Shown: positions 1 through 64,000 of the stretch, in pieces
Position numbering within the stretch: the stretch's first letter is position 1
How the letters are laid out: every line of letters starts with the position of its first letter
Made by a program: the position numbers and the translations under genes
Notes under the pieces: model-generated
Told to the model about the DNA's origin: nothing
What the model saw: only the letters and a program-made list of their open reading frames with translations
Databases searched by the model: none
Sequence record: MW760841.1
Length of the DNA: 64,000 nucleotides
Strand: one strand, 5' to 3'

Positions 1-1
1 T

Positions 2-151
2 CCAGCACATGGGCATTTCCGTATCCCGGTGTGTGTGATGACCCCGCATGAAAATCCGGAACTTGCAGCGGTGGGCGAATTACTTCGTACCGAAGCTCGT
101 ATCCGTAGCCCACACTTCGCTGGGTACCTGAAGACGGATACCAAGAAATAA
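2..151 (+). CDS. 3' end of a hypothetical protein truncated by the window edge
   Basis: Open frame from base 2 (PAHGHFRIPVCV...YLKTDTKK) to TAA at 149-151. Confidence 0.5.
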   Translation, partial: PAHGHFRIPVCVMTPHENPELAAVGELLRTEARIRSPHFAGYLKTDTKK

Positions 152-217
152 TATTTTTTACAGATTGCCATGTTCTTGTGTTCGAAACCCAACTTGCCAA
201 CACCAGGGGAAAAAACC

Positions 218-406
218 ATGACACCAGAACAACGTCGACGTCACGAGGACGAGCAGCGCAGACTGCGTCGCCTCCGTCAACAAAACCAGGGCGGTTCGCT
301 CTCGAGTGTTATCGACCAACACGATGACATGGTCGAAGCGTACACCGCACCATCCAGCCCAAGCAGCTGTGATTCCGGTTCGGATAGCGGCGGTAGCTGC
401 GACTGA
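218..406 (+). CDS. Small hypothetical protein with an Arg/Gln-rich N-terminus and Ser/Asp/Gly/Cys-rich tail
   Basis: ORF track 170..406; ATG 218 follows AGGGGA, so it is the likelier start. Confidence 0.6.
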   Translation: MTPEQRRRHEDEQRRLRRLRQQNQGGSLSSVIDQHDDMVEAYTAPSSPSSCDSGSDSGGSCD

Positions 407-418
407 CCAGGAGGTCTC

Positions 419-925
419 ATGACCACGATTGCTTACGACGGCGAAACGCTGTCGTCCGATAGCCAGGTGACCCAGGCTCAGTATCGCCTGGATGTCAACA
501 CGCCTAAAATCTTCGAACCCGGTGAAACCGAGTCGTGGGTTGTCGAGGGTGTGAACGCTGTAGCGTTTGGTGTCGCTGGCCCACTTGAAGCTCAGCAGGT
601 TGTTCGTAGCGTACTCGCCGGTTTTGGTTCTACCTGCGGCGTTACCACGGCAACGGCTTGGCCGAAGGGCATCTCGATGAGTTTTATTATCATCGACGAG
701 AACGGCGGTGTTTACACCGGTGGTCAGGAACCCGATGCTGAAAGAGGTTGGTTGGCGAAAGTCAAACCACCGATGGCGGTTGGTAGCGGTTGTGAATTCG
801 CACTCGGTGCGATGTTTGCAGGTGCGCCATCGGCTGTCGCGGTGATGTCAGCCATCCGTTACGACGTGAATACTGGTGGTGGTGTTCAAACCATTCAACC
901 ACGCAGAAGTCCAATTACAGATTAA
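419..925 (+). CDS. HslV/proteasome-beta-like Ntn-hydrolase (putative threonine protease)
   Basis: N-terminal MTTIAYDG..SDSQ.T, a Lys near position 30, GSG motif and C-terminal D..TGG; RBS GGAGG. Confidence 0.75.
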   Translation: MTTIAYDGETLSSDSQVTQAQYRLDVNTPKIFEPGETESWVVEGVNAVAFGVAGPLEAQQVVRSVLAGFGSTCGVTTATAWPKGISMSFIIIDENGGVYTGGQEPDAERGWLAKVKPPMAVGSGCEFALGAMFAGAPSAVAVMSAIRYDVNTGGGVQTIQPRRSPITD

Positions 926-973
926 CCTAGTGTTATGCTGAGAGGCGCACGACGGTTTCTCTGAAAGAATTTT

Positions 974-1049
974 GGGGGTATAGTTCAATTGGCAGAATGT
1001 CGGTCTCCAAAACCGAAGGTTCGAGGTTCGAGACCTCGTGCCCCCGCCA
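974..1049 (+). tRNA. tRNA-Trp(CCA)
   Basis: Cloverleaf; acceptor GGGGGTA/TGCCCCC, anticodon loop CTCCAAA, encoded CCA end. Confidence 0.95.
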
Positions 1050-1115
1050 AATTTAGCCAACAGGGACATGATTCACCGCAACGTGACAAGATACGTCAAT
1101 TAGCGGAGAACGACC

Positions 1116-1340
1116 ATGAACTTGTATTTGCTGGAAAGACAGGATGATGTTGACTACGACGAGTTTGATTCCATAATCGTCGCTGCTCCTACGGAGCAAG
1201 CTGCGCGCGCAATTCGTCCCTCGGGAAGTGGCTGGGTACCAGAAGACAAAGTCGATGACGGTGAATTCCTGAGAGTTGTCATGATTGGTACTACAGACCG
1301 AGGAGAAGGCATCGTCCATGAATCTTTCTGTGCAGGCTGA
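1116..1340 (+). CDS. Small acidic hypothetical protein between two tRNAs
   Basis: 74-aa ORF with RBS GGAG and protein-like composition. Confidence 0.7.
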   Translation: MNLYLLERQDDVDYDEFDSIIVAAPTEQAARAIRPSGSGWVPEDKVDDGEFLRVVMIGTTDRGEGIVHESFCAG

Positions 1341-1368
1341 ATAAACGGCGGACTACGGTTCGCCAACT

Positions 1369-1444
1369 GGGGTGATGGTCCGAGTGGTTAGGCGTTGGAT
1401 TGCAAATCCAAATCAGTCCGGTTCAAATCCGGTTCACCCCTCCA
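1369..1444 (+). tRNA. tRNA-Cys(GCA)
   Basis: Acceptor GGGGTGA/TCACCCC, U73, loop TTGCAAA, CCA end. Confidence 0.95.
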
Positions 1445-1456
1445 AACTTTTTAAAA

Positions 1457-1576
1457 CACATCTCGCCCGATGTGACAACTTTACAACAAACCCGTAGAGC
1501 CTTTCGGGGGTGTGGCTAGTAGGAGTGATTGTTCACTCTACGGTCTTTCACTCCTGGGCGCTGGCTCACCCACCTA
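1457..1576 (+). promoter_or_regulatory. Structured, pseudoknot-capable leader upstream of terB
   Basis: Hairpin 1457-1474; crossing 8-bp helices 1492-1499/1536-1543 and 1521-1528/1548-1555. Confidence 0.4.
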
Positions 1577-1591
1577 AAGGAAAATTTGCAA

Positions 1592-2017
1592 ATGTTTAGT
1601 ATCTTCAAAAAACGCGCTAACCGTGCTATGGCCGACATCAAAAAATTCGACAAACGCGATCTGGCAGAAGCCGTTGTTAACGCAGCGTACCTGATTGCCT
1701 ACGCCGATGGCGAACTGGAATCTTCTGAGAAATCCAAAATCGACCAGGTACTGCGTGCTAACCCTGTGCTGTCTAACTTCCAGGGTGAACTGAACCAGAT
1801 CGCGGGCACTATCATCGCCCAGCTGGAAGCAGACATCGATATCGGTCGTCGTGCTGCTCTGCGTCAGATTGCTGATGTGAAAGGCGACCAGCGCGAATGT
1901 GAAGACGTCCTGGACGTTGCAGTGGCTATCGCTCGTGCTGATGGTGAAATCGAACCGGCCGAAGTCAAAATGCTGGAGCAAATCGCCGAAGCTCTTGGCC
2001 TGCGCTACGACGCGTAA
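1592..2017 (+). CDS. terB: TerB-family (tellurite-resistance/stress-response) protein
   Basis: Motifs AYLIAYADGELESSEK and AVAIARADGEIEPAEVKMLEQIAEALGL; ATG 1592 after AAGGA. Confidence 0.85.
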   Translation: MFSIFKKRANRAMADIKKFDKRDLAEAVVNAAYLIAYADGELESSEKSKIDQVLRANPVLSNFQGELNQIAGTIIAQLEADIDIGRRAALRQIADVKGDQRECEDVLDVAVAIARADGEIEPAEVKMLEQIAEALGLRYDA

Positions 2018-2020
2018 TCC

Positions 2021-2200
2021 ATGAAGCTGAAAACCAAGTTATACATCGCGGCCGCACTGATTCTGATGCTGCTTGGCAACTTCATAGGCCGAGCGTTTAC
2101 GTTCATCGCCTATGCAGCTGTAATCAGCTTAGTAGCATACTTCGTGTGGCCACTCATTAAGACCTACGCTGCCAAGGCAAAAGCCAAGGTCAAGTCTTAG
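2021..2200 (+). CDS. 59-aa membrane protein with about two TM segments (absent from the ORF track)
   Basis: Translated by hand: MKLKTKLYIAAALILMLLGNFIGRAFTFIAYAAVISLVAYFVWPLIKTYAAKAKAKVKS*. Confidence 0.75.
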   Translation: MKLKTKLYIAAALILMLLGNFIGRAFTFIAYAAVISLVAYFVWPLIKTYAAKAKAKVKS

Positions 2201-2210
2201 TGAGTTTAGT

Positions 2211-2230
2211 GGGGAGGTCGTTCCCTCCCC
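2211..2230 (+). other. Intergenic GC hairpin (stabiliser or weak terminator)
   Basis: GGGGAGG-TCGTTC-CCTCCCC with no T-run. Confidence 0.4.
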
Positions 2231-2266
2231 ATTGTTCCATTCTCTTAAACAATAACAGGTACAAGC

Positions 2267-3100
2267 ATGAGAAAGGTTCTGATTGGTTTATTCGCTGCGC
2301 TGAGCTTCTCAGCGATGGCAGGGCAGGATGTTGTCATTACCACTGGGCAACAAGGACTGACGTACAACTCAGTCTACGGCACCAACCTGGCAGGGGCGCT
2401 GAATGAGTTCGGCAATACTGCACGCGTTATCCCTTCGAAGGGGTCTTCGGACAACCTCGATAAAGTTTCCAGCGGTGAAGCCCAACTTGGGTTCACGCAA
2501 GCTGATGCCTTCCAGTATTGGCGTCAGCAACATCCGAACGAAGCACAGAAGGTTGACATCGTTGGTCAGCTGGGACGTGAATGCGTTTGGGTAGCCGTCA
2601 AGAAAGGCGGTAAGATTAGCGAAGCCAAAGACCTGACCAACGGCGCGAAGATTGCCGTCGGTGACCCGGACTCTGGTTCCTACGCCAGCTGGCAATACCT
2701 CCAGCTTTTGGTAAAAGAATACTCGAAAGCGGAAACCTACGCGAAGGGTGGCATTCGTTCTCTGTCCAAAGTGGCGACAGGGGAATACGATGCGTTCCTG
2801 TGGGTATCGGCTCCGGGCAAAAGTAATAAATTCCTCGATGCCGTCAATCAAGACAGTTCTGGCTTGGAACTGATTGACATGAGCACTTGGAGCGTTAACG
2901 ACAAACTGCCTAACGGCCAGTCTGTTTACACCAAAGAGAAAGTAGAGACCAACTCTGCGGCATTCTTCGGTGCGAAGGTTGACGTCCCATGCACCACTAC
3001 GCTGGTTGTGGCTAACACAGACGCGGGTGACGACATGCTCGAAACGGTATCGTCTATCCTCCTCAAGAACACTTCTCGTGTGATGGGGACGAAACAATAA
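2267..3100 (+). CDS. TAXI-family TRAP solute-binding protein (secreted)
   Basis: Signal peptide MRKVLIGLFAALSFSAMA; ITTGQQGLTY, SKGSSDNL, LGFTQAD and VGDPDSGS motifs typical of TAXI receptors. Confidence 0.8.
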   Translation: MRKVLIGLFAALSFSAMAGQDVVITTGQQGLTYNSVYGTNLAGALNEFGNTARVIPSKGSSDNLDKVSSGEAQLGFTQADAFQYWRQQHPNEAQKVDIVGQLGRECVWVAVKKGGKISEAKDLTNGAKIAVGDPDSGSYASWQYLQLLVKEYSKAETYAKGGIRSLSKVATGEYDAFLWVSAPGKSNKFLDAVNQDSSGLELIDMSTWSVNDKLPNGQSVYTKEKVETNSAAFFGAKVDVPCTTTLVVANTDAGDDMLETVSSILLKNTSRVMGTKQ

Positions 3101-3868
3101 CTGGCTGAGGGTTGATTCTGACCCACGACCTGTACCAACCTACTTGAACGGGCTGGTATCCCGTTTGATGCGGTAATAGCAGAGACCCAGTGCACACCCG
3201 TAAGTCGCTGGTAGCCGGTTACACAAAGCACTATCCGTTAGGGTAGGTAACTGACCGTACATGAACTTACTCGATGAGAGAGCCCTTATATATGCAAGGA
3301 CTTAGAGAGTTGGTGCGTGGGCTCATTCGTTCCATACGGGACATCTGGGCTTTCGCTCGACATTGGTCACTTGCTCATTACTGGCTTACAGGCGGTGGGA
3401 AGTCCCGTGAGGGTTCCCGATACAGACATCTTCCTGCGTGGAATTATATGTCCTTATCGGACAGGCCAGCACCGGACCGCTAACCCGACCTGCTAACGCC
3501 TGTAATACTACAATCTGATGTCCATTAATGGGATTAAGTTCCCAGTGTGATAGAGCGACTGTGTGTCGCTGGAGATAACCCCCCGTCGTGGACTAGGTTA
3601 TCCCAAAGGTAATGTGAAAGCGGGTGGTGCTTGGAGAGGTTCAGACCGGGGGATACTCTGGCTCAACCGAAGAAGTCCATCACCCGCATTCTCACTTCAA
3701 AAGTCCTTTTACAGATTTATCCCTATATATGCGAAAGATAACAAAGCGAATTCTAACGAATGAGTTTTCTTTGTTATATGTCGGGGAATCTCGTTGTTGC
3801 TGCACAGGGCGTTGCGTTGCGTACGCTTGCCGGTGTGTAGGAGTTGCGAGGTGCCCTGGCACCTATAC
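3101..3868 (+). ncRNA. Candidate large structured non-coding RNA (unassigned)
   Basis: No convincing ORF; nested long-range helices (e.g. 3339-3345/3517-3523, 3386-3394/3497-3505, 3620-3629/3678-3687) and a GTGA tetraloop; strand and ends are inferred. Confidence 0.55.
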
Positions 3869-3950
3869 GGGGGAGTGGCGGAGCGGTCGAACGCGGCAGA
3901 CTGTAAATCTGTTATCCCACACGGTGGTTCAAATCCATCCTCCCCCACCA
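3869..3950 (+). tRNA. tRNA-Tyr(GTA)
   Basis: Acceptor GGGGGAG/CTCCCCC, loop CTGTAAA, CCA; short 10-nt variable region. Confidence 0.9.
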
Positions 3951-3954
3951 CTTT

Positions 3955-4029
3955 AGGGGTATAGCCAAGCGGTAAGGCCCAGGGCTTTGATCCCTGTATG
4001 CCCTGGTTCAAATCCAGGTGCCCCTTCCA
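3955..4029 (+). tRNA. tRNA-Gln(TTG)
   Basis: Loop CTTTGAT, Gln-type D arm, CCA; A1-U72 and U73. Confidence 0.9.
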
Positions 4030-4036
4030 TTACGTT

Positions 4037-4114
4037 GCACCTGTAGCTCAGATTGGTCAGAGCACGAGTTTGAAAAACTCGGGGTCGCTGGTTCGAGACC
4101 AGCTGGGTGCACCA
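4037..4114 (+). tRNA. tRNA-Phe(GAA)
   Basis: Stem CGAGT/ACTCG, loop TTGAAAA, CCA. Confidence 0.92.
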
Positions 4115-4120
4115 TTTTGA

Positions 4121-4197
4121 TGTCTCGTAGCTCAGTTGGTCAGAGCGCGCCCCTGATAAGGGCGAGGTCAGTGGTTCAAATCCACTCGAGACAACCA
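4121..4197 (+). tRNA. tRNA-Ile(GAT)
   Basis: Acceptor TGTCTCG/CGAGACA, loop CTGATAA, CCA. Confidence 0.95.
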
Positions 4198-4203
4198 ATT
4201 TCC

Positions 4204-4290
4204 GCCGGGGCGGTGAAATTGGTAGATACATGGGATTTAAAATCCCCCGGCGTTCGCGTCGTGCGGGTTCGAGTCCCGCCCCCGGCACCA
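4204..4290 (+). tRNA. tRNA-Leu(TAA)
   Basis: Type II cloverleaf, loop TTTAAAA, CCA. Confidence 0.93.
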
Positions 4291-4294
4291 ATTC

Positions 4295-4370
4295 GGTTCT
4301 GTAGCTCAGTCGGTAGAGCACGCCACTCATAATGGCGCGGTCGTTGGTTCGATACCAGCCGGAACCACCA
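4295..4370 (+). tRNA. tRNA with CAT anticodon (elongator Met or Ile2; not initiator)
   Basis: Loop CTCATAA, G1-C72 paired, no triple G-C anticodon stem, CCA. Confidence 0.9.
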
Positions 4371-4494
4371 GTCACGAGAACGTAACCCTGCGGTTTGGTT
4401 AGTCACCTATACTAGCGGTTACGCGATGCCCTTATCTGCGGGGTGTGATATAGTGCGAGGGGTAGACTCTCTCAAGCAAGCAGACGCAAATTCT

Positions 4495-4570
4495 TCTCCC
4501 GTCATCTAGCGGTCCAGGATACCGGCCTTTCACGTCGGGCACACGAGTTCAAATCTCGTCGGGAGAACCA
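4495..4570 (+). tRNA. tRNA-Glu(TTC)
   Basis: Acceptor TCTCCCG/CGGGAGA, loop CTTTCAC, CCA. Confidence 0.93.
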
Positions 4571-4576
4571 AATTAG

Positions 4577-4740
4577 CAGGAGAGCTTTAGGGGTTCGTTT
4601 TCAGACGCCTAGGTTGTGGAACGTTGCATCCCGCGTCAAGCCGGATGTAATTGGGGTTCGACTCCCCACTAGGATGCCCTAAAGGTAGCGCCGTCACAGG
4701 CGAGCAACTAACACGAGGCGTCATTACACGCCTACTCCTG
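4577..4740 (+). ncRNA. Candidate ~165-nt ncRNA with an embedded tRNA-like domain
   Basis: Outer helices 4577-4582/4735-4740 and 4585-4592/4677-4684; perfect T-arm 4652-4668; two extra hairpins. Confidence 0.6.
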
Positions 4741-4749
4741 AATAACTGT

Positions 4750-4826
4750 AGTGCCGTAGTCGAGCTGGTTAAGACGCCTGCCTGTCACGTAGGAGATCGT
4801 GGGTTCAAGTCCCATCGGCACTGCCA
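4750..4826 (+). tRNA. tRNA-Asp(GTC)
   Basis: Acceptor AGTGCCG/CGGCACT, loop CTGTCAC, G73, CCA. Confidence 0.93.
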
Positions 4827-4902
4827 TATTTTCACGGACCTTATCAGCCGCCAACTGATATCATCTTAGAGCGATAAAGCCGGGTGGTGAATGGTGTATT
4901 AC

Positions 4903-4992
4903 GGAGAATTGACTGAGAGGCTGAAGGTGCTCCCCTGCTAAGGGAGTGTATGCGAAAGTGTACCATTGGTTCGAAACCAATATTCTCCGCCA
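4903..4992 (+). tRNA. tRNA-Ser(GCT)
   Basis: Type II, acceptor GGAGAAT/ATTCTCC, loop CTGCTAA, G73, CCA. Confidence 0.95.
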
Positions 4993-5101
4993 AACAATGA
5001 ACGTGGCCTTCCCAACGTAATTGCACATGAGCCCGAGGGCAACACTGTCTTTGCAAGTAAGAATCAGTCCTGCCTTTGATGGCGAGCGTTCACCCTACAA
5101 T

Positions 5102-5167
5102 GGTTTCTCCCGGTCGGTCCGGGGTCGTCCGTAATAGACGAGGTTGGTTCAAATCCAGCAGAAACAA
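5102..5167 (+). ncRNA. Compact tRNA-like cloverleaf with a non-canonical anticodon loop and no CCA
   Basis: GTTTCT/AGAAAC, CCCGG/CCGGG, TCGTC/GACGA, T-arm GTTGG-TTCAAAT-CCAGC. Confidence 0.55.
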
Positions 5168-5267
5168 GAACGATGAAGTTAGAGGCATAAACACCCGACT
5201 CATAATCGGATAGTGGTTTACCCGGCGGGTACTCCTTCGCAGGTTCGAATCCTGCCTTCGTTCGCCC
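5168..5267 (+). tRNA. Atypical tRNA-like gene with CAT loop, 28-nt variable region and no encoded CCA
   Basis: Acceptor GAACGATG/CTTCGTTC (one T.T mismatch), loop CTCATAA, T-arm GCAGG-TTCGAAT-CCTGC, ends GCCC. Confidence 0.55.
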
Positions 5268-5273
5268 TTTTTT

Positions 5274-5349
5274 GATTCCATAGCTCAGTTGGTAGAGCGG
5301 CGTCCCGTTAAGTCGTAGGTCCCAGGTTCGAGCCCTGGTGGAATCGCCA
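5274..5349 (+). tRNA. tRNA-Asn(GTT) with an atypical anticodon arm
   Basis: Acceptor GATTCCA/TGGAATC, G73, CCA; loop CCGTTAA (C33) and a T.T mismatch in the stem. Confidence 0.85.
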
Positions 5350-5617
5350 CATTTTGTATTGCCCTTGTCCCGGAGACATTCCTAAGACAAATCCATCCAT
5401 GGTCGGGGGCAGTACAGAACCAAATTCCGGACATCACACCTTTTGTCGCCACCTGCATGGCTGCCTCCGGGGTGTGATGGCTGGAACCATCTTTACCCGT
5501 TTGTTTTTTTCTTTCAATCAATTAAGCCTGGTGGAAAGGTTGACCAATGGACGGGTAGAGCCCTAGCGGGGGATAAGCCGCTAACAACAATAGAAACAGA
5601 AATAGAAGGAAAGCACC

Positions 5618-6127
5618 ATGTTTACAGTTCAACGTATCGTTAAAGGTACCCGCTGCCCTATCGACCTGGAAGAACCGGCGCTTGGCGACCGTGACTCCGA
5701 TGTCTTTAAGGAAGCCATGAAACTGGCACAGGAATCCATTGACACGCAGAGCGAAGCAGTCATGGACATGAACCTGGCCGATGCCCGAGAAATTATCGGG
5801 ATGCAGGAGAAGTTCAATTCTCCTGAAGGCGTGGATGAAGAAACCGCAAACGCCTTGTGTCAAGAATTTACCGCAGTGGACTTAGAGTTCCATTACGATG
5901 ACTCCAAACCGGAAGAGCAACCCCAGCAGGCAGTCCTGTTAGGTTCTCGTCCTGGCACGCGTTCTCTGGACGAAGCCATTGGGGTGTTGTCGTATGCACT
6001 TGAAGACCGCCGTGACCCGGAGAAACCGGAAACGTACGTGCAAGCGTGTCGTTACGAGTTCTTCTATCCAGGGGACCAAGTCTACGTAACCAACCGTTAC
6101 GGTAAGACCGTCGATTCCCTGCGTTAA
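5618..6127 (+). CDS. Hypothetical protein
   Basis: 169-aa ORF, RBS AAGGA; C-terminal VYVTNRYGKTV resembles a motif common in small phage proteins. Confidence 0.8.
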   Translation: MFTVQRIVKGTRCPIDLEEPALGDRDSDVFKEAMKLAQESIDTQSEAVMDMNLADAREIIGMQEKFNSPEGVDEETANALCQEFTAVDLEFHYDDSKPEEQPQQAVLLGSRPGTRSLDEAIGVLSYALEDRRDPEKPETYVQACRYEFFYPGDQVYVTNRYGKTVDSLR

Positions 6128-6223
6128 CAGAATCAACCCGCTCGTTGATATCGATGTTGTTGGAGCCACCCACTCCTGCCTGAAACCGACATCATGCAGT
6201 ACCCTTCGAAAGCCGACATGCCT

Positions 6224-6270
6224 GGTACCCCCTACCCCTTTCGGGGTAGGGACGTATCCTATATTTTTTT
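6224..6270 (+). terminator. Probable intrinsic terminator
   Basis: CCCTACCCC-TTTC-GGGGTAGGG hairpin with a T-run a short distance downstream. Confidence 0.55.
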
Positions 6271-6272
6271 GG

Positions 6273-6291
6273 ATATATATCATTTAGGTGA
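6273..6291 (+). promoter_or_regulatory. Degenerate copy of the phage early-promoter-like motif
   Basis: ATATATATCATTTAGGTGA upstream of 6341. Confidence 0.4.
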
Positions 6292-6340
6292 GATTACAAT
6301 TCCGTAATCAAATGCCTACAGCCTATCAAGGAGTTCTATT

Positions 6341-7354
6341 ATGTCAGCAGTTATCGCAGCCTCAGCCATCGGCACCCTGATGTCTTTCGGTTATACCGAA
6401 CTCGAAGCTAAGCGTATCCGTTCTTTCTTACCACGTCGCTTCCAGACCTTCGGACAACCGTTACCACCGACCAACATCGACGCATGGTTAATCTACCGTG
6501 CCGTTAAGCATTACCTGTTGTGCACCAATGAGCGCGGTGTATTCAAACCGTATGCGGGCACCAGTGGCTATCTCTCCATGCAATCCACCGAGACCATGGT
6601 GTACGTGACCAATAAGGAAAAGATTAGTTTCAGCACAGTAGAGTTCGTACGTCACTTCGGTGACGCGTTCTATACTGACATGAATGAGCAGGAAGGTAAG
6701 CGCATCGTCCGTATGAATCAGGATGGCTCCTTCGTGGTTAAGAACCGTCGACTGGAACAACTGTTCCGTGAGATGGAACAACGTGCTAATCGTCCAGAAG
6801 GTCCAGGCTGTCACACCAATCCGTACATGAGCGCCAATACGGGAGCATTCTACTTACCGGTGGATGAAACCTACAGCGCCAGTGATATCTTCGCCATGTA
6901 CACCCATGGGGCATTGGCCACGGAATACGTCCAGGATCAGAACTTCCGTAAGGTAATGTTATCCGGGGTTGATTTCCACATCGTGGCGAAGTACCTGTAC
7001 TTCCTGTACTGCGAGAAACTGAAAGGTGAACCACATGGTGAACATTTCGAAGCCATACGTTTCACCATCACCCGGACTCTGGACAGTCGTTTCGTAGATG
7101 GGTTCACTTACTACCCGCACCGTCGTGGCAATGCGATTTACTTTGCAGACCAAACCGCACTGACACCTAACGGGCTGGTGCCGGTTGTGCCAATGCAGTT
7201 GATGATGAACTCTGTCCCGGTCAATTATTACTCACATGGCTTCATGGTACGTTTCAGTCTCAACGGCCACATGGAATCCTCACCGAGCATTCCACTGTCA
7301 GTGAAAAAGTATTTCACTCTTGAAGAGTGGGCTACTGCATTGAACAAACAATAA
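6341..7354 (+). CDS. Hypothetical protein
   Basis: 337-aa ORF, RBS AAGGAG, followed by a terminator. Confidence 0.85.
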   Translation: MSAVIAASAIGTLMSFGYTELEAKRIRSFLPRRFQTFGQPLPPTNIDAWLIYRAVKHYLLCTNERGVFKPYAGTSGYLSMQSTETMVYVTNKEKISFSTVEFVRHFGDAFYTDMNEQEGKRIVRMNQDGSFVVKNRRLEQLFREMEQRANRPEGPGCHTNPYMSANTGAFYLPVDETYSASDIFAMYTHGALATEYVQDQNFRKVMLSGVDFHIVAKYLYFLYCEKLKGEPHGEHFEAIRFTITRTLDSRFVDGFTYYPHRRGNAIYFADQTALTPNGLVPVVPMQLMMNSVPVNYYSHGFMVRFSLNGHMESSPSIPLSVKKYFTLEEWATALNKQ

Positions 7355-7362
7355 CTTAAAGA

Positions 7363-7390
7363 GGTGACCTTCGGGTCACCTTCTTTTTTT
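7363..7390 (+). terminator. Intrinsic terminator
   Basis: GGTGACC-TTCG-GGTCACC plus T-run. Confidence 0.85.
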
Positions 7391-7425
7391 ACTGTAAGGG
7401 CTGTTCCTTATAGGAGGAGATAATC

Positions 7426-7878
7426 ATGGCCAACTTAGTTCCAACCAGTTACAGCTTCGAATTACTGTTCGCAAAGTACGCTGCGAAAGATATCTTCAAC
7501 GCTTTCCAGGATGGCGTCATGCCGGGAAGTTTCCAACCGAACAACCGCTACGATGAACTGTTGCACGATGATGTGTTAGGGTTTGTCTTCCACCATCCGA
7601 TATTCCAAGAGTGGCGTGACACACTCAAGCTCGAAGAGAATACATCGGTTATTCGCATCGCTAATGAGTGCCCCGTGATTGAAACCGGGTACAACCTCTC
7701 GACGCAGGAAGTCCGTCGCTTCAGACGAGATGGTAAAGTTATCCTGAGTTTCATGCGCTCCATGGCGCAGAGCCTCACGGATCGTGCACTACCTTATGAG
7801 GAAGTGTTCGCGGTCATCATGGACGCCATCTTTACTGCACAACACGTCATGGGCTCGAACATCGAGAACGTTCACTGA
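7426..7878 (+). CDS. Hypothetical protein
   Basis: 150-aa ORF, RBS AGGAGG. Confidence 0.85.
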   Translation: MANLVPTSYSFELLFAKYAAKDIFNAFQDGVMPGSFQPNNRYDELLHDDVLGFVFHHPIFQEWRDTLKLEENTSVIRIANECPVIETGYNLSTQEVRRFRRDGKVILSFMRSMAQSLTDRALPYEEVFAVIMDAIFTAQHVMGSNIENVH

Positions 7879-7945
7879 TTTTTTACGCCAGATACCCTCC
7901 CTATAGGGAGTCTGAGCATTATTAGATTCCGATAGGAGAAGAAGC

Positions 7946-8332
7946 ATGAAGACGAAGCTGCGTCCTCTGGATGTGATTCTCGCCCATCCAGAAACGTTAG
8001 GTAAGATTAAGCCCAAGTCCGACTTGGACAAGCAGCTGTTGGAATGTATCGAGTGGGGGTTTGCTTTCCACCCGGACGAGACAACGAATACAAAGAAGCT
8101 TGACGTTGCTGACGAGGTAGAGATTGACTGGAGTGAAAAGGAAGGGTTCGATGATGTGAAGCGGTACGTGGAACAGGCAACTGTCCCCGCGCTGATTCCC
8201 ATTGCAGGTAAGGCCGAACATGTAATCTCGTTACGCCGTGTTGCCAACGCTCAGGAAGAGACGGTACGCAACGGTGAAGCGTGGTCATATGGCACAGCCA
8301 GCCACTTGAAGAACTTGCTCCTGCAAGCATAA
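7946..8332 (+). CDS. Hypothetical protein
   Basis: 128-aa ORF, RBS AGGAG. Confidence 0.8.
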   Translation: MKTKLRPLDVILAHPETLGKIKPKSDLDKQLLECIEWGFAFHPDETTNTKKLDVADEVEIDWSEKEGFDDVKRYVEQATVPALIPIAGKAEHVISLRRVANAQEETVRNGEAWSYGTASHLKNLLLQA

Positions 8333-8337
8333 TACCC

Positions 8338-8376
8338 TACCCCTGCTTGCGCAGGGGTAAGTATTTCTTTTTTTTT
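8338..8376. terminator. Terminator between convergent genes
   Basis: TACCCCTGC-TTGC-GCAGGGGTA plus T-run. Confidence 0.75.
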
Positions 8377-8378
8377 GT

Positions 8379-9191
8379 TTACGATTTGTAACGACCACCG
8401 GCCTGCCAGTTGTAACGGTCTCCGATGTTGTCGTTGTGAATCATTGCACGTTTCACCGCAGGGATGGTGTCATTGAATGAATCCCCCGCATCGGAGTAAC
8501 CTTCAATCACGTTCTTGAAGGCACCGAACTCCATCCCGTTCTCCAGCTTACCGGAGTCCATGTCGAAGATCAGTTTGTTGTAGATGTACTGCTTGACCGC
8601 AAAGGTGGCCAGGGTGGCAATCAACGGATAGAAGTCTGGTTTGATTTCGTTCAGTTCTTCAGTCATGGCTAACTTGGCCATCAGCTTAGTTCCGTAGACG
8701 AACATCCCAGGGTCTTTAATCTTTACGACGTTCGGCCCGAGTACCTTTACCTCCGGAGAGGAGATACGCGGTAGGGCAGACTGGGAATCCACGACCTGTT
8801 GGTTAGAGGCCAGGATACCGGTAGTGGCACCGTCCAGGTAAGAACCCGCAGGTGGTAGGGTGTATGCCTGTCCGGCTACTGGCGTGATCGCCAGATACCC
8901 CCCGATGATTTCACGACCCCCGGTTTTGAAGTCGTCGATGAAGTAGATACGGCTGTAGTAGTCCTGGGTATCGTTCTCATACGGCAAACCTTGCAGGTCC
9001 ACTTCTTCAAACTGACCCATACGGCAGATTTCAGGGATAACGTATTCGTCCAGCACCTTTTCAGTAATTTCGTTGTCCACTCCGCTCGCAATACCCAAGG
9101 AGCGTAAGTTTTCAGGAATAAAAGCGATCCGGAGAACTGGAGCAGGGATATCGCGCCGGATACGACGCAGGCAATAATCAATGACATTCAT
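8379..9191 (-). CDS. Conserved jumbo-phage protein, probably virion-associated
   Basis: 270-aa ORF, RBS GGAG, TATG late-promoter-like site upstream; function inferred from position only. Confidence 0.7.
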   Translation of the reverse strand: MNVIDYCLRRIRRDIPAPVLRIAFIPENLRSLGIASGVDNEITEKVLDEYVIPEICRMGQFEEVDLQGLPYENDTQDYYSRIYFIDDFKTGGREIIGGYLAITPVAGQAYTLPPAGSYLDGATTGILASNQQVVDSQSALPRISSPEVKVLGPNVVKIKDPGMFVYGTKLMAKLAMTEELNEIKPDFYPLIATLATFAVKQYIYNKLIFDMDSGKLENGMEFGAFKNVIEGYSDAGDSFNDTIPAVKRAMIHNDNIGDRYNWQAGGRYKS

Positions 9192-9312
9192 TTAAAGCTC
9201 CTGTGAAGCATTTTAACGGCGTTCATACCAACGGGTTAACTCACCCATTACCTTACTTAAAAAAATACGTTACAACGCCATTATGTGCGTGCCGCAGTCG
9301 AAGAATTTTTAC

Positions 9313-9331
9313 ATAGATATTATCTTGATGA
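9313..9331 (+). promoter_or_regulatory. Phage early-promoter-like motif
   Basis: ATAGATATTATCTTGATGA upstream of 9356. Confidence 0.6.
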
Positions 9332-9355
9332 CATTCCAGAAGGAGTATCAACCCA

Positions 9356-9670
9356 ATGATAGTGTATTTCATGCTCAAGCCCCCACCAGAACCCATCTCG
9401 GTAAACGAGTTGATAGCTGGTATCCGGGAGCTGCTTTACTTCGACAGCCACCCCGATATTCCGAAGTATATCTTAGATATAGCGAAGACGTACGATGGCT
9501 CCGAAGCCTGGCATACGCTCTGGTGGCTTGGACGTGGTCATACTGAGCCTTTCACCTACTGTAATGGAGTTGTAAAAACGTGGTCAGAATTCACATTAAG
9601 CCAAGTGATGTGCACGCAGACTTTTGGGACCGTGTTGCCAAAACGCCGTACGCTGCCGCATTGCGCATAG
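9356..9670 (+). CDS. Hypothetical protein
   Basis: 104-aa ORF, RBS AAGGAG. Confidence 0.7.
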   Translation: MIVYFMLKPPPEPISVNELIAGIRELLYFDSHPDIPKYILDIAKTYDGSEAWHTLWWLGRGHTEPFTYCNGVVKTWSEFTLSQVMCTQTFGTVLPKRRTLPHCA

Positions 9671-10239
9671 ATGAACCAAAAAAGCAAGAGGTGACTGTTC
9701 AGCTACTCCATGCCGCATTAGAGGATATCTTCTTATCCATTGAAGAAATGCCTAATGCGCAGTTGACTGACCACCTCGAGCCATTCCTCGATCGTCCGAT
9801 GATGCACCAACTTCTCCAGAAGCATGGCGTTTTAGACGAACCTGAAATCCTTCGCAGCAAAGCGAAGTTGGTGTCGGATACCGTTATCGGTACTGATTAC
9901 CTGGGCACAAAAGTAGTGGAGCATGTGGTGTACGAAACGCCGATGATGTTAATCAATGCGGCCTTCGAACAGACATACCACGACTTTGTGAACGTCATTG
10001 AGCAGTTACTGAAAACCAGTTTCCGCCAAATGAACAAACGTCTGAATCGTTATGCAGTGGTGGAGATGGTTCCGCATATCTCACATAACTCCCGCATCGT
10101 TTCATTGGAGCTGGTAATAGGTGAAGACATCAGACACATTCATTATCGGCAATGCTTCCCGAATGGACGTTACAAAGCCCCAGTCGTCTGTAACGATGAT
10201 ACGCTTCGTGACGTACAAAGCATACTTGCGGATAATTGA
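9580..10239 (+). CDS. Hypothetical protein
   Basis: 219-aa ORF with GTG start after GGAG; overlaps the previous gene. Confidence 0.75.
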   Translation: MVRIHIKPSDVHADFWDRVAKTPYAAALRIDEPKKQEVTVQLLHAALEDIFLSIEEMPNAQLTDHLEPFLDRPMMHQLLQKHGVLDEPEILRSKAKLVSDTVIGTDYLGTKVVEHVVYETPMMLINAAFEQTYHDFVNVIEQLLKTSFRQMNKRLNRYAVVEMVPHISHNSRIVSLELVIGEDIRHIHYRQCFPNGRYKAPVVCNDDTLRDVQSILADN

Positions 10240-10567
10240 AAACGCACACACTAACGACGTCTATCTTTCGGGGTACGATTGTCAAACCACCTTGAAGTTC
10301 GTGGTCTGGGATTTATTCCAGTATCTCATCCACCACTTCAATCCGTACGCTGGCATTAACTACGACGATGTCGTAATGATTGTTAGAGTACAACTCCCCA
10401 AAGCGCCCAGACACATTGCGTTCGAATGGGCCGAAATAGTACGCAGAGCTATGTGCGAAGAATTCAATATAGCGTACAAGGGGTATACACTCACTTACGA
10501 ACTTGATGATGAGTTTGTTCGTGTCACCACGAAGAAGGTGATGGAAAGTGCAGACGATCTATTTTGA
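10196..10567 (+). CDS. Hypothetical protein
   Basis: Within track ORF 10121..10567; in-frame ATG 10196 chosen, start uncertain. Confidence 0.65.
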   Translation: MIRFVTYKAYLRIIENAHTNDVYLSGYDCQTTLKFVVWDLFQYLIHHFNPYAGINYDDVVMIVRVQLPKAPRHIAFEWAEIVRRAMCEEFNIAYKGYTLTYELDDEFVRVTTKKVMESADDLF

Positions 10568-10937
10568 GCTACCCGACACCTATCGGGAAATGCTTAAACC
10601 ACTGGATCAGTTCGCCGGGCAAGACTACTTCCAGCACCAGGAAACGATTGACCACTATATCGAACAACTGGTTCGTATAGAGATCGCTCGACGTTGGTGT
10701 CACGGCAGTCGAGTTCGCACGAAAGAGTGGTTTAAAGCGACCATCGCGGAAGAACCGATTTCCAACGATTACTTCGTTAATCAAGCGATACAAACCTACA
10801 TCGTCCACTCCTCGGATTTGTGGCGATGTGTAAACCGTGAACTAACCTTCACACCGACCGGTCAATTCATGATGTGGCACGTTGACTTCGGACTGTGGAA
10901 GATGATTGCATCAGGAGTTAAGTACCATGTTGAGTAA
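10548..10937 (+). CDS. Hypothetical protein
   Basis: 129-aa ORF in a tightly packed operon. Confidence 0.7.
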   Translation: MQTIYFELPDTYREMLKPLDQFAGQDYFQHQETIDHYIEQLVRIEIARRWCHGSRVRTKEWFKATIAEEPISNDYFVNQAIQTYIVHSSDLWRCVNRELTFTPTGQFMMWHVDFGLWKMIASGVKYHVE

Positions 10938-11433
10938 TTCATACTTTCTGATTCCTGACTATCAGGATATCTGTGGCCCTCTGTCAGAGTTTGATCCGCA
11001 TGCTGTTCTGCGGGAGGTTAACGATGACTTGAACAGCGTCATTAACAAAGCGTTTGCATTTGTTGAGACCGGGTCAATCGGTGACGAACTGCCGTTTATG
11101 TTACCACTGACGTATGGCTACGTGGCGACAGAGTTGTCTTCTCGGGGTATTACGTTAGATGGCCCACAGGCTATCGTGTACGGCCGTGCGATTCAGGATG
11201 TGGGTAAGGTATTCATGACCGCTGTCTCTACCTCCCCGCACTGGTTCACGCGCTATGGGAAGTGGGTCGGCGCACGTTACAGCATTAACTGCGTAGGCGG
11301 TGTGGAGTTCTTACTGGACTATAATCAGGTCAAGCACCCACAGCTTGAAACAGCGGAAGCGTTCGACAATCTGTCACCGAAGTTATTGACAGTTATCGAG
11401 ATGCTGATCGGTACGCTGGGCGGTCGCCTATGA
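10927..11433 (+). CDS. Hypothetical protein
   Basis: Track ORF 10906..11433; ATG 10927 after AGGAG. Confidence 0.75.
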   Translation: MLSNSYFLIPDYQDICGPLSEFDPHAVLREVNDDLNSVINKAFAFVETGSIGDELPFMLPLTYGYVATELSSRGITLDGPQAIVYGRAIQDVGKVFMTAVSTSPHWFTRYGKWVGARYSINCVGGVEFLLDYNQVKHPQLETAEAFDNLSPKLLTVIEMLIGTLGGRL

Positions 11434-11948
11434 TTGTCTACTACGATGCAACTGAGCGTGTAGACGAATACGGCAAGTCTAAGTTCTACGAGATGGTACG
11501 AGAGAACATCTCGGAAATCTTCGAGAAGAGCGGGTTGGAAATACTGGCTAACGAAAACCACGGTAGCGATAAAGCCATCATCGAAATCTATCAGAAGTAC
11601 GCCTATGCGTTCGTGATCGGTATCATGATGAACAACTCTGCTCAGTTCGAAGACAACTTCTTCGAAGAGCTGAATGACCCTGTCGGGGGTTGGCGTCAAA
11701 TGGAAGAGGGTGGCGATGAATGGGGTTCCACCGTGTGGAGCGAATCTGTTGTCCCTAATACCTACGGGTCAATTGAGCAACAGAACACCGCGCGCATTAC
11801 GGCGGTGAACCTGTTTAATGAGCAGGGGCGAAATCAAACCGACCTGGCTGGGTTAGTACGCCAGCTGTACCCAGGGCGTTACCTGAACCATTACGGTGAC
11901 GATTTCAAAGGGCTAGTGGTGGTATGCGAGCATGAAAGTCTATTTTGA
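11430..11948 (+). CDS. Hypothetical protein
   Basis: 172-aa ORF, ATGA overlap with the upstream stop. Confidence 0.8.
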   Translation: MIVYYDATERVDEYGKSKFYEMVRENISEIFEKSGLEILANENHGSDKAIIEIYQKYAYAFVIGIMMNNSAQFEDNFFEELNDPVGGWRQMEEGGDEWGSTVWSESVVPNTYGSIEQQNTARITAVNLFNEQGRNQTDLAGLVRQLYPGRYLNHYGDDFKGLVVVCEHESLF

Positions 11949-12369
11949 GTTACGTGACATCTGCGACATCGACGGTATACTCGGGCGGGTAAATATCGAA
12001 TCGTCGTACTACAATCCAAAGCGAACGCCACACTTGTGTTATATGTTCGTCGCGGAATACGCAAGACAGGCACTGGAGCAGATTGTGAACCATGGGCTGG
12101 GCGTGGGGTTTGTAACCTTCACGCCACCTGACCAGTTTCGCATTCTGGCCCAGATGAAACAACTCTGGTCAGAAGAAGACATTCTTGCACTGCGTATCAG
12201 TTTCGACTCGATAGCACTGCATGAAGAAGTGCGCTTCTTTGAGTTACAGCAAATCGTGCAAGCAACCTGCGTCTATTCCGGATTGAATCGTATGGAAGTC
12301 GCTGAGCGAACCAAGGTTACTCTCTTTATGAATGAGATTGGTAACGCACTGATTTGCATGGAGTGCTAA
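11932..12369 (+). CDS. Hypothetical protein
   Basis: 145-aa ORF, operon packing. Confidence 0.75.
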   Translation: MKVYFELRDICDIDGILGRVNIESSYYNPKRTPHLCYMFVAEYARQALEQIVNHGLGVGFVTFTPPDQFRILAQMKQLWSEEDILALRISFDSIALHEEVRFFELQQIVQATCVYSGLNRMEVAERTKVTLFMNEIGNALICMEC

Positions 12370-12378
12370 GGAGCACAG

Positions 12379-12975
12379 ATGATTTATAACGTGTTGGCCA
12401 TCCACTCCTGGGGAATCAAGTTGGGTGTGGTCGGCTACCTCACGGACGGCGAAGTGTTTTTGGAGGCGGTTGAAAAGACCGTGGCGAAGTTCCCAAAGAT
12501 GCGCGTCGACTTACCGGTAGGGGAGCTGGAGAGTGATGTAATCTATACCGCGTTACGTACGGCCGCAATGGTTTATCTCGATGACCATCAGACCGTGTTG
12601 CCTCGCGTGCAGTTAAGTCGTCTGAAATCGTTCCTGGATTCGCTGAGTGATGAGTACCGCCGTTGGAAGTTCGACGCCGGTATGGAATGTACGTCCAACG
12701 ATGCGGTGATGGAAGAATTGACTCCGTTGATTCAACTTCACCGTTCTGTGAGCAGTGACAATTTCAGTGTGGCTAACACCATCCTGGAATACGCCATCGA
12801 AAACGTCTCGCAGTTCTTTGCGAAACAAATCGTGGAAGAGTTCGCTCATGTAGTTGCAGCGTACCGTCTCATGCACAAAGGAAACATTGAGCGGTTAGTC
12901 GTCACGCTCGATTTCCCACAGTGTAAATTCAACATCATGGATATGAGACTGCACATTCACGTAGCGGAGGAGTAA
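12379..12975 (+). CDS. Hypothetical protein
   Basis: 198-aa ORF, RBS AAGGAG. Confidence 0.8.
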   Translation: MIYNVLAIHSWGIKLGVVGYLTDGEVFLEAVEKTVAKFPKMRVDLPVGELESDVIYTALRTAAMVYLDDHQTVLPRVQLSRLKSFLDSLSDEYRRWKFDAGMECTSNDAVMEELTPLIQLHRSVSSDNFSVANTILEYAIENVSQFFAKQIVEEFAHVVAAYRLMHKGNIERLVVTLDFPQCKFNIMDMRLHIHVAEE

Positions 12976-13382
12976 TGTACGACATTAAGCAGTTAGAAGC
13001 CGGAGCGGTGGTGAACATCACGTATGACACCCCGATTAAGATGCCTGAGCAACGTGTTGTTGTCTTGGGCACCTGCGGTTATGAAATGGCCAAGAGCATT
13101 GAAGACGTCAATGCTACTCAAAAAAACATCTATTCCAGCATCGTCAGTCAGCCGGAAGACAATACAGCGAAATACCTGTATCTGATGTTCAAGGGTTCCA
13201 ATGGTAAGATTCGTGTAGCAGCGGATGCGTGGATTCGTGACGTCACTGTCATTAAGAACCTCACCGTCCGCTTTACCGTTACGGTGGATAACCGTGATGA
13301 AATCGATGAGATTACCAAGGCCCTGGCTATCCGTGGTTTAAACGATGTCAAGTACGAAATCGTGGACAACACGGCAGGTTAA
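12975..13382 (+). CDS. Conserved hypothetical protein upstream of DNA polymerase
   Basis: 135-aa ORF, TAATG coupling, RBS GGAGG. Confidence 0.8.
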   Translation: MYDIKQLEAGAVVNITYDTPIKMPEQRVVVLGTCGYEMAKSIEDVNATQKNIYSSIVSQPEDNTAKYLYLMFKGSNGKIRVAADAWIRDVTVIKNLTVRFTVTVDNRDEIDEITKALAIRGLNDVKYEIVDNTAG

Positions 13383-13387
13383 GAATG

Positions 13388-13426
13388 CCCCTCTTCGGAG
13401 GGGATTCTTTTTTTTTTTCTTTTTTC
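13388..13426 (+). terminator. Intrinsic terminator
   Basis: CCCCTC-TTCG-GAGGG hairpin plus a long T-run. Confidence 0.75.
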
Positions 13427-13479
13427 ACGGGAGCACTAAGTCTTATAGCAGAGAGAATCTAACGCCACAGGAGTACAGC

Positions 13480-15789
13480 GTGGAATACAAAGAACCATTC
13501 CGATTACCGGTCGACGAGTACAAGCGTGAGATCGATGTAATCGAAGGATACATGGAACAATTGACGTTGTACATCTGGCACCAAACAGATCACAAGTACA
13601 GCCATGAGTATATTCGTGGTCAGCTTGAGGAGATGTTTGCAGAAGGCGGCGAGTTAGCGCACAACTACCCATCGTGTAAGATGTGGGTGCGTAACCAAAC
13701 CACAGGCGATCGTGAAGAAAAGCATACCACGATTGATAAGCTATTTAAGACAGTGATTGCCAAGCAGATTATCTCTGCCCCGTCACTGACTTTCTATTTA
13801 CCAGAACATGTCAAGCGTTCTAAGCTCGCGGAGTTTACCGCAGAGAACGTGCGTAAGCGTGCTGTGGTAAAGAATGAGATGTACGAAGCGGCAGCAGCCG
13901 GTAACGAAGTCTTGAAGATTAACAAGAAGAACGAACAGAACGCCGTTAAGACATTGAACAACGGCATGTCGGGTGCGTTCTCCTCACCGTACACGGTAAT
14001 CTTCAACCAGTCCTCACACTCGGTGTTGACTTCGACCTGCCGTACTGCCACCTCGTTCGGTAATGCCGGTAACGAGCGTCTGTTGGGCGGTGCACGCCAC
14101 TACGACACACCGTCCCGCGTCATTGACCACTTCCTGAGCATCGGTACGTTGACGGACTTCATCTCCTTCAAAGAGTGCATGGACAAATACAACCTGCATG
14201 TGCCGACAGTCGAAGAAACGATGGATGTTATCCACTACTCTTCTGACTTGTACTGGCGTAGTGCCGAAGGTGCTGAACGTGTTCGTCACTTTGTTGAACG
14301 TGTATCCGATCTCGAACGTGCTGCGTTCGTGTACATGGGTGACTTCTTCCACCTGGCGAAATTCAACGACGAGTTCATGCGTGGCTTCATCACCGCGCTT
14401 ATCTCGAAAGAGATGGTGGAAGACTGCACGAACTGGACAGACGACCAGTGGAAAGCTGCTGAGAAGACTATCGACGGTGACATGAAAATCATCATCGGTC
14501 AGTTCCGTACAGATATCGTACCGTTGGGTAAATCCTTCGGTGACGTGAAACGCAAAGATAAGGAAACCGAAAAGGCGTTACCGTGGAGTGAGCAGGCTGA
14601 CTATAAAGAGCTGATTCGTTCCGCAGTGTTCCTGCAACGCACCATCGGCGGCTATGCGTGTCTGATTAAGAATATCCTGACCACCCGTAACCTGCCAATC
14701 AACATCGCCAGGATGCCGGATGTGGTACGTCGTGTGGGTGTGGTATCTGATACTGACTCCACCATGATGACCGCACAGTGGTGGGCACAGTGGTATTGTG
14801 GTCAGCATTACGGTGAAACCGCAACGCGTGTATCGGATGCAATGATTTACATTGCGACCCAACACCTGCGTCACCTGATGGCCAGCATGTCAGCCAACAT
14901 CGGCGTAGCGAAAGAGCGTATCTTCTTGTACGCCATGAAGAACGAGTTTAAGTTTGACTCCTTCGCATTGACCACCAAAGCAAAACACTACTTCTCCATT
15001 ATTACCGGACAGGAAGGCCAGCTGAAGAAAGACCCAGAGCTGGAAGTAAAAGGCGTAAGCTTACGTACGTCGAACATCCCGCCGGTTATCATGAAGGAGT
15101 TCAAGAAGACCATTCGTCAATTGTGTATCACCGTAGCCAAAGGTGAACGTATTGAGATTGTTCCGTTGATGGAGAAAGTGGCATCCATTGAGCATAACGT
15201 TGTGGACTCACTACGTAGCGGCAATGCGGGCTACCTGAAAACCACCAACATCAAACCGCGTGATGCGTATCAGGGTGATGAGAAGAGCTATCACTACCAT
15301 CGCATGTACAACACCATCTTCGGGCCGAAGTATGGCTACATCGAAGAACCGCCGTACGATGCTGTTAAGTTGCCAGTGAACCTGGAAACCAAAACCGCAT
15401 TGAAGGAATGGATTGAGTCTATCGAAGACCCGATTATTCGTAACGGTGCACAAGCCTGGTTTGAAGAAACGAAAGGTCGTACTTACAGCACCCTGATTCT
15501 TCCAGAGCACCTGGTAGAGAACCACGGGATTCCACCTGAACTGATCGCAGCCGCCAACGTGCGTAAAACTGCTTTCGCAACTGTTGAACCGTATTACCAT
15601 ATCCTGGAATGCTTAGGCGTCTTCATGATCGATAAGACTCGTACCCGTCTGCTGTCTGACTACTACGGCGAATCGCTAGAAGCCCTGGCTGAACTGCCAG
15701 ACCTGAAAGCGGTACGTTACGTACCGAAAGCAGAACGTGATGCGGAAGACGAAGATGAGGATGAAGATGGAGAAGAAGCCGAAGAGTGA
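13480..15789 (+). CDS. Split family-B DNA polymerase, polymerase subunit (phiKZ gp50-like)
   Basis: Motif B-like KTLNNGMSG, motif C VSDTDST, TKAKHY; GTG 13480 after CAGGAG; acidic tail. Confidence 0.85.
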   Translation: MEYKEPFRLPVDEYKREIDVIEGYMEQLTLYIWHQTDHKYSHEYIRGQLEEMFAEGGELAHNYPSCKMWVRNQTTGDREEKHTTIDKLFKTVIAKQIISAPSLTFYLPEHVKRSKLAEFTAENVRKRAVVKNEMYEAAAAGNEVLKINKKNEQNAVKTLNNGMSGAFSSPYTVIFNQSSHSVLTSTCRTATSFGNAGNERLLGGARHYDTPSRVIDHFLSIGTLTDFISFKECMDKYNLHVPTVEETMDVIHYSSDLYWRSAEGAERVRHFVERVSDLERAAFVYMGDFFHLAKFNDEFMRGFITALISKEMVEDCTNWTDDQWKAAEKTIDGDMKIIIGQFRTDIVPLGKSFGDVKRKDKETEKALPWSEQADYKELIRSAVFLQRTIGGYACLIKNILTTRNLPINIARMPDVVRRVGVVSDTDSTMMTAQWWAQWYCGQHYGETATRVSDAMIYIATQHLRHLMASMSANIGVAKERIFLYAMKNEFKFDSFALTTKAKHYFSIITGQEGQLKKDPELEVKGVSLRTSNIPPVIMKEFKKTIRQLCITVAKGERIEIVPLMEKVASIEHNVVDSLRSGNAGYLKTTNIKPRDAYQGDEKSYHYHRMYNTIFGPKYGYIEEPPYDAVKLPVNLETKTALKEWIESIEDPIIRNGAQAWFEETKGRTYSTLILPEHLVENHGIPPELIAAANVRKTAFATVEPYYHILECLGVFMIDKTRTRLLSDYYGESLEALAELPDLKAVRYVPKAERDAEDEDEDEDGEEAEE

Positions 15790-15793
15790 GGGT

Positions 15794-16069
15794 GTGTGGC
15801 GTGAAGGCTTAGGGATAACTATCCCCAGTCAAGCCGATTGGGCCTTACGCCGCATACGTGCTCCCTGGGAAATCTATCGTGAACTGATCAAGAACGATCC
15901 AAAGAGTCAGGAACTTCTTGAAATTCACGCCGTTGATATCGATGCCTGTATCCGGGACATGACGGAAGCTCAGCGTCAGGCTGTCCACGATAGCATCGTG
16001 GGTATCTTACAAACTGCTGTAAAAGAGGTATTGGTCAATGGCGTATCGCGATCCGAAGAAAGCGACTGA
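15794..16069 (+). CDS. Hypothetical protein
   Basis: Track ORF 15737..16069; GTG 15794 assumed as start. Confidence 0.55.
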   Translation: MWREGLGITIPSQADWALRRIRAPWEIYRELIKNDPKSQELLEIHAVDIDACIRDMTEAQRQAVHDSIVGILQTAVKEVLVNGVSRSEESD

Positions 16070-16223
16070 GATGACGCGAGAGATCCTCGACGATCTCAAG
16101 GAACGGGGCTGTGAGAACATTGTTCTACATAGCAGCGGTGAAACAGTACATGTCACTGCCACTGACCCGAAAAAGAAAAGAGGCATTCGGGTGATTGGTA
16201 AGCCGTATGCCAACGGAGGGTAA
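16038..16223 (+). CDS. Small hypothetical protein
   Basis: 61-aa ORF, RBS GAGG. Confidence 0.65.
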   Translation: MAYRDPKKATEMTREILDDLKERGCENIVLHSSGETVHVTATDPKKKRGIRVIGKPYANGG

Positions 16224-16225
16224 TC

Positions 16226-16717
16226 ATGCCTAGGGATAAAGATATAAAGACGATGCTTGCGTACACTAAGCGCGAAGATGCGGAGGAGCGAGGTATCCGT
16301 GATTTCAGGATGCCACAAGCGAACCGCGTCCATCAGCCTGGTGGGAAAGGTACCACGGTGGTGGTTGAGTTGAGTCCGAACTCTGGGCTCGCTAAACGTT
16401 TAATGGAAGAAGCGAAGTACCGTTATCTGGTGGTACTGGACTATACCGATCTCGAATCCATCGATTACGAGCAAGGTTATCCGACGCGAGAGGAAGCCTT
16501 AGCGGTTTACCTGCGTACGCTGCCTGACATTAAGCACCGGGTGGTATTGTCTGAAGATTGTCGTGGCCCAGCGCTCAATGCGCCTAACCGTTTAGTGGAA
16601 GTGGACTTCCTGGTTATCACCCCAGAAGGGAATTACCAGAACATCCGCTTTACGGATGAGAATATCGGGCATGTCTGCACTACGTTGAACATTGCGTACT
16701 ACCAGACAAAAAAATAA
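16226..16717 (+). CDS. Hypothetical protein
   Basis: 163-aa ORF, RBS GGAGG, ends at a terminator. Confidence 0.75.
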   Translation: MPRDKDIKTMLAYTKREDAEERGIRDFRMPQANRVHQPGGKGTTVVVELSPNSGLAKRLMEEAKYRYLVVLDYTDLESIDYEQGYPTREEALAVYLRTLPDIKHRVVLSEDCRGPALNAPNRLVEVDFLVITPEGNYQNIRFTDENIGHVCTTLNIAYYQTKK

Positions 16718-16723
16718 AGGGAA

Positions 16724-16751
16724 GCTGCATCCCGAAGGATGCAGTTATTTT
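16724..16751. terminator. Bidirectional terminator
   Basis: GCTGCATCC-CGAA-GGATGCAGT flanked by A- and T-rich runs. Confidence 0.7.
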
Positions 16752-16793
16752 CCCTATTATATGTACACTGGAAACAGTGTGCGGACGAGGGGA

Positions 16794-17864
16794 CTATTTT
16801 CCCGATTCTGCAATCTGGTCTCCAAGGGGGCGGAACAGCGTATGCCGGTAGTGATTGTATATCGCCTTCGGTAACTTGTTCAGCACCTTGAGGTCCATAA
16901 ATCGATCCAGGTCGTACGACAGCTCTTTCTTGAACTTACTCATGACCCCCGCATCGTAGCTGAGGCAGTAATGCATCCAGCTCCAGTTAACCAGACTCAA
17001 ATGCCATGACCCTTGCGTTGTACTGCCGGAGTCACGGAATAAGATACGGTCGATAGCGGTGCGGGTTTCACCAGGGCGATTAAAGAACTGAGGTACGTGT
17101 GCCAGCACTACACCCGGTAACGGGTTAGCGGCCAGTAACACTTTGCGGATGTTTTCCGCATTGCGTATTGCTAGGTCGCGGAGTGGCGGTACCGGAACTG
17201 TCCTGACCGGTTGTTCGGGTTCCACGTCTCTTCCCGCTGCGATTGCGCGGTGGATGTTGAGGAACGCGATGTCCATGTACGACGGTAACATCCTGCTGAT
17301 AACGTGTCGCCAGGCATATACCGGGGTAGTAATGGGCTCCTTAATGTTGCGGTAGTAAATCTCTGCTTTGGCGTATTGCCACAACAGTTCGACGAGATTA
17401 ATCTCGATGATACTCACCCCACGCGGCTTACCATTCCCAAGTTGCCAATTCAAATTGGTGTACTCGTGATAGAGGTAGCGTACCGGTGTGTATTCGCGGA
17501 AGGACAACTCGGGGTCAATCGGTCTGGCCACAAGAGAGATAATCTCATCCTGGCCTTCGATAAACGCACCGTTGAACACCTGGCCAAACTCCCCGACGGA
17601 AGTGAGACGCATAGCGTTTCCAATTCCCACCAAGCGACGTCGGCAAGCCCACTCGATATCCTCGTAGTCGGGTTCGCCAGCATAGCCCACCTGGGACAGT
17701 ACCTGAAGGACGAGATGACCGGATGCTACGCGGGTCTGTACCGAGTCGAAGTGGTTGCGAATACGTTGGTGGTTATTTTTTACAAGACTACCTAATTGTA
17801 TAGCGGAAGGGTCTGCTGTATGACCTTTAATCTCCACTTGCTTTAATTCGGCTTGACTGAACAT
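16794..17864 (-). CDS. Conserved protein divergent from chimallin, probably virion-associated
   Basis: Track ORF 16794..17930; ATG 17864 after GGAG; function inferred from synteny. Confidence 0.7.
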   Translation of the reverse strand: MFSQAELKQVEIKGHTADPSAIQLGSLVKNNHQRIRNHFDSVQTRVASGHLVLQVLSQVGYAGEPDYEDIEWACRRRLVGIGNAMRLTSVGEFGQVFNGAFIEGQDEIISLVARPIDPELSFREYTPVRYLYHEYTNLNWQLGNGKPRGVSIIEINLVELLWQYAKAEIYYRNIKEPITTPVYAWRHVISRMLPSYMDIAFLNIHRAIAAGRDVEPEQPVRTVPVPPLRDLAIRNAENIRKVLLAANPLPGVVLAHVPQFFNRPGETRTAIDRILFRDSGSTTQGSWHLSLVNWSWMHYCLSYDAGVMSKFKKELSYDLDRFMDLKVLNKLPKAIYNHYRHTLFRPLGDQIAESGK

Positions 17865-17916
17865 GACGGTCTCCTGTGTTACCACATAGGAACGGTCACT
17901 TTCAAAAAAATTACAG

Positions 17917-18025
17917 ATGTATATTATCAATGTGACAGTTCCGGCATATCTTACTGTCCGTGGTATTCAATAGGCGACGGCTTACTTGCATTCCATTATA
18001 TCTCAGCTAGATATTATCGCTGTGA
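17917..18025 (+). promoter_or_regulatory. Tandem early-promoter-like motifs upstream of chimallin
   Basis: ATGTATATTATCAATGTGA (17917-17935) and CTAGATATTATCGCTGTGA (18007-18025). Confidence 0.6.
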
Positions 18026-18065
18026 ACTCTATACTGTAAATTACTTATCAAGGAATATAAATACC

Positions 18066-19868
18066 ATGGTTAAAATCGTAGAAGAAAACACTGGCGCAGC
18101 AGCAGCTTCCACCACTACCTCTACCTCTGGTATTGGTGACCTGGGCACCGCCAAAAAGCCGACCGCAACTACCACTGACTACAGCGGTATGTTCGACCGT
18201 GCATTCGACTGGTCTTCTTCCAGCAGCATGGCTGGTGACTTCGTTAAAGCACTGAACGAAGCCGCAGAGAAGAACGACAAACTGTCCCTCTTTAAATACG
18301 GCGTTGTAGAAGGTATTGCGCCGGAAATGGGTTCTGCCGCATTCGTTGCTGGCGACTATAACGGCTCTTGGCTGTACGGCCTGCTGTTCTTCGAGAAAGG
18401 CCAATCCATGCGTTTCCAGGAACTGCCTAACCATCAGGAAACCTACTACACTCTGGTAGACCTGATCAACCGCGATGTCCTGAACAAAGTAGAAGCGGCT
18501 ATCAACGCAACTGGCGTTGACAACGTTCACTACATGCTGACCAACACCGTGCCGGATATCTCCGACCACCGCATGAGCGCTGAATGGGCACAGTCCCTGA
18601 TGGGCCAAATGCTGCTGGGTATCTTCGGCCGAGTACCGGGCTGGCTGGGTAACATGACTCTGAGCAAAGCTGACCGCTTCCTGGTCAACGTTGCGGCACC
18701 AGAGTCTGGCATTGCAATGGACGACAACGGTCACCCGAACCGTGCCGACATCGCAGTGTACGTAGAGCACACTCCTTCTAGCCAGAATCAGGATGACCCG
18801 ACTCTGCTGGACAGCTCTGCGGCTACCGAATTCCCACCGGTACGTGCAGCAGGTTACATCAACCTGCGCTTCACTGGTCTGAAACCAATCGGTCAGAACG
18901 GCGTACAAGATCTGAAACAGGTGCAGGGTGAAGTTGTAATCTCCCTCATCGATTCTCAGGCTCGTGGTTCCCGTGCTCCGTACGAACGTCAGCTGGTAAC
19001 TCTGGCAGGCTTCGCGGAAATCGCACAGAACGGTGGCTGGCGTGACCAGTTCATCAATACGCTGAACACCACCGATCGTAAGTTCTCTGCTCTGGCATCT
19101 TACCTGAGCTGGGGTTCTGACGGTGTGCCGGATCTGTCCAAACTGGATAAGAACCGTGAACACATCGACCAGGCTCTGAAACTGTTCGCACCGTCTTCTG
19201 CGGCGCTGGTAGTCAACCATCGTGCTGGTAACGGCGTAGGTGGTCTGTCTAACCTGCTGGCGGAAATCGGCGTGGGCAACCTGAACTCCCTGGGCCAGCT
19301 GATGAACATCTGTGATGCGATGTTCTCTAAAGGTTCTAACGAAACGTTCCGTGCATACCTGGCGAAAAACCTGGGTGTGACTGAACTGAAACCACAGCAC
19401 ATCGTGGCAGCGGCAGTTCCGGGTATCGCTGGTATCTACAGCGGCGCTGGTACTAAGCGTTCTGTGCAGGACGGTGACCTGATTGCAGTGACCTCTTTCC
19501 TGGGTGACAAGCAAGCTGACGTCATGCGTTTCGTACACGCTCAGTCTTACCAGAACCGTGAGCTGGAGCAGAAAGCACAGCGTATCTACCTGGCTAAGCT
19601 GTACTCTGGCATGTACGGCAACCGTCAGCTGCGTCTGACTGGCGAAACGCTGGACATGGCAATCAACCCAATCTTCGCACGCTGCGTCCTGGACAAAGTA
19701 CGTGAGAAGGCTGGCTGGCAGGTTAACGGCGTTAACGCCTACAACGAAATGGAGACCTCCCTGTTCTACAACAACGGTGGTCAGTCTCTGATTCTGTCAG
19801 GCAATGGCCAAACTGGCGGTCTGTCCGACTTCGGTCTGGGCGTAACGCTGGGCGATTACAACCTGTAA
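18066..19868 (+). CDS. chmA: Chimallin, major phage nucleus shell protein (phiKZ gp54-like)
   Basis: About 600 aa, flexible N-terminus, strong high-expression codon bias, directly upstream of the nvRNAP beta' N gene as in phiKZ gp54-gp55; assignment rests mainly on synteny. Confidence 0.8.
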   Translation: MVKIVEENTGAAAASTTTSTSGIGDLGTAKKPTATTTDYSGMFDRAFDWSSSSSMAGDFVKALNEAAEKNDKLSLFKYGVVEGIAPEMGSAAFVAGDYNGSWLYGLLFFEKGQSMRFQELPNHQETYYTLVDLINRDVLNKVEAAINATGVDNVHYMLTNTVPDISDHRMSAEWAQSLMGQMLLGIFGRVPGWLGNMTLSKADRFLVNVAAPESGIAMDDNGHPNRADIAVYVEHTPSSQNQDDPTLLDSSAATEFPPVRAAGYINLRFTGLKPIGQNGVQDLKQVQGEVVISLIDSQARGSRAPYERQLVTLAGFAEIAQNGGWRDQFINTLNTTDRKFSALASYLSWGSDGVPDLSKLDKNREHIDQALKLFAPSSAALVVNHRAGNGVGGLSNLLAEIGVGNLNSLGQLMNICDAMFSKGSNETFRAYLAKNLGVTELKPQHIVAAAVPGIAGIYSGAGTKRSVQDGDLIAVTSFLGDKQADVMRFVHAQSYQNRELEQKAQRIYLAKLYSGMYGNRQLRLTGETLDMAINPIFARCVLDKVREKAGWQVNGVNAYNEMETSLFYNNGGQSLILSGNGQTGGLSDFGLGVTLGDYNL

Positions 19869-19882
19869 TCGCGTAGTCAAGG

Positions 19883-19924
19883 ATGGGGTGGGAGCAATAG
19901 CTCTCACCCTCCCCTCTTTTTTTG
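19883..19924 (+). terminator. Intrinsic terminator after chimallin
   Basis: GGGGTGGGAGC-AATA-GCTCTCACCCT hairpin plus T-run. Confidence 0.7.
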
Positions 19925-19936
19925 CTTGAGGTTGAA

Positions 19937-21529
19937 ATGCAGAAAGCACCAAGATTTTATGGTATTTCCGGGAGACTGGAAAGTCAGGACAAGTATCTCC
20001 TTGACTTGATGATTGAAGCGGACGCTAAAAGAATTAAACCGCCCACTATTATCAATGACATTGCGATCGGCAGCGACCCTATCCGGGTAGCTGAACAAAT
20101 TGACCTGTTGGTGCAGAATCGTATCGTTGGTGAACAACTTAACTCGACTCCTATTTGCGACATCCTGTGCGAGAATCCGACAGCGCATCGTTACAACCTG
20201 GGCAAAATCTGTCCATGCTGTGGCTTCCGCGTAACGGAAAACCGGATTGAGTCTGATGTATGGTTGCGTGCTCCTGACGAGATTGGGCATTTTGTAAACC
20301 CGCGTTTCTGGGCAATGTTCAATGCGTTCTTCAATACCAAGAAGATTCGCAAATTTGACCGCAATAAAGTAGGCGTTGGTAATGGTTCTGATTTGATGAT
20401 GTGGTTCCTCGATCCGTACTATCGGAGCGATGAGCCGGACTCGAAACGTGCGCAGGTTGTGAAGCGTATAATGGAAGAGCATGGCGTACGCCGTGGGATT
20501 CATTATTTCGTCGACCACCACAAACAGATCTTCGAGATCCTGACCAAGCCAGAATCGTGGCGGGAAATCTATCCTCCGCAACGTAACAACAGTACCGAGA
20601 GTGAAGTGCTTCGTGACCAATGGAAGCGGTTATTCGAAGGACAAGCATCTGCGATGTTCCCAAAACACCTGCCAGTCATCTCTTCAAAGTTGATTGTGTC
20701 GGAAGAAGGGCGACGTGGTGTAATGATTGACCCGGTGTATACCTCCGCAATTGATGCGGTGAAAAACATCGCCCAGCTGTACACCCGTAAGCGTGCAGTC
20801 GACCCACGGTTTATGATTAGCCGTGCGTTGAAAGCGAACCGTCAACTGGCGTACTTCTATATCGACTTCCGTCGTGAGAACTTGGAGCAGAAGCCTGGGG
20901 GCTACCGTGCCAAAGTTAGTTCTACTCACGTCTGTAACTCTGGTCGTGCAACCATCTCGCCGATTGCCTCTCCGCATGATGCGTGGAAACTGAAAGCGCC
21001 TTGGCGTTGGTCAGTAGGGTTGTTGTCAGTGGATATTGAAAGTAAGCTGATGGATCGTGGTTATACCTCGCGACAGTGCGAACGTATTGTGGCGAAAGCG
21101 GCAATGCAATACGACCCATTGGTCGATGAAATCTTCAAGGAGTTGATTAAGGAATCTCCGGGTGGCCTGGGGATACTGGTGTTACCACTTCGTAACCCGA
21201 CCTTAGTCCAGCTGTCCATTCAGGCGCTGTGGATTGATGAAATCATCACCGATGTTAACCAGTGTTCGATTCGTATCTCGGATCGCGTTATCAAGATGGC
21301 GAACGCCGACTTCGATGGCGACCAGCTCATGGTATACCGTCCGACCGACCAACGCGAAATCGATCTCGCAATGGCATACCGTCCGGACAATGGTTTCATG
21401 TCCTCTACCAATGTGAACGAGGTGGAGCGTGGCATGGTCTTGCACAGCGAATTGATTAGTATGCAAAACCGATTCCTTATCGAGGCAGATGAGGATGAAG
21501 AAATGGGTGTGGCTCTCGAAGACCTTTAA
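19937..21529 (+). CDS. Non-virion RNA polymerase beta' N-terminal subunit with the catalytic loop (phiKZ gp55-like)
   Basis: NADFDGD motif, Zn-binding C..C...CPCC, SGRATISP, LRNPTL. Confidence 0.92.
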   Translation: MQKAPRFYGISGRLESQDKYLLDLMIEADAKRIKPPTIINDIAIGSDPIRVAEQIDLLVQNRIVGEQLNSTPICDILCENPTAHRYNLGKICPCCGFRVTENRIESDVWLRAPDEIGHFVNPRFWAMFNAFFNTKKIRKFDRNKVGVGNGSDLMMWFLDPYYRSDEPDSKRAQVVKRIMEEHGVRRGIHYFVDHHKQIFEILTKPESWREIYPPQRNNSTESEVLRDQWKRLFEGQASAMFPKHLPVISSKLIVSEEGRRGVMIDPVYTSAIDAVKNIAQLYTRKRAVDPRFMISRALKANRQLAYFYIDFRRENLEQKPGGYRAKVSSTHVCNSGRATISPIASPHDAWKLKAPWRWSVGLLSVDIESKLMDRGYTSRQCERIVAKAAMQYDPLVDEIFKELIKESPGGLGILVLPLRNPTLVQLSIQALWIDEIITDVNQCSIRISDRVIKMANADFDGDQLMVYRPTDQREIDLAMAYRPDNGFMSSTNVNEVERGMVLHSELISMQNRFLIEADEDEEMGVALEDL

Positions 21530-21544
21530 CTGTAGGAGTGATGT

Positions 21545-22132
21545 ATGGGAATGTGGAATAACCTGACCACTGCGTTTACGAAACAACAAGCGGGTGGTGG
21601 GACGTTCGACTTCTTCCAGCAATCGTTCGATATAACACGAGTGGCACCGGATATGCTCGACCGCGTTATGGAACACAAAAAGGAACTGATGTCCCTGGAT
21701 ATGTTCCGTAAGACTTCTGCGGCGATGCGTAAGCTCCAGAATACGGATGGTACGGAAGTAATCAGACAGTTGACGGATATTGGTGAATTCCAACACGCCA
21801 ACTCTCTGCTCCAGCCGTTCCTGGTGGCAATGCCTGAGTATCGTAAGCTGTATAACGAAAATCTGGCAACCGGCTATGAGACAGGCTTCTCTCAAGTCGA
21901 TGTGTTCCGTGGGAATGCGTACATGCATACCGACGACAACTATCGTGAGATGACGTCTGATATCTCTACCGAGTACGATGAAGATAAGATTTGGCACTGG
22001 GTGTCCAATGAAGATCGCCAGCATCGTCTCACAACTATCGAGCGTGTTGACCTGGGTATTAACCGAGTGCGTATGCGTGACTTTGACTGGGAAGACGGTG
22101 ACCCGTGTTCCGAGATGAATGCATCGTGCTAA
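21545..22132 (+). CDS. Conserved hypothetical protein
   Basis: 195-aa ORF, RBS AGGAG. Confidence 0.8.
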   Translation: MGMWNNLTTAFTKQQAGGGTFDFFQQSFDITRVAPDMLDRVMEHKKELMSLDMFRKTSAAMRKLQNTDGTEVIRQLTDIGEFQHANSLLQPFLVAMPEYRKLYNENLATGYETGFSQVDVFRGNAYMHTDDNYREMTSDISTEYDEDKIWHWVSNEDRQHRLTTIERVDLGINRVRMRDFDWEDGDPCSEMNASC

Positions 22133-22145
22133 TGTAATGTAGCGA

Positions 22146-22186
22146 GGGAGGGGATTAGGCATCCCCTCTCTTTCTATTTTTTTCTT
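22146..22186 (+). terminator. Probable intrinsic terminator
   Basis: GAGGGGA/TCCCCTC hairpin plus T-rich tail. Confidence 0.6.
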
Positions 22187-22307
22187 TAAACGGTACTGCG
22201 GAAAATATACGTTAGTGCCAGTTGATTTGAGTAGCCGAGCGTCCATGTAACATCGCGCTCTGTAAGCTGACAGATCTTATGTTGGGTTTACTTCACAGGA
22301 GCGTATC

Positions 22308-22685
22308 ATGGTTATCGCAGTAGGCACCGTTTCGACCCGAGGGTGGGCTAAAACCACCAAGGAAAAAGTCAAAGAGCTGATGAATCACTACACTGAGGCA
22401 GGTTATAGCCAGTCAGTGATTTATCGTGGCAATGTTAAATCGTACGCTTGGGCCTGTGCGCAGTATGCTCAAGATCCCGACTACCTCGCCTCGCAGGTAG
22501 AGACTGATTTGAAACGTTTGTACGGGAATGTGTTCCCGGAAGGCGTGGCCTGTGATGTAACGTTTCGTTTCATCGATAGTAACCAAATCAAATACAGCAT
22601 CGATATCAGCCTCCGTGTGATGGTAGACGGTGAATGGTACGATTCGACCAATGCGCTAGAAGTTGACCGAACAGGAGTAAGTTAA
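22308..22685 (+). CDS. Putative virion protein, possibly gp25-like baseplate wedge fold
   Basis: 125-aa ORF, RBS CAGGAG; fold guess from size and the pattern L..LY...FPE...DV...Y.I.I. Confidence 0.55.
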   Translation: MVIAVGTVSTRGWAKTTKEKVKELMNHYTEAGYSQSVIYRGNVKSYAWACAQYAQDPDYLASQVETDLKRLYGNVFPEGVACDVTFRFIDSNQIKYSIDISLRVMVDGEWYDSTNALEVDRTGVS

Positions 22686-23359
22686 TGTCCGAAGAAAAGA
22701 TGGAAAACGCACATCTGTATCAGCGTGATCTCATGGACCCGCAACATGTCTACGCACTTGACCGTGCTTTGGGTGTAGAGCAGGACATTAAAGAGCACCT
22801 CGATCCCTATGCCCGTTTCCAGGAATCTGTGTTCCGTCGTCAGGGTCTGCCAATTCTGAGCGGGCTGATTGACGGCACGTTTGACCAAACCAACTGGACG
22901 AACTTCGTGGGCTCTGCCTTCGTACCTTGCCAGGTGGTGTCAGATGACGTGACCAAAGTGCTGTTTACGATCCCGGCGTTGAACTACACCGGTGAAACGT
23001 TGCTGCACGTTGAAGGCCAGCAGTCCCTGACCGATGAGTCAATGAATATTGAGCAATACTCTATTCAGATGCCAAGTGCCGGTGAGAAGGCCAAGCATGA
23101 TCTCATCGTGGGTACCTTAGACGGTATCGATAAAGTCATGTACGAAACCAATCGTCAGCGGGGCTATCGTGTCATCACTCTGCTGAACTGGATCTTTACC
23201 CGTTACGGCCTGGCTGGACGTATCGAGTACCCGCAAGGGATGGAAGATTTGGTGAATGGCGGTACTGCGGCAACAGCAGCGGTTGCTGCTACGCCTGCGG
23301 CGATGCCAAAAGCGGAAGAGGTATCCGATGGCGGAATTGATGATTGCGAAGACCTTTAA
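22685..23359 (+). CDS. Conserved hypothetical protein
   Basis: 224-aa ORF, TAATG coupling. Confidence 0.8.
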   Translation: MSEEKMENAHLYQRDLMDPQHVYALDRALGVEQDIKEHLDPYARFQESVFRRQGLPILSGLIDGTFDQTNWTNFVGSAFVPCQVVSDDVTKVLFTIPALNYTGETLLHVEGQQSLTDESMNIEQYSIQMPSAGEKAKHDLIVGTLDGIDKVMYETNRQRGYRVITLLNWIFTRYGLAGRIEYPQGMEDLVNGGTAATAAVAATPAAMPKAEEVSDGGIDDCEDL

Positions 23360-24515
23360 TCGGTCGGAAGTAGCGAGACACATCGAGAAGATTTACCACA
23401 TTCCTCCGAAGCCTCTGGATGTGACTCGTATTCTGGTGTTATCCGATGTTCACCTTCTGCATCGTCGTGTGCCGACCTGGCACATCATCGAAGTCTTGAA
23501 GGAAAAGATACTTTCGGGTGGTGAAACACTAGATGCAATTTATATAGCGGGGGACTTATTTGATGACTCCCGTTATCTCCGTCAAGACGAATCGCAGGAG
23601 GCCGTTGGCTTCCTGACTTGGTTACTCCAATGGTGTCGTTCCACGAAAACCGCGCTCCGCATTATTGAAGGTACACCGTCTCATGACCACGGTCAGAGTA
23701 GAGTTGTCGAAGCCCTGAACATTACGGTTGGGGTTGACTGCTTATACCTGGCAGGGATTGGGGTGTTCTACGATGAAGCGATTAAAGCAACGGTTGGTTG
23801 GGTACAGGACGAGTACAAGGATCGTGTTGCAGAGAATACCGAAGCAGAGATGGCCGAACTGATGGCCACTCGTGGATTGGAGAAGGTTGATTTCTTCTTC
23901 ATGCATGGCTGTTTCAAGTTTCAGGTACCAATCGAATCACCTCACTGGTTCGATGAAGACTTTTGGATTTCACGTTGTCGCCTCGGTATTTATATCGGCC
24001 ATGACCATCGTGAGAAAGTCTTTAGTCTCATCCGCGTTATGGGAAGCGTGGATAGATTGGCACACGGGGAAAACGAAGACAAGGGCATGACGCTCGTCGA
24101 CTTCACTCCAACCGTGGCGAGGAACTATTTCCTCGTTAACCAAGCTGCGTGCCCGATGCGTGCAGTGGCAGCAAGCGAAGACTACACCGCGCAACTGGCG
24201 GAATGTCTGGACGCCTTAGCCTATATTGACTCACACCCATCGCGTGCCATAGGCCGCTTTAAAGTGGAGTATCATAACGGCTCACCTATTGCTGACCATG
24301 TTAGCAAATGGAAACGTGAATACGGATTCCACATAGAGGGAAAACGTGTTAACACGGATGATGAGGAAGAACGCCTCATCGCAGTGTTCTCTACCGAAGC
24401 ATCGGTGGATGAAAAGATTACGCCCGAAAACGTCGAGCGTATCTTGTTGGAAGGGATGAACGGGATGAAATACGATCCCCCCATCGTTTCAGAAATCGTT
24501 AGGAGTATCCAATGA
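23340..24515 (+). CDS. SbcD/Mre11-like metallophosphoesterase nuclease
   Basis: SDVH, AGDLFD, GTPSHD, MHG and GHDH motifs. Confidence 0.88.
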   Translation: MIAKTFNRSEVARHIEKIYHIPPKPLDVTRILVLSDVHLLHRRVPTWHIIEVLKEKILSGGETLDAIYIAGDLFDDSRYLRQDESQEAVGFLTWLLQWCRSTKTALRIIEGTPSHDHGQSRVVEALNITVGVDCLYLAGIGVFYDEAIKATVGWVQDEYKDRVAENTEAEMAELMATRGLEKVDFFFMHGCFKFQVPIESPHWFDEDFWISRCRLGIYIGHDHREKVFSLIRVMGSVDRLAHGENEDKGMTLVDFTPTVARNYFLVNQAACPMRAVAASEDYTAQLAECLDALAYIDSHPSRAIGRFKVEYHNGSPIADHVSKWKREYGFHIEGKRVNTDDEEERLIAVFSTEASVDEKITPENVERILLEGMNGMKYDPPIVSEIVRSIQ

Positions 24516-25336
24516 GCCCCATAAGCGTCGATCGCAAATTTGGGGGTTATCCGATATCAATCGCCGGTTCTTTGGCGATGGAAGGTTTATTGCACACAGG
24601 CGAATTTGCCGACCGCGATGGCGAACTGGCCATCCATGATTATCAGGCTTTGTTCCTGAATCTACGCACGCTTTTCCGCAATGCATTTTACGCATTCGAA
24701 GAAAACCGAGAACGGCTCACGCCAGACGTAATTAAGACATGCATCGAAGAAGATATTGAAAATATATTCGCCACCGCTCGTGCGGTGGCTCCTTCGATGG
24801 TATGTGCCTTTTACCTCTGTGAGTACAAAAAGGTGAACCACGAGTTCCCTAACGGTGACTTCCGTAATGCGAACACCCCTAACCAGCTTTTCTATTATTC
24901 GCTGGGACAGGACGTGTACAAAATGTTCTTAACGGAGCAGCCGCGTCGCGATGACTTCCTGGTATTTGATATTTACCCCGAAGGTGATAAGAACACCCTG
25001 TTGTTAACCCACTACCCAGCTGACCTGCTGGCAGTGAAAGAATTTCCGATGTTGGCTTTACTTGAGTCTCATACCGGCGAGGTGAAAACCCAGCTGCAAT
25101 GGAACTCAAAGATGTATAACAAACCGGAACGTATCCCGTTCAACAAAGGGTTCTTGATGCTCTTTGGTGATAACGTGATGTTCCACCCGCAGGACAGGAA
25201 GATCCGTAATGTGGTGCTGAAAACGGCTGAGAAATACAGCTGGACTGCCGACACCAGTATGGATCGTGTCAACAACTGTTTACGCTTGGTGAACGAACCA
25301 CACATCATCGATTACCTGCGCAAATTGAACAAATAG
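24512..25336 (+). CDS. Conserved protein, possibly PIN/5'-3' exonuclease-like
   Basis: 274 aa; LFLNLRTLFRNAFYAF resembles a FEN/RNase H N-terminal strand-helix; weak. Confidence 0.5.
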   Translation: MSPISVDRKFGGYPISIAGSLAMEGLLHTGEFADRDGELAIHDYQALFLNLRTLFRNAFYAFEENRERLTPDVIKTCIEEDIENIFATARAVAPSMVCAFYLCEYKKVNHEFPNGDFRNANTPNQLFYYSLGQDVYKMFLTEQPRRDDFLVFDIYPEGDKNTLLLTHYPADLLAVKEFPMLALLESHTGEVKTQLQWNSKMYNKPERIPFNKGFLMLFGDNVMFHPQDRKIRNVVLKTAEKYSWTADTSMDRVNNCLRLVNEPHIIDYLRKLNK

Positions 25337-25399
25337 TTTTTTACGTCACCGGGGTATCATGTGTAGATACCCCCTTAACTAAGATCAAAGGATTTCCCA

Positions 25400-26053
25400 A
25401 TGGGCATGATTAACACAGAACTCTTTAACAACAAATGGTGCTTCCCGCAGTCGGAGCCCGACAACCAGGGAAAGACCCGTAAAATTGGTATCGAGCCTAA
25501 CTTCTTCAAGGACAGCCAGGATTGCGAAGGTCTGAAATTTAGCTACTCTTTCGCCAAGGGCGAAGGTCTGTATTACAACGCGAACCCAGAAATCTGTCAG
25601 GCATTCCTGGACGCGCTGCGTGATGTTCTGCGTAAGAGCGAAAAAGACATCATCAGTATTGGTAACACTGCGGGCAACCGTGGCCAGGTTACTTTGTCTG
25701 TCGGCCGTGGTGACGATCTGGTGCCGTTCGTGGCAATCTCGGGTGAAATCAACGGGCAACGCCGCAGCAAGAAATTCTTCTTCCCAATTCCGAAAGGCTA
25801 CGTGATTACTCGTAACGGCGCACCGCTGAGCGATCTCGAAGCTGCTGAGCGTATGGCTCGCGTCTTTACTGAGCGTTTCCATAAGTTCCAGGAGTGGCTG
25901 GATGCGTCGTACAAAGCGAAAGTGTGGAACCCAACTGGCGGCGGTAATCCAGGTCGTGGCGGCTACAATAACAGTGGCAACAACGGCGGTGGCCATAGCG
26001 GTGGTGGTGCATCTGCTCCAGCATCTGACGCGAACTTCGACGAATTCCTTTAA
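25400..26053 (+). CDS. ChmC-like nucleic-acid-binding protein (phage-nucleus associated)
   Basis: 217 aa with a Gly/Asn-rich disordered tail ending DANFDEFL; directly upstream of the gp68-like gene, the position of ChmC. Confidence 0.6.
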   Translation: MGMINTELFNNKWCFPQSEPDNQGKTRKIGIEPNFFKDSQDCEGLKFSYSFAKGEGLYYNANPEICQAFLDALRDVLRKSEKDIISIGNTAGNRGQVTLSVGRGDDLVPFVAISGEINGQRRSKKFFFPIPKGYVITRNGAPLSDLEAAERMARVFTERFHKFQEWLDASYKAKVWNPTGGGNPGRGGYNNSGNNGGGHSGGGASAPASDANFDEFL

Positions 26054-26127
26054 AATAAATGAAACCCGCTGGCGAGGCCAGCGGGTACATCGCCTACTGA
26101 TCACAGGCGCATCGTACGAAATTTGAG

Positions 26128-26146
26128 ATAGATGTTATCTCCGTGA
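26128..26146 (+). promoter_or_regulatory. Phage early-promoter-like motif
   Basis: ATAGATGTTATCTCCGTGA upstream of 26175. Confidence 0.6.
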
Positions 26147-26174
26147 ATATAACTCTGTCGGAGCACTGACTATA

Positions 26175-27800
26175 ATGAGAATTGAGAAATATAAAGACAG
26201 CGTCACCATCTTCCATAAAGGCGAAACGTTAGCATTCATGAACGTGCCTGGAATTCGTAAGTCCCCTGGCCCGGACTTGCGTGACCATGATGGGAAAGTT
26301 GTCACTCGCGACCAACTCCTGTTTAGTGAACTGAATCGTTATTGGGCCACGTTGAAAGAAGCCGAGAAGGACGAACTCTACGAAGCTTACTCGCTGTTGA
26401 ATGAAATCTCCAGTGAGTCCATGGATGTGATGCGGGAATACGTCCCGAAGGTGGTGGCGGTGATTGCCAAATACCACACCGACGCGGCGTACAAGAAACT
26501 GTATCCGATTAACAACGTCTTCATCCCCGACAAGTTACATGCATCCTTTAATGACATGTCGCCGAACTATACCGAAGCCATGACGTATATCGTGCCGGAT
26601 TATTATCAGCTGCTGATCATGACCCTGCGTGTGAAACCGTTCATTCCGGTGTTCAGTGTACTGGGTGCGTACACGGGTGGTAAAGGATTGTCTCAGGAAA
26701 CCAAACGTCAGGTGGTGTACAACATTAACCTGGCCTTTGAAATGCTGTGCGAAACAGAACTGATGTCGTCTCCGGCGATTGATAAACTGTCGCGCTTCCT
26801 GACCAGTCTGGTAGAGAAGTTCCAGAAAGAGATGAGCAACCGCAGTAACGGTACCAGCTTGAGCGTGCTGGCATCGGTTGCAGGTTACGGCTCGGACATG
26901 ATGGACGAGTATCTGCTGGCATTAACCGTGGTGCGCTTACTGGCATTGCGTCCGGGCTATGCGGATTATCCGGATGGGCGTATGGAAGACAATTCGATTG
27001 TCTCCAGCATCTATTTCGGGATTCGTGCCGAGGTGGAAAGCGGATTCGCTAACCGTATCTCGGGCCAGAGTATCATCATGAAGCAACACCCAACGGCGGT
27101 GGTGTTCAACGGTGAGAAAGGAAAGGTCAGTGCCATTGACCTGGTGACGGCGCGCAGTATCGCGCCAATGAAGGAACCGATTCGTGCGGGGGTGATGTTC
27201 GTTGACTATCGTCGGCACATCAAATCCACCGAGCTGGACATTCCACCGGCGTTAGTGAAGACCCTGATTGATTCCATGCAGGCGAATCACACTGGTGTAA
27301 CCTACGAGCTGCATGAGTGGTTAGTGGCAGCCGTGTGTCATCGTCGTACGGATTATCGCTCGTACAAAGACATTGACCCAGATAAGTTCATCTACGCGAT
27401 GGCGATAGCGCAAGCTATCTACCTGAACTACGGGATGTTCGAAGTCGCCCAGCTCCTGAGCTGTGAGATGCTTCCGGGTAATGTCAGTGGCTATCCGTTC
27501 GATCCGGCAGACAGTGAACTGAAAATATCTACAGATAGATATTATCCTCAGGCATACCGTCCACAACGGAATCAAGAACAACAGTCTGTTGTACGTACGT
27601 CGTTGGACATTCTGGTGCGTAATCACATCAGTCCGTATCACTTCCATTTAAAGGCGAGTGATGAAGCGGCAGCATTGTTGCATAGCGCTACCGATATTCC
27701 GAACTATCGTCCGGGTAGTAATATCCTGACACAGCTTACTGAGATCCTCGGCATTCAGGCTCGTGGGAAACTCAAAGAAGTATCATGGTTTAACCAATAA
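26175..27800 (+). CDS. nvRNAP promoter-specificity subunit (phiKZ gp68-like)
   Basis: 541 aa; size and position three genes before nvRNAP beta match gp68; synteny only. Confidence 0.65.
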   Translation: MRIEKYKDSVTIFHKGETLAFMNVPGIRKSPGPDLRDHDGKVVTRDQLLFSELNRYWATLKEAEKDELYEAYSLLNEISSESMDVMREYVPKVVAVIAKYHTDAAYKKLYPINNVFIPDKLHASFNDMSPNYTEAMTYIVPDYYQLLIMTLRVKPFIPVFSVLGAYTGGKGLSQETKRQVVYNINLAFEMLCETELMSSPAIDKLSRFLTSLVEKFQKEMSNRSNGTSLSVLASVAGYGSDMMDEYLLALTVVRLLALRPGYADYPDGRMEDNSIVSSIYFGIRAEVESGFANRISGQSIIMKQHPTAVVFNGEKGKVSAIDLVTARSIAPMKEPIRAGVMFVDYRRHIKSTELDIPPALVKTLIDSMQANHTGVTYELHEWLVAAVCHRRTDYRSYKDIDPDKFIYAMAIAQAIYLNYGMFEVAQLLSCEMLPGNVSGYPFDPADSELKISTDRYYPQAYRPQRNQEQQSVVRTSLDILVRNHISPYHFHLKASDEAAALLHSATDIPNYRPGSNILTQLTEILGIQARGKLKEVSWFNQ

Positions 27801-27811
27801 GGAGAATCTAA

Positions 27812-29524
27812 ATGAATGGCATGCTTTTGAAGTCCCTGCAAATCTTCCCGGTATACGAAGTTCCTGAACAGGTTCGTCGTCGTATCGCTATCAGCGGTAC
27901 AGTGGGTGCGCTGGATGCATTAAGTGATGTGGTCGCCCAAGGTGGCCACGCCGCAGCGGGTACTGCGGAATACCAAAACGCATTGGCCGACATTGTCGGC
28001 TTTGATGCAACGCCACAAGGTTTCGAACGTCCGTTGGTGAACATCTCTGACAATGACACGAACCTGACGCAGTTCTCGTACGAAGCCCGTGACACTGGCA
28101 TCTACAACTTCGTCATGGTGTTAGTGGCCAACCCGATTAACGAAACGCGCTCGCAGGAAGTGCAGTACGTTGTTACCGGTTATACTTCACAAGCAGAAAC
28201 GTCCATCATCAGCGGCTTGTTGCCGGATGAGATGGTTCTCTACATTAACGACATTTACGGGATGCAGACGACCTATCGTCGTAACGCCTTCGGTGAACGT
28301 GAAGTGGATGAGAACAGTTTCCGCATGATTGATAACTACGTGCTGTCGCGCTCTCTGGCGCATCACGATTATCATGAAGCCAGCATCAACGCCATCAATA
28401 TTACCAAGTCTGCGGACATGGTGAAGAAGATGAACCTCGGTAACGGCGAGGCTATCGTCCCAACCGACAATACGTTGTTTGCACCGGTCGCGAACAATAC
28501 GCCAACCCTGTTGGCCGGTAACCTGACCCAACCGACGAACTTCGTCACCGCTATCTCTAACTCGTATCTGCGTACCATGGGTCGCGATAACGAACTGAGC
28601 ATGGTGGACAGCTTCTTCGAGAACACCGGCGGGACTGCGGTGGAGCAGGAGTTGCAAAGTCTGGGCGTGGTGCGCCAGTTCACGAACTACGAGCTGGTGA
28701 AATCATTCCGTCAGGCATTGAGCAACAATACCGGTAACAGTAAAGAAGGCTGGGGAATCTCCAACCGGGCAAACTTCCGTCTGCGTGATTTACGTGCAGC
28801 GTTGGCTAACCCGATGATGGTGGATTCACAGATTCAGCATTCCCTGTTCCTGGCATCGCGTTCTGGTGTTGGCCAAATCGATTCCACCGACCAATGGATC
28901 GGCCGTAATGACTATTCCACCATGGGTTCACTGGTGAGCTATGACATGTCCATGCAGTTGGGTGCGATTCTGTCGCGTAACCTGGTCGGTCGTGTAAGCT
29001 TCATGTTTGATAACCGTGCAGCGGACTTCACAACGCAGCCGGTATTGAACGTGTACGAAGATTCCCTGGAAGCGATCGCCAATGCGCAGTTGCCGCGTAT
29101 GTTGGCACAACGTCTGCTCTCTGACCTGCACGCTATGTTCGTGAAGGTTACCAAGCACAACCATATTCGCTGCGCGGTTCACGTCGTGGCGTTGTTGGGT
29201 ACCGTCACCCGTGTGGAAATCTTAATGGATGGTGAACTCCAGAAGGAACGCTACACCTACGCCAGTTTCATGTCAGCTCGTCTGCATAACGGTAACACCA
29301 CCAGTCTGGAATACGCCGGTCGTTTGGCGCAAAGCACCAGTAAGCTGATGGACAGTATCGAAGACGGTTTTGGCACGCATGAACGTGGCAAAGGTAAAGA
29401 CCGTCTGTTCTCCAACATCCCTTCCGCACCAAACCAGACATCAGGTAACTCCTTACTGGACGGGGCGGAATCCAACATCATTCTGAGTAGCAGTAGCCTC
29501 AAGCGCAACAGCCTCTTGGACTAA
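27812..29524 (+). CDS. PicA/Imp1-like phage nucleus protein-import factor (phiKZ gp69 position)
   Basis: 570 aa directly after the gp68-like gene; synteny only. Confidence 0.6.
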   Translation: MNGMLLKSLQIFPVYEVPEQVRRRIAISGTVGALDALSDVVAQGGHAAAGTAEYQNALADIVGFDATPQGFERPLVNISDNDTNLTQFSYEARDTGIYNFVMVLVANPINETRSQEVQYVVTGYTSQAETSIISGLLPDEMVLYINDIYGMQTTYRRNAFGEREVDENSFRMIDNYVLSRSLAHHDYHEASINAINITKSADMVKKMNLGNGEAIVPTDNTLFAPVANNTPTLLAGNLTQPTNFVTAISNSYLRTMGRDNELSMVDSFFENTGGTAVEQELQSLGVVRQFTNYELVKSFRQALSNNTGNSKEGWGISNRANFRLRDLRAALANPMMVDSQIQHSLFLASRSGVGQIDSTDQWIGRNDYSTMGSLVSYDMSMQLGAILSRNLVGRVSFMFDNRAADFTTQPVLNVYEDSLEAIANAQLPRMLAQRLLSDLHAMFVKVTKHNHIRCAVHVVALLGTVTRVEILMDGELQKERYTYASFMSARLHNGNTTSLEYAGRLAQSTSKLMDSIEDGFGTHERGKGKDRLFSNIPSAPNQTSGNSLLDGAESNIILSSSSLKRNSLLD

Positions 29525-29533
29525 GGACTATCA

Positions 29534-30910
29534 ATGCACATCATCGCCTTTTATCAATCTCAGCTGGAATCCCTCGGCTTCAACCGTGATGGAGACCTGC
29601 TGGTCCACGCTGACGATGCTACGCCAGCGTATTTCACCTACAACAAAGAGAAGCGCCGTCTGGTGCTTCCTACCAGTGCCATGATTAAGAATGGCATGGA
29701 AGATCCACAGGGTCGTGAGTGTCATGCTTACCACCCGCTGTGTGAATCCGTGCTGGCGGGTGAATCGGGTACAATCCGCTTCTTGAAGAAAGCCATTCGT
29801 GCGAACGTGTGGCTGCGTACCATGGACTTGATTGATGTCATCATGGATATCAATGCGTCCGGTAAAGCGGTGCGTGCGGCAGCGTACAAGAAGTTCATGA
29901 CCGAAGTCATCTGCGAAGGCATTAAAGAGCCGAAGCTGGATGAGAAGTTGAAGTCAAGTTGGGCAGCGCTGAGCAACCACCTGATTGAAACGGTGGAACC
30001 GAAGAAGCAGTCCCATCTGTACATCGCATCCGACATGGCTATCGATGGCACGAAGTATGTGCGCGTGGCCAACTTCAAGCATCTGTTTGAAGAAGAGTCG
30101 CTGGATGATACGGCGGTGTACTTCGGCGTGAAGATGCATCGTAAACAGGATAAGGTTATTATCCACCGTTTACTGATGACCATCATGGGCTGGTATCCAG
30201 ACCTGTGTGGTTCTAACGACAACCGTCCGTACTTCGGTTGCCTGGCTCGCGGTTGGGCGCAGTATGTCATTAACTACAACCAGATCGTCAAAGGTCTGCG
30301 TGATGTTAGTGGTCTGAAAACCCTGAGTGATGAATGGATTGGTCAGCTGGATTCCCTGTCGCAGTACGACAACGTGATTCAGACCCTGCCATTCAACACC
30401 GGCTCTGCATCTACCAACCCAGAGAAAGATACCACGCAGCAACAGTATCGTGTCTCCAGTTCTCAGACCAGCCTGCAAACCGAACGCCGTATGGCATCTG
30501 AAACCGCCAAAGCTCCGGCGGAAGAAGAAGGTTCGCTGGGTTCATTCTTCAAGAAACATTTGGGGAATACCGATCGCTCCGGCCGACTCGATATCAATGC
30601 GTTGCCGCTGGTACAGCAGCGTGCGTTGAAAGAATCCGGTCAGCTGATGAAGAAAGATGACGGTCCGAGCGTCACTGAAATTTCGTTGGTGAGTGTACAC
30701 GGTGGGCGTAAAGCACCACCATCTCTGGGTACACTGTCTTCTTCCAACTACAATGACGGTAACTCTCTGTTGAGCAGCGGTCAACAACGCTTAGGCGGGA
30801 TTGGTAATCTGTCGAGCGGCGGTTCATTACTGAGCAGTGGCCCAACGTTAGGCCCGATGGGCGGAACTCAGGGTGCACGCGGTAAGGGTGGCGGTTTCAC
30901 CTGGAACTAA
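29534..30910 (+). CDS. Conserved core protein (phiKZ gp70 position)
   Basis: 458 aa, YHPLCES motif, Ser/Gly-rich tail; synteny. Confidence 0.65.
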   Translation: MHIIAFYQSQLESLGFNRDGDLLVHADDATPAYFTYNKEKRRLVLPTSAMIKNGMEDPQGRECHAYHPLCESVLAGESGTIRFLKKAIRANVWLRTMDLIDVIMDINASGKAVRAAAYKKFMTEVICEGIKEPKLDEKLKSSWAALSNHLIETVEPKKQSHLYIASDMAIDGTKYVRVANFKHLFEEESLDDTAVYFGVKMHRKQDKVIIHRLLMTIMGWYPDLCGSNDNRPYFGCLARGWAQYVINYNQIVKGLRDVSGLKTLSDEWIGQLDSLSQYDNVIQTLPFNTGSASTNPEKDTTQQQYRVSSSQTSLQTERRMASETAKAPAEEEGSLGSFFKKHLGNTDRSGRLDINALPLVQQRALKESGQLMKKDDGPSVTEISLVSVHGGRKAPPSLGTLSSSNYNDGNSLLSSGQQRLGGIGNLSSGGSLLSSGPTLGPMGGTQGARGKGGGFTWN

Positions 30911-30928
30911 AAAAAATAAATAAGAAGA

Positions 30929-30955
30929 AGGGACTCGCGTCCCTTCTTTTTTTAG
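30929..30955. terminator. Bidirectional terminator
   Basis: AAGGGAC-TCGC-GTCCCTT with a T-run after and an A-run before. Confidence 0.75.
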
Positions 30956-31275
30956 CTGATGATAGTATCCAATACCTCGGATACCGCCATTGAAGTTGGT
31001 ACCACCAAGGTCTGGAAATCGTCAGTGTTGAACATCATTGGTTCATCAATGCGGTTCAGGAGCATGATCGGGTAAATCTGATTCGGCTCCCACCCTACTA
31101 ATTTACAGTAGGCATAAAAGTTATGTATCTCTGGCCATGCAAATCTCGGATCGACGGGAATGGTCCGAGTGTCTTTGTGACTGCGCAGGTACTCTGTGTG
31201 GTCTCGTAAAACGCGTCGTTTCACACTGTCCAGCGAGGGTACTACTTCATCCAAGGTAATGAACTTTTCGAGCAT
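30952..31275 (-). CDS. Small conserved protein, possibly LysM/gpX-like baseplate component
   Basis: 107 aa, RBS AAGGAG; LLNRI..P......LVVP pattern; fold is a guess. Confidence 0.55.
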   Translation of the reverse strand: MLEKFITLDEVVPSLDSVKRRVLRDHTEYLRSHKDTRTIPVDPRFAWPEIHNFYAYCKLVGWEPNQIYPIMLLNRIDEPMMFNTDDFQTLVVPTSMAVSEVLDTIIS

Positions 31276-31300
31276 GGGGTCTCCTTGAAAAGATTGTCGA

Positions 31301-31319
31301 ATATATATTATCTTGGTGG
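31301..31319 (+). promoter_or_regulatory. Phage early-promoter-like motif
   Basis: ATATATATTATCTTGGTGG upstream of the RNAP beta gene. Confidence 0.6.
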
Positions 31320-31346
31320 AGTAACCAAGAAGGAGTATTTAATAAA

Positions 31347-33560
31347 ATGAGCACACCGGTACAACTTGTCGGTTCACACGCAGACCGGGAAACTACATCA
31401 CCTGAGCAGTCAGGCGCACGCGCATCAATGGTGGGTGGACATATGAAATCGGCAGCGCCGATTGACCATCCGCAACATACGCTGCACTTTACTGGGGCTG
31501 ATGTAAACTACCACGACATAGTGTTTAACGATATAGTCGAAGATTCAGGCACGGTATGTGTATATAACGATAATGGGTCGCACAAGCGAGCCGTCTTTAC
31601 GCGTCACTCACGAGTCGGGCATCCTGCTCCTTTAGAACATGCAATCTTTTTCCGTCGTAGCGAATCCAGTGCGGCGATGCACCACAAACCAGTGATTGAT
31701 GTAATTGAGATTAACCATTACACCCATCACGATAACGTCTTCACGTCAGAGAAACGTACCACTGACAAACTGCGCGCGGTATTGCGTGGTGAAACGTTAA
31801 TGCTTGACAAAGATGAAATGCTGACCACCATGAACTGCCAGAAGGACGGGGAGTTTGTGGACGGGGTTAACCTCCCGACGGTGACCATTTCACATCCGGA
31901 CATCATTGAGGATTCCTACACCATCTCCGAATATGCCGCATCCCAGATGCACGCGTACGGGTTGAAGGAAATCGAATTGGTGTTACGGGAAGATGAGTTC
32001 CTGTTAGACCTGTACGGTGTGGACACACCCGATGGGCGTCGTCCGCAGTATTTCCCAGACGTCGGACAAGCGGTACGATCCGATGGGTTAGTCATTGCTG
32101 CGCGTCAATTCGATCCGCTGTATGCAGCGATTAACGCCAGTGCCGGTGAGTGTCAACATGCCTCACCATGGTACGACCATTGCGAATACGTTGATGCCGA
32201 TCCGGAGCACTTCCAGAACCCGCTGCCTACCAATGGCTCACGGGTGATTGATGTGCAGGTATGGCGTGACGAAACCGGTATCCATAACGGTGTCAATAAC
32301 ATCCGTGCTACGGAAGAGAACAAAACCGTTCTTGACCAGTATGCGATGGGCTTGAAGCAGTATTACCGGGATATCGTGCGCTTCTACTTCTCCGTGAAGG
32401 ATGACGTAGTGTGGTCACCAAAAGCCTGTGAGTTCCTGGAGAAAGCCTTTGCCTCCGAGACTCATGAAGTGTACAGCGAATTCCGTAATGAAATTCGTGA
32501 TGTGGTAGAAGCCGCTGCGCGTCGTGGCGAATACAAACGTGCTGACCTGGAAAGCAAAGTCCTGAACCGACTGAACTCGCCAGTAGAACGTATGTTGCGT
32601 GACGTCATCAAAACCTACACCATTCGTATCGTGGTGCGTTATCCGATCCCGGTTACAGTCTCTTCGAAGATTACTGACCGTTCGGGTACCAAAGGGATTG
32701 TGGGCGCGGTGAAGCCTGATGAAGAAATGCCACTCGATGAGTTTGGGCAGCGTGTCCACGTATTGCGTTCCATGAACGCCGTACCACGCCGTTCAACTTA
32801 CTCCGGTCTGTTCCACATTTATTGGTCTGCGGCATCTGAGCAATTGAAGATGCGGCTCAAGCCGATGATTGATGGCGGAGAAATCGACGAAGCTTTCAAC
32901 ATTCTGTTAGATTACCTCTCGCGGTATAATCCTGATTGGGCTAACGTGATTATGCAAGATCACGAAACCACGGAACGCAAGCGTGAACTCTTCAAAGAGA
33001 TTTACGATTTCAGTATCCGTATCTGGATTCCGCACGAGAACCCGAAAAGCTCACTCCAGATGGCGAAAGACCTGGGTGAGTACGCACCGAAGAAATCGAA
33101 ACTGTTGTTGACGAACTACGACGGTGAGAAAGAGTGGACGAAGAACGACTTCTACGTGGGCTATGTGGAAACACTGCGCCTCGATAAGACCGGTCGTGAG
33201 TTCTCTTCTATCTCGTCAATGTTCACCAACTACCTGGGGATGATTGATGCATCTAACCAGGGACGTGGCTCGTATCCGATTAACTACTCTGCGAAGAAGT
33301 GGGGTGGTGAGTCAGAGCACCGTCTGTGCGATGGCTACGGTCAGGGGATGTTTGATGAAGTGCACAACCGTTCGAACGCACCAGACGTCCACCGCGTCAT
33401 GGTCGAAGGGATGTACTTGTCGCCGACACCAAGTAACCCAGGTTATCTGGTAGACCGCAATAAATATCCGCTGGGTGATTCGCAAGTCGATCGCATGATC
33501 GATAACATTCACCGTTGTGAAGGGTTCGTGTTGGTTCGTCCAGAGAGGGAGGATAATTGA
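31347..33560 (+). CDS. Non-virion RNAP beta C-terminal subunit (phiKZ gp71-73-like)
   Basis: IEDSYTIS, SKITDRSGTKGIVG (GDK..RHG.KG equivalent), KKWGGESE. Confidence 0.88.
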   Translation: MSTPVQLVGSHADRETTSPEQSGARASMVGGHMKSAAPIDHPQHTLHFTGADVNYHDIVFNDIVEDSGTVCVYNDNGSHKRAVFTRHSRVGHPAPLEHAIFFRRSESSAAMHHKPVIDVIEINHYTHHDNVFTSEKRTTDKLRAVLRGETLMLDKDEMLTTMNCQKDGEFVDGVNLPTVTISHPDIIEDSYTISEYAASQMHAYGLKEIELVLREDEFLLDLYGVDTPDGRRPQYFPDVGQAVRSDGLVIAARQFDPLYAAINASAGECQHASPWYDHCEYVDADPEHFQNPLPTNGSRVIDVQVWRDETGIHNGVNNIRATEENKTVLDQYAMGLKQYYRDIVRFYFSVKDDVVWSPKACEFLEKAFASETHEVYSEFRNEIRDVVEAAARRGEYKRADLESKVLNRLNSPVERMLRDVIKTYTIRIVVRYPIPVTVSSKITDRSGTKGIVGAVKPDEEMPLDEFGQRVHVLRSMNAVPRRSTYSGLFHIYWSAASEQLKMRLKPMIDGGEIDEAFNILLDYLSRYNPDWANVIMQDHETTERKRELFKEIYDFSIRIWIPHENPKSSLQMAKDLGEYAPKKSKLLLTNYDGEKEWTKNDFYVGYVETLRLDKTGREFSSISSMFTNYLGMIDASNQGRGSYPINYSAKKWGGESEHRLCDGYGQGMFDEVHNRSNAPDVHRVMVEGMYLSPTPSNPGYLVDRNKYPLGDSQVDRMIDNIHRCEGFVLVRPEREDN

Positions 33561-35659
33561 TGGAAGCTCGTGTAGTCCATGTGCGTGACCTACGCAATCT
33601 AGATTCAAACAAAATCTGGAAAGTGCGGGGTCGCTACGACGTAACGTTTGATGATGGTGTGACGAAACCGATGTCCGGTCGCCACATCAAACTGAGCTGG
33701 CCGTATTGGGGTCTGTCGCGCTTCTATCCGAATGTGCCTACGCCGTCCACGTTGTGTTATCAGCGTGGCGGTGAATGGTCGACGGATGATCGCCACCTCG
33801 ACCTGATGTCGCAAGCGGGACTTCTGGCGCGTAATGCCGGAATAGACTTGGCCGATACCCGCTACATCCTCAGTCAGCACGTCTACGCCGATGCGTTCAA
33901 CCTGACCGTGAAGAATCTGTTGTCTTTCTGTACCACTATCGATATCGATACGCTGTTGCAGATTTACGACCACCCGGAATATCAAATCATCCACGAGTGG
34001 ATGAAGTTGTATCCGTCGGGGTATGATTCCGAAGGGAAGGACTACGTTAACGAAGCGTACATTATCATTGACAAAATCATCAAGTCGCCGGAACTGTTCG
34101 GCAACCCGTTGGCGATGTCAGTGGTTGATAAGACGTTGAAACTCGACCAGGTCCTCCAGGCATTCGTGCGTGGTAAGACCTCCGAGATTGATTCCCGTGT
34201 CTACACCAACCAGGTGTGGGAAGGTTTCTTCACTGGCCTGAATACGGTTATCAGCCGCCTGAAAGAATCCGGCGCAACGTCTCGTGCTCACCTCTATAAC
34301 ACCGATAAGATCGCCGAAGCAGAATACGGTTCGCGCAAGCTGCAATTAGCAGCCAACGTGCTGACCCACTTCACGCTGGACGATTGCGGTACCACTCACT
34401 GGCATAACCACACCTTCCGTGACAACGAAGGGGAGAAAGCGAAGTTCTCGGCCATGGTCGGGATGCGTTATCGCTTCGTAGGTGAAACCGGTGAGTGGCG
34501 CGTCTTCGAGAAAGGTCACTTCGAAGATGTGGTGGATAAACCGCTGCACTTCCGTACAGCCATGTCCTGTCTCCATATGCGTAAGCAAGGAGTCTGTGCT
34601 GTCTGTATGGGTGATTTGGTGTATAACCTTTCGGAGAAAACTTCTCCGGGTCACCTGGCCTCCACGTCTATCTCGGAAAAAGGGACGCAGGGTATCCTGT
34701 CGACCAAGCACCTTGACTTCTTGCGTTACCTGTTCAAACTGGTAATCTCGGGACGTATTGGTGCGTACTTCGATGAGTATGCGAAAGGGTCAGAGAAAGG
34801 TCTGCATCTGAAGAGCAAGCCAGAGTTCGGTAACTGGGATGAATACGTCATGGTCGTTAACGACAAGATGCATTCCGAAATCAGTCAGGTCGCGTATTAT
34901 GACAACCTGGATGACATCGATGAAACCAGTCTGCCGGATGTAACGGATGTAACATTTACCCGCCTGAATAAGGACGGGGAACCGATCGGGGGTGAATCCT
35001 TAGATGTCCGTATGGGCGTGTGTGGAAACTTCTCGAAACAGTTCCTGGCCTTCTTCTTGAAGGTACGTGAAAAGGTTCAGTACATCAAGAAAGGTGAGAT
35101 TCGTATCCCACTGGCCGGATGGAAAACCAAACAGCCGTTCCTGGTATACACCAACCGTTCTGAATCCATGGCAGAGTTTGTGGCCGGTCTTGAGACCAAG
35201 CTGCGTTCGATTGCTGCGGATAAGAATGAAGACCCGGTGGACTTCACGACCGATGCAACTGTGAAGATGGGCAAAGATGGTCGTGTGAAAACACTGACCC
35301 TGGTAGAGATGGGTGGGTCTACGGAAGCGCAATGTACTTACGCGCTGTTCGATACCTTCCGCTACATCAAGCGTAAGTTGAGCGGCATCCCGATGACGCA
35401 CATTGCGATTATGTTGGCTATCTCTCGTGTTGAATCACCAACCAACCCGTTCCCGGCAGCAGGCTTCGATTCCGAAGAAGCAGTCAATGGATTGGGCAAA
35501 CGGTTCTTAGACCACAACACGCTGATTGCGATTCGTTCTGCGGCACCAATGTTCTTCTTCCAAGGACAGCAGGATAATATCAACCAGCCAGGTTTCTTTA
35601 CCGATCGTAAAATCCCGGCCTCGTTATACGACGGGTCGTTCAAAACGCGGTTGCATTAA
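33560..35659 (+). CDS. Non-virion RNAP beta' C-terminal subunit (phiKZ gp74-like)
   Basis: DDCGT, Zn motif SC...VCAVCMG, SISEKGTQGILSTKH (trigger-loop equivalent); TGATG coupling. Confidence 0.88.
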   Translation: MEARVVHVRDLRNLDSNKIWKVRGRYDVTFDDGVTKPMSGRHIKLSWPYWGLSRFYPNVPTPSTLCYQRGGEWSTDDRHLDLMSQAGLLARNAGIDLADTRYILSQHVYADAFNLTVKNLLSFCTTIDIDTLLQIYDHPEYQIIHEWMKLYPSGYDSEGKDYVNEAYIIIDKIIKSPELFGNPLAMSVVDKTLKLDQVLQAFVRGKTSEIDSRVYTNQVWEGFFTGLNTVISRLKESGATSRAHLYNTDKIAEAEYGSRKLQLAANVLTHFTLDDCGTTHWHNHTFRDNEGEKAKFSAMVGMRYRFVGETGEWRVFEKGHFEDVVDKPLHFRTAMSCLHMRKQGVCAVCMGDLVYNLSEKTSPGHLASTSISEKGTQGILSTKHLDFLRYLFKLVISGRIGAYFDEYAKGSEKGLHLKSKPEFGNWDEYVMVVNDKMHSEISQVAYYDNLDDIDETSLPDVTDVTFTRLNKDGEPIGGESLDVRMGVCGNFSKQFLAFFLKVREKVQYIKKGEIRIPLAGWKTKQPFLVYTNRSESMAEFVAGLETKLRSIAADKNEDPVDFTTDATVKMGKDGRVKTLTLVEMGGSTEAQCTYALFDTFRYIKRKLSGIPMTHIAIMLAISRVESPTNPFPAAGFDSEEAVNGLGKRFLDHNTLIAIRSAAPMFFFQGQQDNINQPGFFTDRKIPASLYDGSFKTRLH

Positions 35660-35665
35660 TACAGA

Positions 35666-35689
35666 GGGGCCATGTGCCCCTCTTTTTTT
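35666..35689 (+). terminator. Intrinsic terminator
   Basis: GAGGGGC-CATGT-GCCCCTC plus T-run. Confidence 0.75.
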
Positions 35690-35702
35690 GTAGAGGGGCA
35701 AC

Positions 35703-37403
35703 ATGTACGAGATACACATCACGCATACCTCAATGGGGGTGCGAGTGGAGGTGCCAGTCCGGCAGATTGAGATTGCTCTCAAGTCCTGGGCCGAGCAAAA
35801 CCTTCACGCTCCCAAAATGGGGAAAGACCACGGTAGAATAACCGTGGAGCAGGGTGATGGATATTACGCGTACTTGCCTGGTACGAGAACATTCATCTTC
35901 CACAAGACGTTCCTGGAGCAGATTCTGTCTGTTATCAAGAACACCGTTGTCTCACACCGCTTAGACGTCAAGCTTATTGAACATGACGTCACCAAGAACC
36001 GCAAGCAACCCTTTGGTTGTGCGTTTCCCAACCACGGGTTCGACTTAGTGGTCACCGATCCCGATTCCCGCTTCTATTACCAGAACGACGTAGTGGAAGC
36101 TGCACTTGACCCGTTATGGGCACAGGTGATATTTGCCATCCAAACCGGCCGTGGTAAGACGAAGTCTCTCCAGAAGGTCATGGTGAAGATGGGGGTGCGA
36201 ACGGCGCTTATAATGCGTCCTACGTACAAAGACAAATGGATCTTCGACTGCTGCGATGACCCTACCGGTCTGCTGGTCGAAAAAGAACACGTTCTTATCT
36301 GTCAAGGGGTACAGTCGATTTACGACGCCTACGAGATGGGGCAGAACGGTGAGCTGGACGCGAAGGATATCCGCATCATTATTATCCCAACCGTTACGCT
36401 ACAATTGTTCCTGAAAGAGTACATGAACACCTCGGCGACGAACGCCATTAACCTTGATGACTTCTACGACACCTTGGGTGTCGGCCTTGTGGGGTATGAC
36501 GAGGTGCATGAGCACTTCCTCCTGGTTTACCTCAGTGGAGTCATGTTGAATCCGCCAAAGACTGTGGAGATGTCGGCCACACTTGAACCGGGTGCAGCGA
36601 AGGTGTTCATCCGCGAACGGTATAAGGAACGTTTCCCAATCATTAACCGATTGAGTATTCCTTATATTCCTGTTGTAGACGTCCGTGGACTGTACTACAC
36701 CATCGAAGACAAGAAGTTAGCGTGGTGGGCGACGAAGATGTCCCCGTACAACCACAAGGTCTTCGAAGGGAAATTGATGCGAGAGGGCTATCACGTTTCG
36801 TATTGTGAAATGTGGTACGACCTGATCGAGAAGACGTATCTGGCCAATTACGAACCGGGACAGAAAATCATTATCTTGTTCGCCACGGTGGACATGTGTG
36901 AGTTCTTTACCAACTACGTTCGTGAGAAGCTGTCAACGCATCCGAAGTTCTGCGATTTGATGGTGGCGAAGTATAACGGCGGTGATTCGTATGACGATTT
37001 CATCATGGCTGAATTTGGTATCTCCACACCGAACAAAGCTGGGACGGCAATCGACAAACCGGGTACCGTTCACATGTACGTGACCACGCCAATTGATGAC
37101 CAACAGCTCAATGAGCAGATTGCTGGTCGTCCACGTCCTGTTATCTGGGACATGAACCCGAAGGTGTGGTTCGGACATTGCATGAACATCCCGAAACATG
37201 GCACTTACCTGAACTCCCGCATGAACTCCCTGAAAGGGAAAGTGCTGTCGTTCAAAGTGGCCACCTCTCCGTACGTTGTAAGGAAAAGTTATGATAACTC
37301 CTCCACTTCCAGCCGCACCCGAAGCCCCTTACGTCGGCTTGAGTTTAGCAAAGTTTCTCGAAAACGTGCTAAGGGCGTATCCAGGGGTAGAAGACGTCGC
37401 TAA
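35703..37403 (+). CDS. SF2 DExH helicase (phiKZ gp75-like)
   Basis: QTGRGKT, YDEVH, MSAT and QIAGRPR motifs. Confidence 0.88.
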   Translation: MYEIHITHTSMGVRVEVPVRQIEIALKSWAEQNLHAPKMGKDHGRITVEQGDGYYAYLPGTRTFIFHKTFLEQILSVIKNTVVSHRLDVKLIEHDVTKNRKQPFGCAFPNHGFDLVVTDPDSRFYYQNDVVEAALDPLWAQVIFAIQTGRGKTKSLQKVMVKMGVRTALIMRPTYKDKWIFDCCDDPTGLLVEKEHVLICQGVQSIYDAYEMGQNGELDAKDIRIIIIPTVTLQLFLKEYMNTSATNAINLDDFYDTLGVGLVGYDEVHEHFLLVYLSGVMLNPPKTVEMSATLEPGAAKVFIRERYKERFPIINRLSIPYIPVVDVRGLYYTIEDKKLAWWATKMSPYNHKVFEGKLMREGYHVSYCEMWYDLIEKTYLANYEPGQKIIILFATVDMCEFFTNYVREKLSTHPKFCDLMVAKYNGGDSYDDFIMAEFGISTPNKAGTAIDKPGTVHMYVTTPIDDQQLNEQIAGRPRPVIWDMNPKVWFGHCMNIPKHGTYLNSRMNSLKGKVLSFKVATSPYVVRKSYDNSSTSSRTRSPLRRLEFSKVSRKRAKGVSRGRRRR

Positions 37404-37674
37404 GGCTTTGTGTCAGGACCCGAAGATTAATCGGGCCTTTCACTATTACATGGTGACCGAGCACTACGCTGGGCTTTACATCGAACAACGCGGGTTACGC
37501 TACCATGTAACCCGCACTTCGAACATTCGCGGCACTGCTGCGTACGAGCTGTACACTTATGCGCTCTGGACGGATAACCCAGCCGGTAGCGCCGACCAAA
37601 ACCCCAAAATGGCCTATGCTCTCTTCTCTGAGAAATGGCATGATTGGGTGACTGTGCCACACAATGTATCTTAA
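37291..37674 (+). CDS. Hypothetical protein overlapping the helicase 3' end
   Basis: 127-aa ORF, RBS AAGGA. Confidence 0.65.
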   Translation: MITPPLPAAPEAPYVGLSLAKFLENVLRAYPGVEDVAKALCQDPKINRAFHYYMVTEHYAGLYIEQRGLRYHVTRTSNIRGTAAYELYTYALWTDNPAGSADQNPKMAYALFSEKWHDWVTVPHNVS

Positions 37675-37729
37675 TACAGCAGTTGGATATAATGTGTGAA
37701 GTCACCCTGTATTTATAAAGGAAAATCCC

Positions 37730-38338
37730 ATGTCACGTCGTAAGAAACCCGCTGGTTACAATCCTAAGCAAGCTGCCCGTGATGCAATCACCCGCAACAT
37801 GCGCGATATCAACAACGTGGAAGAAATCTTTCGCGGTGAATCTTTAATCCTGTCTGACCGACTGGATACCGAAGCCAAAGCTCTGGAGCTGATTGAGTCT
37901 CCTGAGCTGCGCGATTACCTGACCGGGCACTTCAACCGCACGAAGAATGGCTTCGTCGGTTTGATGGCCGAGTTTAAGCAAAAACTCGCCGCTATCCGTA
38001 CTCCCGCTGATACCGTGGCGTGTCAGTGGATGGATAACCTGAAAGCGAACAAGTGGGATGCCATTAAAGACGCTTACATCCTGGCTGACCTGGAACTGAC
38101 GGGTGCATCCACCGACGTTATCTTCCTCGGCCAGGAATCAACCGCTGCGGCGATTGAGCTGTTCTCCCAGTACGCCTCCCGTACCGGCGCGATGCACCGT
38201 GCGATGCGTATGGGTCTGACCATTCCACAGGTCATCCAGTTCATGGAAGCGGTGGACGAGAACACTACTCCTGCTGCTGACGACTCCGTGGTGGCAGAAG
38301 CCGTAGCTGAGACCAAAGAGGAAGCTGCACATGTCTGA
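37730..38338 (+). CDS. Conserved hypothetical protein
   Basis: 202 aa, RBS AAGGA. Confidence 0.8.
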   Translation: MSRRKKPAGYNPKQAARDAITRNMRDINNVEEIFRGESLILSDRLDTEAKALELIESPELRDYLTGHFNRTKNGFVGLMAEFKQKLAAIRTPADTVACQWMDNLKANKWDAIKDAYILADLELTGASTDVIFLGQESTAAAIELFSQYASRTGAMHRAMRMGLTIPQVIQFMEAVDENTTPAADDSVVAEAVAETKEEAAHV

Positions 38339-40304
38339 ACAGTTTGATCAACGTCCGCAAATGGTGCGGCGTGATGCCCCAGAGGTTACGGAGACGAAGC
38401 CCGTCTTCCAACCTCTGCCTGAGGAGATGATAGCATCCCTGTCAAAAGGGGATGCTATCATGAAGATGCTTCATCTCAATCCCACTTTTTCTTTTGCCGA
38501 AGCCAGTGGTGTTTACGACGATTGGGCTGCTAAACAGCAGGCACCGGTTATTGAGCCAGCGAAAGAAGAAGTGCAACCTGCGGCTGCGGTCTTCGCGCAA
38601 GCGGAGAATGTCGCGGAAGTGAAGCCGGAGAACGTTGCCGCTGCACCGATTACCCCGGTACAGGAACCTGTGAAACAGGCTATCCCGGAAACTATCCGTA
38701 CGCTGCATCAGCACGTTGACCCGGCACCGGTCGCTCCAGTAACATCGGCTCCTGCTGCCCCATTGCCTGAGTCAAACCGTGAAGCACAGCCGACCCTCCC
38801 GGAGACTGTGCCTCATCAAATCAACTTCGGCGCTCACCCTAATCGTGAAGAAATTAGCGAGATGGGGAAAGACGACCCGCATCGTATCTTCACCCAGACC
38901 GATGAACTGGTCGGGACTTTCCGTCCGTTGGCGGCGGAAGAAGAAGCTGCACGTTTCTTCTCGGGTATTCGTCGTAATACCAAAGGTCAGCCAATGTTCG
39001 CCAGCGAAGCCGAAGCGAACAAGTATCAGGTGCTCTCCACTGTCCTGGAACTGACCCCACCGGTGAACGGTAACGGTAAAGCGGTGTTTGATACTGCTCT
39101 GGAACGTAGCGATACGACCTGGACGCAGGGGATGACTCTACCGACCGGCAAACTGGCAGGGCCAGCACAAGACCGTGGTGCCGATGCGAAAGGTGCGCGT
39201 GCCGCATTACGTCGTCGTCGTCAGTCCGGTTCACCGATTTCGGTGTGGCTGCCATCAACCGGTATCTACGTCGGCTTCCGTGCTCCGCTGGAGCGTGAGA
39301 TGTGTGACTTCGATATCCGTCTGGCTACCGAAACCGCAACGCTCGGGATGCAGACCTATGGCCTGCTGCTGTCCTCGATGTCCGGTGTGTATCTGCGTCA
39401 CATGGTTGAACACTCGCTGAACTTTGCGATTGAAACGACCTTTGACTGTCAGGGCAACGACATCAAGACCGCACTGATCGATATCGTCGACCTCGACGAT
39501 TACTGGCTGCTGATTCTCGGCCCAATCATGGCGAAGTTCCCAACCGGGATTCCGTGGAAGCTGGTGTGTGCCAAAGACGACTGTGGTCACGACCGCGATG
39601 TGCGTCTGAACCTGGCGCGTTGTATCCGTATGGCCGATGGCTTGTTCACCGACCTGCACCGTGCAATGAACCAGCGTCAGCGTGGTAAGACCAACCAGAT
39701 TATCGGCCCTGAAGATTATCTGGCTTACCGCAACGACCTGCCGCACAATCCGGCCAGCGTCTTTAAGAATGAAGAAGCGGGACTCACCATCACCTTCGGT
39801 CGCTCCACTATCGGGGATTACCTCGACAGCACCGACCGTTGGCTGGAAGAGATTAACCGTGCCGCCACCGATGCGTTGTCTTCCAACGCCAGCGACTACG
39901 AACGCACCAACTACATCAAGTTGACTGCCGAAGTGCGTCGTCTGACTCGTCACGCTCACCACGTTAAGTCCATTACCGTGGAAGAAGAAGTGAAGGGTGA
40001 AACGGTAGAGACCGTGGAAACCGATCCGGCGAAGATTGTCGAGATTCTGGAAGACATGTCCTCTGACCGTATTTACGTACTGGCCTTTGAGAACGCCCTG
40101 GCGCGTTACAATGACCTGTCACGTATGGCGGTGCTCGGTTACATGGGTCACGCGTGTCCGGCGTGCCAGACGAAGGAAGGCGAAGAAGACGGTCCGTTCC
40201 GTGGTATTGTTACCATCTCTCCGGACAGGGTTTTTTTCGCGCTATCTCGTGTGGTGTCCGAGATACAGAAAGTCTTTTTACAACAGTTCGGAAATATTGG
40301 CTAG
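38331..40304 (+). CDS. T4 gp26-like baseplate hub/tail assembly chaperone domain with a long Pro/Ala-rich N-terminal extension
   Basis: WLPSTGIYVGFRAPLERE, C...DCG...V.LNL, CPAC and a near-terminal VFF resemble the gp26-family pattern as I recall it. Confidence 0.65.
   Translation: MSEQFDQRPQMVRRDAPEVTETKPVFQPLPEEMIASLSKGDAIMKMLHLNPTFSFAEASGVYDDWAAKQQAPVIEPAKEEVQPAAAVFAQAENVAEVKPENVAAAPITPVQEPVKQAIPETIRTLHQHVDPAPVAPVTSAPAAPLPESNREAQPTLPETVPHQINFGAHPNREEISEMGKDDPHRIFTQTDELVGTFRPLAAEEEAARFFSGIRRNTKGQPMFASEAEANKYQVLSTVLELTPPVNGNGKAVFDTALERSDTTWTQGMTLPTGKLAGPAQDRGADAKGARAALRRRRQSGSPISVWLPSTGIYVGFRAPLEREMCDFDIRLATETATLGMQTYGLLLSSMSGVYLRHMVEHSLNFAIETTFDCQGNDIKTALIDIVDLDDYWLLILGPIMAKFPTGIPWKLVCAKDDCGHDRDVRLNLARCIRMADGLFTDLHRAMNQRQRGKTNQIIGPEDYLAYRNDLPHNPASVFKNEEAGLTITFGRSTIGDYLDSTDRWLEEINRAATDALSSNASDYERTNYIKLTAEVRRLTRHAHHVKSITVEEEVKGETVETVETDPAKIVEILEDMSSDRIYVLAFENALARYNDLSRMAVLGYMGHACPACQTKEGEEDGPFRGIVTISPDRVFFALSRVVSEIQKVFLQQFGNIG
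40232..40265 (+). promoter_or_regulatory. Candidate -1 ribosomal frameshift signal
   Basis: In-frame slippery T TTT TTC (40232-40238) followed by hairpin TATCTCG/CGAGATA (40243-40265). Confidence 0.65.
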
Positions 40305-40711
40305 ATGCCGATGATATTCCGTCCGGCGCTATCATTAACGCACTGAAGCTTGATACCACCTCGCTGTTTAAACAGCGCAGTAGCCGACCCATCACGTACC
40401 AGGAGGCACACGATGAGTTGCTGTCCACGTACGACGATGTGATGGGGTTGGAGACGGGTGAGAACAACATCAGTCTGTCTGACTTCGAAAACCCGTTAAT
40501 GGGTTCGTTGTACGAAATCTGGATGTCAACTTATACGCGGGAGAAGATTTGGGACGTGTTCCATATCGACTTCGATGACTTCCTGGAACGACCCAGATGG
40601 AAGATAATGAAAATGCTGGAAGTGGCGAAGCGACGCAACGCCGAGTTAAATCGGATGCAGAACAACGTCATCCCGGAAGATTGGGAAAAGCAACTGACTG
40701 GAAAGATATAA
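40238..40711 (+). CDS. T4 gp51-like chaperone extension, probably reached by -1 frameshift from 38331
   Basis: -1 frame ORF (track 40154..40711) with no good RBS/start; FHIDFDDFLERPRWKIMKMLE pattern. Confidence 0.6.
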   Translation, partial: RAISCGVRDTESLFTTVRKYWLDADDIPSGAIINALKLDTTSLFKQRSSRPITYQEAHDELLSTYDDVMGLETGENNISLSDFENPLMGSLYEIWMSTYTREKIWDVFHIDFDDFLERPRWKIMKMLEVAKRRNAELNRMQNNVIPEDWEKQLTGKI

Positions 40712-40715
40712 AGAA

Positions 40716-40745
40716 CGGGGCTTCGGCCCCTTTCTTTTTTTTTTG
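40716..40745 (+). terminator. Intrinsic terminator
   Basis: GGGGC-TTCG-GCCCC plus T-run. Confidence 0.8.
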
Positions 40746-40778
40746 TGTTGATATGACACCCGCCTTAGGAACGGAACA

Positions 40779-41633
40779 ATGGAAAACTTGTATGACGATT
40801 ACGCTGACGTATTAGGAAAGGTTCGTCAGGAAGTACGCTTAGCACCAATCCTCGACTTGGTGAGCCTGGGAATCGATTACGGCTACGACACGACACTCGC
40901 GGACATTTATTACCAGCCGCTTCCCGAGTCGAACGATGAATGTATTCGCCTGGAAGGAATCATTGTCAGAGTGGCAATGGCCTTAGGGCAACGCCTGGGG
41001 GTTGGCTTCAATCCGCAGGAAGTCTTTAAGAAGCCCAAGGAGACGGTACGTGTCCTCCACGGCCTCCTGGAGAGCTTTGACGAGTTCGAAGACAAAGATG
41101 CACTGTTTGGCATCATGTGCTCTGGCGAGCCGCCACAGTTCATTCTGGAGAACATGGCACGCCATGTCTACGGGGATAACGAACTGCACTTCGAAGATTT
41201 GATTGTGGTGGTGGAACCACGCCTGTTAAACGCCCTGCGCAACATCTTTGCCGCGCAAGCAGCGGAAGACGCGAAGGAAGGGGACACGAACCCACGGATG
41301 GAGCGCATCATTCCGTATCTGCGCCATTACCCGGCCAACCCATCGGCGTTCGTCTTCATGAACCTGCCTGCGGTGGTTGACCTGAACGCGGTCGTGCAGT
41401 CGCTGGACTTTAGCGAAGAGAACGGGGTCTCGGAGATTGACCTGCTGGTCATGTACGCGGTGGGGCTGTCGATTATCGGCCCAGCCGACTATCAAACCGC
41501 CTACGGTCAGCTGGAAGAGAACCTGGCACTGATTAACAACGAAGACCTACCGGAAGGCCCTATCCTGAAAGATGCAATGGAAGGTCTGAAAGCAGTCTAT
41601 GGTGAGGAGCAAGAGAATCATGACGAAGATTGA
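40779..41633 (+). CDS. Conserved hypothetical protein (possibly virion)
   Basis: 284-aa ORF. Confidence 0.75.
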   Translation: MENLYDDYADVLGKVRQEVRLAPILDLVSLGIDYGYDTTLADIYYQPLPESNDECIRLEGIIVRVAMALGQRLGVGFNPQEVFKKPKETVRVLHGLLESFDEFEDKDALFGIMCSGEPPQFILENMARHVYGDNELHFEDLIVVVEPRLLNALRNIFAAQAAEDAKEGDTNPRMERIIPYLRHYPANPSAFVFMNLPAVVDLNAVVQSLDFSEENGVSEIDLLVMYAVGLSIIGPADYQTAYGQLEENLALINNEDLPEGPILKDAMEGLKAVYGEEQENHDED

Positions 41634-42924
41634 GTACCTGTATGCTGCCTGTAAGTCCGGGGCCTGGAAGCGCCTGGTGTGGCGCATGGGTATCTTTAAC
41701 GTCTGTATCTTCCCGGAAGACGGCGAAGGGCCAGTGTCGTACGACCTGACGTTTATCGATGGCATGCCGCACTACTGGGTCGCCTCTGACGATGACAGTC
41801 CGGCGGAATGGGTGGCTATCTCCGACGGGAAGAAAGATGAAGAGCTGTTCTTCCCGGAAACGGTTATCCCGCTGCCGAAAGTCGAATACCCTGGTCTGGA
41901 AGAAGACATCACCACCACAGCGGGGCGTTATGTCCTGAACTGGATTACCATCTACTACGCGTTCGGCACCCGCTTACCGTATCTGCGGGAAAAAGACCCG
42001 ATGTCTTACGCCAAGGTGATGTATGAACGTTGCCTGGATAATGAAGAAGACAATCCGGAAGACGAAGACGCCATTCGCCCAAGCATGGTAGCACGCTTTG
42101 TAAACGGCCTCAGCGAGTTAGCGCCGATGGCTAAGGCAATCTCCCCAACTGGGACGTTGCGCTCGTTCACGGTGCACCCAGACGCGTATAAGCTGCGTGA
42201 TGCGTTACTGCTCAAGCACAAAGACGAACTGGACAACCCGGCGGTCATTGCGATGATTGAAAAGGCGTTGGATGAGCTGGATACCGAATGGTTATCCGGT
42301 GACCAGTCCATTCAGTTCTACGCCTCGAAGAAAGCGCGTATGCGTCGTCGTAAGCTGATGCTGTTCTACGGAATCGAGTCTTCGTTCCACGAAGGGACCG
42401 ACTACACCTTAATCCCAACCGCGTTAGTGGAAGTGGATAAGGCGGGGATGGAAAACCTGGTGGCGAAATACAACTCCATCCGTGACGGTTCGTTCTCGCG
42501 TGGTGCGGAAACCGCGAAAGGTGGGGAACAGGTACGTATCATCCAGATGATTTTCCAGAACCACCGAATCGTCGAAGGGGATTGCGGCACCAAGATTACC
42601 CATGCGGTGTTAGTGACCGATGCCAACGCGGGTCGTTACATCGGTATGAACGCCATGGTGGACGGTAAACCGAAGATGATTACCACCGACTGGATTAACA
42701 GCCAGAAGGGCAAAATCATCCGACTGCGCCGCCCCATCTTATGTCAATTGAAGCATATCGACTGTTGTGCGACCTGTGCTTCGCAAGATAAAGCGAAAGA
42801 ACCCCGCGCAATCGCCGCAGATATCTCCACCGCGTTCTCGAACGTCATGGGTGTGGCGATGGCGAAGATGCACGGCTCCGAAAACATTGTGCGGGAATTC
42901 AAACCGCTACAACACATTACCTAA
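41620..42924 (+). CDS. Virion RNAP beta' C-terminal-type subunit (phiKZ gp80-like)
   Basis: RGAETAKGG, EGDCGT and LC...CCATC Zn motif. Confidence 0.8.
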   Translation: MTKIEYLYAACKSGAWKRLVWRMGIFNVCIFPEDGEGPVSYDLTFIDGMPHYWVASDDDSPAEWVAISDGKKDEELFFPETVIPLPKVEYPGLEEDITTTAGRYVLNWITIYYAFGTRLPYLREKDPMSYAKVMYERCLDNEEDNPEDEDAIRPSMVARFVNGLSELAPMAKAISPTGTLRSFTVHPDAYKLRDALLLKHKDELDNPAVIAMIEKALDELDTEWLSGDQSIQFYASKKARMRRRKLMLFYGIESSFHEGTDYTLIPTALVEVDKAGMENLVAKYNSIRDGSFSRGAETAKGGEQVRIIQMIFQNHRIVEGDCGTKITHAVLVTDANAGRYIGMNAMVDGKPKMITTDWINSQKGKIIRLRRPILCQLKHIDCCATCASQDKAKEPRAIAADISTAFSNVMGVAMAKMHGSENIVREFKPLQHIT

Positions 42925-42934
42925 GGAATATCCC

Positions 42935-43444
42935 ATGAGCGAAGTCGTAAAAGACGAACAGACACAAGCCGTCCGTCCTGTTGCTGCTGTGCGCGCCGTT
43001 GCACCGCAATATGGCCAGGAAGACCAGGCTAAAGTGCAACTCATCACCGAGATGCTGGATGAAGCCGGTGCGGCCGTGGGCCGTAACAAGAAACCGAAAG
43101 CAGAACTGGAAGCCGCTGCCTACAGCAAACTCCACTCCGCTTTCCGTAACCTGTTCACCTTGCGCGGTCAACCGTTCCTCGACGCCTTTGCGGTGTTCGT
43201 GGGGGCAGCGAGCAAACACAAAGCGGGTATCTTCTATACGCCGCTGGCGACCGGCCATCTGGATGACTTCAATGACCGTAACGAACGTGAAACCTTCATG
43301 ATCTTCATTCACATGGTTATCCGTTTCGCCGCGACCACGGACAAAGCGAACTTTGCATCGCGCAATAACGCTGACCGTCTGGCCAATCGTCTGGCCGACC
43401 CGGAACTGCAACAGCTGATTCGCCACGCGTTCCTGGCGGTGTAA
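42935..43444 (+). CDS. Conserved hypothetical protein
   Basis: Track ORF 42767..43444; ATG 42935 after AAGGA. Confidence 0.75.
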   Translation: MSEVVKDEQTQAVRPVAAVRAVAPQYGQEDQAKVQLITEMLDEAGAAVGRNKKPKAELEAAAYSKLHSAFRNLFTLRGQPFLDAFAVFVGAASKHKAGIFYTPLATGHLDDFNDRNERETFMIFIHMVIRFAATTDKANFASRNNADRLANRLADPELQQLIRHAFLAV

Positions 43445-43456
43445 AATAAATAAGAG

Positions 43457-43494
43457 TACCTCACTACCCAAATGGGTAGTGAGGTTTTCTCTTT
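43457..43494. terminator. Bidirectional terminator
   Basis: ACCTCACTACCC-AAAT-GGGTAGTGAGGT plus T-run between convergent genes. Confidence 0.8.
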
Positions 43495-45272
43495 TAAAAG
43501 CCTGAAACGTACTCCGTAGGTGGTTCTTCGTTGGCAACACGTTTGTTGAATGCATCCAACACTTCGTCTTTGCCTGGCAGCAAGAACAGACTGCACGCGA
43601 TATCCATCGCATTCACTTTACCGGCTGTCAGGTTAACGCCCGCTGCACGACGTACGTGCTCTGGAACGCCAGTGATAGACAGCAGTTCAATGATGGTGGT
43701 TTCACGAGACTGGTTCATCATGTTCGTTGCAGACGGGTATGCCTGGGTTAAGTCGGCATCTGCCGCTTGACCACGGAACGCTGAGTAGAAGGTTGGCAGC
43801 TCTTTCAGCACATCCAGCCCGTTCTCCGCATTCATACATGCCGTCAGGGTAACAATCCAACCATCGGTACCGATAACTTCATCGTCGAAGTCGTTACGCA
43901 TCGCCGAGCCCACTGAACCAATGACCAAGTCTTGGGCATACAGGTAGTAGGTAAAGGCCACGCATATTCGTTTCGGTAACGACGGGAAGATATCGTACAT
44001 CGAGTAACCGGCCAGAATCGAGATTGCCGAAGACATGTCGTTCGTCTTCTTATCCAACAACACAATCATCAGGTTATCGAAGATGTTGTAGACGCAATAC
44101 TCCAGCGCATAGTCGCGTTGCGCTTTCAAGTGCCAGTCAAGTTTCTCCTCGTACGGCAGTCCTGGAATGTCGAGTTTGTTTAAGCCTATCTCGCTATCCA
44201 GAATGGCGTTCAGTTTGTACGACGGACGTTGGCCTTCATGCACACGCAGGGAACGGAACAGCACCATGGCATCCACGAAGTAGAACGACGCCATGCAGTA
44301 CAGAACGTGCCACTGTTGTGAAGGAGCTTTGGTCAGTGACTTGGACTCCGTCTTCTTCGATGCCTGGTCTTTCTTGAACCACACACGACGATACTTCTCT
44401 GGCACCGTTGGGTGACAGAACACATCTTCAGGACGAATACCCGCACGGTCTAATGCTTCCATCATACGTGAGATATCGAACTCGTGGTTCCAGGCGGCCA
44501 TTAAGTCCGGCAGACGCACATGAATCTCTTCGAACATACGCTGCACACACAGCCCAGAGTTGAGACATTCGTACGTGAAGATTTTATAACCATCAATCAC
44601 GTTCTTCTCTTTGACTTCGACCTGGTCGGTGAATTTGTTCTTCTCACGGAACTGAACCTTTGAGAGCATCTCTTTCGCTTTCACGATTAAACGCTCTTCC
44701 CAATTCTTGCCCATGCGCATGGCGTAGTCTTTGGTGCAGAAGAAGTGAATCTCGTCATCGAGAACAAAGGACATTAACCATGGGTCACGGCTCTTATCTT
44801 CTTCGCGGGTTTCCACGTCGTACACGCAGATGCGGTTCGGTGTCACCTTGTCTTTCCAGCGAGACATGTACTTCTGTTTGATGTACGTGGTCACCGGTAA
44901 GTCCGCCCAATACACGAACGGCGAAGTACAAATCTGACGCAGCTTCTTACGGGGGTCTGGGAAGGATGCCCCTAAGCCCATTTGAATTGCGTTCCCCATG
45001 TTAGCGTCGGTTGTCCAAATCTCCTGGCAATTCCCTTTCTTTTCGTACTCTTTCTTTTCCTTGTGATTACGGAATTCTTTACGGGTAATGTACACCGGAC
45101 GGCGTACGTTCTCACGGCCTATTAACCGAGGAATAAAGCGCCCATCCTTAGTATGGATGACCTCTTTGACGAGGACAAAATCGTTTTCCTTATCATCATC
45201 GGTCGCGTAGGCAACGTGTTTGCACTCCTTGGCAATGACTTCCTCGGGTGCGTAATATTGATTGCTTTCCAT
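43494..45272 (-). CDS. Split family-B DNA polymerase, 3'-5' exonuclease plus motif A subunit (phiKZ gp82-like)
   Basis: ExoI YDVET, ExoII WNHEFD, ExoIII YCVYNIFD, and PolB motif A-like DLTQAYPS. Confidence 0.85.
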   Translation of the reverse strand: MESNQYYAPEEVIAKECKHVAYATDDDKENDFVLVKEVIHTKDGRFIPRLIGRENVRRPVYITRKEFRNHKEKKEYEKKGNCQEIWTTDANMGNAIQMGLGASFPDPRKKLRQICTSPFVYWADLPVTTYIKQKYMSRWKDKVTPNRICVYDVETREEDKSRDPWLMSFVLDDEIHFFCTKDYAMRMGKNWEERLIVKAKEMLSKVQFREKNKFTDQVEVKEKNVIDGYKIFTYECLNSGLCVQRMFEEIHVRLPDLMAAWNHEFDISRMMEALDRAGIRPEDVFCHPTVPEKYRRVWFKKDQASKKTESKSLTKAPSQQWHVLYCMASFYFVDAMVLFRSLRVHEGQRPSYKLNAILDSEIGLNKLDIPGLPYEEKLDWHLKAQRDYALEYCVYNIFDNLMIVLLDKKTNDMSSAISILAGYSMYDIFPSLPKRICVAFTYYLYAQDLVIGSVGSAMRNDFDDEVIGTDGWIVTLTACMNAENGLDVLKELPTFYSAFRGQAADADLTQAYPSATNMMNQSRETTIIELLSITGVPEHVRRAAGVNLTAGKVNAMDIACSLFLLPGKDEVLDAFNKRVANEEPPTEYVSGF

Positions 45273-45339
45273 CGGTTCTCTCTCATCGATCCAGCCTATA
45301 AGGATCGGTGGTGACGTAAAATCTTAAAGGACACCGGAA

Positions 45340-46689
45340 ATGGGTTACTGGTCTAAACATGCACAAACGGTGGGAGAGTTAAAGCTCATTGCTGCCGAGT
45401 CAATTAAATTTCAGGATAAGAAGAAACTGGCTGCGTTAGCAGAAATCATCGCTGCCTTCCAGGCGGCGGGCGATTACTCTGTGGCGGCCTACGACACTTC
45501 CGGTGTTGCCGAATGGGTACAGGATACAGTGGGTATCGGTATCAAGCTCAGCACCGGTCATGAACTGGGTCTGGAACACGAACTGTTTGCGGCGGTTGAG
45601 CCTCCGCAGATTGATGCGAACAACCCTATCATCGCTGACCTGCAAAAGACCACCTATCAGGGCAACAAAGACCTGGACTTGTACACCAAGTTCCTCAAGG
45701 ACAATGCGCTGAACGGTGAGTTTGATGATGCCAATGCGAAGCTGAAAGGCGACCTCAGCAAGATTACCAGTCCGCTGTACGTGACCCCGGAAATCTTCAA
45801 AGGGCGTGCTGAACTGACGGCGTACGAAATTGCGGCTATCATCCTGCATGAAGTCGGCCACGTTTATTGGTACCTGCGTACCTTAATGCGTGGTGTGGTG
45901 GTCAACCTGATTGCGGATGCGGCGGCGAACCGTATGATGGAGATGGATTCCCCGCAGGAGAAACTGCGTGTGGTGAAAGATGTTGAGCGTATGCTGAACA
46001 CCAAAATCAACCAGCCGGAAACCATCTGCAACGACTACAAAAAAGAAAACATGTACATGCACCTGGTGACCCAGACGCTGTTAATGCGTCCGAACATCAC
46101 CGGTGGGCGTGGTGTGGGTAACCGTGTGTGGGAACGTGCAGCCGATGACTTTGCCGCCCGTTTCGGTGCCGCTCCACACCTGGCCTCTGCCCTGTACAAG
46201 ATGGAGATGTCAAACTGGTGGATTCTGCGTAACAACGCGTACACCAACATCTATACCCATCTGTTCGGTGAGCTGATTGAAATCAGTGGTCTGGTCATCG
46301 CGATGTCCAACCCGATTGGTGCGGTGTTCAGTACCATCAGCGTGTTGTTCGGTCTGCTCATCAATGACCCAGGCAGCACCATCTATGATCCACCGCAGGA
46401 ACGTTTCGAAGCCCTGCGCCGTAACCTGGTGGAAGAACTGACCACGTTGAAAGGCGTGAACACCAAACAGGCTCAGGAAAACCGTGACCGTTGCCTGAAA
46501 GGCATCGCCCAACTCGACCAGATTCTGAAAAACGTGAAGGACAAAGACAACGTCTATGCCTTCATCCTGAAGAACCTGACTTCGTACGGTCGCAAAGAGA
46601 AAGCTGCCGTGGATTATCAACGTCAGCTCGAAAGCTACATGTCCAACGACCTGCGCATTGCTTCTGCGAAGCTCCAGCAGTTGGCCTAA
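45340..46689 (+). CDS. Head/ejection protein with an HExxH zinc-metalloprotease-like motif
   Basis: ILHEVGH and ERAADDFA; N-terminal AAE/S prohead-protease-type site. Confidence 0.65.
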   Translation: MGYWSKHAQTVGELKLIAAESIKFQDKKKLAALAEIIAAFQAAGDYSVAAYDTSGVAEWVQDTVGIGIKLSTGHELGLEHELFAAVEPPQIDANNPIIADLQKTTYQGNKDLDLYTKFLKDNALNGEFDDANAKLKGDLSKITSPLYVTPEIFKGRAELTAYEIAAIILHEVGHVYWYLRTLMRGVVVNLIADAAANRMMEMDSPQEKLRVVKDVERMLNTKINQPETICNDYKKENMYMHLVTQTLLMRPNITGGRGVGNRVWERAADDFAARFGAAPHLASALYKMEMSNWWILRNNAYTNIYTHLFGELIEISGLVIAMSNPIGAVFSTISVLFGLLINDPGSTIYDPPQERFEALRRNLVEELTTLKGVNTKQAQENRDRCLKGIAQLDQILKNVKDKDNVYAFILKNLTSYGRKEKAAVDYQRQLESYMSNDLRIASAKLQQLA

Positions 46690-46710
46690 GATAAACGAAA
46701 GGGTATAACC

Positions 46711-47148
46711 ATGACTCACAAACTTTCTTTAAACAGCCTGGTGCTGGATTACAAACGTGCCGTTGAAGGGAAGGGCGTAGAAGGCCCACGCGCGCTCACA
46801 GCGATTGTGGCGTTCGCCCTGGCGTATAACGCTCCTCTGCCGGATAACGGCCCGTACGGCTCTGGAGACGCTGTAAATGGCTGTCTCAAGCCGATTATTA
46901 ACAGTCTGGTCTCCGATGTGAACGAACTGTACTGCATCGACACCGGTTCCATCATCGACATGATTACCGTCATGTACTGCAACCGCTATGACGCCGCTCA
47001 CGGTGGTCGTCGTGCGCTGGAAGCCTACTCGGTGAAACAGATTGTCGACGAAACCCTCGGTGGCGATATCTGGCCTACCGTCATGCTCTGGTGTGACCGC
47101 TTTGTGGACTGCGTGCGTTTCTACCTCAGCGAAACCAAGAAGGGGTAA
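46711..47148 (+). CDS. Putative virion protein
   Basis: 145-aa ORF in the structural operon. Confidence 0.65.
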   Translation: MTHKLSLNSLVLDYKRAVEGKGVEGPRALTAIVAFALAYNAPLPDNGPYGSGDAVNGCLKPIINSLVSDVNELYCIDTGSIIDMITVMYCNRYDAAHGGRRALEAYSVKQIVDETLGGDIWPTVMLWCDRFVDCVRFYLSETKKG

Positions 47149-47151
47149 GTC

Positions 47152-48867
47152 ATGACGAGTATGACGATGGTGGGGGGCTTGGTTGCACCGGCCCCGCAGT
47201 GGCGTTTAGGCGAAATTGGTGAGCTGCTCAAAGAGCACATGAACACCAAGATTGAAAGCCTCGACCAGCTGACGCTGTACATGCAGCGCAATGACGCGGA
47301 TATGCTGTACGGTGGTCGTATGCTCGCGCAAATTGACGCCATCCTCGATGACCTGCGTCGCAACGGGATTTCCCGTGACCTGGCCGTTGCGGTGGAGTCA
47401 GCTCGTCCGGGTACGATTCCGAAGAACGTGCAAAGTCTGTTGACCTCCAACTATACCCGCACCGGACAGAAAGAGACCATTGCGGCGCTCGAGTCCTGGA
47501 AAGAAGCCGGTAAGCTCGGCCTGGTGGTGTTGGTGATTACCGCTGTGCTGAAAATGCTGAGCTGGATTCTGTCCAACGGCAACGGGTACAGCCCAGATGC
47601 TTCCGGTAAAGACTTTAACGACCGGGCGGAGTATGTGGACAAGGTGAAGGCAAGCGTGGAGACCCGTATCGAAAAGGTACAGGAGAACGTACGTCCCGAA
47701 GCGAAAGCCACCACTCAGGTGTGCCAGTGCGCGTCCGTACAAGATGCGTACATGGATGCGGTCAGTAAAGGTAAGGTTCAGCAAGGTGGGGCGAAACAGG
47801 CCGCTGTAGCGGCGTTGAAGCTCGACAAAGTCATTGCCAAGGTCAAAGGGCAGGACTGGGTGGACTACGCTTCCCTGCGTGCGGGTAAGTCGGTCTTCTC
47901 CGGTATCTTCGATGATATCGTGAACGGGAAAGGCAATGCCAACGATATTATCGATGTGGCGTTGAACCGTTTACTGCGTGACTATCACCTGGGTGATGCA
48001 GTGTTTACCCAACGTGGTGCGGGCCTAATCTACGCATCCTTACCGGAGCGTCTGCGTAAAGCCGGGATTCGTGTGCCGATGGATAACGTGTTCACGATCG
48101 CGAACAACCGCTTTGGTGAACTGGCGGCGTACTTTAACTCAGTCGCGAAAGGTTTCGATGACCTGCGTCAGGTTGACCTGACCACAGAGAATCCTGACCT
48201 GCACGCGGTACGTACCAGCTTTGCCGCTGCGATTCGTACGTTGAACGACACCCTGGCCACCAGTATTCCGGATGTCTCTAAGAAAGGGATGTCTCTGGAT
48301 ACCATGCCAGCAGCAGCGATGACTGAACAACAGGCATCAACGTTGATTGGTTACGGCGACCCGGTTGGGTTCATCGGCGGGAAAGTGATTGTGGCTGCCG
48401 GGTACGAGTCGTACCTGAACGGGACATCGTACGGTCTGATTAGCGACGAGCTGAAACCGAACGACGGTGAGCTGGAAGTGATTCTGTCCGCTGTGTGTGC
48501 GATGATGAATAAAGACAACATCAGCACGAACACGAACGTCTCGAATATGTCCGGGTACAAGAAACTGGAAGCCGATGTTGAACTGCTGATTTCGAAAATC
48601 GAAGTCTGGCAGAAAGACATGCAACGTCACAAAAACGTTGACCTGAACAAACTGGGTCAAGACCTGGCCGCCGGTGCTCTGGAACAGCGCTCTGATTCAC
48701 TCAACATGGGTCGTGAGATTTCCATGGAGTATCAGGACAACCCTGACTTCTTCGCTACGCTGCGTAAGCAGATGTCGTACGTACGACAGATTTGTCGCGG
48801 GGTGTTGGGATTGAACCGGGTAATCACGGGCAGTAGCAAGAACCTGATCTTGCGGTCGAATAAATAA
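47152..48867 (+). CDS. Putative internal head protein
   Basis: 571 aa; AVE/S and ALE/S cleavage-like sites and a hydrophobic segment after the propeptide. Confidence 0.6.
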   Translation: MTSMTMVGGLVAPAPQWRLGEIGELLKEHMNTKIESLDQLTLYMQRNDADMLYGGRMLAQIDAILDDLRRNGISRDLAVAVESARPGTIPKNVQSLLTSNYTRTGQKETIAALESWKEAGKLGLVVLVITAVLKMLSWILSNGNGYSPDASGKDFNDRAEYVDKVKASVETRIEKVQENVRPEAKATTQVCQCASVQDAYMDAVSKGKVQQGGAKQAAVAALKLDKVIAKVKGQDWVDYASLRAGKSVFSGIFDDIVNGKGNANDIIDVALNRLLRDYHLGDAVFTQRGAGLIYASLPERLRKAGIRVPMDNVFTIANNRFGELAAYFNSVAKGFDDLRQVDLTTENPDLHAVRTSFAAAIRTLNDTLATSIPDVSKKGMSLDTMPAAAMTEQQASTLIGYGDPVGFIGGKVIVAAGYESYLNGTSYGLISDELKPNDGELEVILSAVCAMMNKDNISTNTNVSNMSGYKKLEADVELLISKIEVWQKDMQRHKNVDLNKLGQDLAAGALEQRSDSLNMGREISMEYQDNPDFFATLRKQMSYVRQICRGVLGLNRVITGSSKNLILRSNK

Positions 48868-48869
48868 AA

Positions 48870-48910
48870 GCACTACCCACTCCTTTACGGGAGTGGGTAG
48901 CTTTCTTTTT
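48870..48910. terminator. Bidirectional terminator
   Basis: CTACCCACTCC/GGAGTGGGTAG hairpin plus T-run. Confidence 0.8.
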
Positions 48911-51858
48911 TAGTCTTTGTCGGTGTCGTGCTTGTTGTAGGCAATGACGATATCGTCTTTCAGACCGATACTGCCGTTGGCTTCAATGGCCAGCTTCTTC
49001 CCGATGGTCACACGGGCGGCTTCATCCACCACCGTGAACAGACGCATGTTCTGGTCAGGGCCCATGCTCCCCAGTTCCACACCAATGATAACCCCTTCCA
49101 GTTTCGTCCCCAGTACCTTACCGAGTTCTGTCGCAGAGACAGTATCGTGCGTTTCCAGGTAATCGTTAATCACCTGGCTGGTCTGTTTACGAATGGTCGC
49201 AATCAAGTCGGTGTTCTGACGGTTGGCTGCGGTGAGGTAATAGTTGACGGTGAACTGGTTCTCGGCCGGGATAGGCGTCACTGCCCCATCCTCCGTACGG
49301 GCATTGATGTAACCCATGGTGGTAATCGGCACGAAGAACGCTTCGGTACGTTCCAGCAACTGACTCTGCAAGCTCGGTACCGTTGACGTGATTTTGACAA
49401 TCAAGAAATCGATAACCGTTTGCAGATACGCCTGCACTTCATCACTGTTGGCGAACTTGTAACGGGCGTCAAACACCGCCATCTCGCTACGGAACCGAAT
49501 GCTACGGGGTTTCGCAATGATAGGCTCTTTGGTGGACGGGTCACGTTTCAGGTCACCTTTGTAGTACGCAATCTCACGCGTACCGTCTTCTTTGTACTTC
49601 GGGTCACCTATGTGGTGCAAGTACGTCAGAATCAACGGCGGGTTTTGTGTTTCATCGAAGGTGTACTTCGGCACCCCATGTTCATCACGGTCGAGCACAT
49701 CTTCTTCCCACACCGCCAACACGTCTTCTTCGTAATACTCGTAGTTGATACTGTCCGTAACCGCACGGGCTTTACGCCAGAACGCAGACAGTGACTTCCC
49801 GATTTCAATCTTGAAGATTTCGTGCGTGATGCCGATAGCGTCACGAGACGGTGGAACAATGATGGTATCCATCTCTGCCCGCTCGTAGTTCTTCGGATAG
49901 TACGCCGAACAGCCGTAGAAGACGTTGAAGTCTTGCAGCAGGGCAACCGGTACATTCACCGTGTTACTGGACGTGATGCGGGTGTTGGTCAGTACCAGCT
50001 CGTCGTTACGGTCAACGTCGAGGTTGGTTTCTAACGGGAATTCCCACACACGTTCACCGCCTTGCTTCCCGACCAGCGTGCCGTTGATGTAGGCCACATG
50101 CTCACCGTTACGTGGAGTAAAGGAGATTTGGGCAAACACCTGGTCATCGCTCATCTTCTGGTACGGCGGTTCCGACTTGGTGACCGTTCGCAGCACATAG
50201 CCGGTTTCGGTCATCAGAATCTGGTAGTCCGCCGTCACCACTGACAGCTCGGTAGAGATGTTGGTGTCGATGAAACGTTTACTGGACAGCTTCGGTTTGT
50301 CCAACTGGTAGATACGCACGTCAATGGCGTTGTTGTTGATGTCCAACACGTAATGGAACGGCGTGAACAGGTACGGTGTAGCGTTACCTGCGGCCACGAG
50401 GTCAGTCTTACGTAGAGAACGGGACAGCTCGGTCATTGTCGCATCCACGGCCAAGGCCGCACCGTCGAACTTGTACAGCGTGCCCGGCAGTACGGTCATA
50501 CGGCTGTCATTGATACGCACCGTTGGCAGTGCCGACAACTCATCCCAGCTGAAATACAGTGCCGCTGTCACCGAACCAATTGGCGAACTGACTTTCGACA
50601 GTGTGGAAGCAGGGATTGGCGCAGACAACAGATAGGTACGGTCGGTGACGTAGTCGATGGCGTTGTACATCTGCAACCCGTAGTCACTGACGTCCACCGC
50701 TAACTGGCCTGGCGTTACCGGCGTCTGACGAACACCCACGGCGTTGTTCACCACACGCGCACGCAGTTCATCAAATGGCAGGTCAACACGACCCCCGGTC
50801 GTACGGAAGCCTGACTCGGCAATCATCTGGGCAATCGAGAACGACTTCAACGGGTTCCAGTAGGACGCGTCAATCTCATCGTTCAGGTCACGCAGGTTCC
50901 AACCGAACTCATCAATGGCGTAACCCGACAGGTCAATGTCCAACGGCCCTAAGGTCGTGTAGACGTCCATGCGGATTTCCCCGGAGACCAACCCATTGTT
51001 CAGGTAGACTGATGGGATGGTACATTGAATCGCTTGCCCGTTGACCTGAATCAGTGCTGTCCCGACCGTTGGGTCGTACACGTCACGGCTGTGGGTGTGT
51101 GGAATCTCTACCCAACCGGTACCGTTTGGCAAATGTTGCCAGACTCGGACGTAGAAGAACTTGTTGGTAAAGGTACGCTGCATCACAAAGGTGTTGTTCC
51201 CGACCGTGGTGTCGGCGTGGGACTTCACATCGTACTGCTTGACCGGAATCTTGATACGCAACAGCGTCGACGTAGTGGTTGGGGATGAACCCAGCTCCCA
51301 CTCCAGGGCGTTCGTCGAGACTGGAGAGATAGGTGACTGGTTATCCGTCAACCACAACACCTGGAAGGCCGGGTTCTCGTTCGTCCCGTACGGCAGAACA
51401 CGAATCTCAATCGGGTATTGAATCGCAAAGACGTAACCGGCGACCTTGAACTGGGTATCCCGCGGAATCACCACCTTACGTACCCCGGCAAACTGCAACG
51501 GCATCGCTTTGGCCAACAGGGAGTCGGTGTCGATAATCAGCTGCATCTCCGTCTCAGACGGCTGGGCGAAGACATCGATGTAGTCGACGTCCGACATGTG
51601 GCGGTACAGGTCATCCATGGTCTGGGCCATCGATGGGTAAGTACGTGGAATCGTAGCGCGCACCCCCTCAATGGTGGTGTGCCCCAGCGTCACCCCACAC
51701 TCCAACAGAAACACCACCGGGTCGGTGGGGTCCATCAGGGTAATGTTGTTCGCTGAATCCTGCGCTTTCGATAACTGGTTTAACAGCAGCGTCTGCATCG
51801 CGGCCGGGTTATTCGCCAGCAGCAGCAGGTTCTTCGACAGCGTTTCAATTGTATCCAT
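48910..51858 (-). CDS. Large virion structural protein, probably baseplate
   Basis: 982 aa from ATG 51858, TAATG-coupled to the upstream gene; function inferred from synteny. Confidence 0.65.
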   Translation of the reverse strand: MDTIETLSKNLLLLANNPAAMQTLLLNQLSKAQDSANNITLMDPTDPVVFLLECGVTLGHTTIEGVRATIPRTYPSMAQTMDDLYRHMSDVDYIDVFAQPSETEMQLIIDTDSLLAKAMPLQFAGVRKVVIPRDTQFKVAGYVFAIQYPIEIRVLPYGTNENPAFQVLWLTDNQSPISPVSTNALEWELGSSPTTTSTLLRIKIPVKQYDVKSHADTTVGNNTFVMQRTFTNKFFYVRVWQHLPNGTGWVEIPHTHSRDVYDPTVGTALIQVNGQAIQCTIPSVYLNNGLVSGEIRMDVYTTLGPLDIDLSGYAIDEFGWNLRDLNDEIDASYWNPLKSFSIAQMIAESGFRTTGGRVDLPFDELRARVVNNAVGVRQTPVTPGQLAVDVSDYGLQMYNAIDYVTDRTYLLSAPIPASTLSKVSSPIGSVTAALYFSWDELSALPTVRINDSRMTVLPGTLYKFDGAALAVDATMTELSRSLRKTDLVAAGNATPYLFTPFHYVLDINNNAIDVRIYQLDKPKLSSKRFIDTNISTELSVVTADYQILMTETGYVLRTVTKSEPPYQKMSDDQVFAQISFTPRNGEHVAYINGTLVGKQGGERVWEFPLETNLDVDRNDELVLTNTRITSSNTVNVPVALLQDFNVFYGCSAYYPKNYERAEMDTIIVPPSRDAIGITHEIFKIEIGKSLSAFWRKARAVTDSINYEYYEEDVLAVWEEDVLDRDEHGVPKYTFDETQNPPLILTYLHHIGDPKYKEDGTREIAYYKGDLKRDPSTKEPIIAKPRSIRFRSEMAVFDARYKFANSDEVQAYLQTVIDFLIVKITSTVPSLQSQLLERTEAFFVPITTMGYINARTEDGAVTPIPAENQFTVNYYLTAANRQNTDLIATIRKQTSQVINDYLETHDTVSATELGKVLGTKLEGVIIGVELGSMGPDQNMRLFTVVDEAARVTIGKKLAIEANGSIGLKDDIVIAYNKHDTDKD

Positions 51859-53123
51859 TAGATAAGTCCTGCCTTTTTCAAGATACGTTGGTAGTCGACG
51901 TTGTATACCCACCACGACAGCTTACGGCGGATAGGGTCAATGTGCGGATACCCGTAATAGTTAAACAGCGGCATCATCTGCGGCGGAATCTGCTGCATCA
52001 TGTCCATCCCCTGTGGGATGAAGTTGCCGGTTCGTACCGCTTCGGCGGTCGGTGCCATATCCGGGTTGAAATACGAGACCGTGGCGTTGAACATGTCCAT
52101 GTACAGCGGGTCATCGTAACGGGCACCGATGCATTGCCACTGCAACGAGATATTGGTATCGTCGTTCATCTGTGGCTTGCTGTTATCGACCGAGGCCATC
52201 TGCCCGGCGTTGTTGTTCATCGGCCAGGCGACACAGGACGTCCAGAAGCGGGTGATGTTCCCCAGTGGGTCATAGCGCAATCCGTAGATACGGGTCTGGT
52301 AATCAATGCGCCGTTGAATCGAGTTACGAATCTTCGGCATAAAGCGACCTTCCTTCACGCCGGACATGTACTCAATCCAGATAGAGGCCAGGCGCATAAT
52401 CGCATTCCCGTACGGGTTGGTCAGTGAGGTTGACAACGAGTATTGGTTGTTAATCTCGTGGGTGGAATCCACCATCCCCCACTGTTCACGCTTAATCCCT
52501 TCGTCTGACATCCAGTTATCAACCGACTCATCGGGCATCCCCGAGAGGCTCACGAGTTGTGTCGAAAGCAATGGTATGAAAGCCTGTAAATTGTCAAACG
52601 GGATATCTGGCATAAACGGCGTGCCTAAACGGCTAATCAATTCACCGTTCTTGTTACGTGCCGGGTCAGAAAACCCTAGCTCGAAGTCGGGGTCAAGCGC
52701 CGCCAACAAGGAGTAATCCAGGGACGCTCTGGGCTGCATCGCCATGTTGGAGAAGCGACGTGAGTTCGCGATATTGTTGTAACTTAGGTTAAAGTCGGGA
52801 CGGGTGAAGAAGGTCAAACCCCCGTATTCACGGTTAACCGGAACGGGGTTGTTGGCCATCATATGGTTGAACCCCATGAGGGGATTGGTCATACGCTGCG
52901 CAGCGATACCTAAACCGACTGTCAACCGAATCCTGTCTTGCCACACGGTAAGTTCGTCTTCAATTGTCCCTTGTGTGGGATTCGTGGTCGACTTTCGACC
53001 GTCGAAATAACCCGCTACAGAAGGAACAGCCTCAGCGTTGTTCGGATTGGGAACAGTGTAGTCGATGTCCGTGTTTGCGTCGTAACCAGGATCTGTATTC
53101 TGTTCAGTCTCGTTACTCATCAA
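51858..53123 (-). CDS. Virion structural protein (tail/baseplate region)
   Basis: 421-aa ORF; function inferred from synteny. Confidence 0.6.
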   Translation of the reverse strand: MMSNETEQNTDPGYDANTDIDYTVPNPNNAEAVPSVAGYFDGRKSTTNPTQGTIEDELTVWQDRIRLTVGLGIAAQRMTNPLMGFNHMMANNPVPVNREYGGLTFFTRPDFNLSYNNIANSRRFSNMAMQPRASLDYSLLAALDPDFELGFSDPARNKNGELISRLGTPFMPDIPFDNLQAFIPLLSTQLVSLSGMPDESVDNWMSDEGIKREQWGMVDSTHEINNQYSLSTSLTNPYGNAIMRLASIWIEYMSGVKEGRFMPKIRNSIQRRIDYQTRIYGLRYDPLGNITRFWTSCVAWPMNNNAGQMASVDNSKPQMNDDTNISLQWQCIGARYDDPLYMDMFNATVSYFNPDMAPTAEAVRTGNFIPQGMDMMQQIPPQMMPLFNYYGYPHIDPIRRKLSWWVYNVDYQRILKKAGLI

Positions 53124-53148
53124 TTTTTACTCCGGAGTAAAATTTAAA

Positions 53149-54468
53149 ATGGCAGATACCACTATTGAAACGAGTGTCGTCTCGTTCCTGTCAAAGTTTC
53201 CAGACCTGTTCCGGCAACGTGCCGATTCACTGGAAGAGTTTAACCAGATACTCTACAACGAGTATACGACTCTGGTTGAGCAAACGCTCCTGGGCCTGGA
53301 TTATCTACCGGGTATCCTGGAAAAACTTCAGATTCTGATGGCGGGTAACCAGCTGACAGCGATTTCACTGTTAGTCGGCGTGCCGGAGGTTGATATCCTC
53401 GGTACCCTGGACCAGATTTCTACCCGTCGTAATAGTGCTGATGCAGCCGCTCGTTCTGGTGCCCGTTTGGGTAAATTCGCCATGGGCGAAAGTCGTGGCC
53501 GTTATGGTTTGCCGTCATACGATAACCTTGCCATCGCGGTGGGTGAATCTCGTCGTCCGGGTGGCAGTAAAGGTGGTAACTTCATGGGTAACAATACCCG
53601 CTATGAAGATTACTCCTCCGTCGGTGGCGATATCAATACGGACAACAGCCGTAATGACAACCGCAGCACCACGCGCAACCAAACGAACAACACCACGCAC
53701 AACAACACCATCAACGACAACCACAGCATCACCACCAACAACTACGACAGCAAGTCGGGTAAGGTGTCCTCCACGCTGCCAAACAACTTTATGAAACAGT
53801 TGCAGGAGCAGGAAGGGCTGTCGCAGGGTAAAGTGTTCAGTGCTGTCTTCGAGCGCAACGGTAATAAGGTTGAAGTGCCAATGCGCATTCGCCTGGATGT
53901 CAAGTCCACACCGACCGAAGGGCTGGAAACCATCATCGCCTTTAGCGACCAGACAAAAGATTTCTGGGATCGTTATCTGCGCCTGCAATACAAAAATGAC
54001 CGTAAAGGAAGCGCGCTGGATAAAATTGCTGCGGCAAAAGACCTGGCCTTCTCGAACGATCTCATCGAAGAGTACCGCAAGAACCGCTACCGCGATAAGA
54101 CCGGCTATTACAGCAAGATGATGGAAAAGCGCAATGGCAACTGGCTGTCCGGCCTGCTGACCTTGGCTCCGTCTATCAACAACGCCTCAGGCATCATCGT
54201 CGTTTCTCAGGAAACCATCGATGGTCTGGAAGCGCAGCTGGGTGGTAGCTTCGACGACTTCAATGTGCGTCAGCGTGTCTTCCAGGATAGCCTGACCGTG
54301 TACTACGTGGTTGTTGATACCACCTGGAACAAAGTCACTATCTACACTCGCGGCATGAACGGTTCTCAGGAACTCGACAAGTCCGACTTCTCCAAATCTA
54401 AGGCCGGTAGCGCTGACGTTAACAAAGTCATCGAAGCATACCGCGCTGGCGCACAACCGGTTCTTTAA
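53149..54468 (+). CDS. Putative internal head protein
   Basis: 439 aa; MGE/S and VGE/S sites; Asn/Thr-rich low-complexity insert. Confidence 0.6.
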   Translation: MADTTIETSVVSFLSKFPDLFRQRADSLEEFNQILYNEYTTLVEQTLLGLDYLPGILEKLQILMAGNQLTAISLLVGVPEVDILGTLDQISTRRNSADAAARSGARLGKFAMGESRGRYGLPSYDNLAIAVGESRRPGGSKGGNFMGNNTRYEDYSSVGGDINTDNSRNDNRSTTRNQTNNTTHNNTINDNHSITTNNYDSKSGKVSSTLPNNFMKQLQEQEGLSQGKVFSAVFERNGNKVEVPMRIRLDVKSTPTEGLETIIAFSDQTKDFWDRYLRLQYKNDRKGSALDKIAAAKDLAFSNDLIEEYRKNRYRDKTGYYSKMMEKRNGNWLSGLLTLAPSINNASGIIVVSQETIDGLEAQLGGSFDDFNVRQRVFQDSLTVYYVVVDTTWNKVTIYTRGMNGSQELDKSDFSKSKAGSADVNKVIEAYRAGAQPVL

Positions 54469-54479
54469 GGGGTTAGCGA

Positions 54480-55415
54480 ATGCCTATTCCAAACATGCTG
54501 GCACTGCTGTTGCCAAGCTTTGAAGCCACCAACCTGAAAAACAGCCTCTCTTCGAACTGTGACGCGTTGGCCAATGTACTGTTACCACAGTACCAGAACT
54601 TGCAGGAACTCGTCGGTTCCGTTGAAGGCAAACCGTTTAATTCCAAAACGGTACAGGGCCTCAGCGAAAACCTGGTGCGTTACCTGCGCGAAACCAAGCT
54701 GGAGGTAGCGGGTCTCCGCGAACCTAGCGTCCTCGAGTACATCATCGCTGCGATGGAGAACACGGTTGCATTGCGTCCGTTCCTGGAACAGTGCATCAGC
54801 CGCGACGTCGGTAAATCAGTCGTCACTGCGTCACTGACGTTTAACAAACAAACGTTGCTCCAGATTCTCGACCTGATCGACTTCTTCACAGTGTACTCGT
54901 CCACGTTGCTGAACTACATCACGGCAGAAGAGATTGGCAACCAGCCAAACTCCAACATCGCGGTGAAAGGTGTTGGCCCGAACGACCTGACGTATCTGAA
55001 TGCACGGCTCGTGACATTCGGTATCGCCCTGCGTGTTCTGGCAACCCCAGCAAACAAACTGAAAGCCGACTATGCGGAAATCCCGGAAGCGGTGTTCAGT
55101 GAAGAAACTTACAATGAGTTGGTGGAAGCCTTCGGTTCGAAGACTACTGACCCGTTAGGTCTCTCCGCTGTGCCATTCCCGCTCTCTATCGTTTATCGGG
55201 TAAAACTGTCCTGGGCTGAACACCAGATGGACAAGTACGATGAATGTGTAGAAGCGGCGCACGCTGCCGAGCTTCGTATTTTGCTGTACAAAAAACAGCA
55301 GGCTAACGGTCAGGGCGATGCGCATATCGAGAAACAAATCGAGCGCCATGAGAAACGCTTAGCGGAACTCATGCGTAAACGTGAGCGTTTAGAGAAGAAG
55401 TACGATCTCAAGTAA
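54480..55415 (+). CDS. Putative virion (head) protein
   Basis: 311-aa ORF with a C-terminal coiled coil. Confidence 0.6.
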   Translation: MPIPNMLALLLPSFEATNLKNSLSSNCDALANVLLPQYQNLQELVGSVEGKPFNSKTVQGLSENLVRYLRETKLEVAGLREPSVLEYIIAAMENTVALRPFLEQCISRDVGKSVVTASLTFNKQTLLQILDLIDFFTVYSSTLLNYITAEEIGNQPNSNIAVKGVGPNDLTYLNARLVTFGIALRVLATPANKLKADYAEIPEAVFSEETYNELVEAFGSKTTDPLGLSAVPFPLSIVYRVKLSWAEHQMDKYDECVEAAHAAELRILLYKKQQANGQGDAHIEKQIERHEKRLAELMRKRERLEKKYDLK

Positions 55416-55433
55416 TCGCCACAGGAGCGTAGC

Positions 55434-55997
55434 ATGTTGCAAGAAATCACCCTCCCCGACTTCAACCAGGCAGAACGCATGTTGAAGGCGTACATGGACA
55501 AGCTCACCCAGAACCCTGTCCTCGTGCATGACGATGAAGTCATTCACGGCATTCTACCCGCAGTGGCTGTGGTTTTACCTTACTTCAAGCTGGCCGCGGC
55601 AGAGAGTGTGCAACAAGTATTATATGACGAATATCCGCAAATCGGTTTTACGTTCAATACGTTCTATAACGAGACGGTAGCATTCTTGCTGGAAGGCAAG
55701 CGTCGTACCACCACGGTGGGGACTTTCTCGGTGCTGATGACGTCGTACATGAATGACGTTGCTGGCACGAAGTACGTGGAGCAAACCGGTAGCATTGGTG
55801 CCCGTATGGTCTCGGCAGCCTTTGGTAAGGCAGGTAAAGTTCGCGAATTCGGTAAACAGATGCAGTCAATGCATACCGACCAACGACTATTATCATATGC
55901 AGACCACGAACTGCTGGCACGATGGATGACGCGTACTAACGGATTATCCGATATGATTACGTCGTTGGCAGTGTTCTTGAAAATCGCACGTCCCTAA
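55434..55997 (+). CDS. Putative virion protein
   Basis: 187-aa ORF, RBS CAGGAG. Confidence 0.6.
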   Translation: MLQEITLPDFNQAERMLKAYMDKLTQNPVLVHDDEVIHGILPAVAVVLPYFKLAAAESVQQVLYDEYPQIGFTFNTFYNETVAFLLEGKRRTTTVGTFSVLMTSYMNDVAGTKYVEQTGSIGARMVSAAFGKAGKVREFGKQMQSMHTDQRLLSYADHELLARWMTRTNGLSDMITSLAVFLKIARP

Positions 55998-56054
55998 GGG
56001 GGCCCCTTTCTAGGGGCGTGTAATTCGGTTATAACCAAACAGGAAACAAGTAAG

Positions 56055-57323
56055 ATGGCAAATTTTGCACAACGTAAAATCGCCCGCGAATCTATCGAGG
56101 GTACCCCGGACGAAATCGACGGCCTGAGCAACATTGAACCGGGTCACGAAAACCTTGATACCCAACTGGCTGAAATGGCATCTGACGATGCACAGCTGGA
56201 CGGCCTGGCAAGTGACGGCGAAACTCTGTCCGCCGACATCGATCGTACTGAAGTTGCTGTTGACGCTGCTGACGAAGCAGAAGCCAATGGCGAAGAACTG
56301 AGCGAAGAGTCTATCGCCCACACCGAAGTTGCGCAGGAAAGCATCCGTCGCCGCTGGGGTCTGGACGTTCCTCGCGTAGCCCGTGAATCCTACCGTCGTG
56401 GCCGTGGTATGACCAAAGCGGTTGGCGAAGGCTGGAAAGACACCCTGAAAGGGCTGTGGGAACGCTTCCTCGAGTTCATCAAGTCTGTGATCAACAAGAT
56501 CAAAGACGTGAAACTGAAATACATCAACGCCGGTAAATCTGCACAAGCGCGTGCGAAGAAATACCAGGCGGCCCTGAAAGGTCTGTCTAAGAAAAACAAA
56601 GAAGAAATCAGCGGTGGCTGGATTTCTAAACTGTCTATCGAAGGCAAATTCGATATGGATCAGTCTGTATCCATGGCGAAAGAAGTTACCTCTGGTAAAG
56701 CGAAAGCCGCAATCAACAGCATGCAGAGCCTGACCCAGAACATCGTGGCCATGGTCGCTAAAACTGCTGAAGGCGAAACTGAAGCGTTCAACTTCGGTGA
56801 AGCTAACGTGCAGCTGTTCGGTACCACTGCGTCTAAACTTCAGAACCTGCCAGGCTTTGAAAACGGCGACAGCCAGAAACTGATGGCGCTGCCAGGCAAC
56901 GCATACATCCAGTCTGGTAGCAAAGAAGTTCACGGTGCGCACCTGGTTGCGATCGGCTTCATGTCTACCGGTGACGACGCCGAAGAGAAAAACATCCCGA
57001 CTCCGGAACTCGGCAAGCTGCAAGCTGCTGCTTCTGGCATGGATGTGGTTGGTAAAGGCTTTGAGAAAGTGCTTCAGGACTTCCGTAGCTATGACAGCGA
57101 AATTGAAAAGCTGGTCAGTGCTGCTGAGAAAGCCAAAGATGCTCTGAACAAGTCTGACAACCACGCTGACAGCTCTCGTCTGGGCGCTGCTCGTTCCGCT
57201 GCTGATCAGGCGGTTAAAAACTACCAGACTCTGCACCGCGCAGTGTCTTACGTTGCTAACACCGTAATCGCTGGCCTGAACGGCTACATCGGTGCTGGTA
57301 TCGGTGCGTACAGCAAGAAATAA
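56055..57323 (+). CDS. Abundant inner-head/ejection protein, paralogue 1 (SPN3US gp53 / phiKZ gp93-family-like)
   Basis: Acidic propeptide with ARE/S and AQE/S sites; high-expression codon bias. Confidence 0.7.
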   Translation: MANFAQRKIARESIEGTPDEIDGLSNIEPGHENLDTQLAEMASDDAQLDGLASDGETLSADIDRTEVAVDAADEAEANGEELSEESIAHTEVAQESIRRRWGLDVPRVARESYRRGRGMTKAVGEGWKDTLKGLWERFLEFIKSVINKIKDVKLKYINAGKSAQARAKKYQAALKGLSKKNKEEISGGWISKLSIEGKFDMDQSVSMAKEVTSGKAKAAINSMQSLTQNIVAMVAKTAEGETEAFNFGEANVQLFGTTASKLQNLPGFENGDSQKLMALPGNAYIQSGSKEVHGAHLVAIGFMSTGDDAEEKNIPTPELGKLQAAASGMDVVGKGFEKVLQDFRSYDSEIEKLVSAAEKAKDALNKSDNHADSSRLGAARSAADQAVKNYQTLHRAVSYVANTVIAGLNGYIGAGIGAYSKK

Positions 57324-57397
57324 TCGTCTGTCCCGGTGACGTTCGGTTCGTAATCATTGAAGTGGGACTCAGTGTCCCACTTAGAGGAAGATATCAA

Positions 57398-58696
57398 ATG
57401 GCAAACTTTGCACAACGTAAAATCGCTCGCGAGTCCATCGAAGGCACTGGTACCGTCGTACCAGACGGCCTGGAACTGCCAGCGGAATCGGTAGAAGGTA
57501 TCCTGGCGGAACTGGCCGAAAACGAAAAAGGCATCAACCAGCACGATAGCGAAGGTGATGTTCTGACCGAAGACGTGACTGAAACTGAAGCTCAGCTGGA
57601 CGCGGTCAACGAAGCAGACGAAGCGGCTGGCGACGATGCTGGTGATGACGCGATGGATGCGGAAGAAGACATGCCTGACGAAGCAGCGGAAGCGCTGGAC
57701 GTCGCGCAGGAATCTATCCGTAAGCGCTGGGGCTTCGAACACCGCGTAAGCGTTGCTCAGGAAGCGTACGGTTCTCGTAAACGCCGTCAGGTTGCTCGTG
57801 AATCCCTGTGGGATGACATCAAAGCCTTCTTCCGTCGTATGTGGGAATGGCTGAAAGAGCAAGGCCGTAAAGTGAAAGACCGTTGGCTGAAATTCAGCAA
57901 CCAGGGCAAGTCTATCCAGAAACGTTCTAAGCAGTATGCTGAAGCGATCAAAAATCTGGGCAAACTGAAGTCTGGTAAAGAAGAGCTGAAAGGCGGCTTC
58001 ATTAAGAGCCTGTCTGTTGGCGGCAAGTTCATCGGTGATAACCCGGCTGAGCTGAAGAAAGAGCTGGATATGGCCGAAGGCTTCCAGAAAGACCAGGCTA
58101 AGCTGCTGGAAGGCGCTGCTGAGATGGTTGCCAGCATGGAGAAAAACATCGGTGAAGCTCGTAGCACCGGTAAAGAAGGTTTCGGTACTGCTGCCTCTCT
58201 GGAGTACACTGCTATGGAACGCGATATGCGCGCTATGGCTACCGAAGGCGAATCTCTGGGCGGCCTGACTGGCAAGATCGTTGTTGAAGGCACCGGCGAA
58301 GACATCAGCGTTACTGCGTCTGCTGTCGAAAGCGAAAAAGGCGTACCGGACGAAGTGAAGGTTCCTTCTGCTTCTACTCTGGGCGCAGTTAACACCTTCT
58401 ACGGTAATCTCGGCAAAGAAATCGAGAAGATGGTACAGGGTTACCACGCTACTAACCAGAAACGTGAGAAATACGAAAAAGGCATCGAAAATGTGCTGAA
58501 ACGTATCGACGCGCTGAAAGTTGACGATGTTGATAAAGACATCGGTAAAGTGGTGCGTACTGGTCGTCGTCTGATCTCCAATACTCAGTCTGTGCTCGCT
58601 ACCTGCGAACGCCTGGCTTCTAGTGTTGTGAAGAATGCGGTCTCTGGTCTGAACACCTACATCTCCGCAGGCATCGCTTGCTACGACAAGAAGTAA
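57398..58696 (+). CDS. Abundant inner-head/ejection protein, paralogue 2
   Basis: Shares the N-terminal MANFAQRKIARESIEGT with paralogue 1; ATG 57398 after GAGGA. Confidence 0.7.
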   Translation: MANFAQRKIARESIEGTGTVVPDGLELPAESVEGILAELAENEKGINQHDSEGDVLTEDVTETEAQLDAVNEADEAAGDDAGDDAMDAEEDMPDEAAEALDVAQESIRKRWGFEHRVSVAQEAYGSRKRRQVARESLWDDIKAFFRRMWEWLKEQGRKVKDRWLKFSNQGKSIQKRSKQYAEAIKNLGKLKSGKEELKGGFIKSLSVGGKFIGDNPAELKKELDMAEGFQKDQAKLLEGAAEMVASMEKNIGEARSTGKEGFGTAASLEYTAMERDMRAMATEGESLGGLTGKIVVEGTGEDISVTASAVESEKGVPDEVKVPSASTLGAVNTFYGNLGKEIEKMVQGYHATNQKREKYEKGIENVLKRIDALKVDDVDKDIGKVVRTGRRLISNTQSVLATCERLASSVVKNAVSGLNTYISAGIACYDKK

Positions 58697-58712
58697 TTCT
58701 TAGTCGTTGAAT

Positions 58713-58750
58713 GACCCACCCTTCGGGGTGGGTTTTTCTTTTTCTTTTTT
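58713..58750 (+). terminator. Intrinsic terminator
   Basis: ACCCACCC-TTCG-GGGTGGGT plus T-run. Confidence 0.85.
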
Positions 58751-58775
58751 CTTCTTCGAATAAAAATAATTTCAG

Positions 58776-58794
58776 ATAGATATTACCTTAGTGA
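58776..58794 (+). promoter_or_regulatory. Phage early-promoter-like motif
   Basis: ATAGATATTACCTTAGTGA upstream of 58859. Confidence 0.6.
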
Positions 58795-58858
58795 CTAGAC
58801 GCTCTAGTTTTTTACGTGAGCTGTTTAAACTTATGGTTAACCCGAAGGAGATTTCTTT

Positions 58859-59401
58859 ATGCGTTATTCTTTGATCGATCTAGCGTCTGTCGAAAGACAG
58901 ACAATGCCTCAGTCTTTTGACCTGGTCTTTAAATCCTCTTTACGAGGAATGACCCACAATGTCCCCGATGCGATTATGGTGGCCATCGCCATCATCATTA
59001 CCCAAGCGTACCGTAGCTGTAGCGAACACGTCCTGACGTACGGTCGCCATGAGTTCGTGTGCCCAGCACTGAACTACGAACAATACCTGGAACTCAAGGC
59101 AGCCTGGCAATGGCTGACCAAAGAGGACTACACGCTCTTTAACAAAGTCCACAGTGCCGACTTCTCTAAACAGGAATACTTCTGGCGCAAGAAACAAGAA
59201 CGGACTTCTGCATTGTTTGGCGGGCGTGAGGTGTACATGGTCATCCCTACGCTTACCGAGAAGGTACGTCGGGGTATCATCTACATCGTCGAAACGCGTA
59301 ACTGCGATAGCCTGTTAGACGGCAAAGAAGCCCTGCGTATGGAATTGCCACACTCAGGCATGACCATTGACCTGCGTAGCCCACAACTGAAAGAGGCGTA
59401 A
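58859..59401 (+). CDS. Hypothetical protein
   Basis: 180-aa ORF, RBS AAGGAG. Confidence 0.8.
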   Translation: MRYSLIDLASVERQTMPQSFDLVFKSSLRGMTHNVPDAIMVAIAIIITQAYRSCSEHVLTYGRHEFVCPALNYEQYLELKAAWQWLTKEDYTLFNKVHSADFSKQEYFWRKKQERTSALFGGREVYMVIPTLTEKVRRGIIYIVETRNCDSLLDGKEALRMELPHSGMTIDLRSPQLKEA

Positions 59402-59402
59402 C

Positions 59403-59756
59403 ATGAGCCAAGATGCTAACCGCTTCTCTGTAAGCATGCCGGGTGGTCTGAGTTCAATTCGCATGACCTTAGGCGGTGAGAACCTTCACCTGGTACCAGA
59501 AGACGTTACCGGGCTTCTGGAGTTCCTTAATGACCGCAACCGTATCGGAACGTATGCTCTGCGCTTACGGACACCGTTCATCGGCAGCGGAATGTTCGCA
59601 GGCGTGAAAACGGAACATCTGGTCGTGGATATCGAAGCACGTACCGTGACCATCACGTTGATTACCAGTAGCCTCCAGCAGCACACCTATGGGCGTAAAG
59701 ACCTGACGGCGTACTTGCGGGAACTGAATAAGATAATCCAGAAGGATAAAGAATGA
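59403..59756 (+). CDS. Hypothetical protein
   Basis: 117-aa ORF, RBS GAGG. Confidence 0.75.
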   Translation: MSQDANRFSVSMPGGLSSIRMTLGGENLHLVPEDVTGLLEFLNDRNRIGTYALRLRTPFIGSGMFAGVKTEHLVVDIEARTVTITLITSSLQQHTYGRKDLTAYLRELNKIIQKDKE

Positions 59757-60283
59757 AACTTTCTATCATTGCGGCAGTAGACCTCAACAACGCTATCGGT
59801 AAAGGCAACACCTTACCATGGCGACTCCCGGCAGACTTAGCCAACTTCAAAGCCTTGACTTTAGGCAAGCTGATTATCATGGGCCGTAAGACCTGGGAGT
59901 CTCTCGGCTGTCGTCCATTGCCTGACCGGACGACGCTAGTGATAACTCGTCAAGCGGACGAACTGGAAGTACCCTACGGTGTGCTCCTCGCCAAGAGCAT
60001 CCCCGAAGCCATGAAGTTCGTCACCAATGCGGTTAACGACGAAGCATTCCCAGAAGAAGTCTTCATCATCGGTGGTGCCGAAATTTACCACCAGTTCATG
60101 TCACTGGCGGACAAGATTTACTTGTCGCGTATTGAACTGAAGGTAGACGGTGCGGATGCCCACTTCCCAGAGATTGACCGGGATGTCTGGCAGATGGACT
60201 ACCACACCCGCAACCTGAAAGACGGGTTGAAGCACACGCACGATTGGCACTATCAAATTTGGGGGAAAGTCCATGCAAACTAA
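59753..60283 (+). CDS. folA: Dihydrofolate reductase
   Basis: IG.GN.LPW.LPADL..FK, IMGRKTWES, LPDR, IIGGAEIY, DAHFP. Confidence 0.95.
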   Translation: MKLSIIAAVDLNNAIGKGNTLPWRLPADLANFKALTLGKLIIMGRKTWESLGCRPLPDRTTLVITRQADELEVPYGVLLAKSIPEAMKFVTNAVNDEAFPEEVFIIGGAEIYHQFMSLADKIYLSRIELKVDGADAHFPEIDRDVWQMDYHTRNLKDGLKHTHDWHYQIWGKVHAN

Positions 60284-60746
60284 ACTGCAAGCAGTAACCG
60301 CAGCCAGTCTGTTCGACCACCTGGTGACCGTGAAGGATCATGACGAACATCCGTACAACGTTAACCTGGAAACCATGAAGTCGTGGGAAGAGGCGGCGTT
60401 CTATCTGGACGGTGAACCGAGCAAACTGGGTAATCACCTCGACCCGAAGACCTTGTTCGCAATACGACCGGTCGGGAATACGCTGCTGTGGTCAGTTTAC
60501 AGTGTGCATGACAACAGTGCGAAGGTAATCGAGAAAGACGGGGATACCCTGCTCGTGGGTATCGATTACAACACGGCATGGCCGACTGAGGTACAGTATC
60601 TGATGTCGGGTACCGTGGATTCCGGTGAACTCACTATCGAGTATTGCTGGGGCTACGGCTTATTGATGGTGGATGATCTGGCTTACGATTTGGGTACCGT
60701 GGGCCGTATCATTCGTCATTATCGCTCTAAACAAGAGCTAGGGTAA
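60273..60746 (+). CDS. Hypothetical protein
   Basis: 157-aa ORF. Confidence 0.75.
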   Translation: MQTKLQAVTAASLFDHLVTVKDHDEHPYNVNLETMKSWEEAAFYLDGEPSKLGNHLDPKTLFAIRPVGNTLLWSVYSVHDNSAKVIEKDGDTLLVGIDYNTAWPTEVQYLMSGTVDSGELTIEYCWGYGLLMVDDLAYDLGTVGRIIRHYRSKQELG

Positions 60747-60758
60747 AGGGGATTTAGC

Positions 60759-61088
60759 ATGGGCGGGTACGCATTGACGGAAATGAACGAGTACGAAATG
60801 AATGAATCGCTGGAACGTTTCTTCCGTGAGATTACGGGGAAAGAAGACGTTCCTGTGAAGGTATTGCTCACGAAGAAAAACGGCGACCCGTACGACACAC
60901 AGCTGCGGGGTATCGCGCTGTACGAAGGGACAACGTACAACTTCATCCGTCTGACGCCACAACAGGCATGTCGGGTAATGGTGAAATCCGACTTGTGTAA
61001 ATCACAGGCGGTGATTCGCGAGTCGTATAACATGACCGTGGTGCGCAGTAAGACGCTGCGCGCTGGAATGGTTTACGAACCGTTCTGA
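60759..61088 (+). CDS. Hypothetical protein
   Basis: 109-aa ORF. Confidence 0.7.
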   Translation: MGGYALTEMNEYEMNESLERFFREITGKEDVPVKVLLTKKNGDPYDTQLRGIALYEGTTYNFIRLTPQQACRVMVKSDLCKSQAVIRESYNMTVVRSKTLRAGMVYEPF

Positions 61089-61093
61089 ACAAT

Positions 61094-61121
61094 AGGGGGC
61101 TTAGGCTCCCTATTTTTTTTT
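61094..61121 (+). terminator. Intrinsic terminator
   Basis: AGGGGGC-TTAG-GCTCCCT plus T-run. Confidence 0.7.
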
Positions 61122-61169
61122 GCCATTACGTTATCGCCCAGTGATATGTACACAACGAGGGACAAGCCA

Positions 61170-62690
61170 ATGCAACAGTATTACGAAGTACCATCATTGG
61201 ACTTGACCGTGCGTAAGTCGGTGATTGACGGGGTTGTAGAGCGCGTATTGATGGAGTCGGGTATCGAGAAACCGGACATCGTCTATGTGGATGCTTTCAA
61301 CACGGCCCATCAGCCTGACTCCACCCTAGGCGAAGAAACCAACGTCGAGTATGCGGCTACTGAGCGTATTTACATCGAGGTTGCTGACGAACGTGATGAG
61401 ATGTCCCGCATTAACCGCAACGTCGGTATGGGCAACGAAATCCCGTTCTTCAAGAATGATATCGACCAGGTGAAAGCATGGGCAGTCCGCAGCAAATACA
61501 AAGCCACGGTCACCTTCCGTCGTAACGCCCAGTCTCCGGACGAGTTGCAACGCTGGGTGAACCGTCTGGACAGTTTGATTGACATGGGGCGTTTTACCCT
61601 GGTCACCGAAGCAGAAGCGTATTACTACATTCCGAAAGGGGTGTTGCGTCTGCTGAACGAAACGTACATAGCCTCCGAGGAGCGTGTACCGAAGTTCGAT
61701 AAGTTTGTCGATTATCTGCAAGCCTATTTCCATCCGTCTGTCTTCGTCACCGGTAACGTCGGTGGCGGGCAAGCGACAATGGCCGTACGCTGGTCTCCGG
61801 TGCGTATGGAAGTCGTCTACGACACCTCACCACCAACCTGGGACAAAGACGAAAACCACTACGAGTCCACCTTTACCGTCACGTTTGATTACGAACGACC
61901 GGAAGAGGTTGCCTGTGTCTATCCGTACATCATCAACCAGACCCCTCTGCCCGATGAGTACCAGCCACAGATTGACCCGCCGTGGATGGAGAACGAAGAA
62001 CAAATCGAGCGCAGTCAACAGCAGAAAGAATTCGACGGAACGTGGTGGAGTAACGAAGCCACCCAGTTGATTATCCTGCCGTACCTGATGTGCCCGAAAG
62101 AACAGTTCCATCGTACCCACACTCCGATTGAGCGTATCACGTTGCCTATCTTCGGTACCGATGTGTGCTTCGGGGAAGAGAATATGTCCAGTCCCGTGAT
62201 TTGTACCACGGAAGACTTGCCGTATGTCTGGAACCCGGTGCTGTTGCCGTATATCGAACACTGTCGTGTGATTGACCCTACTGGCCAACGTGGGGTGTTC
62301 CGCATGGAGCTGTTTGAGAACGGGGCGCGTATCGAGCCACAGTTCTATCACTGGGAAGGGGAGGAGTTTTCCCTGAAGAACCGGGAGATAGATGTCACGA
62401 AGAACTACTTCCTGACCGAGCGGGTGATTTACGATTGGCGTGGGCTTGACATGTTCCCACTGTGGCGTTATCCGAAAGCAGCTGAACTGCTCGTCAAATG
62501 GTTATTCCCGAAATGGGATACGCCGGACTGGTGGTGGGACTTGCCGGTGTTACCGCCGAGTGTGGTTGATGAAATTGAGAAGCAGACGGTGTATCCGGAG
62601 AAAGGGTTGTACCTGACCATCTTCAACACGTCTATTCTGGCTATCCGAGGTGTGAGCGATGTTACAAGCGAAGGGGAAGGGGAACACTAA
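61170..62690 (+). CDS. Virion structural protein (neck/tail completion region)
   Basis: Track ORF 61146..62690; ATG 61170 after GAGGG; TATG late-promoter-like site at about 61145; function inferred from synteny. Confidence 0.6.
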   Translation: MQQYYEVPSLDLTVRKSVIDGVVERVLMESGIEKPDIVYVDAFNTAHQPDSTLGEETNVEYAATERIYIEVADERDEMSRINRNVGMGNEIPFFKNDIDQVKAWAVRSKYKATVTFRRNAQSPDELQRWVNRLDSLIDMGRFTLVTEAEAYYYIPKGVLRLLNETYIASEERVPKFDKFVDYLQAYFHPSVFVTGNVGGGQATMAVRWSPVRMEVVYDTSPPTWDKDENHYESTFTVTFDYERPEEVACVYPYIINQTPLPDEYQPQIDPPWMENEEQIERSQQQKEFDGTWWSNEATQLIILPYLMCPKEQFHRTHTPIERITLPIFGTDVCFGEENMSSPVICTTEDLPYVWNPVLLPYIEHCRVIDPTGQRGVFRMELFENGARIEPQFYHWEGEEFSLKNREIDVTKNYFLTERVIYDWRGLDMFPLWRYPKAAELLVKWLFPKWDTPDWWWDLPVLPPSVVDEIEKQTVYPEKGLYLTIFNTSILAIRGVSDVTSEGEGEH

Positions 62691-63984
62691 GTTTGTTCCC
62701 GTGGAGCAGGAAACCCCGGCTCTGAATCAGCCCCAAGACGGGGTGAAAGAAAAAACCAATATCGTCACCAGTCCAGAACGTACCACCGTCATTGACATGG
62801 AACGTATCCCGCAACGGCAACTGTTGGCGGTAGTCGAAGGGTCACCCTGGCCGACCGAACGCTGGTATCGGTCACTGAAAGGGAAGAACGATCCGAAGGT
62901 GTTGTTTGACCCGAAGGTGGATACCCCCAGTCAGCAGTTCGATTGTATCCGCAACCTTGAGTTGCGGGTCACGCAGGCACTTGACCGCTCGCAGGAAGGC
63001 ACCAACAAAACCTACAGCATGACCGGGGCAGCGACGGTGGTGAACTCGGTACCGGTGAACGAAGGGGACTTCTTCACCGCCTCGATTGGAGACGGGCGTT
63101 TTGGCCTGTTTACCATTACCGCCTCGAACCGTCCGTCGAACAACAAAATCTCGACCTACACGGTTGAGTACGGGATGCTGTACGAAGTGATCCCGTTCCA
63201 TCGTCAGGTGCTGGATACCTGTACGGTGCGAACGTATTACTACATCAAGGAACGGGCGTTCACCGGAGGTGATACGTTACTGACCGAGAAAGAGTACCGT
63301 CGCTTCCTGGAGCTGGGTGAGCGCATTGACAGTATTGAGGAGACGTACGTCAAACGTTTCTACAACGCCGATGCCCAAACCCTGCTGTACCCGAACGATG
63401 TCTGGGGTTACGCCTACGACGTCTTCCTGGCGCTGTTCGTGAAAGCCTTGGGGTTACGTCAGGTTGGGAAAGATATCCGTATCTACCCACACCAGAGGAC
63501 GAATGTGAAGGACGTGGAGACACTGTTCTCCCTCATCATCAAACAAGACCCGTTATTCTTGCAAGATGCCAACCGTCCGAACAAACCGTTCCAGACCCGC
63601 AGCTTCCGTACGCTGCAAGTGGCCAACAACGTGGGCTGGTCGAAAATCTTCGTGACCCGTTTCTTCCAGTCTGACATGCCGCTGAATCAGCAGCTCGGTA
63701 ACTGGGAACCGTTCACGGCGTTTGAGCCTAAACTCTACCCACTCCTCGGGGCAGACGTGCCACTCTTTAATCCGATTACGTACGACCCGTACATCCTCTC
63801 TGAGGAGTTTTACAACGGCTCGTATTCTTCGGTAATTGAGTACGCCCTGCATCTGTATCTGAACAAACAACCGTTAGACAGTGCGATTGCCGCCGAGCTA
63901 GGCGTTGAAGTGCACAAGCTGCCGCGTGACAGTCAATTCTATTACGTGCCGCTGGTCTACGTGCTGTTGAAGCACGCGAGGTAA
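62659..63984 (+). CDS. Virion structural protein
   Basis: 441-aa ORF coupled to the upstream gene; function inferred from synteny. Confidence 0.6.
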   Translation: MLQAKGKGNTKFVPVEQETPALNQPQDGVKEKTNIVTSPERTTVIDMERIPQRQLLAVVEGSPWPTERWYRSLKGKNDPKVLFDPKVDTPSQQFDCIRNLELRVTQALDRSQEGTNKTYSMTGAATVVNSVPVNEGDFFTASIGDGRFGLFTITASNRPSNNKISTYTVEYGMLYEVIPFHRQVLDTCTVRTYYYIKERAFTGGDTLLTEKEYRRFLELGERIDSIEETYVKRFYNADAQTLLYPNDVWGYAYDVFLALFVKALGLRQVGKDIRIYPHQRTNVKDVETLFSLIIKQDPLFLQDANRPNKPFQTRSFRTLQVANNVGWSKIFVTRFFQSDMPLNQQLGNWEPFTAFEPKLYPLLGADVPLFNPITYDPYILSEEFYNGSYSSVIEYALHLYLNKQPLDSAIAAELGVEVHKLPRDSQFYYVPLVYVLLKHAR

Positions 63985-64000
63985 TCATGCCACAGAAACG

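Follow-up and report, generated by a model that had tools for sequence, protein, structure and literature searches.

Large, ornately folded RNAs are rare, and to our knowledge each one described so far (RNase P, group I and II introns, OLE, GOLLD, and ROOL) has opened new RNA biology. In phage T4, the tRNA cluster is co-transcribed with two stable RNAs, species 1 and 2 (rnaC/rnaD), which are approximately 120 to 140 nt long and contain no open reading frame (ORF). Short ORFs do occur within dual-function RNAs and structured small-protein mRNAs, such as Staphylococcus aureus RNAIII/hld, SgrS/SgrT, SR1/SR1P, and the hok mRNA. ROOL and GOLLD, in turn, are presented in a cryo-EM preprint (bioRxiv 10.1101/2024.12.08.627333) as RNA-only multimeric assemblies. 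Here, we analyzed a 64,000-nt stretch of DNA (the window; record MW760841.1) from Erwinia phage pEa_SNUABM_4, a jumbo phage of the genus Machinavirus (Chimalliviridae), in which a preliminary description had proposed an ornate noncoding RNA of about 750 nt at positions 3101 to 3868.

Results

A conserved element precedes the tRNA genes

The proposal that a large, ornate, and evolutionarily conserved RNA structure heads the principal block of tRNA genes was borne out by our analysis, but its extent had to be revised. The flagged 768 nt consist of a core (3144 to 3695, plus strand, approximately 555 nt) that lies upstream of the tRNA array and on the tRNA strand, a spacer, and a hairpin leader (Table 1); the last ~170 nt are thus separate from the conserved element, which spans the core only. 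The 5′ flank could be aligned among the closest relatives only. The locus is situated close to where the deposited genomes conventionally begin.

A search with nhmmer revealed that the core is conserved over its full length in four genera, Machinavirus, Seoulvirus, Erskinevirus, and Wellingtonvirus. The element always lies upstream of tRNA genes and on the same strand, and in ChrisDB it is retained though the upstream TAXI gene is missing. The preliminary description had suggested an RNA of nucleus-forming phages, but this breadth was not supported: among the 33 taxa that stand directly below Chimalliviridae, the element was found in only 4. In the Klebsiella phage FBKp24 (Maaswegvirus), which was reached via synteny of the TAXI protein, the TAXI-tRNA arrangement is present and the RNA is absent. 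Searches for distant homologues (two degenerate-pattern scans of IMG/VR, scans of metagenomes and GTDB, and nhmmer --max) returned the same phage group only, and blastn hops from SPN3US and Wellington yielded no further genera. Pattern matches in unrelated bacteria and archaea comprised the short pattern only and were rejected. We found no description of this RNA in the literature; the locus is unannotated or misannotated in approximately 65 phage genomes and is missing from Rfam.

Table 1. Features of the flagged region and their positions in the window
Feature	Position	Strand	Description
5′ flank	3101..3143	+	After the stop of the TAXI/NMT1-like CDS (3100); weak hairpin 3109-3124; outside the conserved element
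5′ domain	3144..3258	+	P1, P2, P3o, P3, P4, P4a
P1 hairpin	3144-3152/3160-3168	+	7-nt YUGRURU loop
P2	3170-74/3254-58	+	Closes the junction holding P3o, P3, and P4
P3o	3179-80/3214-15	+	
P3	3187-92/3206-11	+	Conserved 13-nt loop
P4	3216-22/3247-53	+	Invariant internal loop ACACAAAG
P4a	3231-34/3243-46	+	
Linker	3259..3291	+	Shine-Dalgarno (SD)-like purine run GAUGAGAGAG; AGGUGA in relatives
Small ORF	3292..3483	+	63 codons + UAA; 63 aa, or 69 aa from ATG 3274
P5 long hairpin	3294..3374	+	Formed from the N-terminal half of the ORF; AUG at its foot; MFE −34.7 kcal/mol, z −3.64
Central multihelix domain	3386..3505	+	z −3.32
P6	3386-94/3497-3505	+	Encloses P7, P8, P9, P10, and P10a
P7	3397-3401/3414-18 and 3404-06/3411-13	+	GUGA loop
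P8	3431-34/3440-43	+	
P9	3450-53/3459-62	+	
P10	3468-70/3492-94	+	
P10a	3473-75/3485-87	+	Conserved hairpin loop holding the ORF stop UAA 3481-83
P12-P14 region	3506..3607	+	Invariant single-stranded ACAAUCUGA (3510-18), then P12, P13, and P14
P12	3529-33/3540-44	+	Stem invariant; UUNRGU loop
P13	3554-59/3565-70	+	Both-side changes in 4/6 pairs
P14 variable hairpin module	3574-80/3596-3602	+	At least 4 alternative forms
3′ domain P15, long irregular hairpin	3608..3695	+	z −3.85
P15 segments	3620-32/3673-87, 3640-41/3665-66, 3643-44/3662-63, 3646-50/3657-61	+	
Spacer	3696..3783	+	TATATATGC 3724-32, hairpin 3738-46/3769-77, TATATG 3775-80; outside the core
Hairpin leader	3784..3868	+	Directly 5′ of tRNA-Tyr (3869-3950); MFE −37 kcal/mol, z −2.59

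Folding and covariation point to a structured RNA

Folding no better than that of shuffled sequence had been named as an outcome that would speak against an RNA. On the plus strand, the whole 768-nt region folds better than its dinucleotide shuffles (z of −5.24; 0 of 20 shuffles), while the minus strand displays a weaker excess (z of −1.51), and six of seven subsegments had z values between −2.6 and −3.9 (200 shuffles). Covariation was strong among the homologous loci. In the alignment of 21 homologues, which amount to approximately 8 to 9 effective lineages of one narrow phage group, 95.4% of the cells pair under a curated 72-pair model, compared with 30 to 46% when the partners are slid. Both-side changes were seen in 34 of about 72 to 74 pairs (the curated 72-pair model and the 74 pairs of RNAalifold, respectively), and the values observed for the curated model were reached by 0 of 500 shuffles for four of five measures and by 8 of 500 for the remaining one, further pair types. 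G-U pairs are frequent in the model helices and, together with the folding asymmetry between the strands, they argue for RNA rather than DNA and for the plus strand. A genome-wide scan for stacked covarying column pairs revealed no convincing long-range or pseudoknot helix in addition to the local helices. Pseudoknot pairing of the P1 loop with the 5′ flank was also discarded, as it was no better than with shuffled flanks.

These results leave little room for a DNA-level element (an origin, a packaging site, or protein-binding repeats), for a gene in decay, or for a compositional effect due to chance, and we regard this disfavored explanation as scarcely credible. The position near the conventional genome start would fit it, as would the clustering of TATATG, of which 4 of the 7 plus-strand copies in the 64 kb fall in this region. 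However, G-U intermediates and compensatory changes maintain the pairs on only one of the strands, the minus strand folds close to shuffled sequence, and no pseudogene-like protein similarity was found in the region beyond a small ORF. Collectively, the comparative data indicate that the core is a real structured RNA whose P1-P4, P5, central P6-P10, and 3′ P12-P15 domains appear to have been kept by compensatory evolution, with the shared central helices invariant. Numerous invariant nucleotides are located in the loops and junctions, and a GNRA tetraloop is retained.

Architecture of the core

A covariance model of the 5′ domain (R1) found a single copy in the window (123 bits) and a single copy in each relative. 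In the model-aligned set, 97.2% of the cells of this domain pair versus 33 to 44% with slid partners, 23 of the 33 pairs display both-side changes versus 6 to 12, and the observed values were reached by 0 of 500 shuffles for four of five measures and by 2 of 500 for the fifth. In the linker that follows, the SD-like run lies 5 to 12 nt upstream of the AUG in most lineages and closer in SN29 and SPAsTU; a small hairpin over it is weakly conserved as judged by hand. A long hairpin equivalent to P5 is present in 13 representatives covering all clades, with z values of −2.1 to −4.3 in 11 of them, and its sequences cannot be aligned between clades. In the central domain, the arrangement of which is different in Erskine- and Wellingtonviruses, P7 has undergone compensatory changes with its GNRA loop retained. 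P6, P10, and P10a are invariant, and covariation therefore cannot test these helices. In the 3′ region, one near-identical form of P14 occurs in members of several different clades. The main stem of P15 (helix 11, 13 pairs) is 97.8% paired, with both-side changes in five pairs, and in Wellington the outer stem is wholly rewritten with its pairing retained. The internal loops of P15 are almost invariant (GGUGCUUGGAG ... GAAGAAGUCCAUCA), and the hairpin is followed by the tail AUUCUCAC.

All the helices listed in the preliminary description are present in the sequence at the coordinates given there; their conservation, in contrast, differs widely. Comparison of the 21 homologues supports the GNRA hairpin at 3397 to 3418, which carries GUGA, GUAA, or GCAA as its loop and in which CUC/GAG replaces CCC/GGG in the inner stem, and it revealed strong compensatory changes in the 10-bp helix 3620-29/3678-87. 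The 9-bp helix TTACAGGCG/CGCCTGTAA is invariant in Machina- and Seoulvirus but gives way to another arrangement in Erskine- and Wellingtonvirus. GATAACC 3574-80/3596-3602 forms a hairpin in this lineage only, and relatives carry one of three other hairpin modules there. The ATAACAAAG hairpin (3738/3769) is likewise real, although it falls beyond the boundary of the conserved core. The helices GAGCCC 3280/3319 and GGACATC 3339/3517 are not conserved, and neither are TGTAC 3131/3257 and ACCTAC 3138/3243, which claim bases that the covariation-supported model gives to P2 and P4/P4a.

A small ORF threads through the central helices

The region had been considered noncoding and without a credible ORF. 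The first statement was not supported and the second was wrong: an ORF in the middle of the element is conserved in frame in every homologue, and its first half carries a coding substitution signature. Beginning at the foot of P5, the reading frame crosses the central domain and ends within the P10a loop. Its length varies between 55 and 64 codons across the homologues, and the alternative upstream ATG is shared by this phage and ChrisDB. None of the 21 homologues contains an in-frame stop, whereas the two alternative frames have totals of 55 and 46 stops (2 to 3 per homologue in each), and the AUG and the SD-like motif hold conserved positions. In eight independent sister pairs, the N-terminal half exhibited a pN/pS of 0.31 with codon positions at 45/27/68 (i.e., 3 > 1 > 2), while shifted-frame controls gave 0.91 and 1.68; in the C-terminal half, pN/pS was 0.82 and both pS and pN were low. 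Substitution patterns thus indicate that only the N-terminal half (~32 residues) is under purifying selection as protein and that the C-terminal half is constrained at the nucleotide or RNA level only.

The product has a predicted N-terminal helix of ~32 aa with the motif W.L..YW[LF][TS]G and an unconstrained tail. AlphaFold2 places a helix at residues 2 to 33 (block-mean pLDDT of 78 to 86) and yields pLDDT values below 50 at residues 36 to 55 and 57 to 59. The N-terminal ~32 residues are predicted to form one amphipathic Arg/Trp-rich helix, followed by a disordered charged tail, and inspection of the product showed no hydrophobic segment long enough to span a membrane. The protein matches phrog_26199 (E value of 4e-7 with the window protein; 1e-49 with Machina gp9), a family of unknown function that derives from the ORFs annotated in these same phages and is silent on the RNA. 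No Pfam family matched the product, and the ORF family is confined to these phages (6 clusters among 5.8 billion proteins). The ORF is not annotated in this phage's own record, and several relatives list it as a hypothetical protein.

The coding signature bears on whether the RNA could be purely noncoding, that is, an ornate scaffold, sponge, ribozyme, or ROOL/GOLLD-like self-assembling particle whose ORF is not usefully translated. Nearly all bases lie in a helix or a conserved loop, the C-terminal half evolves like RNA, compensatory helix changes rewrite the peptide, and the conserved stop codon and a "QAP" motif fall within RNA-conserved sequence. Moreover, the AUG is located at the foot of a very stable hairpin (−35 kcal/mol), which, along with a weak SD in Seoulviruses, implies that translation could be negligible. 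Nevertheless, the ORF is open in all homologues, even in lineages with unalignable N-terminal halves, while the other frames are closed; the N-terminal half departs from the shifted frames, which are near or above 1, in both pN/pS and codon-position bias; and the AUG and SD-like motif hold their position. We therefore consider a purely noncoding RNA unlikely.

The opposite explanation is an ordinary small-protein gene with unusually structured untranslated regions (UTRs), in which the protein is the sole effector and the structure acts in cis only, e.g., in mRNA stability, in protection from RNases or RNA-targeting defence, or in control of translation through a factor that binds the 5′ domain. 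The preliminary description had counted a conserved, translated small ORF that explains the region as evidence against its proposal; a conserved ORF does exist, is real by evolutionary criteria, and has been annotated in several relatives. The 5′ domain also immediately precedes the SD, the place expected of an operator or a riboswitch. However, the ORF covers only ~190 of the 555 nt and so does not explain the flanking domains, and its protein-constrained part comprises ~96 nt. The best-conserved parts lie outside this stretch, for the most part in the 5′ and 3′ domains, and the 215-nt 3′ domain contains long, near-invariant unpaired motifs. Peripheral helices are inserted, extended, and swapped as in stand-alone structured RNAs, and Rfam revealed no match to a riboswitch, T-box, r-protein-type, or other leader family upstream of the ORF. 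This explanation is possible, though on balance improbable.

Spacer, leader, and relation to the tRNA array

After the shared TATATATGCGAAAG motif, Machina-type relatives carry a ~109-aa ParB-like CDS that is absent from this phage. Machina- and Seoulvirus share a conserved TAT(A)TGTCG sequence, and late promoters of phiKZ consist of TATG with the G as +1 (PMC4666361); by this analogy, the TATG-type motifs in the spacer may be promoter-like. TATG motifs at 3291-94, 3728-31, and 3777-80 are candidate start sites. The TATATG sites outside the flagged region lie inside ORFs or between convergent genes. TATATATGC was dismissed as a general promoter motif, as it has only two exact copies in the 64 kb, both within the flagged region. 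We found no sigma-70 promoter on the plus strand, one weak consensus match on the minus strand, and no intrinsic terminator. At the position of the leader, relatives carry a hairpin of other sequence.

This arrangement raises the question of whether the element is a cis-acting head of the tRNA-array precursor that aids processive transcription, processing, or export of a long untranslated transcript, in the manner of put/EAR antiterminator RNAs or of lambda nut/N. In the latter case, the Arg/Trp-rich helix would be the counterpart of N, a cofactor acting on a GNRA hairpin. Its position and strand relative to the tRNA array are invariant, GNRA hairpins are conserved, and in Erskine- and Wellingtonviruses and UViG_3300011741 the first tRNA begins 7 to 13 nt after P15. 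In addition, the tRNAs of phiKZ depend on the phage's own nonvirion polymerase (PMC12571901). On the other hand, in Machina-type phages the RNA and the tRNAs are set apart by a ParB-like gene and a TATG-type motif, so that co-transcription with the tRNAs is not assured where such a motif intervenes (Machina- and Seoulviruses), and one relative within Chimalliviridae lacks the RNA although its TAXI-tRNA arrangement is the same. The element also shows no similarity to known antiterminator RNAs and is far larger than any antiterminator-type element known. Such a role as a precursor head is highly doubtful.

Discussion

A model of the RNA and its peptide

The reading that we prefer, and to which we give about an even chance, is that the core represents an undescribed ~555-nt structured RNA family of SPN3US-like jumbo phages that would also serve as the mRNA of a 55- to 64-aa protein, and hence a dual-function RNA. 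Under this reading, the RNA would be made on the tRNA strand and, in Erskine- and Wellingtonviruses, released by an RNase P cut at the closely following first tRNA. The stable folded RNA would accumulate, and its conserved unpaired motifs may bind a partner. P5 would keep translation low, and each passing ribosome would temporarily unfold the central domain. The helical peptide would then most likely assemble in cis with its own RNA into a putative RNA-protein particle that might act in expression of the tRNA array or in host takeover.

We know of no RNA class that encodes, within its own helices, a peptide assembling on it in cis. That a tertiary-folded RNA of this kind is the subunit of such a new particle, restricted to one lineage of nucleus-forming phages and with a catalytic, assembly, or decoy role, is a distinctly unlikely extension of the dual-function reading; examples of what the particle might do are maturation or export of phage tRNAs and the blocking of RNA-directed host defence.

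A coding frame threaded through helices is unusual, and it illustrates how RNA-level and protein-level constraints can be satisfied together by one sequence. The diversity of the homologues is sufficient to make the secondary-structure model testable, and the hosts of the element are cultivable, genetically tractable nucleus-forming jumbo phages of Salmonella, Escherichia coli, and Erwinia. Knockdown with antisense oligomers has been applied to phiKZ (PMC12571901). If abundant in infection, the RNA would offer a direct handle on tRNA/RNA traffic or on host takeover by nucleus-forming phages.

Comparison with known RNA families

The preliminary description had found no match to RNase P, tmRNA, SRP, or introns, and searches of Rfam at E values of ≤10 agreed, as the window and eight homologous loci returned tRNAs only. 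The motif resemblances to RNase P, tmRNA, and group I introns were rejected because the motifs are in the wrong order, are not kept across clades, and have no model match. For RNase P, the bacterial, archaeal, and nuclear models gave no match, and the motifs GUGAAAG and GAAGAAGUCC are wrongly ordered, circular permutation aside, and are not conserved in Erskine- and Wellingtonviruses. Group I and group II introns had no Rfam match, and the upstream gene differs by genus (the TAXI gene versus SPN3US gp2), so that no gene is split. The element resembles tmRNA in being a structured RNA with an internal ORF, a stop codon in a hairpin loop, and tRNA genes in its neighborhood; however, its ORF has its own AUG and SD-like motif and 55 to 64 codons, ARAGORN and Rfam detected no tmRNA, and no tRNA-like acceptor/T-arm domain was seen.

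Likeness to ROOL and GOLLD is closer in outline. These RNAs of 500 to 800 nt have dense helices and conserved loops, are encoded by phages or prophages beside tRNA genes, and are of unknown function; correspondingly, a structured RNA of >500 nt lies beside phage tRNA genes in all our homologues. The GOLLD and ROOL covariance models did not match 3101 to 3868 or the loci of eight relatives at E values of ≤10, and no conserved palindromic loop was seen on inspection. The present RNA thus differs from both in sequence and structure, in its host range, which here is that of enterobacterial Chimalliviridae, and in its conserved ORF under purifying selection. With species 1 and 2 of T4 it shares its place as a non-tRNA RNA in or beside the tRNA cluster of a lytic phage, presumably freed by tRNA-processing enzymes.

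Finally, the element is similar to dual-function RNAs and structured small-protein mRNAs in having a short ORF embedded in a conserved fold that is several hundred nucleotides long, and covarying structure is found both outside and across that ORF. The occlusion of the ORF start by structure recalls the hok mRNA, but a hok-like type I toxin mRNA was rejected because the product is a predicted amphipathic helix with a disordered charged tail, a composition that, together with its lack of a predicted transmembrane segment, sets it apart from the proteins of these RNAs. What further distinguishes the element is that selection at the protein level was found for the N-terminal half of the ORF and not for the C-terminal half; half of this ORF is thus shaped by RNA helices rather than by selection on its protein.

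Genomic context and distribution of the element

The window proved identical, with equal coordinates, to Erwinia phage pEa_SNUABM_4/8 (MW812338, 249 kb); pEa_SNUABM_4 is a member of the genus Machinavirus in the nucleus-forming Chimalliviridae. The GenBank record carries no annotation from 3100 to 3869, the region considered here. By blastn, 45-63 phage records contain it; all of these are SPN3US-like phages infecting Erwinia, Salmonella, Escherichia and Proteus. A profile HMM matched every homologue over a full length of ~555 nt (3144-3695 in the window), across Machinavirus, Seoulvirus, Erskinevirus and Wellingtonvirus. Scanning IMG/VR, metagenomes and GTDB genomes by pattern revealed no members outside the SPN3US-like group; in unrelated organisms, the short pattern was all that matched.

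In all homologues, the element precedes the array and is encoded on the tRNA strand. Its 5′ neighbour is the TAXI gene in the Erwinia genera and a different small gene in Seoulviruses, and in ChrisDB (L003 1397-1640), which lacks the TAXI gene of all other Erwinia relatives, the RNA element is intact. The ChrisDB record annotates the region with two short hypothetical proteins; gp9, one of the two, is the conserved small ORF described below. In a Klebsiella Maaswegvirus, likewise a member of Chimalliviridae, tRNAs come directly after the TAXI gene, and the element has no homologue. Given the genera of the homologues and this absence, the element is confined to four genera and does not extend, as the preliminary description had suggested, to nucleus-forming phages at large.

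Several further features of the locus deserve mention. Klebsiella Maaswegvirus phages share the TAXI gene (~63% identity), and the TerB-like and periplasmic-type TAXI/NMT1-like proteins are cargo of a kind unusual in lytic jumbo phages. Rfam scores a tRNA uncalled by ARAGORN and the GenBank record, and the array has several unexplained gaps of 120-180 nt. Klebsiella phage vB_KpM_FBKp24 (L079 5985-6740; MW394391 about 40920-41670) carries ~750 unannotated nt at the tail of its tRNA array (z -3.55, T-arm-like motifs), which are not homologous to the studied element and could contain decayed tRNAs or another structured RNA.

Features of the locus. Positions refer to the window unless a relative is named; z, folding against 200 shuffles, each segment folded separately
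Feature	Position	Strand	z	Remark
TerB-like protein gene	1529-2017			Pfam TerB, E 6e-16; upstream of RNA element
TAXI/NMT1-like solute-binding-protein gene	2267-3100			Pfam NMT1_3, E 1e-11; 5′ neighbour of 3101-3868
tRNA-Trp, tRNA-Cys				further upstream
Segment	3144-3259		-1.15	
Segment	3292-3385		-3.64	
Segment	3386-3505		-3.32	
Segment	3524-3607		-3.31	
Segment	3608-3695		-3.85	
P14 module	3574-3602			same place compared in L009, L013, L016, L021, L025
Spacer	3696-3783	+	-3.43	outside core
TATATATGC	3724-32	+		in spacer; precedes ParB-like gene in relatives
Hairpin	3738-46/3769-77	+		in spacer
TATATG	3775-80	+		in spacer
TATATG, locus	3289, 3445, 3726, 3775	+		4 of 7 copies, within 500 nt of locus
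TATATG, elsewhere	12040, 16758, 55621	+		not obviously upstream of genes
Hairpin leader	3784-3868	+	-2.59	85 nt; abuts tRNA-Tyr
tRNA-Tyr	starts 3869			3′ neighbour; first of ten tRNAs
ParB-like CDS	2058-2390 of L006 (Machina)			also in L005, L007-L010
tRNA-like match	4606-4675			weak; Rfam mascRNA model, 24 bits
tRNA, 95 nt	5169-5263			Rfam, 39 bits, above gathering score
Array gaps	4371-4494, 4571-4749, 4993-5168			

Covariation supports a conserved RNA structure

Every helix listed in the preliminary description was found as written, and the 768-nt stretch folded at -284 kcal/mol (z -5.24 against dinucleotide shuffles), compared with z -1.51 for its reverse strand. Four of these helices (TGTAC 3131/3257, ACCTAC 3138/3243, GAGCCC 3280/3319 and GGACATC 3339/3517) proved to be without conservation, and the first two compete with helices P2 and P4 of the core, both supported by covariation. 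Covariation among homologues, one of the checks then proposed, was present. In a MAFFT-based alignment of 21 non-redundant homologues, RNAalifold predicted 74 pairs, 34 of which had changed on both sides in at least one sequence with pairing kept. A curated model of 72 pairs, restricted to helices alignable in all four genera, was paired in 95.4% of cells, as against 30-46% when the 3′ partners were slid by 1-3 columns; 34 pairs had changed on both sides (7-10 when slid), and the covariation score was 0.389 (0.05-0.08 when slid). None of 500 shuffles reached the observed value in four of five measures, and 8 of 500 did so for further pair types. Searched with a covariance model, the 5′ domain occurred exactly once per genome, in the window at 3141-3264 with 123 bits. 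The alignment made with this model, which is fitted to the structure and thus favours pairing, was paired in 97.2% of cells, with 23 of 33 pairs changed on both sides (6-12 when slid), and the MAFFT-based counts agree.

Many pairs in the homologues pass through G-U, which, together with a reverse strand that folds like shuffled sequence, places the constraint on the plus-strand RNA rather than on DNA. An element acting as DNA, or mere chance, can effectively be ruled out. Covariation supports P1-P4 of the 5′ domain, P7, P13 and the long 3′ hairpin P15, while P6, P10, P10a and P12 are beyond such a test because they are invariant. The layout of the central domain in Erskine- and Wellingtonviruses differs from that in Machina- and Seoulviruses. 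The element further contains long unpaired invariant motifs (ACACAAAG, ACAAUCUGA, GGUGCUUGGAG and GAAGAAGUCCAUCA), a retained GNRA tetraloop, optional inserted hairpins and several unrelated alternative forms of P14, features typical of stand-alone structured RNAs. One P14 form, GGCGCGGUACCUCAUACGGCCGGUACGCC, recurs almost unchanged in individual members of different clades (pSal04, UViG_3300011862, Seoulviruses, Asesino and UViG_3300011741), the sister phages of which carry other forms. This scatter suggests exchange of the module by recombination between co-infecting phages.

A small ORF lies within the structured RNA

The stretch had been described as free of any credible ORF; however, a mechanical ORF list contained 3274..3483 (+, 69 aa), and this ORF proved conserved. 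An ORF of 55-64 codons is present in every homologue. Its AUG keeps the same structural position, in most cases behind an SD-like purine run, and it stops at the same UAA throughout, located in the P10a loop. The frame is free of internal stops in all 21 sequences, while the other two frames total 55 and 46. Across eight independent sister pairs, the N-terminal 32 codons gave a pN/pS of 0.31 (pS 0.45, pN 0.14), with 45/27/68 substitutions at codon positions 1/2/3, whereas shifted-frame controls gave 0.91 and 1.68. A pure non-coding RNA, a rival reading, would account for the covariation and the invariant unpaired motifs; this coding signature speaks against it. For the C-terminal half, the same pairs gave 0.82 (pS 0.09, pN 0.07), and compensatory changes in P7 rewrite the peptide (e.g., RAT to SVP in Machina). 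The constraint on this half acts on the nucleotide sequence, not on the protein.

AlphaFold2, run with a 13-sequence alignment, predicted one helix at residues 2-33 (block-mean pLDDT 78-86), with pLDDT below 50 at residues 36-55 and 57-59. The sole family match of the product was phrog_26199, of unknown function; Pfam yielded no family, and a profile search of 5.8 billion proteins returned six clusters, none from outside these phages. As RNA, the N-terminal half of the ORF folds into the long hairpin P5 (3294-3374, -34.7 kcal/mol), so that the start codon is located at the base of a very stable helix. An equivalent hairpin forms in every clade, though the sequences are unalignable between clades; of 13 representatives, 11 reached z -2.1 to -4.3. 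A second rival reading is an ordinary small gene whose structure acts in cis; against it, the best-conserved parts, mostly in the 5′ and 3′ domains, lie outside the protein-constrained N-terminal half.

Spacer, promoter-like motifs and tRNA leader

The 64-kb window contains far fewer TATATG copies than its length alone would predict, seven on the plus and one on the minus strand against ~15 expected per strand. Both exact copies of TATATATGC in the window are among the four sites at the locus, and a TAT(A)TGTCG motif is kept in Machina- and Seoulviruses. In phiKZ, late promoters have the form TATG with G as +1 (PMC4666361), and tRNAs depend on the non-virion polymerase (PMC12571901); by analogy, the TATG-type motifs at the locus may be transcription start sites. 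In Machina-type phages, a ~109-aa ParB-like CDS lies between the element and tRNA-Tyr, directly after TATATATGCGAAAG; this phage, its nearest relatives and Seoulviruses have a 40-nt hairpin instead. This patchy occurrence points to an insertion of the gene in some lineages, or to its loss in this phage.

In every clade, the tRNA-Tyr leader folds as a long hairpin, with a stem that differs in sequence; the leader ends, a few bases 5′ of the tRNA, in a conserved GGCACC. It may serve in the processing or stability of the tRNA precursor. The first tRNA starts 7-13 nt past the last helix of the element in Asesino, phiEaH2, Wellington and UViG_3300011741. The constant position of the element upstream of the array would also suit a third rival reading, a tRNA-operon leader or antiterminator.

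Interpretation and relation to known RNAs

Collectively, our results show that the core is a new, conserved, tertiary-structure-like RNA of ~555 nt that also carries a small gene, and most likely both its RNA and its coding aspects are functional. Structure, conservation, coding signature and synteny are what our analysis establishes, and we infer transcript ends, abundance, translation, partner binding and biological role as follows. A stable folded RNA would be made on the tRNA strand and, at least in some genera, released by tRNA 5′ processing; its conserved unpaired motifs would bind a partner. The helical peptide of ~32 aa would be translated at a low rate limited by structure, each passing ribosome remodelling the central domain for a time, and would probably act on or with its own RNA.

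In agreement with the preliminary description, which could not match the region to RNase P, tmRNA, SRP or intron consensus elements, Rfam 15 at E<=10 gave no family in the element for the window copy and eight homologous loci, its reports being tRNAs and sub-threshold tRNA look-alikes only. ARAGORN called no tmRNA, and our literature search found no description of the element. We know of nothing with this architecture. The RNA family is new and well supported, occurs in tractable phages, and shows an unusual overlap of coding and RNA structure. The element resembles ROOL and GOLLD, the phage-associated large ornate RNAs, in size, ornateness and tRNA neighbourhood, but shares no homology with them and, unlike them, contains an ORF. 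In concept, it stands close to dual-function RNAs and structured small-protein mRNAs.

Follow-up and report, generated by a model that had tools for sequence, protein, structure and literature searches.

Stable RNAs other than tRNAs are known from the tRNA cluster of phage T4, where the small species 1 and species 2 RNAs (rnaC and rnaD), of unknown function, are encoded on the same strand as the tRNAs and a few nt from a neighbouring tRNA. ROOL and GOLLD are large ornate RNAs (~500-800 nt) of phages and prophages, 'often near tRNA islands', and their function is likewise unknown (PMC12286853). YrlA, which also occurs in some phages, carries on its 5'/3'-end stem a tRNA-like domain with T- and D-arm features, and its motif GNCGAA(N0-1)G near the 5' end is a candidate Ro-binding site (PMC4201824).

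Here we analyzed a 64,000-nt window of record MW760841.1, from Erwinia phage pEa_SNUABM_4 (Machinavirus), and found a tRNA island at positions 3101-5617. The phage belongs to the Chimalliviridae, as the initial annotation had assumed. The island contains 10 canonical tRNAs and one tRNA(CAU) with an extra arm, and all its elements, including those described below, lie in one orientation on the + strand. ARAGORN called 10 tRNAs on this strand between 3869 and 5349, and Rfam added the eleventh at 5169-5263 (39 bits vs. a threshold of 29); the RF00005 gathering threshold (29 bits) was reached by these 11 genes only. Six tRNAs (Tyr-GTA, Gln-TTG, Phe-GAA, Ile-GAT, Leu-TAA and Met-CAT) are packed at 3869-4370 with gaps of 4-7 nt, followed by tRNA-Glu (TTC, 4495-4570), tRNA-Asp (GTC, 4750-4826), tRNA-Ser (GCT, 4903-4992) and tRNA-Asn (GTT, 5274-5349), these four being found by both ARAGORN and Rfam. 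Each of the 10 canonical tRNAs, the packed six included, encodes its CCA, as expected for genes which host enzymes mature. tRNA sets vary even between close relatives. No tmRNA was called by ARAGORN at default, and at the 80% threshold there were only spurious low-score calls over tRNAs. The division of the spacers into tiny and large ones was confirmed, with short spacers of 4, 7, 6, 6, 4 and 10 nt (4-10 nt) and large ones of 768, 124, 179, 76, 176 and 268 nt (76-768 nt).

Folding of the large spacers was analyzed one by one as MFE z-scores against dinucleotide shuffles, and covariation was taken as a better test of structure than folding energy. The z-scores were +0.6 (Met-Glu), -2.8 (Glu-Asp), +0.3 (Asp-Ser), -1.4 (Ser to 5168), -3.4 (Asn to the next CDS) and -4.2 (the leader 3701-3868, ahead of tRNA-Tyr). 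The earlier suggestion that each large spacer folds held, by covariation, for the regions ahead of tRNA-Tyr, between Glu and Asp, in the 3' part of Ser-Asn and between Asn and the CDS, and failed for 4371-4494 and 4827-4902. Likewise, the proposed comparison of pairing across relatives revealed compensatory changes in several elements and no signal in these two spacers. Taken together, the alignments indicate that selection keeps several non-tRNA RNA elements folded beside the 11 tRNA genes of this chimallivirus island, and the view of structured RNAs interleaved with tRNA genes in the same orientation is borne out by conserved, covarying elements. Three of these conserved non-tRNA RNAs carry tRNA-like modules, and none of the non-tRNA elements matched an Rfam family (Rfam 15).

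The largest element, at 3144-3700 ahead of tRNA-Tyr, is a composite of ~560 nt, in which a conserved ORF of 63 codons lies between a 5' multi-helix domain and a 3' domain. It is common to Machina-, Erskine- and Seoulvirus, its distribution is confined to SPN3US-like chimalliviruses of enterobacteria, and the three parts occur together in 9/9 true metagenome members. The 5' domain (3144-3291) contains a hairpin with a conserved 7-nt loop (3144-3168), a long-range helix (3170-3174 / 3254-3258) and three further hairpins: one whose loop, GCAYACCNNUAAGYC, is conserved, one of variable length, and a small one that overlaps the SD-like run 5' of the ORF. In an alignment of 17 sequences from 3 genera plus IMG/VR contigs (A3), 95.1% of the cells of its 31 pairs were paired and 21 pairs had changes on both sides, giving a covariation score of 0.558 compared to 0.20 for shuffled and 0.06-0.08 for slid alignments. 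The MFE z-score of the 5' domain is unremarkable (-0.3) despite this covariation. The 3' domain (3468-3700) begins with an invariant hairpin (3468-3494) that holds the ORF stop codon in its loop, and continues with hairpins at 3529-3544 and 3554-3570 (loop UGUGU), a swappable hairpin at 3571-3602 and a long hairpin at 3614-3695 with invariant purine-rich internal loops (GGAG / GAAGAAG). For this domain, an alignment of 18 sequences (A7) gave 43 pairs that were 98.4% paired, with both-side changes in 15, and a score of 0.280 vs. 0.115 shuffled and 0.03-0.08 slid. The G-U pairs in both domains are compatible with the + strand only.

The ORF at 3292-3483 encodes an Arg/Trp-rich product with the motif W-x-L-x-H-Y-W-L-T-G-x-G and a conserved C-terminus (..APxx-stop). 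The GenBank record of the phage has no CDS between 3100 and 5618, in agreement with the initial claim that the island holds no credible protein gene, but this conserved ORF argues against that claim, as it is probably a small protein gene judging from its pattern of conservation. It is open in every lineage examined (55-64 codons), is preceded by an SD-like purine run and differs between relatives mostly at codon position 3 and least at position 2. The annotations of ChrisDB, Machina, Parshik, pSal-SNUABM-04, SNUABM_43, SNUABM_10 and Asesino list it as a hypothetical protein, and it matches the profile phrog_26199, whose members are predictions only (E = 4e-7 for the window ORF, 1e-49 for the Parshik ORF). 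Only 6 protein clusters in 5.8 billion correspond to the product, each of them from this phage group.

The start codon of the ORF is the ATG of a motif, YTATATATGCRA, at 3286-3297. This motif includes TATG, the core of phiKZ late promoters, T(-3)ATG(+1) (PMC7598289), and by analogy we infer that it could act as a promoter here. A second copy lies at 3723-3734, which in the Machina clade is just upstream of an inserted ParB-like ORF that is missing in pEa_SNUABM_4, and TATATATG occurs only twice within the 64 kb, at the first copy and at 3724. TATG-containing motifs at 3287, 3724 and 3779 could begin separate transcripts.

RNA and coding constraints overlap in the ORF, and either could be secondary. 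GNRA-capped hairpins in its 3' half covary through compensatory stems (alignments A1 and A4), and their loops are retained across E/K swaps of the encoded residue (A1, A4 and translations). These charge-reversing swaps within the frame could mean that the 560-nt element is an RNA-only ornate ncRNA of the ROOL/GOLLD kind, in which the frame is incidental or secondary. The size of the element, its setting in a phage tRNA island and its many covarying helices with invariant loops agree with such an RNA, as does a small protein without relatives outside the composite element. Moreover, the start codon lies within the TATG motif, at whose G phiKZ transcription starts, and in Machinavirus the GCAAG right after the ATG can, from our reading of the alignment, pair with CUUGC ~75 nt downstream. 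Nevertheless, we consider an RNA without a coding role improbable, as no stop interrupts the frame between the ATG and the shared TAA in ~8 diverged lineages with unalignable N-terminal halves, which in non-coding sequence would by a rough estimate have a chance of ~1e-3 or less. Length changes also preserve the frame, the codon-position bias and the SD-like run point to translation, and the Rfam ROOL and GOLLD models had no match at E up to 10, either in 600-6400 or in 3101-3868.

Alternatively, the element may be a cis-regulatory leader whose 5' domain is a riboswitch or protein-binding operator of the small ORF, with translation of the ORF setting the 3' fold and thereby read-through into the tRNA array. 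The hairpin over the SD-like run, the stop codon inside the loop of the invariant hairpin and the conserved C-terminal ..AP-x-x-stop agree with such a leader, and the element is always located upstream of tRNA-Tyr (in Erskinevirus upstream of tRNA-Gly and then Tyr). We find this reading doubtful, since 55-64 codons is long for a leader peptide and there is no terminator-like hairpin with a U-run beyond the 3' domain. Furthermore, the Machina clade has retained the element although the ParB-like gene is inserted between it and the tRNAs, and SPN3US has kept it with its tRNA array almost gone. We favour a 560-nt element that is most likely a highly structured mRNA, whose small basic peptide and RNA domains would act jointly, in a cis-regulated unit or a ribonucleoprotein. 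Between this element and tRNA-Tyr, the leader at 3701-3868 forms three hairpins conserved in Machinavirus, including 3738-3777 and a GGTGCC/GGCACC stem just 5' of tRNA-Tyr.

The Glu-Asp spacer contains an RNA of ~160 nt (4580-4738), defined by a family alignment and covariation, with a tRNA-like domain embedded at 4607-4678. Its helices include P1 (GAGAG / CUACUC), P2 (8 bp) and a small hairpin, P3. The tRNA-like core consists of an acceptor stem, a D-like GGUUGUGGAAC, a variable arm and a T-arm with GGGGUUCGACUCCCC, after which come P4, a single-stranded AACUAACAC and P5. The domain has no free CCA end, and the stand-in for its anticodon loop varies among members in both sequence and length. 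We found the family in Machinavirus, Seoulvirus SNUABM_29, Moabitevirus 2050HW, the Ounavirinae phage Arno162, Mimasvirus CBB and IMG/VR contigs. Across 9 lineages 290/297 helix cells are paired, and P2 covaries at five of its eight positions. In the other phages the RNA lies at unrelated genome positions, and 3/12 lineages have no tRNAs nearby. The best Rfam match to 4580-4738 was mascRNA, at 24 bits and below threshold.

In the Ser-Asn region, a block of 36 nt (5060-5096) is ~91% identical in all Machinavirus genomes while the flanks diverge. It is followed by a miniature tRNA-like element of 64 nt (5102-5165), 3 nt upstream of tRNA(CAU), whose MFE fold is a cloverleaf with a 6-bp acceptor stem, a 5-bp stem with loop UCGGU replacing the D-arm, a 5-bp stem with a variable 6-8-nt loop and a canonical T-arm, CCA being missing. 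Compensatory changes in Stratton and SNUABM_29 support the acceptor and T stems, while the variable loop is unconserved. The top Rfam match was tRNA-Sec (17 bits, below threshold); RF00005 gave no match at E up to 10 for either 4607-4678 or 5102-5165, and ARAGORN called both mimics at the 80% threshold only. The adjacent tRNA(CAU), at 5169-5263, has an extra arm of ~23 nt and no encoded CCA, and is Met(cat) according to ARAGORN in intron mode. Its ortholog in relatives is the tRNA-Met/Ile2(CAT) ahead of tRNA-Asn, and its anticodon arm is 100% identical to that of their tRNA-Met(cat). SNUABM_9, ChrisDB and SNUABM_6 have the insert as well, and Caitlin, Stratton and SNUABM_29 lack it.

Three conserved tRNA-like modules in a single island of a chimallivirus raise the possibility of a coordinated counter-defence, in which cargo RNAs and tRNA mimics serve as decoys or sponges for PrrC, RloC, PARIS, retron-PtuAB or Cas13; this would matter since the phage shell hides DNA and not cytoplasmic RNA. 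In line with this, unrelated phages of Erwinia, Serratia and Pectobacterium share 75-86% identity in the ~160-nt family, whose core pattern had no exact match in 185,579 bacterial and archaeal genomes, a pattern of horizontal exchange typical of accessory or anti-defence genes. However, the loops that replace the anticodon loop vary in sequence and length, which argues against mimicry of a specific anticodon-nuclease target, and modules without a conserved anticodon loop would be poor decoys for anticodon nucleases. The lack of a free CCA end in the ~160-nt RNA, the presence of its family in Ounavirinae and Mimasvirus, and thus not in chimalliviruses specifically, the two spacers resembling plain spacer and the probable small protein gene within the largest 'cargo' also weigh against this explanation, which we regard as unlikely.

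The remaining large spacers, Met-Glu (4371-4494) and Asp-Ser (4827-4902), gave no structure signal by z-score or covariation and no tRNA similarity. The former is conserved in close relatives only (92-98% in SNUABM_9 and ChrisDB, 72% in part of pSal-SNUABM-04). The latter is a 76-nt insertion that the relatives' maps show to be specific to pEa_SNUABM_4, the gap in close relatives being 3-5 nt. Both look like plain spacer left by fast turnover of tRNA genes. It is conceivable that all spacers are decaying tRNA genes and recombination scars without a function of their own, as the rapid change in tRNA content among close relatives and these two regions, without structure or deep conservation and one of them unique to this phage, might suggest. 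As a general explanation this is very unlikely, since across genera and families the ~160-nt RNA, the miniature tRNA-like element and the composite element retain their stems through compensatory changes, where decaying genes would lose pairing. Decay was on these grounds rejected for the conserved elements, and it stands only for 4371-4494 and 4827-4902.

The trailer (5352-5583) has a conserved hairpin immediately 3' of tRNA-Asn (5352-5420), a variable hairpin (5428-5488) with a U-run after it (5500-5516), and a hairpin at 5564-5583 upstream of the ribosome-binding region of the next gene. In 9 Machinavirus genomes 14 of its 55 predicted pairs had both-side changes. The location of the island near the conventional genome start and the repeated TATATATGC motif could instead point to conserved blocks that serve as signals in the DNA, for example an origin of replication, a packaging site or promoters. 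This is extremely improbable for blocks in which many conserved G-U pairs would turn into A-C mismatches on the opposite strand, in which GNRA and T-loop motifs are features of RNA, and of which the ~160-nt family is found at unrelated genome positions in other phages.

Our proposal, to which we give about an even chance, is that the island consists of tRNA genes and folded RNAs made as one or a few precursors and processed at the tRNAs, with the 560-nt element as a structured mRNA. The unremarkable z-scores of some covarying parts, the TATG motifs at which separate transcripts could begin, the overlapping constraints in the ORF and the lineages whose ~160-nt RNA has no tRNAs nearby weigh against it. 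Phage RNA polymerases would transcribe the island into a single long + strand precursor or a few of them; inside it, the only host-type promoter or terminator match on the + strand is a false one within tRNA-Asn. Host RNase P and 3' processing would then cleave the precursors at the tRNAs, probably also at the tRNA-like modules, so that the intervening pieces could persist as stable folded RNAs in the manner of the T4 species 1 and 2 RNAs. We infer such co-transcription and RNase P punctuation by analogy with T4; a further precedent is the chimallivirus 201phi2-1, where an sRNA derived from a 5'UTR is located immediately 5' of a tRNA (PMC11512511). Wastewater runs containing the region represent DNA of a ChrisDB-like relative. 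Without a conserved anticodon loop the tRNA-like modules would not decode, and they are most likely handles for tRNA-binding enzymes, in processing, stabilisation or titration.

Annotations of phage tRNA islands usually show tRNAs and 'nothing' else, and the 'nothing' of this island includes at least two RNA families with strong covariation and no entry in Rfam 15. The ~160-nt family is common to chimalliviruses and to FelixO1-like and Rak2-like phages of plant-associated enterobacteria, which suggests that the function of this RNA is portable. SPN3US-like nucleus-forming phages have the 560-nt element as a conserved landmark, and it is directly testable, since SPN3US is a genetic model. Hypothetical CDSs drawn over these RNAs in several relatives are in need of correction. 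A more far-reaching interpretation, to which we assign a low probability, is that the ~160-nt RNA is a new class of horizontally exchanged phage ncRNA that titrates a tRNA-binding host factor, the 560-nt element a new large RNA or peptide-RNA particle of chimalliviruses, and the island an RNA-based locus for host takeover or counter-defence. The titrated factor may then be a processing enzyme, or a defence nuclease recognising the tRNA elbow or acceptor and not the anticodon.

Compared to canonical tRNAs (RF00005), the tRNA-like modules have the cloverleaf, T-arm and acceptor stem in common, whereas 4607-4678 and 5102-5165 differ by non-canonical D regions, unconserved 'anticodon' loops and the lack of CCA. 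The ~160-nt RNA and YrlA are both modular, with an end stem and a tRNA-like domain in which a true anticodon arm is missing. Unlike YrlA, the ~160-nt RNA has no GNCGAA(N)G motif and its 5' end is GAGAGCUUUAGGGG in all members; the YrlA model RF02553 had no match at 4580-4738, with sub-threshold matches on true tRNAs only, and no TROVE domain was found among the scanned neighbours of several family members.

Like the T4 RNAs, the non-tRNA elements lie within a phage tRNA cluster, in the orientation of the tRNAs, and rnaC, with paired ends beside a canonical T-arm, is a partial tRNA mimic as they are. The comparison of rnaC and rnaD with the island returned T-loop words only (best E = 0.06), without homology in sequence or structure, and the helix layout differs. 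In contrast to the T4 RNAs, the ~160-nt RNA has an internal tRNA-like domain clamped by two outer helices, and T4 has no counterpart of the 560-nt element with its ORF. That element resembles ROOL and GOLLD in size class, tRNA-island setting and many covarying helices, and differs from them in its conserved, probably translated ORF and in its restriction to SPN3US-like enterobacterial chimalliviruses. The two RNAs carry both the problem of the T4 species 1 and 2 RNAs and the ROOL/GOLLD puzzle into new lineages.

The window sequence is identical to that of Erwinia phage pEa_SNUABM_4 (MW812338) and of pEa_SNUABM_8, and window coordinates are genome coordinates. The initial annotation had assumed a nucleus-forming phage, and this is borne out since the genus, Machinavirus, is assigned to Chimalliviridae. 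Upstream of the main tRNA island lie tRNA-Trp (CCA) and tRNA-Cys (GCA) (974-1444), with a small CDS between the two and further CDSs before the island, a layout kept across three genera. Immediately upstream (1592-2200), one gene encodes a TerB-domain protein and another a small TciB-like one (phrog_1470); next comes a TAXI/NMT1-like solute-binding-protein gene (2267-3100). The latter is absent from phage ChrisDB and a ChrisDB-like wastewater relative, where 2199 is joined to 3150, and the RNA element that opens the island is therefore an independent module.

ARAGORN placed ten tRNAs on the + strand at 3869-5349. Rfam agreed on all ten and added an eleventh at 5169-5263 (39 bits, threshold 29), which lacks the encoded CCA that all ten canonical tRNAs carry. 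The deposited annotation holds no CDS between 3100 and 5618. A gap of 768 nt precedes tRNA-Tyr, then come gaps of 4, 7, 6, 6 and 4 nt, followed by 124, 179, 76, 176 and 10 nt, and a final gap of 268 nt leads up to the next CDS. The tiny and large spacer classes noticed earlier are real (4-10 nt vs 76-768 nt). Each large spacer had also been said to fold into closed stems, which is true only in part because the folding energy z-scores against dinucleotide shuffles were mixed. They were negative for the Glu-Asp spacer (-2.8), the stretch from tRNA-Asn to the CDS (-3.4) and the leader 3701-3868 (-4.2), and slightly positive for the Met-Glu (+0.6) and Asp-Ser (+0.3) spacers; the region from tRNA-Ser to 5168 gave -1.4, and control CDS segments ranged from -0.2 to -1.7. 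Rfam was searched with the whole window, with the island and with each spacer alone, at gathering and at permissive thresholds (E up to 10), and returned tRNAs only; weak matches to mascRNA, Tymo-TLS, tRNA-Sec and YrlA reflect no more than tRNA-likeness.

The most conserved non-tRNA part of the island is 3101-3868, where a composite element of about 560 nt (3144-3700) stands ahead of tRNA-Tyr. BLAST found 3183-3737 at ~70% identity in every Machinavirus genome, while Seoulvirus (SPN3US and relatives) keeps a 240-nt core (3450-3691) and Erskinevirus a 67-nt core; the records of relatives in these three genera mostly leave the region unannotated. Alignments revealed near-invariant blocks and, between them, stems with both sides changing together, and whole hairpins have been exchanged between lineages. 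In the 5' domain (3144-3291, + strand) the 31 pairs are 95.1% paired over 17 sequences, with both-side changes in 21 of them and a covariation score of 0.558, as compared to 0.20 for shuffled alignments and 0.06-0.08 when partners were displaced by one to three columns. The 3' domain (3468-3700, + strand) has 43 pairs, 98.4% paired over 18 sequences, 15 of which show both-side changes, and its score of 0.280 compares with 0.115 (shuffled) and 0.03-0.08 (displaced). In both domains G-U pairs are frequent, conserved and compatible with the + strand only, and an RNA is therefore favoured over a DNA signal. In the long hairpin at 3614-3695 the internal loops are rich in purines and do not vary (GGAG facing GAAGAAG), which suggests a binding site.

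No Rfam family, ROOL and GOLLD included, matched the element even at E = 10, and a check for host origin among 5,426 E. coli genomes gave no match. A metagenome scan returned 21 matches, 12 by chance and nine true, and all nine true members combine the 5' domain motif, a small ORF and the 3' hairpin. A wider family for the 3' hairpin was rejected: a loose pattern hit 112 viral loci, and a covariance model of 16 members turned down 100 out of 100 tested. In the wastewater relative, the stretch 3258-3364, which starts where the 5' domain ends and covers the first third of the ORF, gives way to 103 unrelated letters, almost as many as it replaces, between conserved flanks; this is a hypervariable segment of constant length. 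T4 rnaD (locus L142:2554-2672, - strand) has ACCGGUAAGUCGUCGG, which resembles the conserved 5'-domain loop ACCCGUAAGUCGCUGG (3185-3215); the likeness covers only ~10 nt and may be a chance match.

Between the two domains lies the small ORF itself (3292-3483, + strand, 63 codons), and here the earlier statement that the island has no credible protein gene fails. The frame is open from ATG to the same TAA, over 55-64 codons, in all lineages compared (two Machinavirus clades, an IMG/VR outlier, two Erskinevirus clades and Seoulvirus), and a purine run stands 7-13 nt upstream. The N-terminal halves are unalignable between clades, yet stop-free in all, and the C-terminal ..APxx-stop motif and a W-x-L-x-H-Y-W-L-T-G block are retained. 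Summed over four independent pairs of close relatives, differences at codon positions 1, 2 and 3 number 28, 19 and 41, so that the third position differs most and the second least. The product matches phrog_26199, is annotated as a hypothetical protein in several relatives, and in a profile search of 5.8 billion proteins was confined to the same phage group. Constraints on the RNA cross the same frame: a GNRA-capped hairpin within it has compensatory stems across lineages (CCC-GUGA-GGG, CUC-GUGA-GAG, CCC-GUAA-GGG and GGAC-GAGA/GCAA-GUCC), the residue encoded there alternates between Glu and Lys, and an invariant hairpin carries the stop codon in its loop. Such pairing would also suit an element that is RNA only, with the reading frame incidental, and we keep this as a rival explanation, to be set against the frame open in all lineages and its codon bias. 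Since the ORF is conserved and RNA constraints cross it, we take the element to be a structured mRNA, or else a unit that combines a peptide with RNA.

The motif TATATATG, which includes TATG, has just two copies in the 64 kb: one where the ORF starts and one at 3724. In phiKZ, late promoters have TATG as their core and transcription starts at its G (PMC7598289), and by this shared core the motif is a candidate promoter. No usable motif for phage promoters emerged from a scan for host-type promoters or from k-mers enriched upstream of genes. In the Machina clade the 3' domain and the tRNA-Tyr leader are set apart by an inserted 109-aa ParB-like ORF (phrog_17560), immediately downstream of the second TATATATGC motif (window 3737-3763; L006:2058-2390, L008:2058-2390 and L007:2066-2392 in related phages); it is absent from pEa_SNUABM_4 and its closest relatives.

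The Glu-Asp spacer contains a 160-nt RNA (4580-4738, + strand) that belongs to a wider family, with 75-86% identity to unannotated DNA of unrelated phages. Matches were found in Seoulvirus pEa_SNUABM_29 and in Serratia and Pectobacterium Moabitevirus phages, and partial ones in FelixO1-like Pectobacterium phages, Rak2-like CBB, Citrobacter phage Tr1 and Erwinia phage KEY. The pattern of the conserved 3' part occurs in ten IMG/VR contigs and was not found in any of 185,579 bacterial and archaeal genomes. All members share one architecture: paired ends (P1), an 8-bp P2, a small variable hairpin, and next a tRNA-like domain, internal to the RNA, that comprises an acceptor stem, a canonical T-arm and either a D-arm or a D-like element; in this domain a variable arm of 20-140 nt replaces the anticodon arm. 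Past the 3' strand of P2 follow a P4 hairpin with a bulged A, single-stranded AA-N-UAACAC and a final hairpin, P5. Standard pairs fill 290 of the 297 helix cells across nine lineages; P2 is perfect in seven distinct sequence versions and covaries at five of its eight positions, and covariation is also seen in P4, the T stem and P1. The element is in or beside tRNA clusters in nine lineages out of twelve and has no tRNA nearby in the other three, and neighbouring ORFs in four lineages had no common domain that would point to a shared protein partner. In CBB and a related IMG/VR contig (L131:1295-1367 and L137:29-103) the RNA directly follows a tRNA with anticodon CTA ('Pyl' per ARAGORN), possibly an amber suppressor. 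In SNUABM_9 (L002:4414-4551, - strand, and L002:4983-5237) and in another relative (L006:3411-3707), annotated hypothetical CDSs overlap or adjoin the 160-nt RNA and a miniature tRNA-like element; at least the pair in SNUABM_9, which cover covarying RNA, are probably spurious.

This miniature element (5102-5165, + strand) folds into a 64-nt cloverleaf that lacks a canonical D-arm, and its anticodon-loop stand-in varies in sequence and length. As compensatory changes are seen in the acceptor stem and the T stem of its counterparts in Stratton (Erskinevirus) and SNUABM_29 (Seoulvirus), the alignments mark it as a maintained RNA rather than a decaying gene. Only 3 nt separate it from the eleventh tRNA (5169-5263, + strand), a tRNA(CAU) orthologous to the relatives' tRNA-Met/Ile2(CAT) that precedes tRNA-Asn; its ~23-nt extra arm is common to SNUABM_9, ChrisDB and SNUABM_6 and absent in Caitlin, Stratton and SNUABM_29. 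All Machinavirus genomes keep a 36-nt block (5060-5096) at ~91% identity, between flanks that both diverge. The trailer (5350-5617), conserved in Machinavirus, has 55 predicted pairs, 14 of them compensatory, with a long hairpin directly 3' of tRNA-Asn and another hairpin followed by a U-run.

Other spacers are plain. The Met-Glu spacer (4371-4494) is conserved in close relatives only and carries no structure signal, and the Asp-Ser spacer (4827-4902) is an insertion unique to pEa_SNUABM_4, Asp and Ser being 3-5 nt apart in relatives. Neither resembles any of 145 tRNAs of relatives; BLAST of each spacer against these, as a search for dead tRNAs, gave T-loop words only, besides the true ortholog at 5169-5263, and an origin of the Asp-Ser spacer from Parshik tRNA-Glu was dropped as the alignment is not credible. 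The set and order of tRNAs vary even between close relatives (window 3869-5349, related loci L002-L015), with His, a second Glu, a second Asp, Ser-TGA, Gly-CCC, Phe and Leu gained or lost, which indicates fast turnover of tRNA genes, and for this reason such plain spacers are probably scars of that turnover.

Taken together, our results show that the non-tRNA elements exist and are kept as + strand folds, and that three of them imitate parts of tRNA. Considering the common strand, the tiny gaps, the lack of host-type signals inside the island and the T4 precedent, these elements would be co-transcribed with the tRNAs and may then be released by RNase P and 3' processing. Searches of sequencing runs and read mapping yielded only tRNA words and DNA of the ChrisDB-like relative, in wastewater libraries labelled RNA-Seq. 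The tRNA-like modules have no conserved anticodon loops, and it is therefore unlikely that they decode or that they mimic one particular target of an anticodon nuclease; it is plausible that they engage enzymes reading the acceptor, T-arm or elbow. What the initial annotation observed thus holds in part, for the spacer size classes but not for folding of all large spacers or the lack of a protein gene, and its interpretation has partial support.

The island may be likened to the T4 tRNA cluster, which includes two stable RNAs, and ROOL and GOLLD occur in a similar setting (PMC12286853); by model or homology its elements are members of none of these families. The 160-nt RNA differs from YrlA, as the GNCGAA motif is absent and the Rfam YrlA model gives no match there. 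The parts that chiefly merit follow-up are the 560-nt composite element and the 160-nt family, built around a tRNA-like core, and in our reading the RNAs of the island are new families in a type of locus that is already known.

What the first reader, a model, noticed from the sequence alone, without database searches (positions are those of the whole stretch)
4577..4740. tRNA elbow module buried inside a larger multi-helix RNA
Seen: a textbook T-arm (TGGGG-TTCGACT-CCCCA, 4652-68) runs directly into an acceptor-like helix CCTAG 4608-12/CTAGG 4669-73. A short GG-containing D-like loop and an 8-bp arm (4624-31/4643-50) precede it. Instead of ending in CCA, the module continues through an 8-bp helix (CTTTAGGG/CCCTAAAG) into a junction closed by CAGGAG/CTCCTG, with two more hairpins (4689-4702, 4716-33). 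Known: tRNA mimicry occurs in the tmRNA tRNA-like domain, bacterial YrlA Y RNAs and T-box ligands, and T4 encodes stable non-tRNA species in its tRNA cluster. Inference: a non-aminoacylatable tRNA mimic that could decoy elbow-binding proteins (RNase P, anticodon nucleases, tRNA-sensing defences), released by processing of the flanking tRNA-Glu and tRNA-Asp.
Basis: partly seen in the sequence, partly recalled or inferred. Interest (0 to 1): 0.75.

Follow-up and report, generated by a model that had tools for sequence, protein, structure and literature searches.

The report
Conserved phage RNA with tRNA-like arm
The 164 bases between two tRNA genes of this Erwinia jumbo phage encode one member of a large phage RNA family that I could not find catalogued, in which a nearly invariant four-helix core carries a tRNA-shaped arm that can neither decode nor be charged; its function is unknown.

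Summary
The window is Erwinia phage pEa_SNUABM_4, and the element is unannotated there.

It is not a decayed tRNA with free flanks. The "flanks" are the most conserved part. P1, P2, P3 and P4 plus an almost invariant 13-15 nt joining strand form a core shared by at least 116 distinct sequences. These come from cultured phages (Machinavirus, Seoulvirus, Moabitevirus, Ounavirinae, T5-like, V5-like, Chaseviridae, CBB) and from viral and metagenomic contigs.

Only 3 copies were found in 185,579 bacterial species genomes and none in 5,426 E. coli genomes. The family is usually inside tRNA arrays.

The tip of P2 carries a variable module:
- nothing (86-nt minimal form);
- a mini two-hairpin module;
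- a reduced tRNA mimic (this window);
- a near-perfect tRNA body with a disabled or expanded anticodon loop (up to 56 bits with Rfam tRNA);
- a permuted, YrlA-like module.

None has an encoded CCA.

Rfam 15, ARAGORN, the YrlA and tmRNA criteria and T4 rnaC/rnaD all fail to claim it.

Function is unknown. My best guess is a stable RNA that displays a locked tRNA body on a conserved recognition core.

The parts
4577..4582 (+). P1, 5' strand (CAGGAG). Its inner GAG is nearly invariant in the family.
   Evidence: Pairs with 4735-4740. The outer P1 pairs covary in 24 and in 98 sequences.
4583..4584 (+). J1/2, the dinucleotide AG, conserved.
   Evidence: A 92%, G 93% in 98 distinct sequences.
4585..4592 (+). 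P2, 5' strand. P2 is 8 bp in the family. It is followed by a conserved unpaired G at 4593.
   Evidence: Pairs with 4677-4684. 7-8 of its 8 pairs show compensatory change.
4596..4607 (+). P2a, a 4-bp hairpin with loop UUCA that ends directly at the first base of the acceptor-like strand.
   Evidence: 2 of 4 pairs are compensatory among window-type relatives. An equivalent hairpin abuts position 1 of the embedded tRNA body in relatives.
4608..4612 (+). Acceptor-like helix, 5' strand (CCTAG).
   Evidence: Pairs with 4669-4673. 3 of 5 pairs are compensatory. It corresponds to the 7-bp acceptor stem of relatives.
4613..4623 (+). D-loop-like single strand GUUGUGGAACG with GG at 4618-4619. There is no D stem.
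   Evidence: GTTGTGGAAC is identical in SNUABM_29 and 2050HW. Pairing of the GG with the T-loop is inferred.
4624..4650 (+). 8-bp arm (4624-4631/4643-4650) with an 11-nt loop, in the anticodon-arm position.
   Evidence: The helix is kept although its sequence differs in relatives. The loop is not conserved.
4652..4668 (+). T-arm: 5-bp stem and canonical T-loop UUCGACU.
   Evidence: 2 of 5 pairs are compensatory. A canonical T-arm is present in 58 of 116 distinct family members.
4669..4673 (+). Acceptor-like helix, 3' strand (CTAGG), followed by A-U-G. There is no CCA.
   Evidence: 0 of 49 relatives with such a module encode CCA here.
4677..4684 (+). P2, 3' strand (CCCTAAAG).
4685..4688 (+). 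J2/3, GUAG, conserved.
   Evidence: G 85%, U 62%, A 90%, G 89%.
4689..4702 (+). P3 hairpin: 4 bp, loop GUCACA.
   Evidence: All 3 modelled pairs are compensatory.
4703..4715 (+). J3/4, AGCAACUAACACG, the nearly invariant strand of the family.
   Evidence: Invariant in alignments A1 and A2. Minor variants occur in L053, L203, L208 and L218. The pattern used to find members inflates the apparent invariance.
4716..4733 (+). P4 hairpin, AGGCGU/ACGCCU, with a 6-nt variable loop. The stem sequence itself is conserved.
   Evidence: There is no covariation because the stem does not vary.
4734..4740 (+). J4/1 (A) and the P1 3' strand (CTCCTG).

Best explanation
What it is (shown): the element at 4577-4740 is a gene for a structured non-coding RNA. 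It belongs to a large, phage-borne family. The family is defined by a four-helix junction:
- P1 closes the two ends;
- P2 is 8 bp;
- P3 is a short hairpin;
- P4 has the fixed stem GGCG/CGCC;
- the joining strands AG, GUAG, (G)AGCAACUAACACG and A are nearly invariant.

A variable domain grows from the tip of P2. In most members this domain derives from a tRNA. In this window it is a reduced form: a 5-bp acceptor-like helix, no D stem, an 8-bp arm with a non-conserved 11-nt loop, and a canonical T-arm.

How it most likely works (inferred):
1. The RNA is transcribed with the tRNA array. It is freed as a roughly 165-nt stable species when RNase P and the 3' trimming enzymes mature the tRNA-Glu 6 nt upstream and the tRNA-Asp 9 nt downstream.
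2. The tRNA-like body stays locked inside it. No CCA is encoded. The strand leaving the acceptor helix runs straight into P2. The nucleotide before the acceptor helix is paired in hairpin P2a, a poor context for RNase P. The body can therefore be neither charged nor used for decoding.
3. The RNA then acts as a two-part adaptor. The invariant junction is a recognition surface for a conserved partner, which may be a protein or an RNA. The L-shaped body engages a factor that recognises tRNA bodies or elbows. It acts either as a tether, as in Y RNA, or as a non-consumable decoy for tRNA-directed enzymes.

My rough odds: a real conserved ncRNA family, 0.95; accumulates as a discrete RNA released by tRNA processing, 0.7; adaptor or decoy through the tRNA body, 0.3.
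For: Structure and family:
- Fold z = -3.4.
- All eight helices are kept by compensatory changes in window-type relatives.
- Core helices: 98% paired with 17 of 26 compensatory pairs in 24 sequences, and 96.3% paired in 98 sequences.
- The covariance model R1 finds one copy in the window (125 bits, E = 7e-32). It also finds members in at least 9 cultured phage groups and more than 100 metagenome contigs.
- In all, 116 distinct sequences of 86-293 nt.

Phage-specific and tRNA-linked:
- 3 true copies in 185,579 species genomes, each next to tRNAs.
- None in E. coli genomes.
- 81 of 116 have a same-strand tRNA within 2 kb, and 48 within 20 nt.
- The consensus scan found no promoter or terminator on the + strand inside the array.

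tRNA origin of the module:
- 58 of 116 have a canonical T-arm; 41 of these also have an adjoining 7-bp or longer acceptor helix.
- Among those 41, position 1 is G in 40, position 8 is U in 25, and GG is in the D-loop region in 35.
- The embedded body passes the Rfam tRNA gathering score in L299, L252, L241 and L267, at 34-56 bits.

Not decoding, not charged:
- ARAGORN gives 2-nt or 4-nt anticodons, or 'introns' of 4-120 nt. Its anticodon calls differ between close relatives.
- 0 of 49 have CCA. Hairpin P2a abuts position 1.

Module independence:
- Both standard and permuted (T-arm before D-arm) topologies sit on the same core. This fits a body or elbow that works as a unit.
Against: - There are no expression or end-mapping data. 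Release as a discrete RNA is inferred from spacing only.
- Two members (L030, 86 nt; L024, 107 nt) lack any tRNA-like module. The Moabite/Yaphecito copy has lost half its T-arm yet keeps an intact core. The core may therefore be the working part, and the tRNA body dispensable.
- No partner is identified. No protein family is linked across 132 loci, apart from HNH endonucleases (8 loci) and RtcB (5-6 loci), both common in tRNA arrays. No TROVE/Ro protein was seen.
- 8 of 35 curated members have no tRNA nearby, for example phage Aioli.
- Almost all members were collected with patterns drawn from J3/4 and P4, so the invariance of those parts is partly circular. Alignment A4 is fitted to the model.
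- That RNase P cannot cut at the P2a/acceptor boundary is an assumption.
Confidence: 0.4

Rival explanations
1. The core works on its own. The four-helix junction is the functional RNA: a ribozyme, a small-ligand aptamer or sponge, or a protein-binding site. The tRNA-like insert is only a natural 'tRNA scaffold' that gives stability, folding help or processing signals.
For: The conservation pattern is that of ribozymes and aptamers: covarying helices around invariant joining strands. Minimal members have no insert (L030, L024). Moabite has a broken T-arm and an intact core. The insert varies greatly, including cargo domains in the anticodon position. Several subtypes occur in one contig.
Against: About 80% of members keep a tRNA-like or mini-tRNA-like module, with selected tRNA body features (G1, U8, GG, T-loop). 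The constant 8-bp P2 suggests a geometric link between core and module. No Rfam ribozyme or riboswitch model matches.
Confidence: 0.27
2. Precursor cassette. The core is a structured leader and trailer that controls maturation of the embedded tRNA. The tRNA is cut out, receives CCA from the host enzyme, and acts as a non-decoding tRNA, for example as an amino-acid donor or sink. The window copy would be a decayed version.
For: Some embedded bodies are near-perfect tRNAs at 41-56 bits. M. smegmatis YrlA is cut by RNase P and can receive CCA (PMC4201824). KEY and L029 have 7-nt anticodon loops and are called Leu-UAG and Val-UAC.
Against: The true tRNAs of this phage encode CCA; the module does not. 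Anticodon loops are mostly aberrant and are not conserved between close relatives. Position -1 is paired in P2a. The permuted forms have a closed acceptor hairpin and cannot release a tRNA. This model gives no reason for the core to be far more conserved than the tRNA.
Confidence: 0.15
3. RNA-repair accessory. This would be a Y-RNA-like cofactor or substrate of the RtcB ligase pathway that phages use to mend cleaved tRNAs.
For: RtcB lies within about 1.5 kb in L030, L033, L044, L053, L274 and L314, in unrelated contigs. In bacteria RtcB is encoded next to Rsr and YrlA (PMC4201824).
Against: Only about 5% of loci have RtcB. No element lies beside RtcB in five cultured RtcB-encoding phages, even with filters off. 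No RtcB is found in this 64-kb window. RtcB genes often sit near tRNA arrays anyway.
Confidence: 0.05
4. A decayed tRNA pseudogene with unconstrained flanks, or a chance fold.
For: tRNA callers do not call the window copy. The Rfam tRNA model gives no hit even at E up to 10.
Against: The flanks are the most conserved part, in 116 distinct sequences from many phage lineages, with abundant compensatory changes.
Confidence: 0.01

Closest known systems
YrlA / bacterial Y RNAs (Rfam RF02553; Chen et al. 2014, PMC4201824)
   Same: A non-coding RNA in which a stem formed by the two ends carries a tRNA-like domain that is not used for decoding. It occurs in phages as well as bacteria. A few family members (L027, L335, L315) even have the permuted order of YrlA, with the T-arm before the D-arm. 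The proposed logic is also shared: one module binds a partner and the tRNA-like module engages tRNA-handling enzymes.
   Different: No Rfam match to the element. The only YrlA hit in the window (23.9 bits against a gathering score of 69) lies elsewhere, over tRNAs at 5210-5300. The best hit on a relative's module is 23 bits. The 5' Ro-binding motif GNCGAAN0-1G is absent. No Ro60/TROVE gene was seen nearby. The conserved core (P3, J3/4, P4) has no counterpart in YrlA. In the window, the tRNA-like body is joined through its acceptor end, not through the anticodon-stem position.
T4 stable RNAs rnaC and rnaD (species 1 and 2)
   Same: Small stable RNAs of unknown function, encoded inside a phage tRNA cluster and released with the tRNAs. 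rnaC ends in a T-arm and acceptor-like structure.
   Different: There is no sequence or structure homology. Model R1 finds nothing in the T4 tRNA/rnaC/rnaD region, even with filters off.
tmRNA tRNA-like domain
   Same: An acceptor helix plus T-arm with a D-loop-like single strand that lacks a D stem, as in the window copy.
   Different: There is no free CCA end and no tag reading frame. ARAGORN makes no tmRNA call and Rfam gives no hit. The rest of the RNA leaves from the acceptor end, not from the anticodon side.
Transfer RNA, and engineered 'tRNA scaffolds' that carry cargo RNA in the anticodon arm (the scaffold comparison rests on my own knowledge)
   Same: The embedded module derives from tRNA. 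In some relatives it passes the Rfam tRNA threshold. Several carry inserts of 4-120 nt in place of the anticodon loop, like scaffolded cargo.
   Different: The window copy fails tRNA models. No member encodes CCA. The acceptor end is closed by P2 and P2a. The anticodon loops are not conserved.
mascRNA / MEN-beta tRNA-like RNAs (RF01684)
   Same: This is the only Rfam model that touches the module at 4606-4675. It is a tRNA-like fold with a degenerate anticodon arm.
   Different: The score is 24.4 bits against a gathering score of 42.5. The family is vertebrate and nuclear. The likeness is one of shape, not relatedness.
ROOL and GOLLD RNAs (large phage-associated RNAs often found near tRNAs)
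   Same: Structured RNAs of unknown function, enriched in phages and next to tRNA genes.
   Different: They are far larger (roughly 500-800 nt). No Rfam match was found in the window or in 17 relatives' loci.

Membership tests
tRNA (RF00005) | Recognised by tRNA callers or the covariance model at the gathering score | tested here: not met
   No ARAGORN call and no RF00005 hit at E up to 10 for 4577-4740. Embedded modules of four relatives do pass, at 34-56 bits.
tRNA (RF00005) | 7-nt anticodon loop with a conserved anticodon | tested here: not met
   The window has an 8-bp arm with an 11-nt loop that is not conserved in relatives. Relatives show 2-nt and 4-nt 'anticodons', inserts, and inconsistent anticodon calls.
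tRNA (RF00005) | Free acceptor end with CCA, either encoded or able to be added | tested here: not met
   The 3' strand of the acceptor-like helix continues A-U-G into P2. 0 of 49 relatives encode CCA. Whether processing could create a free end cannot be tested here.
YrlA / Y RNA | Rfam RF02553 at the gathering score (69 bits) | tested here: not met
   No hit on the element. The best hit on a relative's module is 23 bits.
YrlA / Y RNA | 5' motif GNCGAAN0-1G (the Rsr/Ro60 binding site; PMC4201824) | tested here: not met
   Absent from 4577-4600 and from the family consensus.
YrlA / Y RNA | Encoded next to a Ro60 (TROVE) gene | tested here: not met
   No ORF family is shared across 132 loci apart from HNH endonucleases and RtcB. 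The Pfam scans of neighbouring ORFs showed no TROVE domain. The rest of the 249-kb genome was not scanned.
tmRNA | tRNA-like domain formed by the two ends with a 3' CCA, plus a tag reading frame | tested here: not met
   ARAGORN (tmRNA mode) and Rfam found none. The ends form P1, not an acceptor stem.
T4 rnaC / rnaD | Sequence or structure homology to the T4 species 1 and 2 RNAs | tested here: not met
   Model R1 finds nothing in L052, with default filters or with filters off. No similarity by eye.
[quoted passage not shown] | Two T-loops with the conserved patterns AG..A and UG..A | tested here: not met
   J3/4 contains AGCAA (fits AG..A) but no UG..A; the nearest is UAACA. This was a sequence check only. 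The 3-D fold cannot be tested here.
Any curated RNA family, including self-cleaving ribozymes and riboswitches (Rfam 15, 4227 models) | A match at the gathering score | tested here: not met
   Only tRNA hits were found, in the window and in 17 relatives' loci. Nothing overlapped the element.
New family defined here (model R1) | P1-P2-P3-P4 junction with the conserved J1/2, J2/3, J3/4 and P4 sequences | tested here: met
   Window 4576-4741 scores 125.1 bits, E = 7.4e-32, over the full length of the model. The window sequence was part of the seed alignment. The independent members L065, L066, L067 and L069 score 77-107 bits.

The most novel reading that the evidence does not exclude
This is a new class of phage RNA. 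An anticodon-disabled tRNA body, or other cargo placed at the anticodon position, is locked by an invariant four-way-junction clamp. It would work as an RNA-only effector. One possibility is a non-cleavable decoy or inhibitor of host tRNA-directed immunity or tRNA-processing enzymes. Another is that the clamp is itself a new ribozyme or a ligand-binding sponge. The co-occurrence of two or three subtypes in one genome would then reflect different specificities.
Probability: 0.25. Interest if true: 0.85.

Novelty: new variant of a known kind. Interest (0 to 1): 0.7.

Why it matters
Phage tRNA arrays are usually read as simple lists of tRNAs, and the stable non-tRNA species in them (T4 rnaC and rnaD) have had no known function for about 50 years.

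This element shows that a different, much more widespread structured RNA hides in such arrays across many phage families and habitats. Its core is conserved across phages of diverse, mostly unidentified hosts, which include Enterobacterales, with likely prophage copies in alphaproteobacterial and acidobacterial genomes. That degree of conservation is typical of ribozymes, aptamers and universal RNP sites.

It is also a natural case of a tRNA body reused as a structural or recognition module, in both standard and permuted topology. If it acts on tRNA-handling enzymes or tRNA-targeting defences, it would be an RNA-based counter-measure.

On the practical side, genome annotations currently label pieces of it as tRNA-OTHER, tRNA-Phe or small hypothetical proteins. 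A covariance model would correct that.

Tried and rejected
- Rfam at gathering and at permissive thresholds, on the window and on relatives: nothing but tRNAs, a sub-threshold mascRNA hit on the module, and sub-threshold YrlA hits (in the window at 5210-5300, not on the element; on L027's embedded module).
- Homology to T4 rnaC/rnaD: rejected.
- A dedicated neighbouring protein: all-against-all ORF clustering in 29 and then 132 loci gave only HNH endonucleases and RtcB.
- RtcB linkage: tested the other way round in five cultured phages that encode RtcB; no element was found.
- Host mimicry or a host copy: no blastn match in 5,426 E. coli genomes. An 8-nt complementarity I noticed by eye to 16S rRNA (quoted from memory, not checked with a tool) is what chance would give.
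- Double T-loop elbow-docking motif: the sequence signature is not met (compared).
- K-turn and sarcin-ricin readings of the GUAG/GAGC flanks of P3: the strand polarity and the variable third base do not fit. This was checked by eye only.
- Pattern scan GTTGTGGAAC..GGTTCGA, meant to enlarge the window-type subgroup: 118 loci, none a new member.
- Pattern GGTAGC..GAGCAACTAAC: mostly chance hits in coding sequence, with 3 real new members.
- Literature: full-text searches by sequence and by topic found no description. The supplements of the 10,006-candidate phage RNA catalogue (PMC10690425) are not held, so I could not check whether the family is listed there.
- Coding potential: the short CDSs annotated over the element in three genomes are on different strands and frames, so they are spurious.
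Full report
**Where we are.** The window is the first 64 kb of Erwinia phage pEa_SNUABM_4 (MW812338.1, Machinavirus, 249 kb; 100% identity). Positions 3869-5349 hold a same-strand array of tRNA genes. The finding lies in the unannotated gap between tRNA-Glu (4495-4570) and tRNA-Asp (4750-4826).

**Checking the observation.** The thermodynamic fold of 4577-4740 recovers the closing helix, the 8-bp helix, the 8-bp arm, the T-arm and both 3' hairpins. Its z-score is -3.4, and none of 200 shuffles folds as well.

ARAGORN does not call the region. The Rfam tRNA model gives no hit even at E up to 10. The only model that touches it is the vertebrate tRNA-like mascRNA, at 24 bits against a threshold of 42.5.

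**Relatives.** A sensitive blastn search found the whole element in other Machinavirus genomes (97-100% identity), in Seoulvirus pEa_SNUABM_29 (81%) and in the Serratia and Pectobacterium Moabitevirus group (74%). It found the 3' third alone in Ounavirinae, the 378-kb phage CBB, Citrobacter phage Tr1 and the T5-like Erwinia phage KEY.

Folding each relative showed the same plan. The plan is: a closing helix P1; the dinucleotide AG; an 8-bp P2; a variable domain at the tip of P2; GUAG; a short hairpin P3; a nearly invariant strand (G)AGCAAYUAACACG; a hairpin P4 with the fixed stem GGCG/CGCC; one A; and the P1 3' strand.

Pattern scans plus a covariance model (R1) then recovered:
- members in IMG/VR;
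- further cultured phages, namely phiEa21-4, ChuuTotoro, Aioli and Aeromonas phiA050;
- 106 model hits in 100 metagenome contigs.

After removing duplicates there are 116 distinct sequences of 86-293 nt, median 172. Only 3 genuine copies turned up in one genome for each of 185,579 bacterial and archaeal species, and each sits beside tRNAs, so they are probably in prophages. There is no match in 5,426 complete E. coli genomes. The window holds a single copy.

**Is the structure selected?** Yes.
- In 24 diverse sequences, 98% of cells in P1-P4 form standard pairs. 17 of 26 pairs change on both sides. No shuffle out of 500 reaches any of the five measures. Sliding the partner strand drops pairing to 31-50%.
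- In 98 distinct metagenome sequences the figures are 96.3% paired and 541 compensatory cells, against 161 expected. That alignment is fitted to the model, which favours the structure.
- For the inner helices specific to the window type, five sequences from three lineages give 98.6% pairing. P2a, the acceptor-like helix, the arm and the T-arm each have 2-3 compensatory pairs.
- P4 never varies, so it is supported by conservation only.

One caveat applies. Most members were fished out with patterns taken from J3/4 and P4, so the invariance of those parts is partly circular. However, a scan anchored on P3 and its flanks found three members with small changes there (L203, L208, L218). The blastn hits did not depend on any pattern.

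**What sits on P2.** The domain at the tip of P2 is the variable part.
- Two members have none (L030, 86 nt; L024, 107 nt).
- A large group, including the copies in the two alphaproteobacterial genomes (Bosea L062, Limoniibacter L058), has a 5-bp stem enclosing a 3-bp hairpin and a G-rich hairpin with a T-loop-like 7-nt loop.
- 58 of 116 have a canonical T-arm, and in 41 it continues into an acceptor helix of 7 bp or more. Among those 41, position 1 is G in 40, position 8 is U in 25, and a GG lies in the D-loop region in 35.
- In L299, L252, L241 and L267 the embedded body passes the Rfam tRNA threshold, at 56, 56, 41 and 34 bits.

These bodies are nonetheless not decoding tRNAs. ARAGORN reports 2-nt or 4-nt anticodons, or needs 'introns' of 4-120 nt in the anticodon loop. 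It also assigns different anticodons to close relatives, for example Lys and Asn in Arno162 and Wc4, or Val and Trp in L041 and L267. One clade carries a conserved hairpin domain of about 55 nt in place of the anticodon loop.

None of 49 modules is followed by CCA, although the phage's true tRNAs encode it. The acceptor 3' strand is followed by one nucleotide, then usually G-C, and then P2. On the 5' side, hairpin P2a abuts position 1.

A few members (L027, L335, L315) carry the module in permuted order, with the T-arm before the D-arm, as in YrlA.

The window copy, like those of SNUABM_29 and the 2050HW group, is a reduced form. Its acceptor helix is 5 bp. The D stem is replaced by the conserved single strand GUUGUGGAAC. 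There is an 8-bp arm with a non-conserved loop and a one-nucleotide variable region.

In Moabite and Yaphecito a 12-nt deletion removes half the T-arm and the acceptor 3' strand, yet the core is intact and scores 111 bits.

**Genomic context.** 81 of 116 distinct members have a same-strand tRNA within 2 kb and 48 within 20 nt. Because many contigs are short, these are lower bounds. Spacings of 1-10 nt to the neighbouring tRNAs are common; in the window they are 6 and 9 nt. The consensus scan found no sigma-70-type promoter or intrinsic terminator on the + strand inside the array. This is weak evidence, since jumbo phages use other promoters. Some members stand alone, for example in phage Aioli.

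The family is patchy within phage genera. It is present in 5 Machinavirus records (four distinct phages: SNUABM_4, SNUABM_8, SNUABM_9 and ChrisDB) and gave no match in Huxley, Machina, Parshik or Caitlin. It is in KEY and AAS21, and no T5, Felix O1 or T4 record is among the matches listed. That makes it an accessory trait.

Clustering the ORFs within 3.5 kb in 132 loci gave no common neighbour. The largest clusters are HNH homing endonucleases (8 loci) and RtcB RNA ligase (5-6 loci). RtcB is interesting because bacteria encode it with Rsr and YrlA. But five cultured phages that encode RtcB have no copy of the element beside the gene, so I treat the link as weak. Several contigs carry two or three copies, or divergent subtypes, side by side.

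**Comparison with known families.**
- *tRNA:* the window copy fails the callers, the anticodon-loop test and the free-end test.
- *YrlA:* this is the closest in concept, being a stem formed by the two ends plus a non-decoding tRNA-like domain, and it is also found in phages. The element, however, fails the Rfam threshold, lacks the GNCGAAN0-1G Ro-binding motif and has no TROVE neighbour. Its conserved P3-J3/4-P4 core has no counterpart in YrlA.
- *tmRNA:* there is no CCA end, no tag frame and no caller hit.
- *T4 rnaC/rnaD:* these occupy the same genomic niche but are not homologous.
- *Double T-loop module that docks tRNA elbows in RNase P, T-box leaders and the L1 stalk:* I checked for it because J3/4 contains AGCAA. 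The second signature, UG..A, is absent.

Full-text searches by sequence and by topic found no description of this RNA. I could not inspect the supplementary lists of the large phage candidate-RNA catalogue, so an unnamed prior listing cannot be excluded.

**How it most likely works.** What is shown is the gene, the fold, the family, its restriction to phages, its association with tRNA arrays, the tRNA ancestry of the arm, and the absence of CCA and of a conserved anticodon. The rest is inferred.

I think the RNA is released from the array transcript when the neighbouring tRNAs are matured, and that it accumulates as a stable species of about 165 nt. I think the tRNA body stays locked in it, because its 3' strand runs into P2 and its position -1 is paired in P2a. 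The RNA would then work as a two-part adaptor. The invariant junction binds a conserved partner. The L-shaped body engages something that recognises tRNA bodies or elbows, either tethering it, as Y RNAs do, or soaking it up as a substrate that cannot be consumed. I give this about 0.3.

The strongest rival, at about 0.27, is that the core alone is the effector (a ribozyme, an aptamer or a protein site) and that the tRNA body is a natural stabilising scaffold. The insert-less members and the Moabite deletion speak for that view. The widespread retention of tRNA body features speaks against it. A precursor-cassette model (about 0.15) and an RtcB-linked role (about 0.05) remain possible. The decayed-tRNA reading is refuted.

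**Verdict.** This is a real, widespread and apparently undescribed phage RNA family. It is a new variant of the known kind 'non-coding RNA with a tRNA-like domain', and its function is unknown.

Noticed in passing
window 5169-5263: The Rfam tRNA model scores 39 bits (threshold 29) on a 95-nt sequence with anticodon loop CUCAUAA (CAU) and a 26-nt insert in the variable region. ARAGORN does not call it, and it is not annotated in MW812338.1. It is probably an unannotated Met/Ile2-type tRNA with a long extra arm.
   Followed up: partly
window 5103-5165: A 63-nt mini-cloverleaf with T-loop UUCAAAU and a 7-nt middle loop, just upstream of the previous item. Its only match is a weak Rfam tRNA-Sec hit (17 bits, E = 2). 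It may be a second tRNA-like oddity in the same array.
   Followed up: partly
window 4371-4494: The 124-nt spacer between tRNA-Met and tRNA-Glu shows no fold signal (z = +0.4). It is unlike the element studied here.
   Followed up: partly
L008 1393-1475 (KEY); L065 1100-1172 (phiEa21-4); L066 1096-1172 (ChuuTotoro); L010 1517-1654; L004 1378-1509: GenBank records label the embedded module tRNA-OTHER (KEY, phiEa21-4) or tRNA-Phe (ChuuTotoro, where ARAGORN finds a 4-nt anticodon). They also place short hypothetical CDSs over the element, on differing strands. These are likely mis-annotations.
   Followed up: yes
L278 3337-3479 and 3492-3645; L263, L275, L290, L326; L242 1613-1738, 2218-2329, 2960-3119; L238: Several metagenome contigs carry two or three copies close together. 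Some are divergent subtypes: one lacks P3, and another has a different domain in place of P3. All share P1, P2 and the AACGAGGCG..CGCCUAC hairpin. This suggests a wider superfamily with diversified paralogues.
   Followed up: partly
L039, L041, L049, L252, L267 (inside the embedded tRNA): A conserved hairpin domain of about 55 nt, with compensatory changes in its stem, replaces the anticodon loop of the embedded tRNA body. The body still scores 34-56 bits as a tRNA in L252 and L267. It has no Rfam match.
   Followed up: partly
L027 4650-4718; L335; L315: The embedded tRNA-like module is circularly permuted, with the T-arm before the D-arm and a closed acceptor-like hairpin, as in YrlA. The YrlA hit on L027 is weak (23 bits, threshold 69).
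   Followed up: partly
L030 4602-5816; L044 468-1811; L053 5608-6311; L033 1867-2319; L274 506-1870; L314: An RtcB RNA ligase gene lies within about 1.5 kb of the element and its tRNAs in six unrelated contigs. In L053 and L033 the gene looks frameshifted or truncated.
   Followed up: partly
L004 1418-1569 (Serratia phage Moabite; the same region matched in Yaphecito): A 12-nt deletion removes the 3' half of the T-arm and the acceptor 3' strand while the core stays intact. This is a natural knock-out of the tRNA-like arm in a viable phage.
   Followed up: partly
L006 1295-1367 (CBB); L025 29-103: A suppressor-type tRNA with anticodon CUA, annotated or called tRNA-Pyl, lies 10-11 nt upstream of the element in CBB and in a related 355-kb contig.
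   Followed up: no
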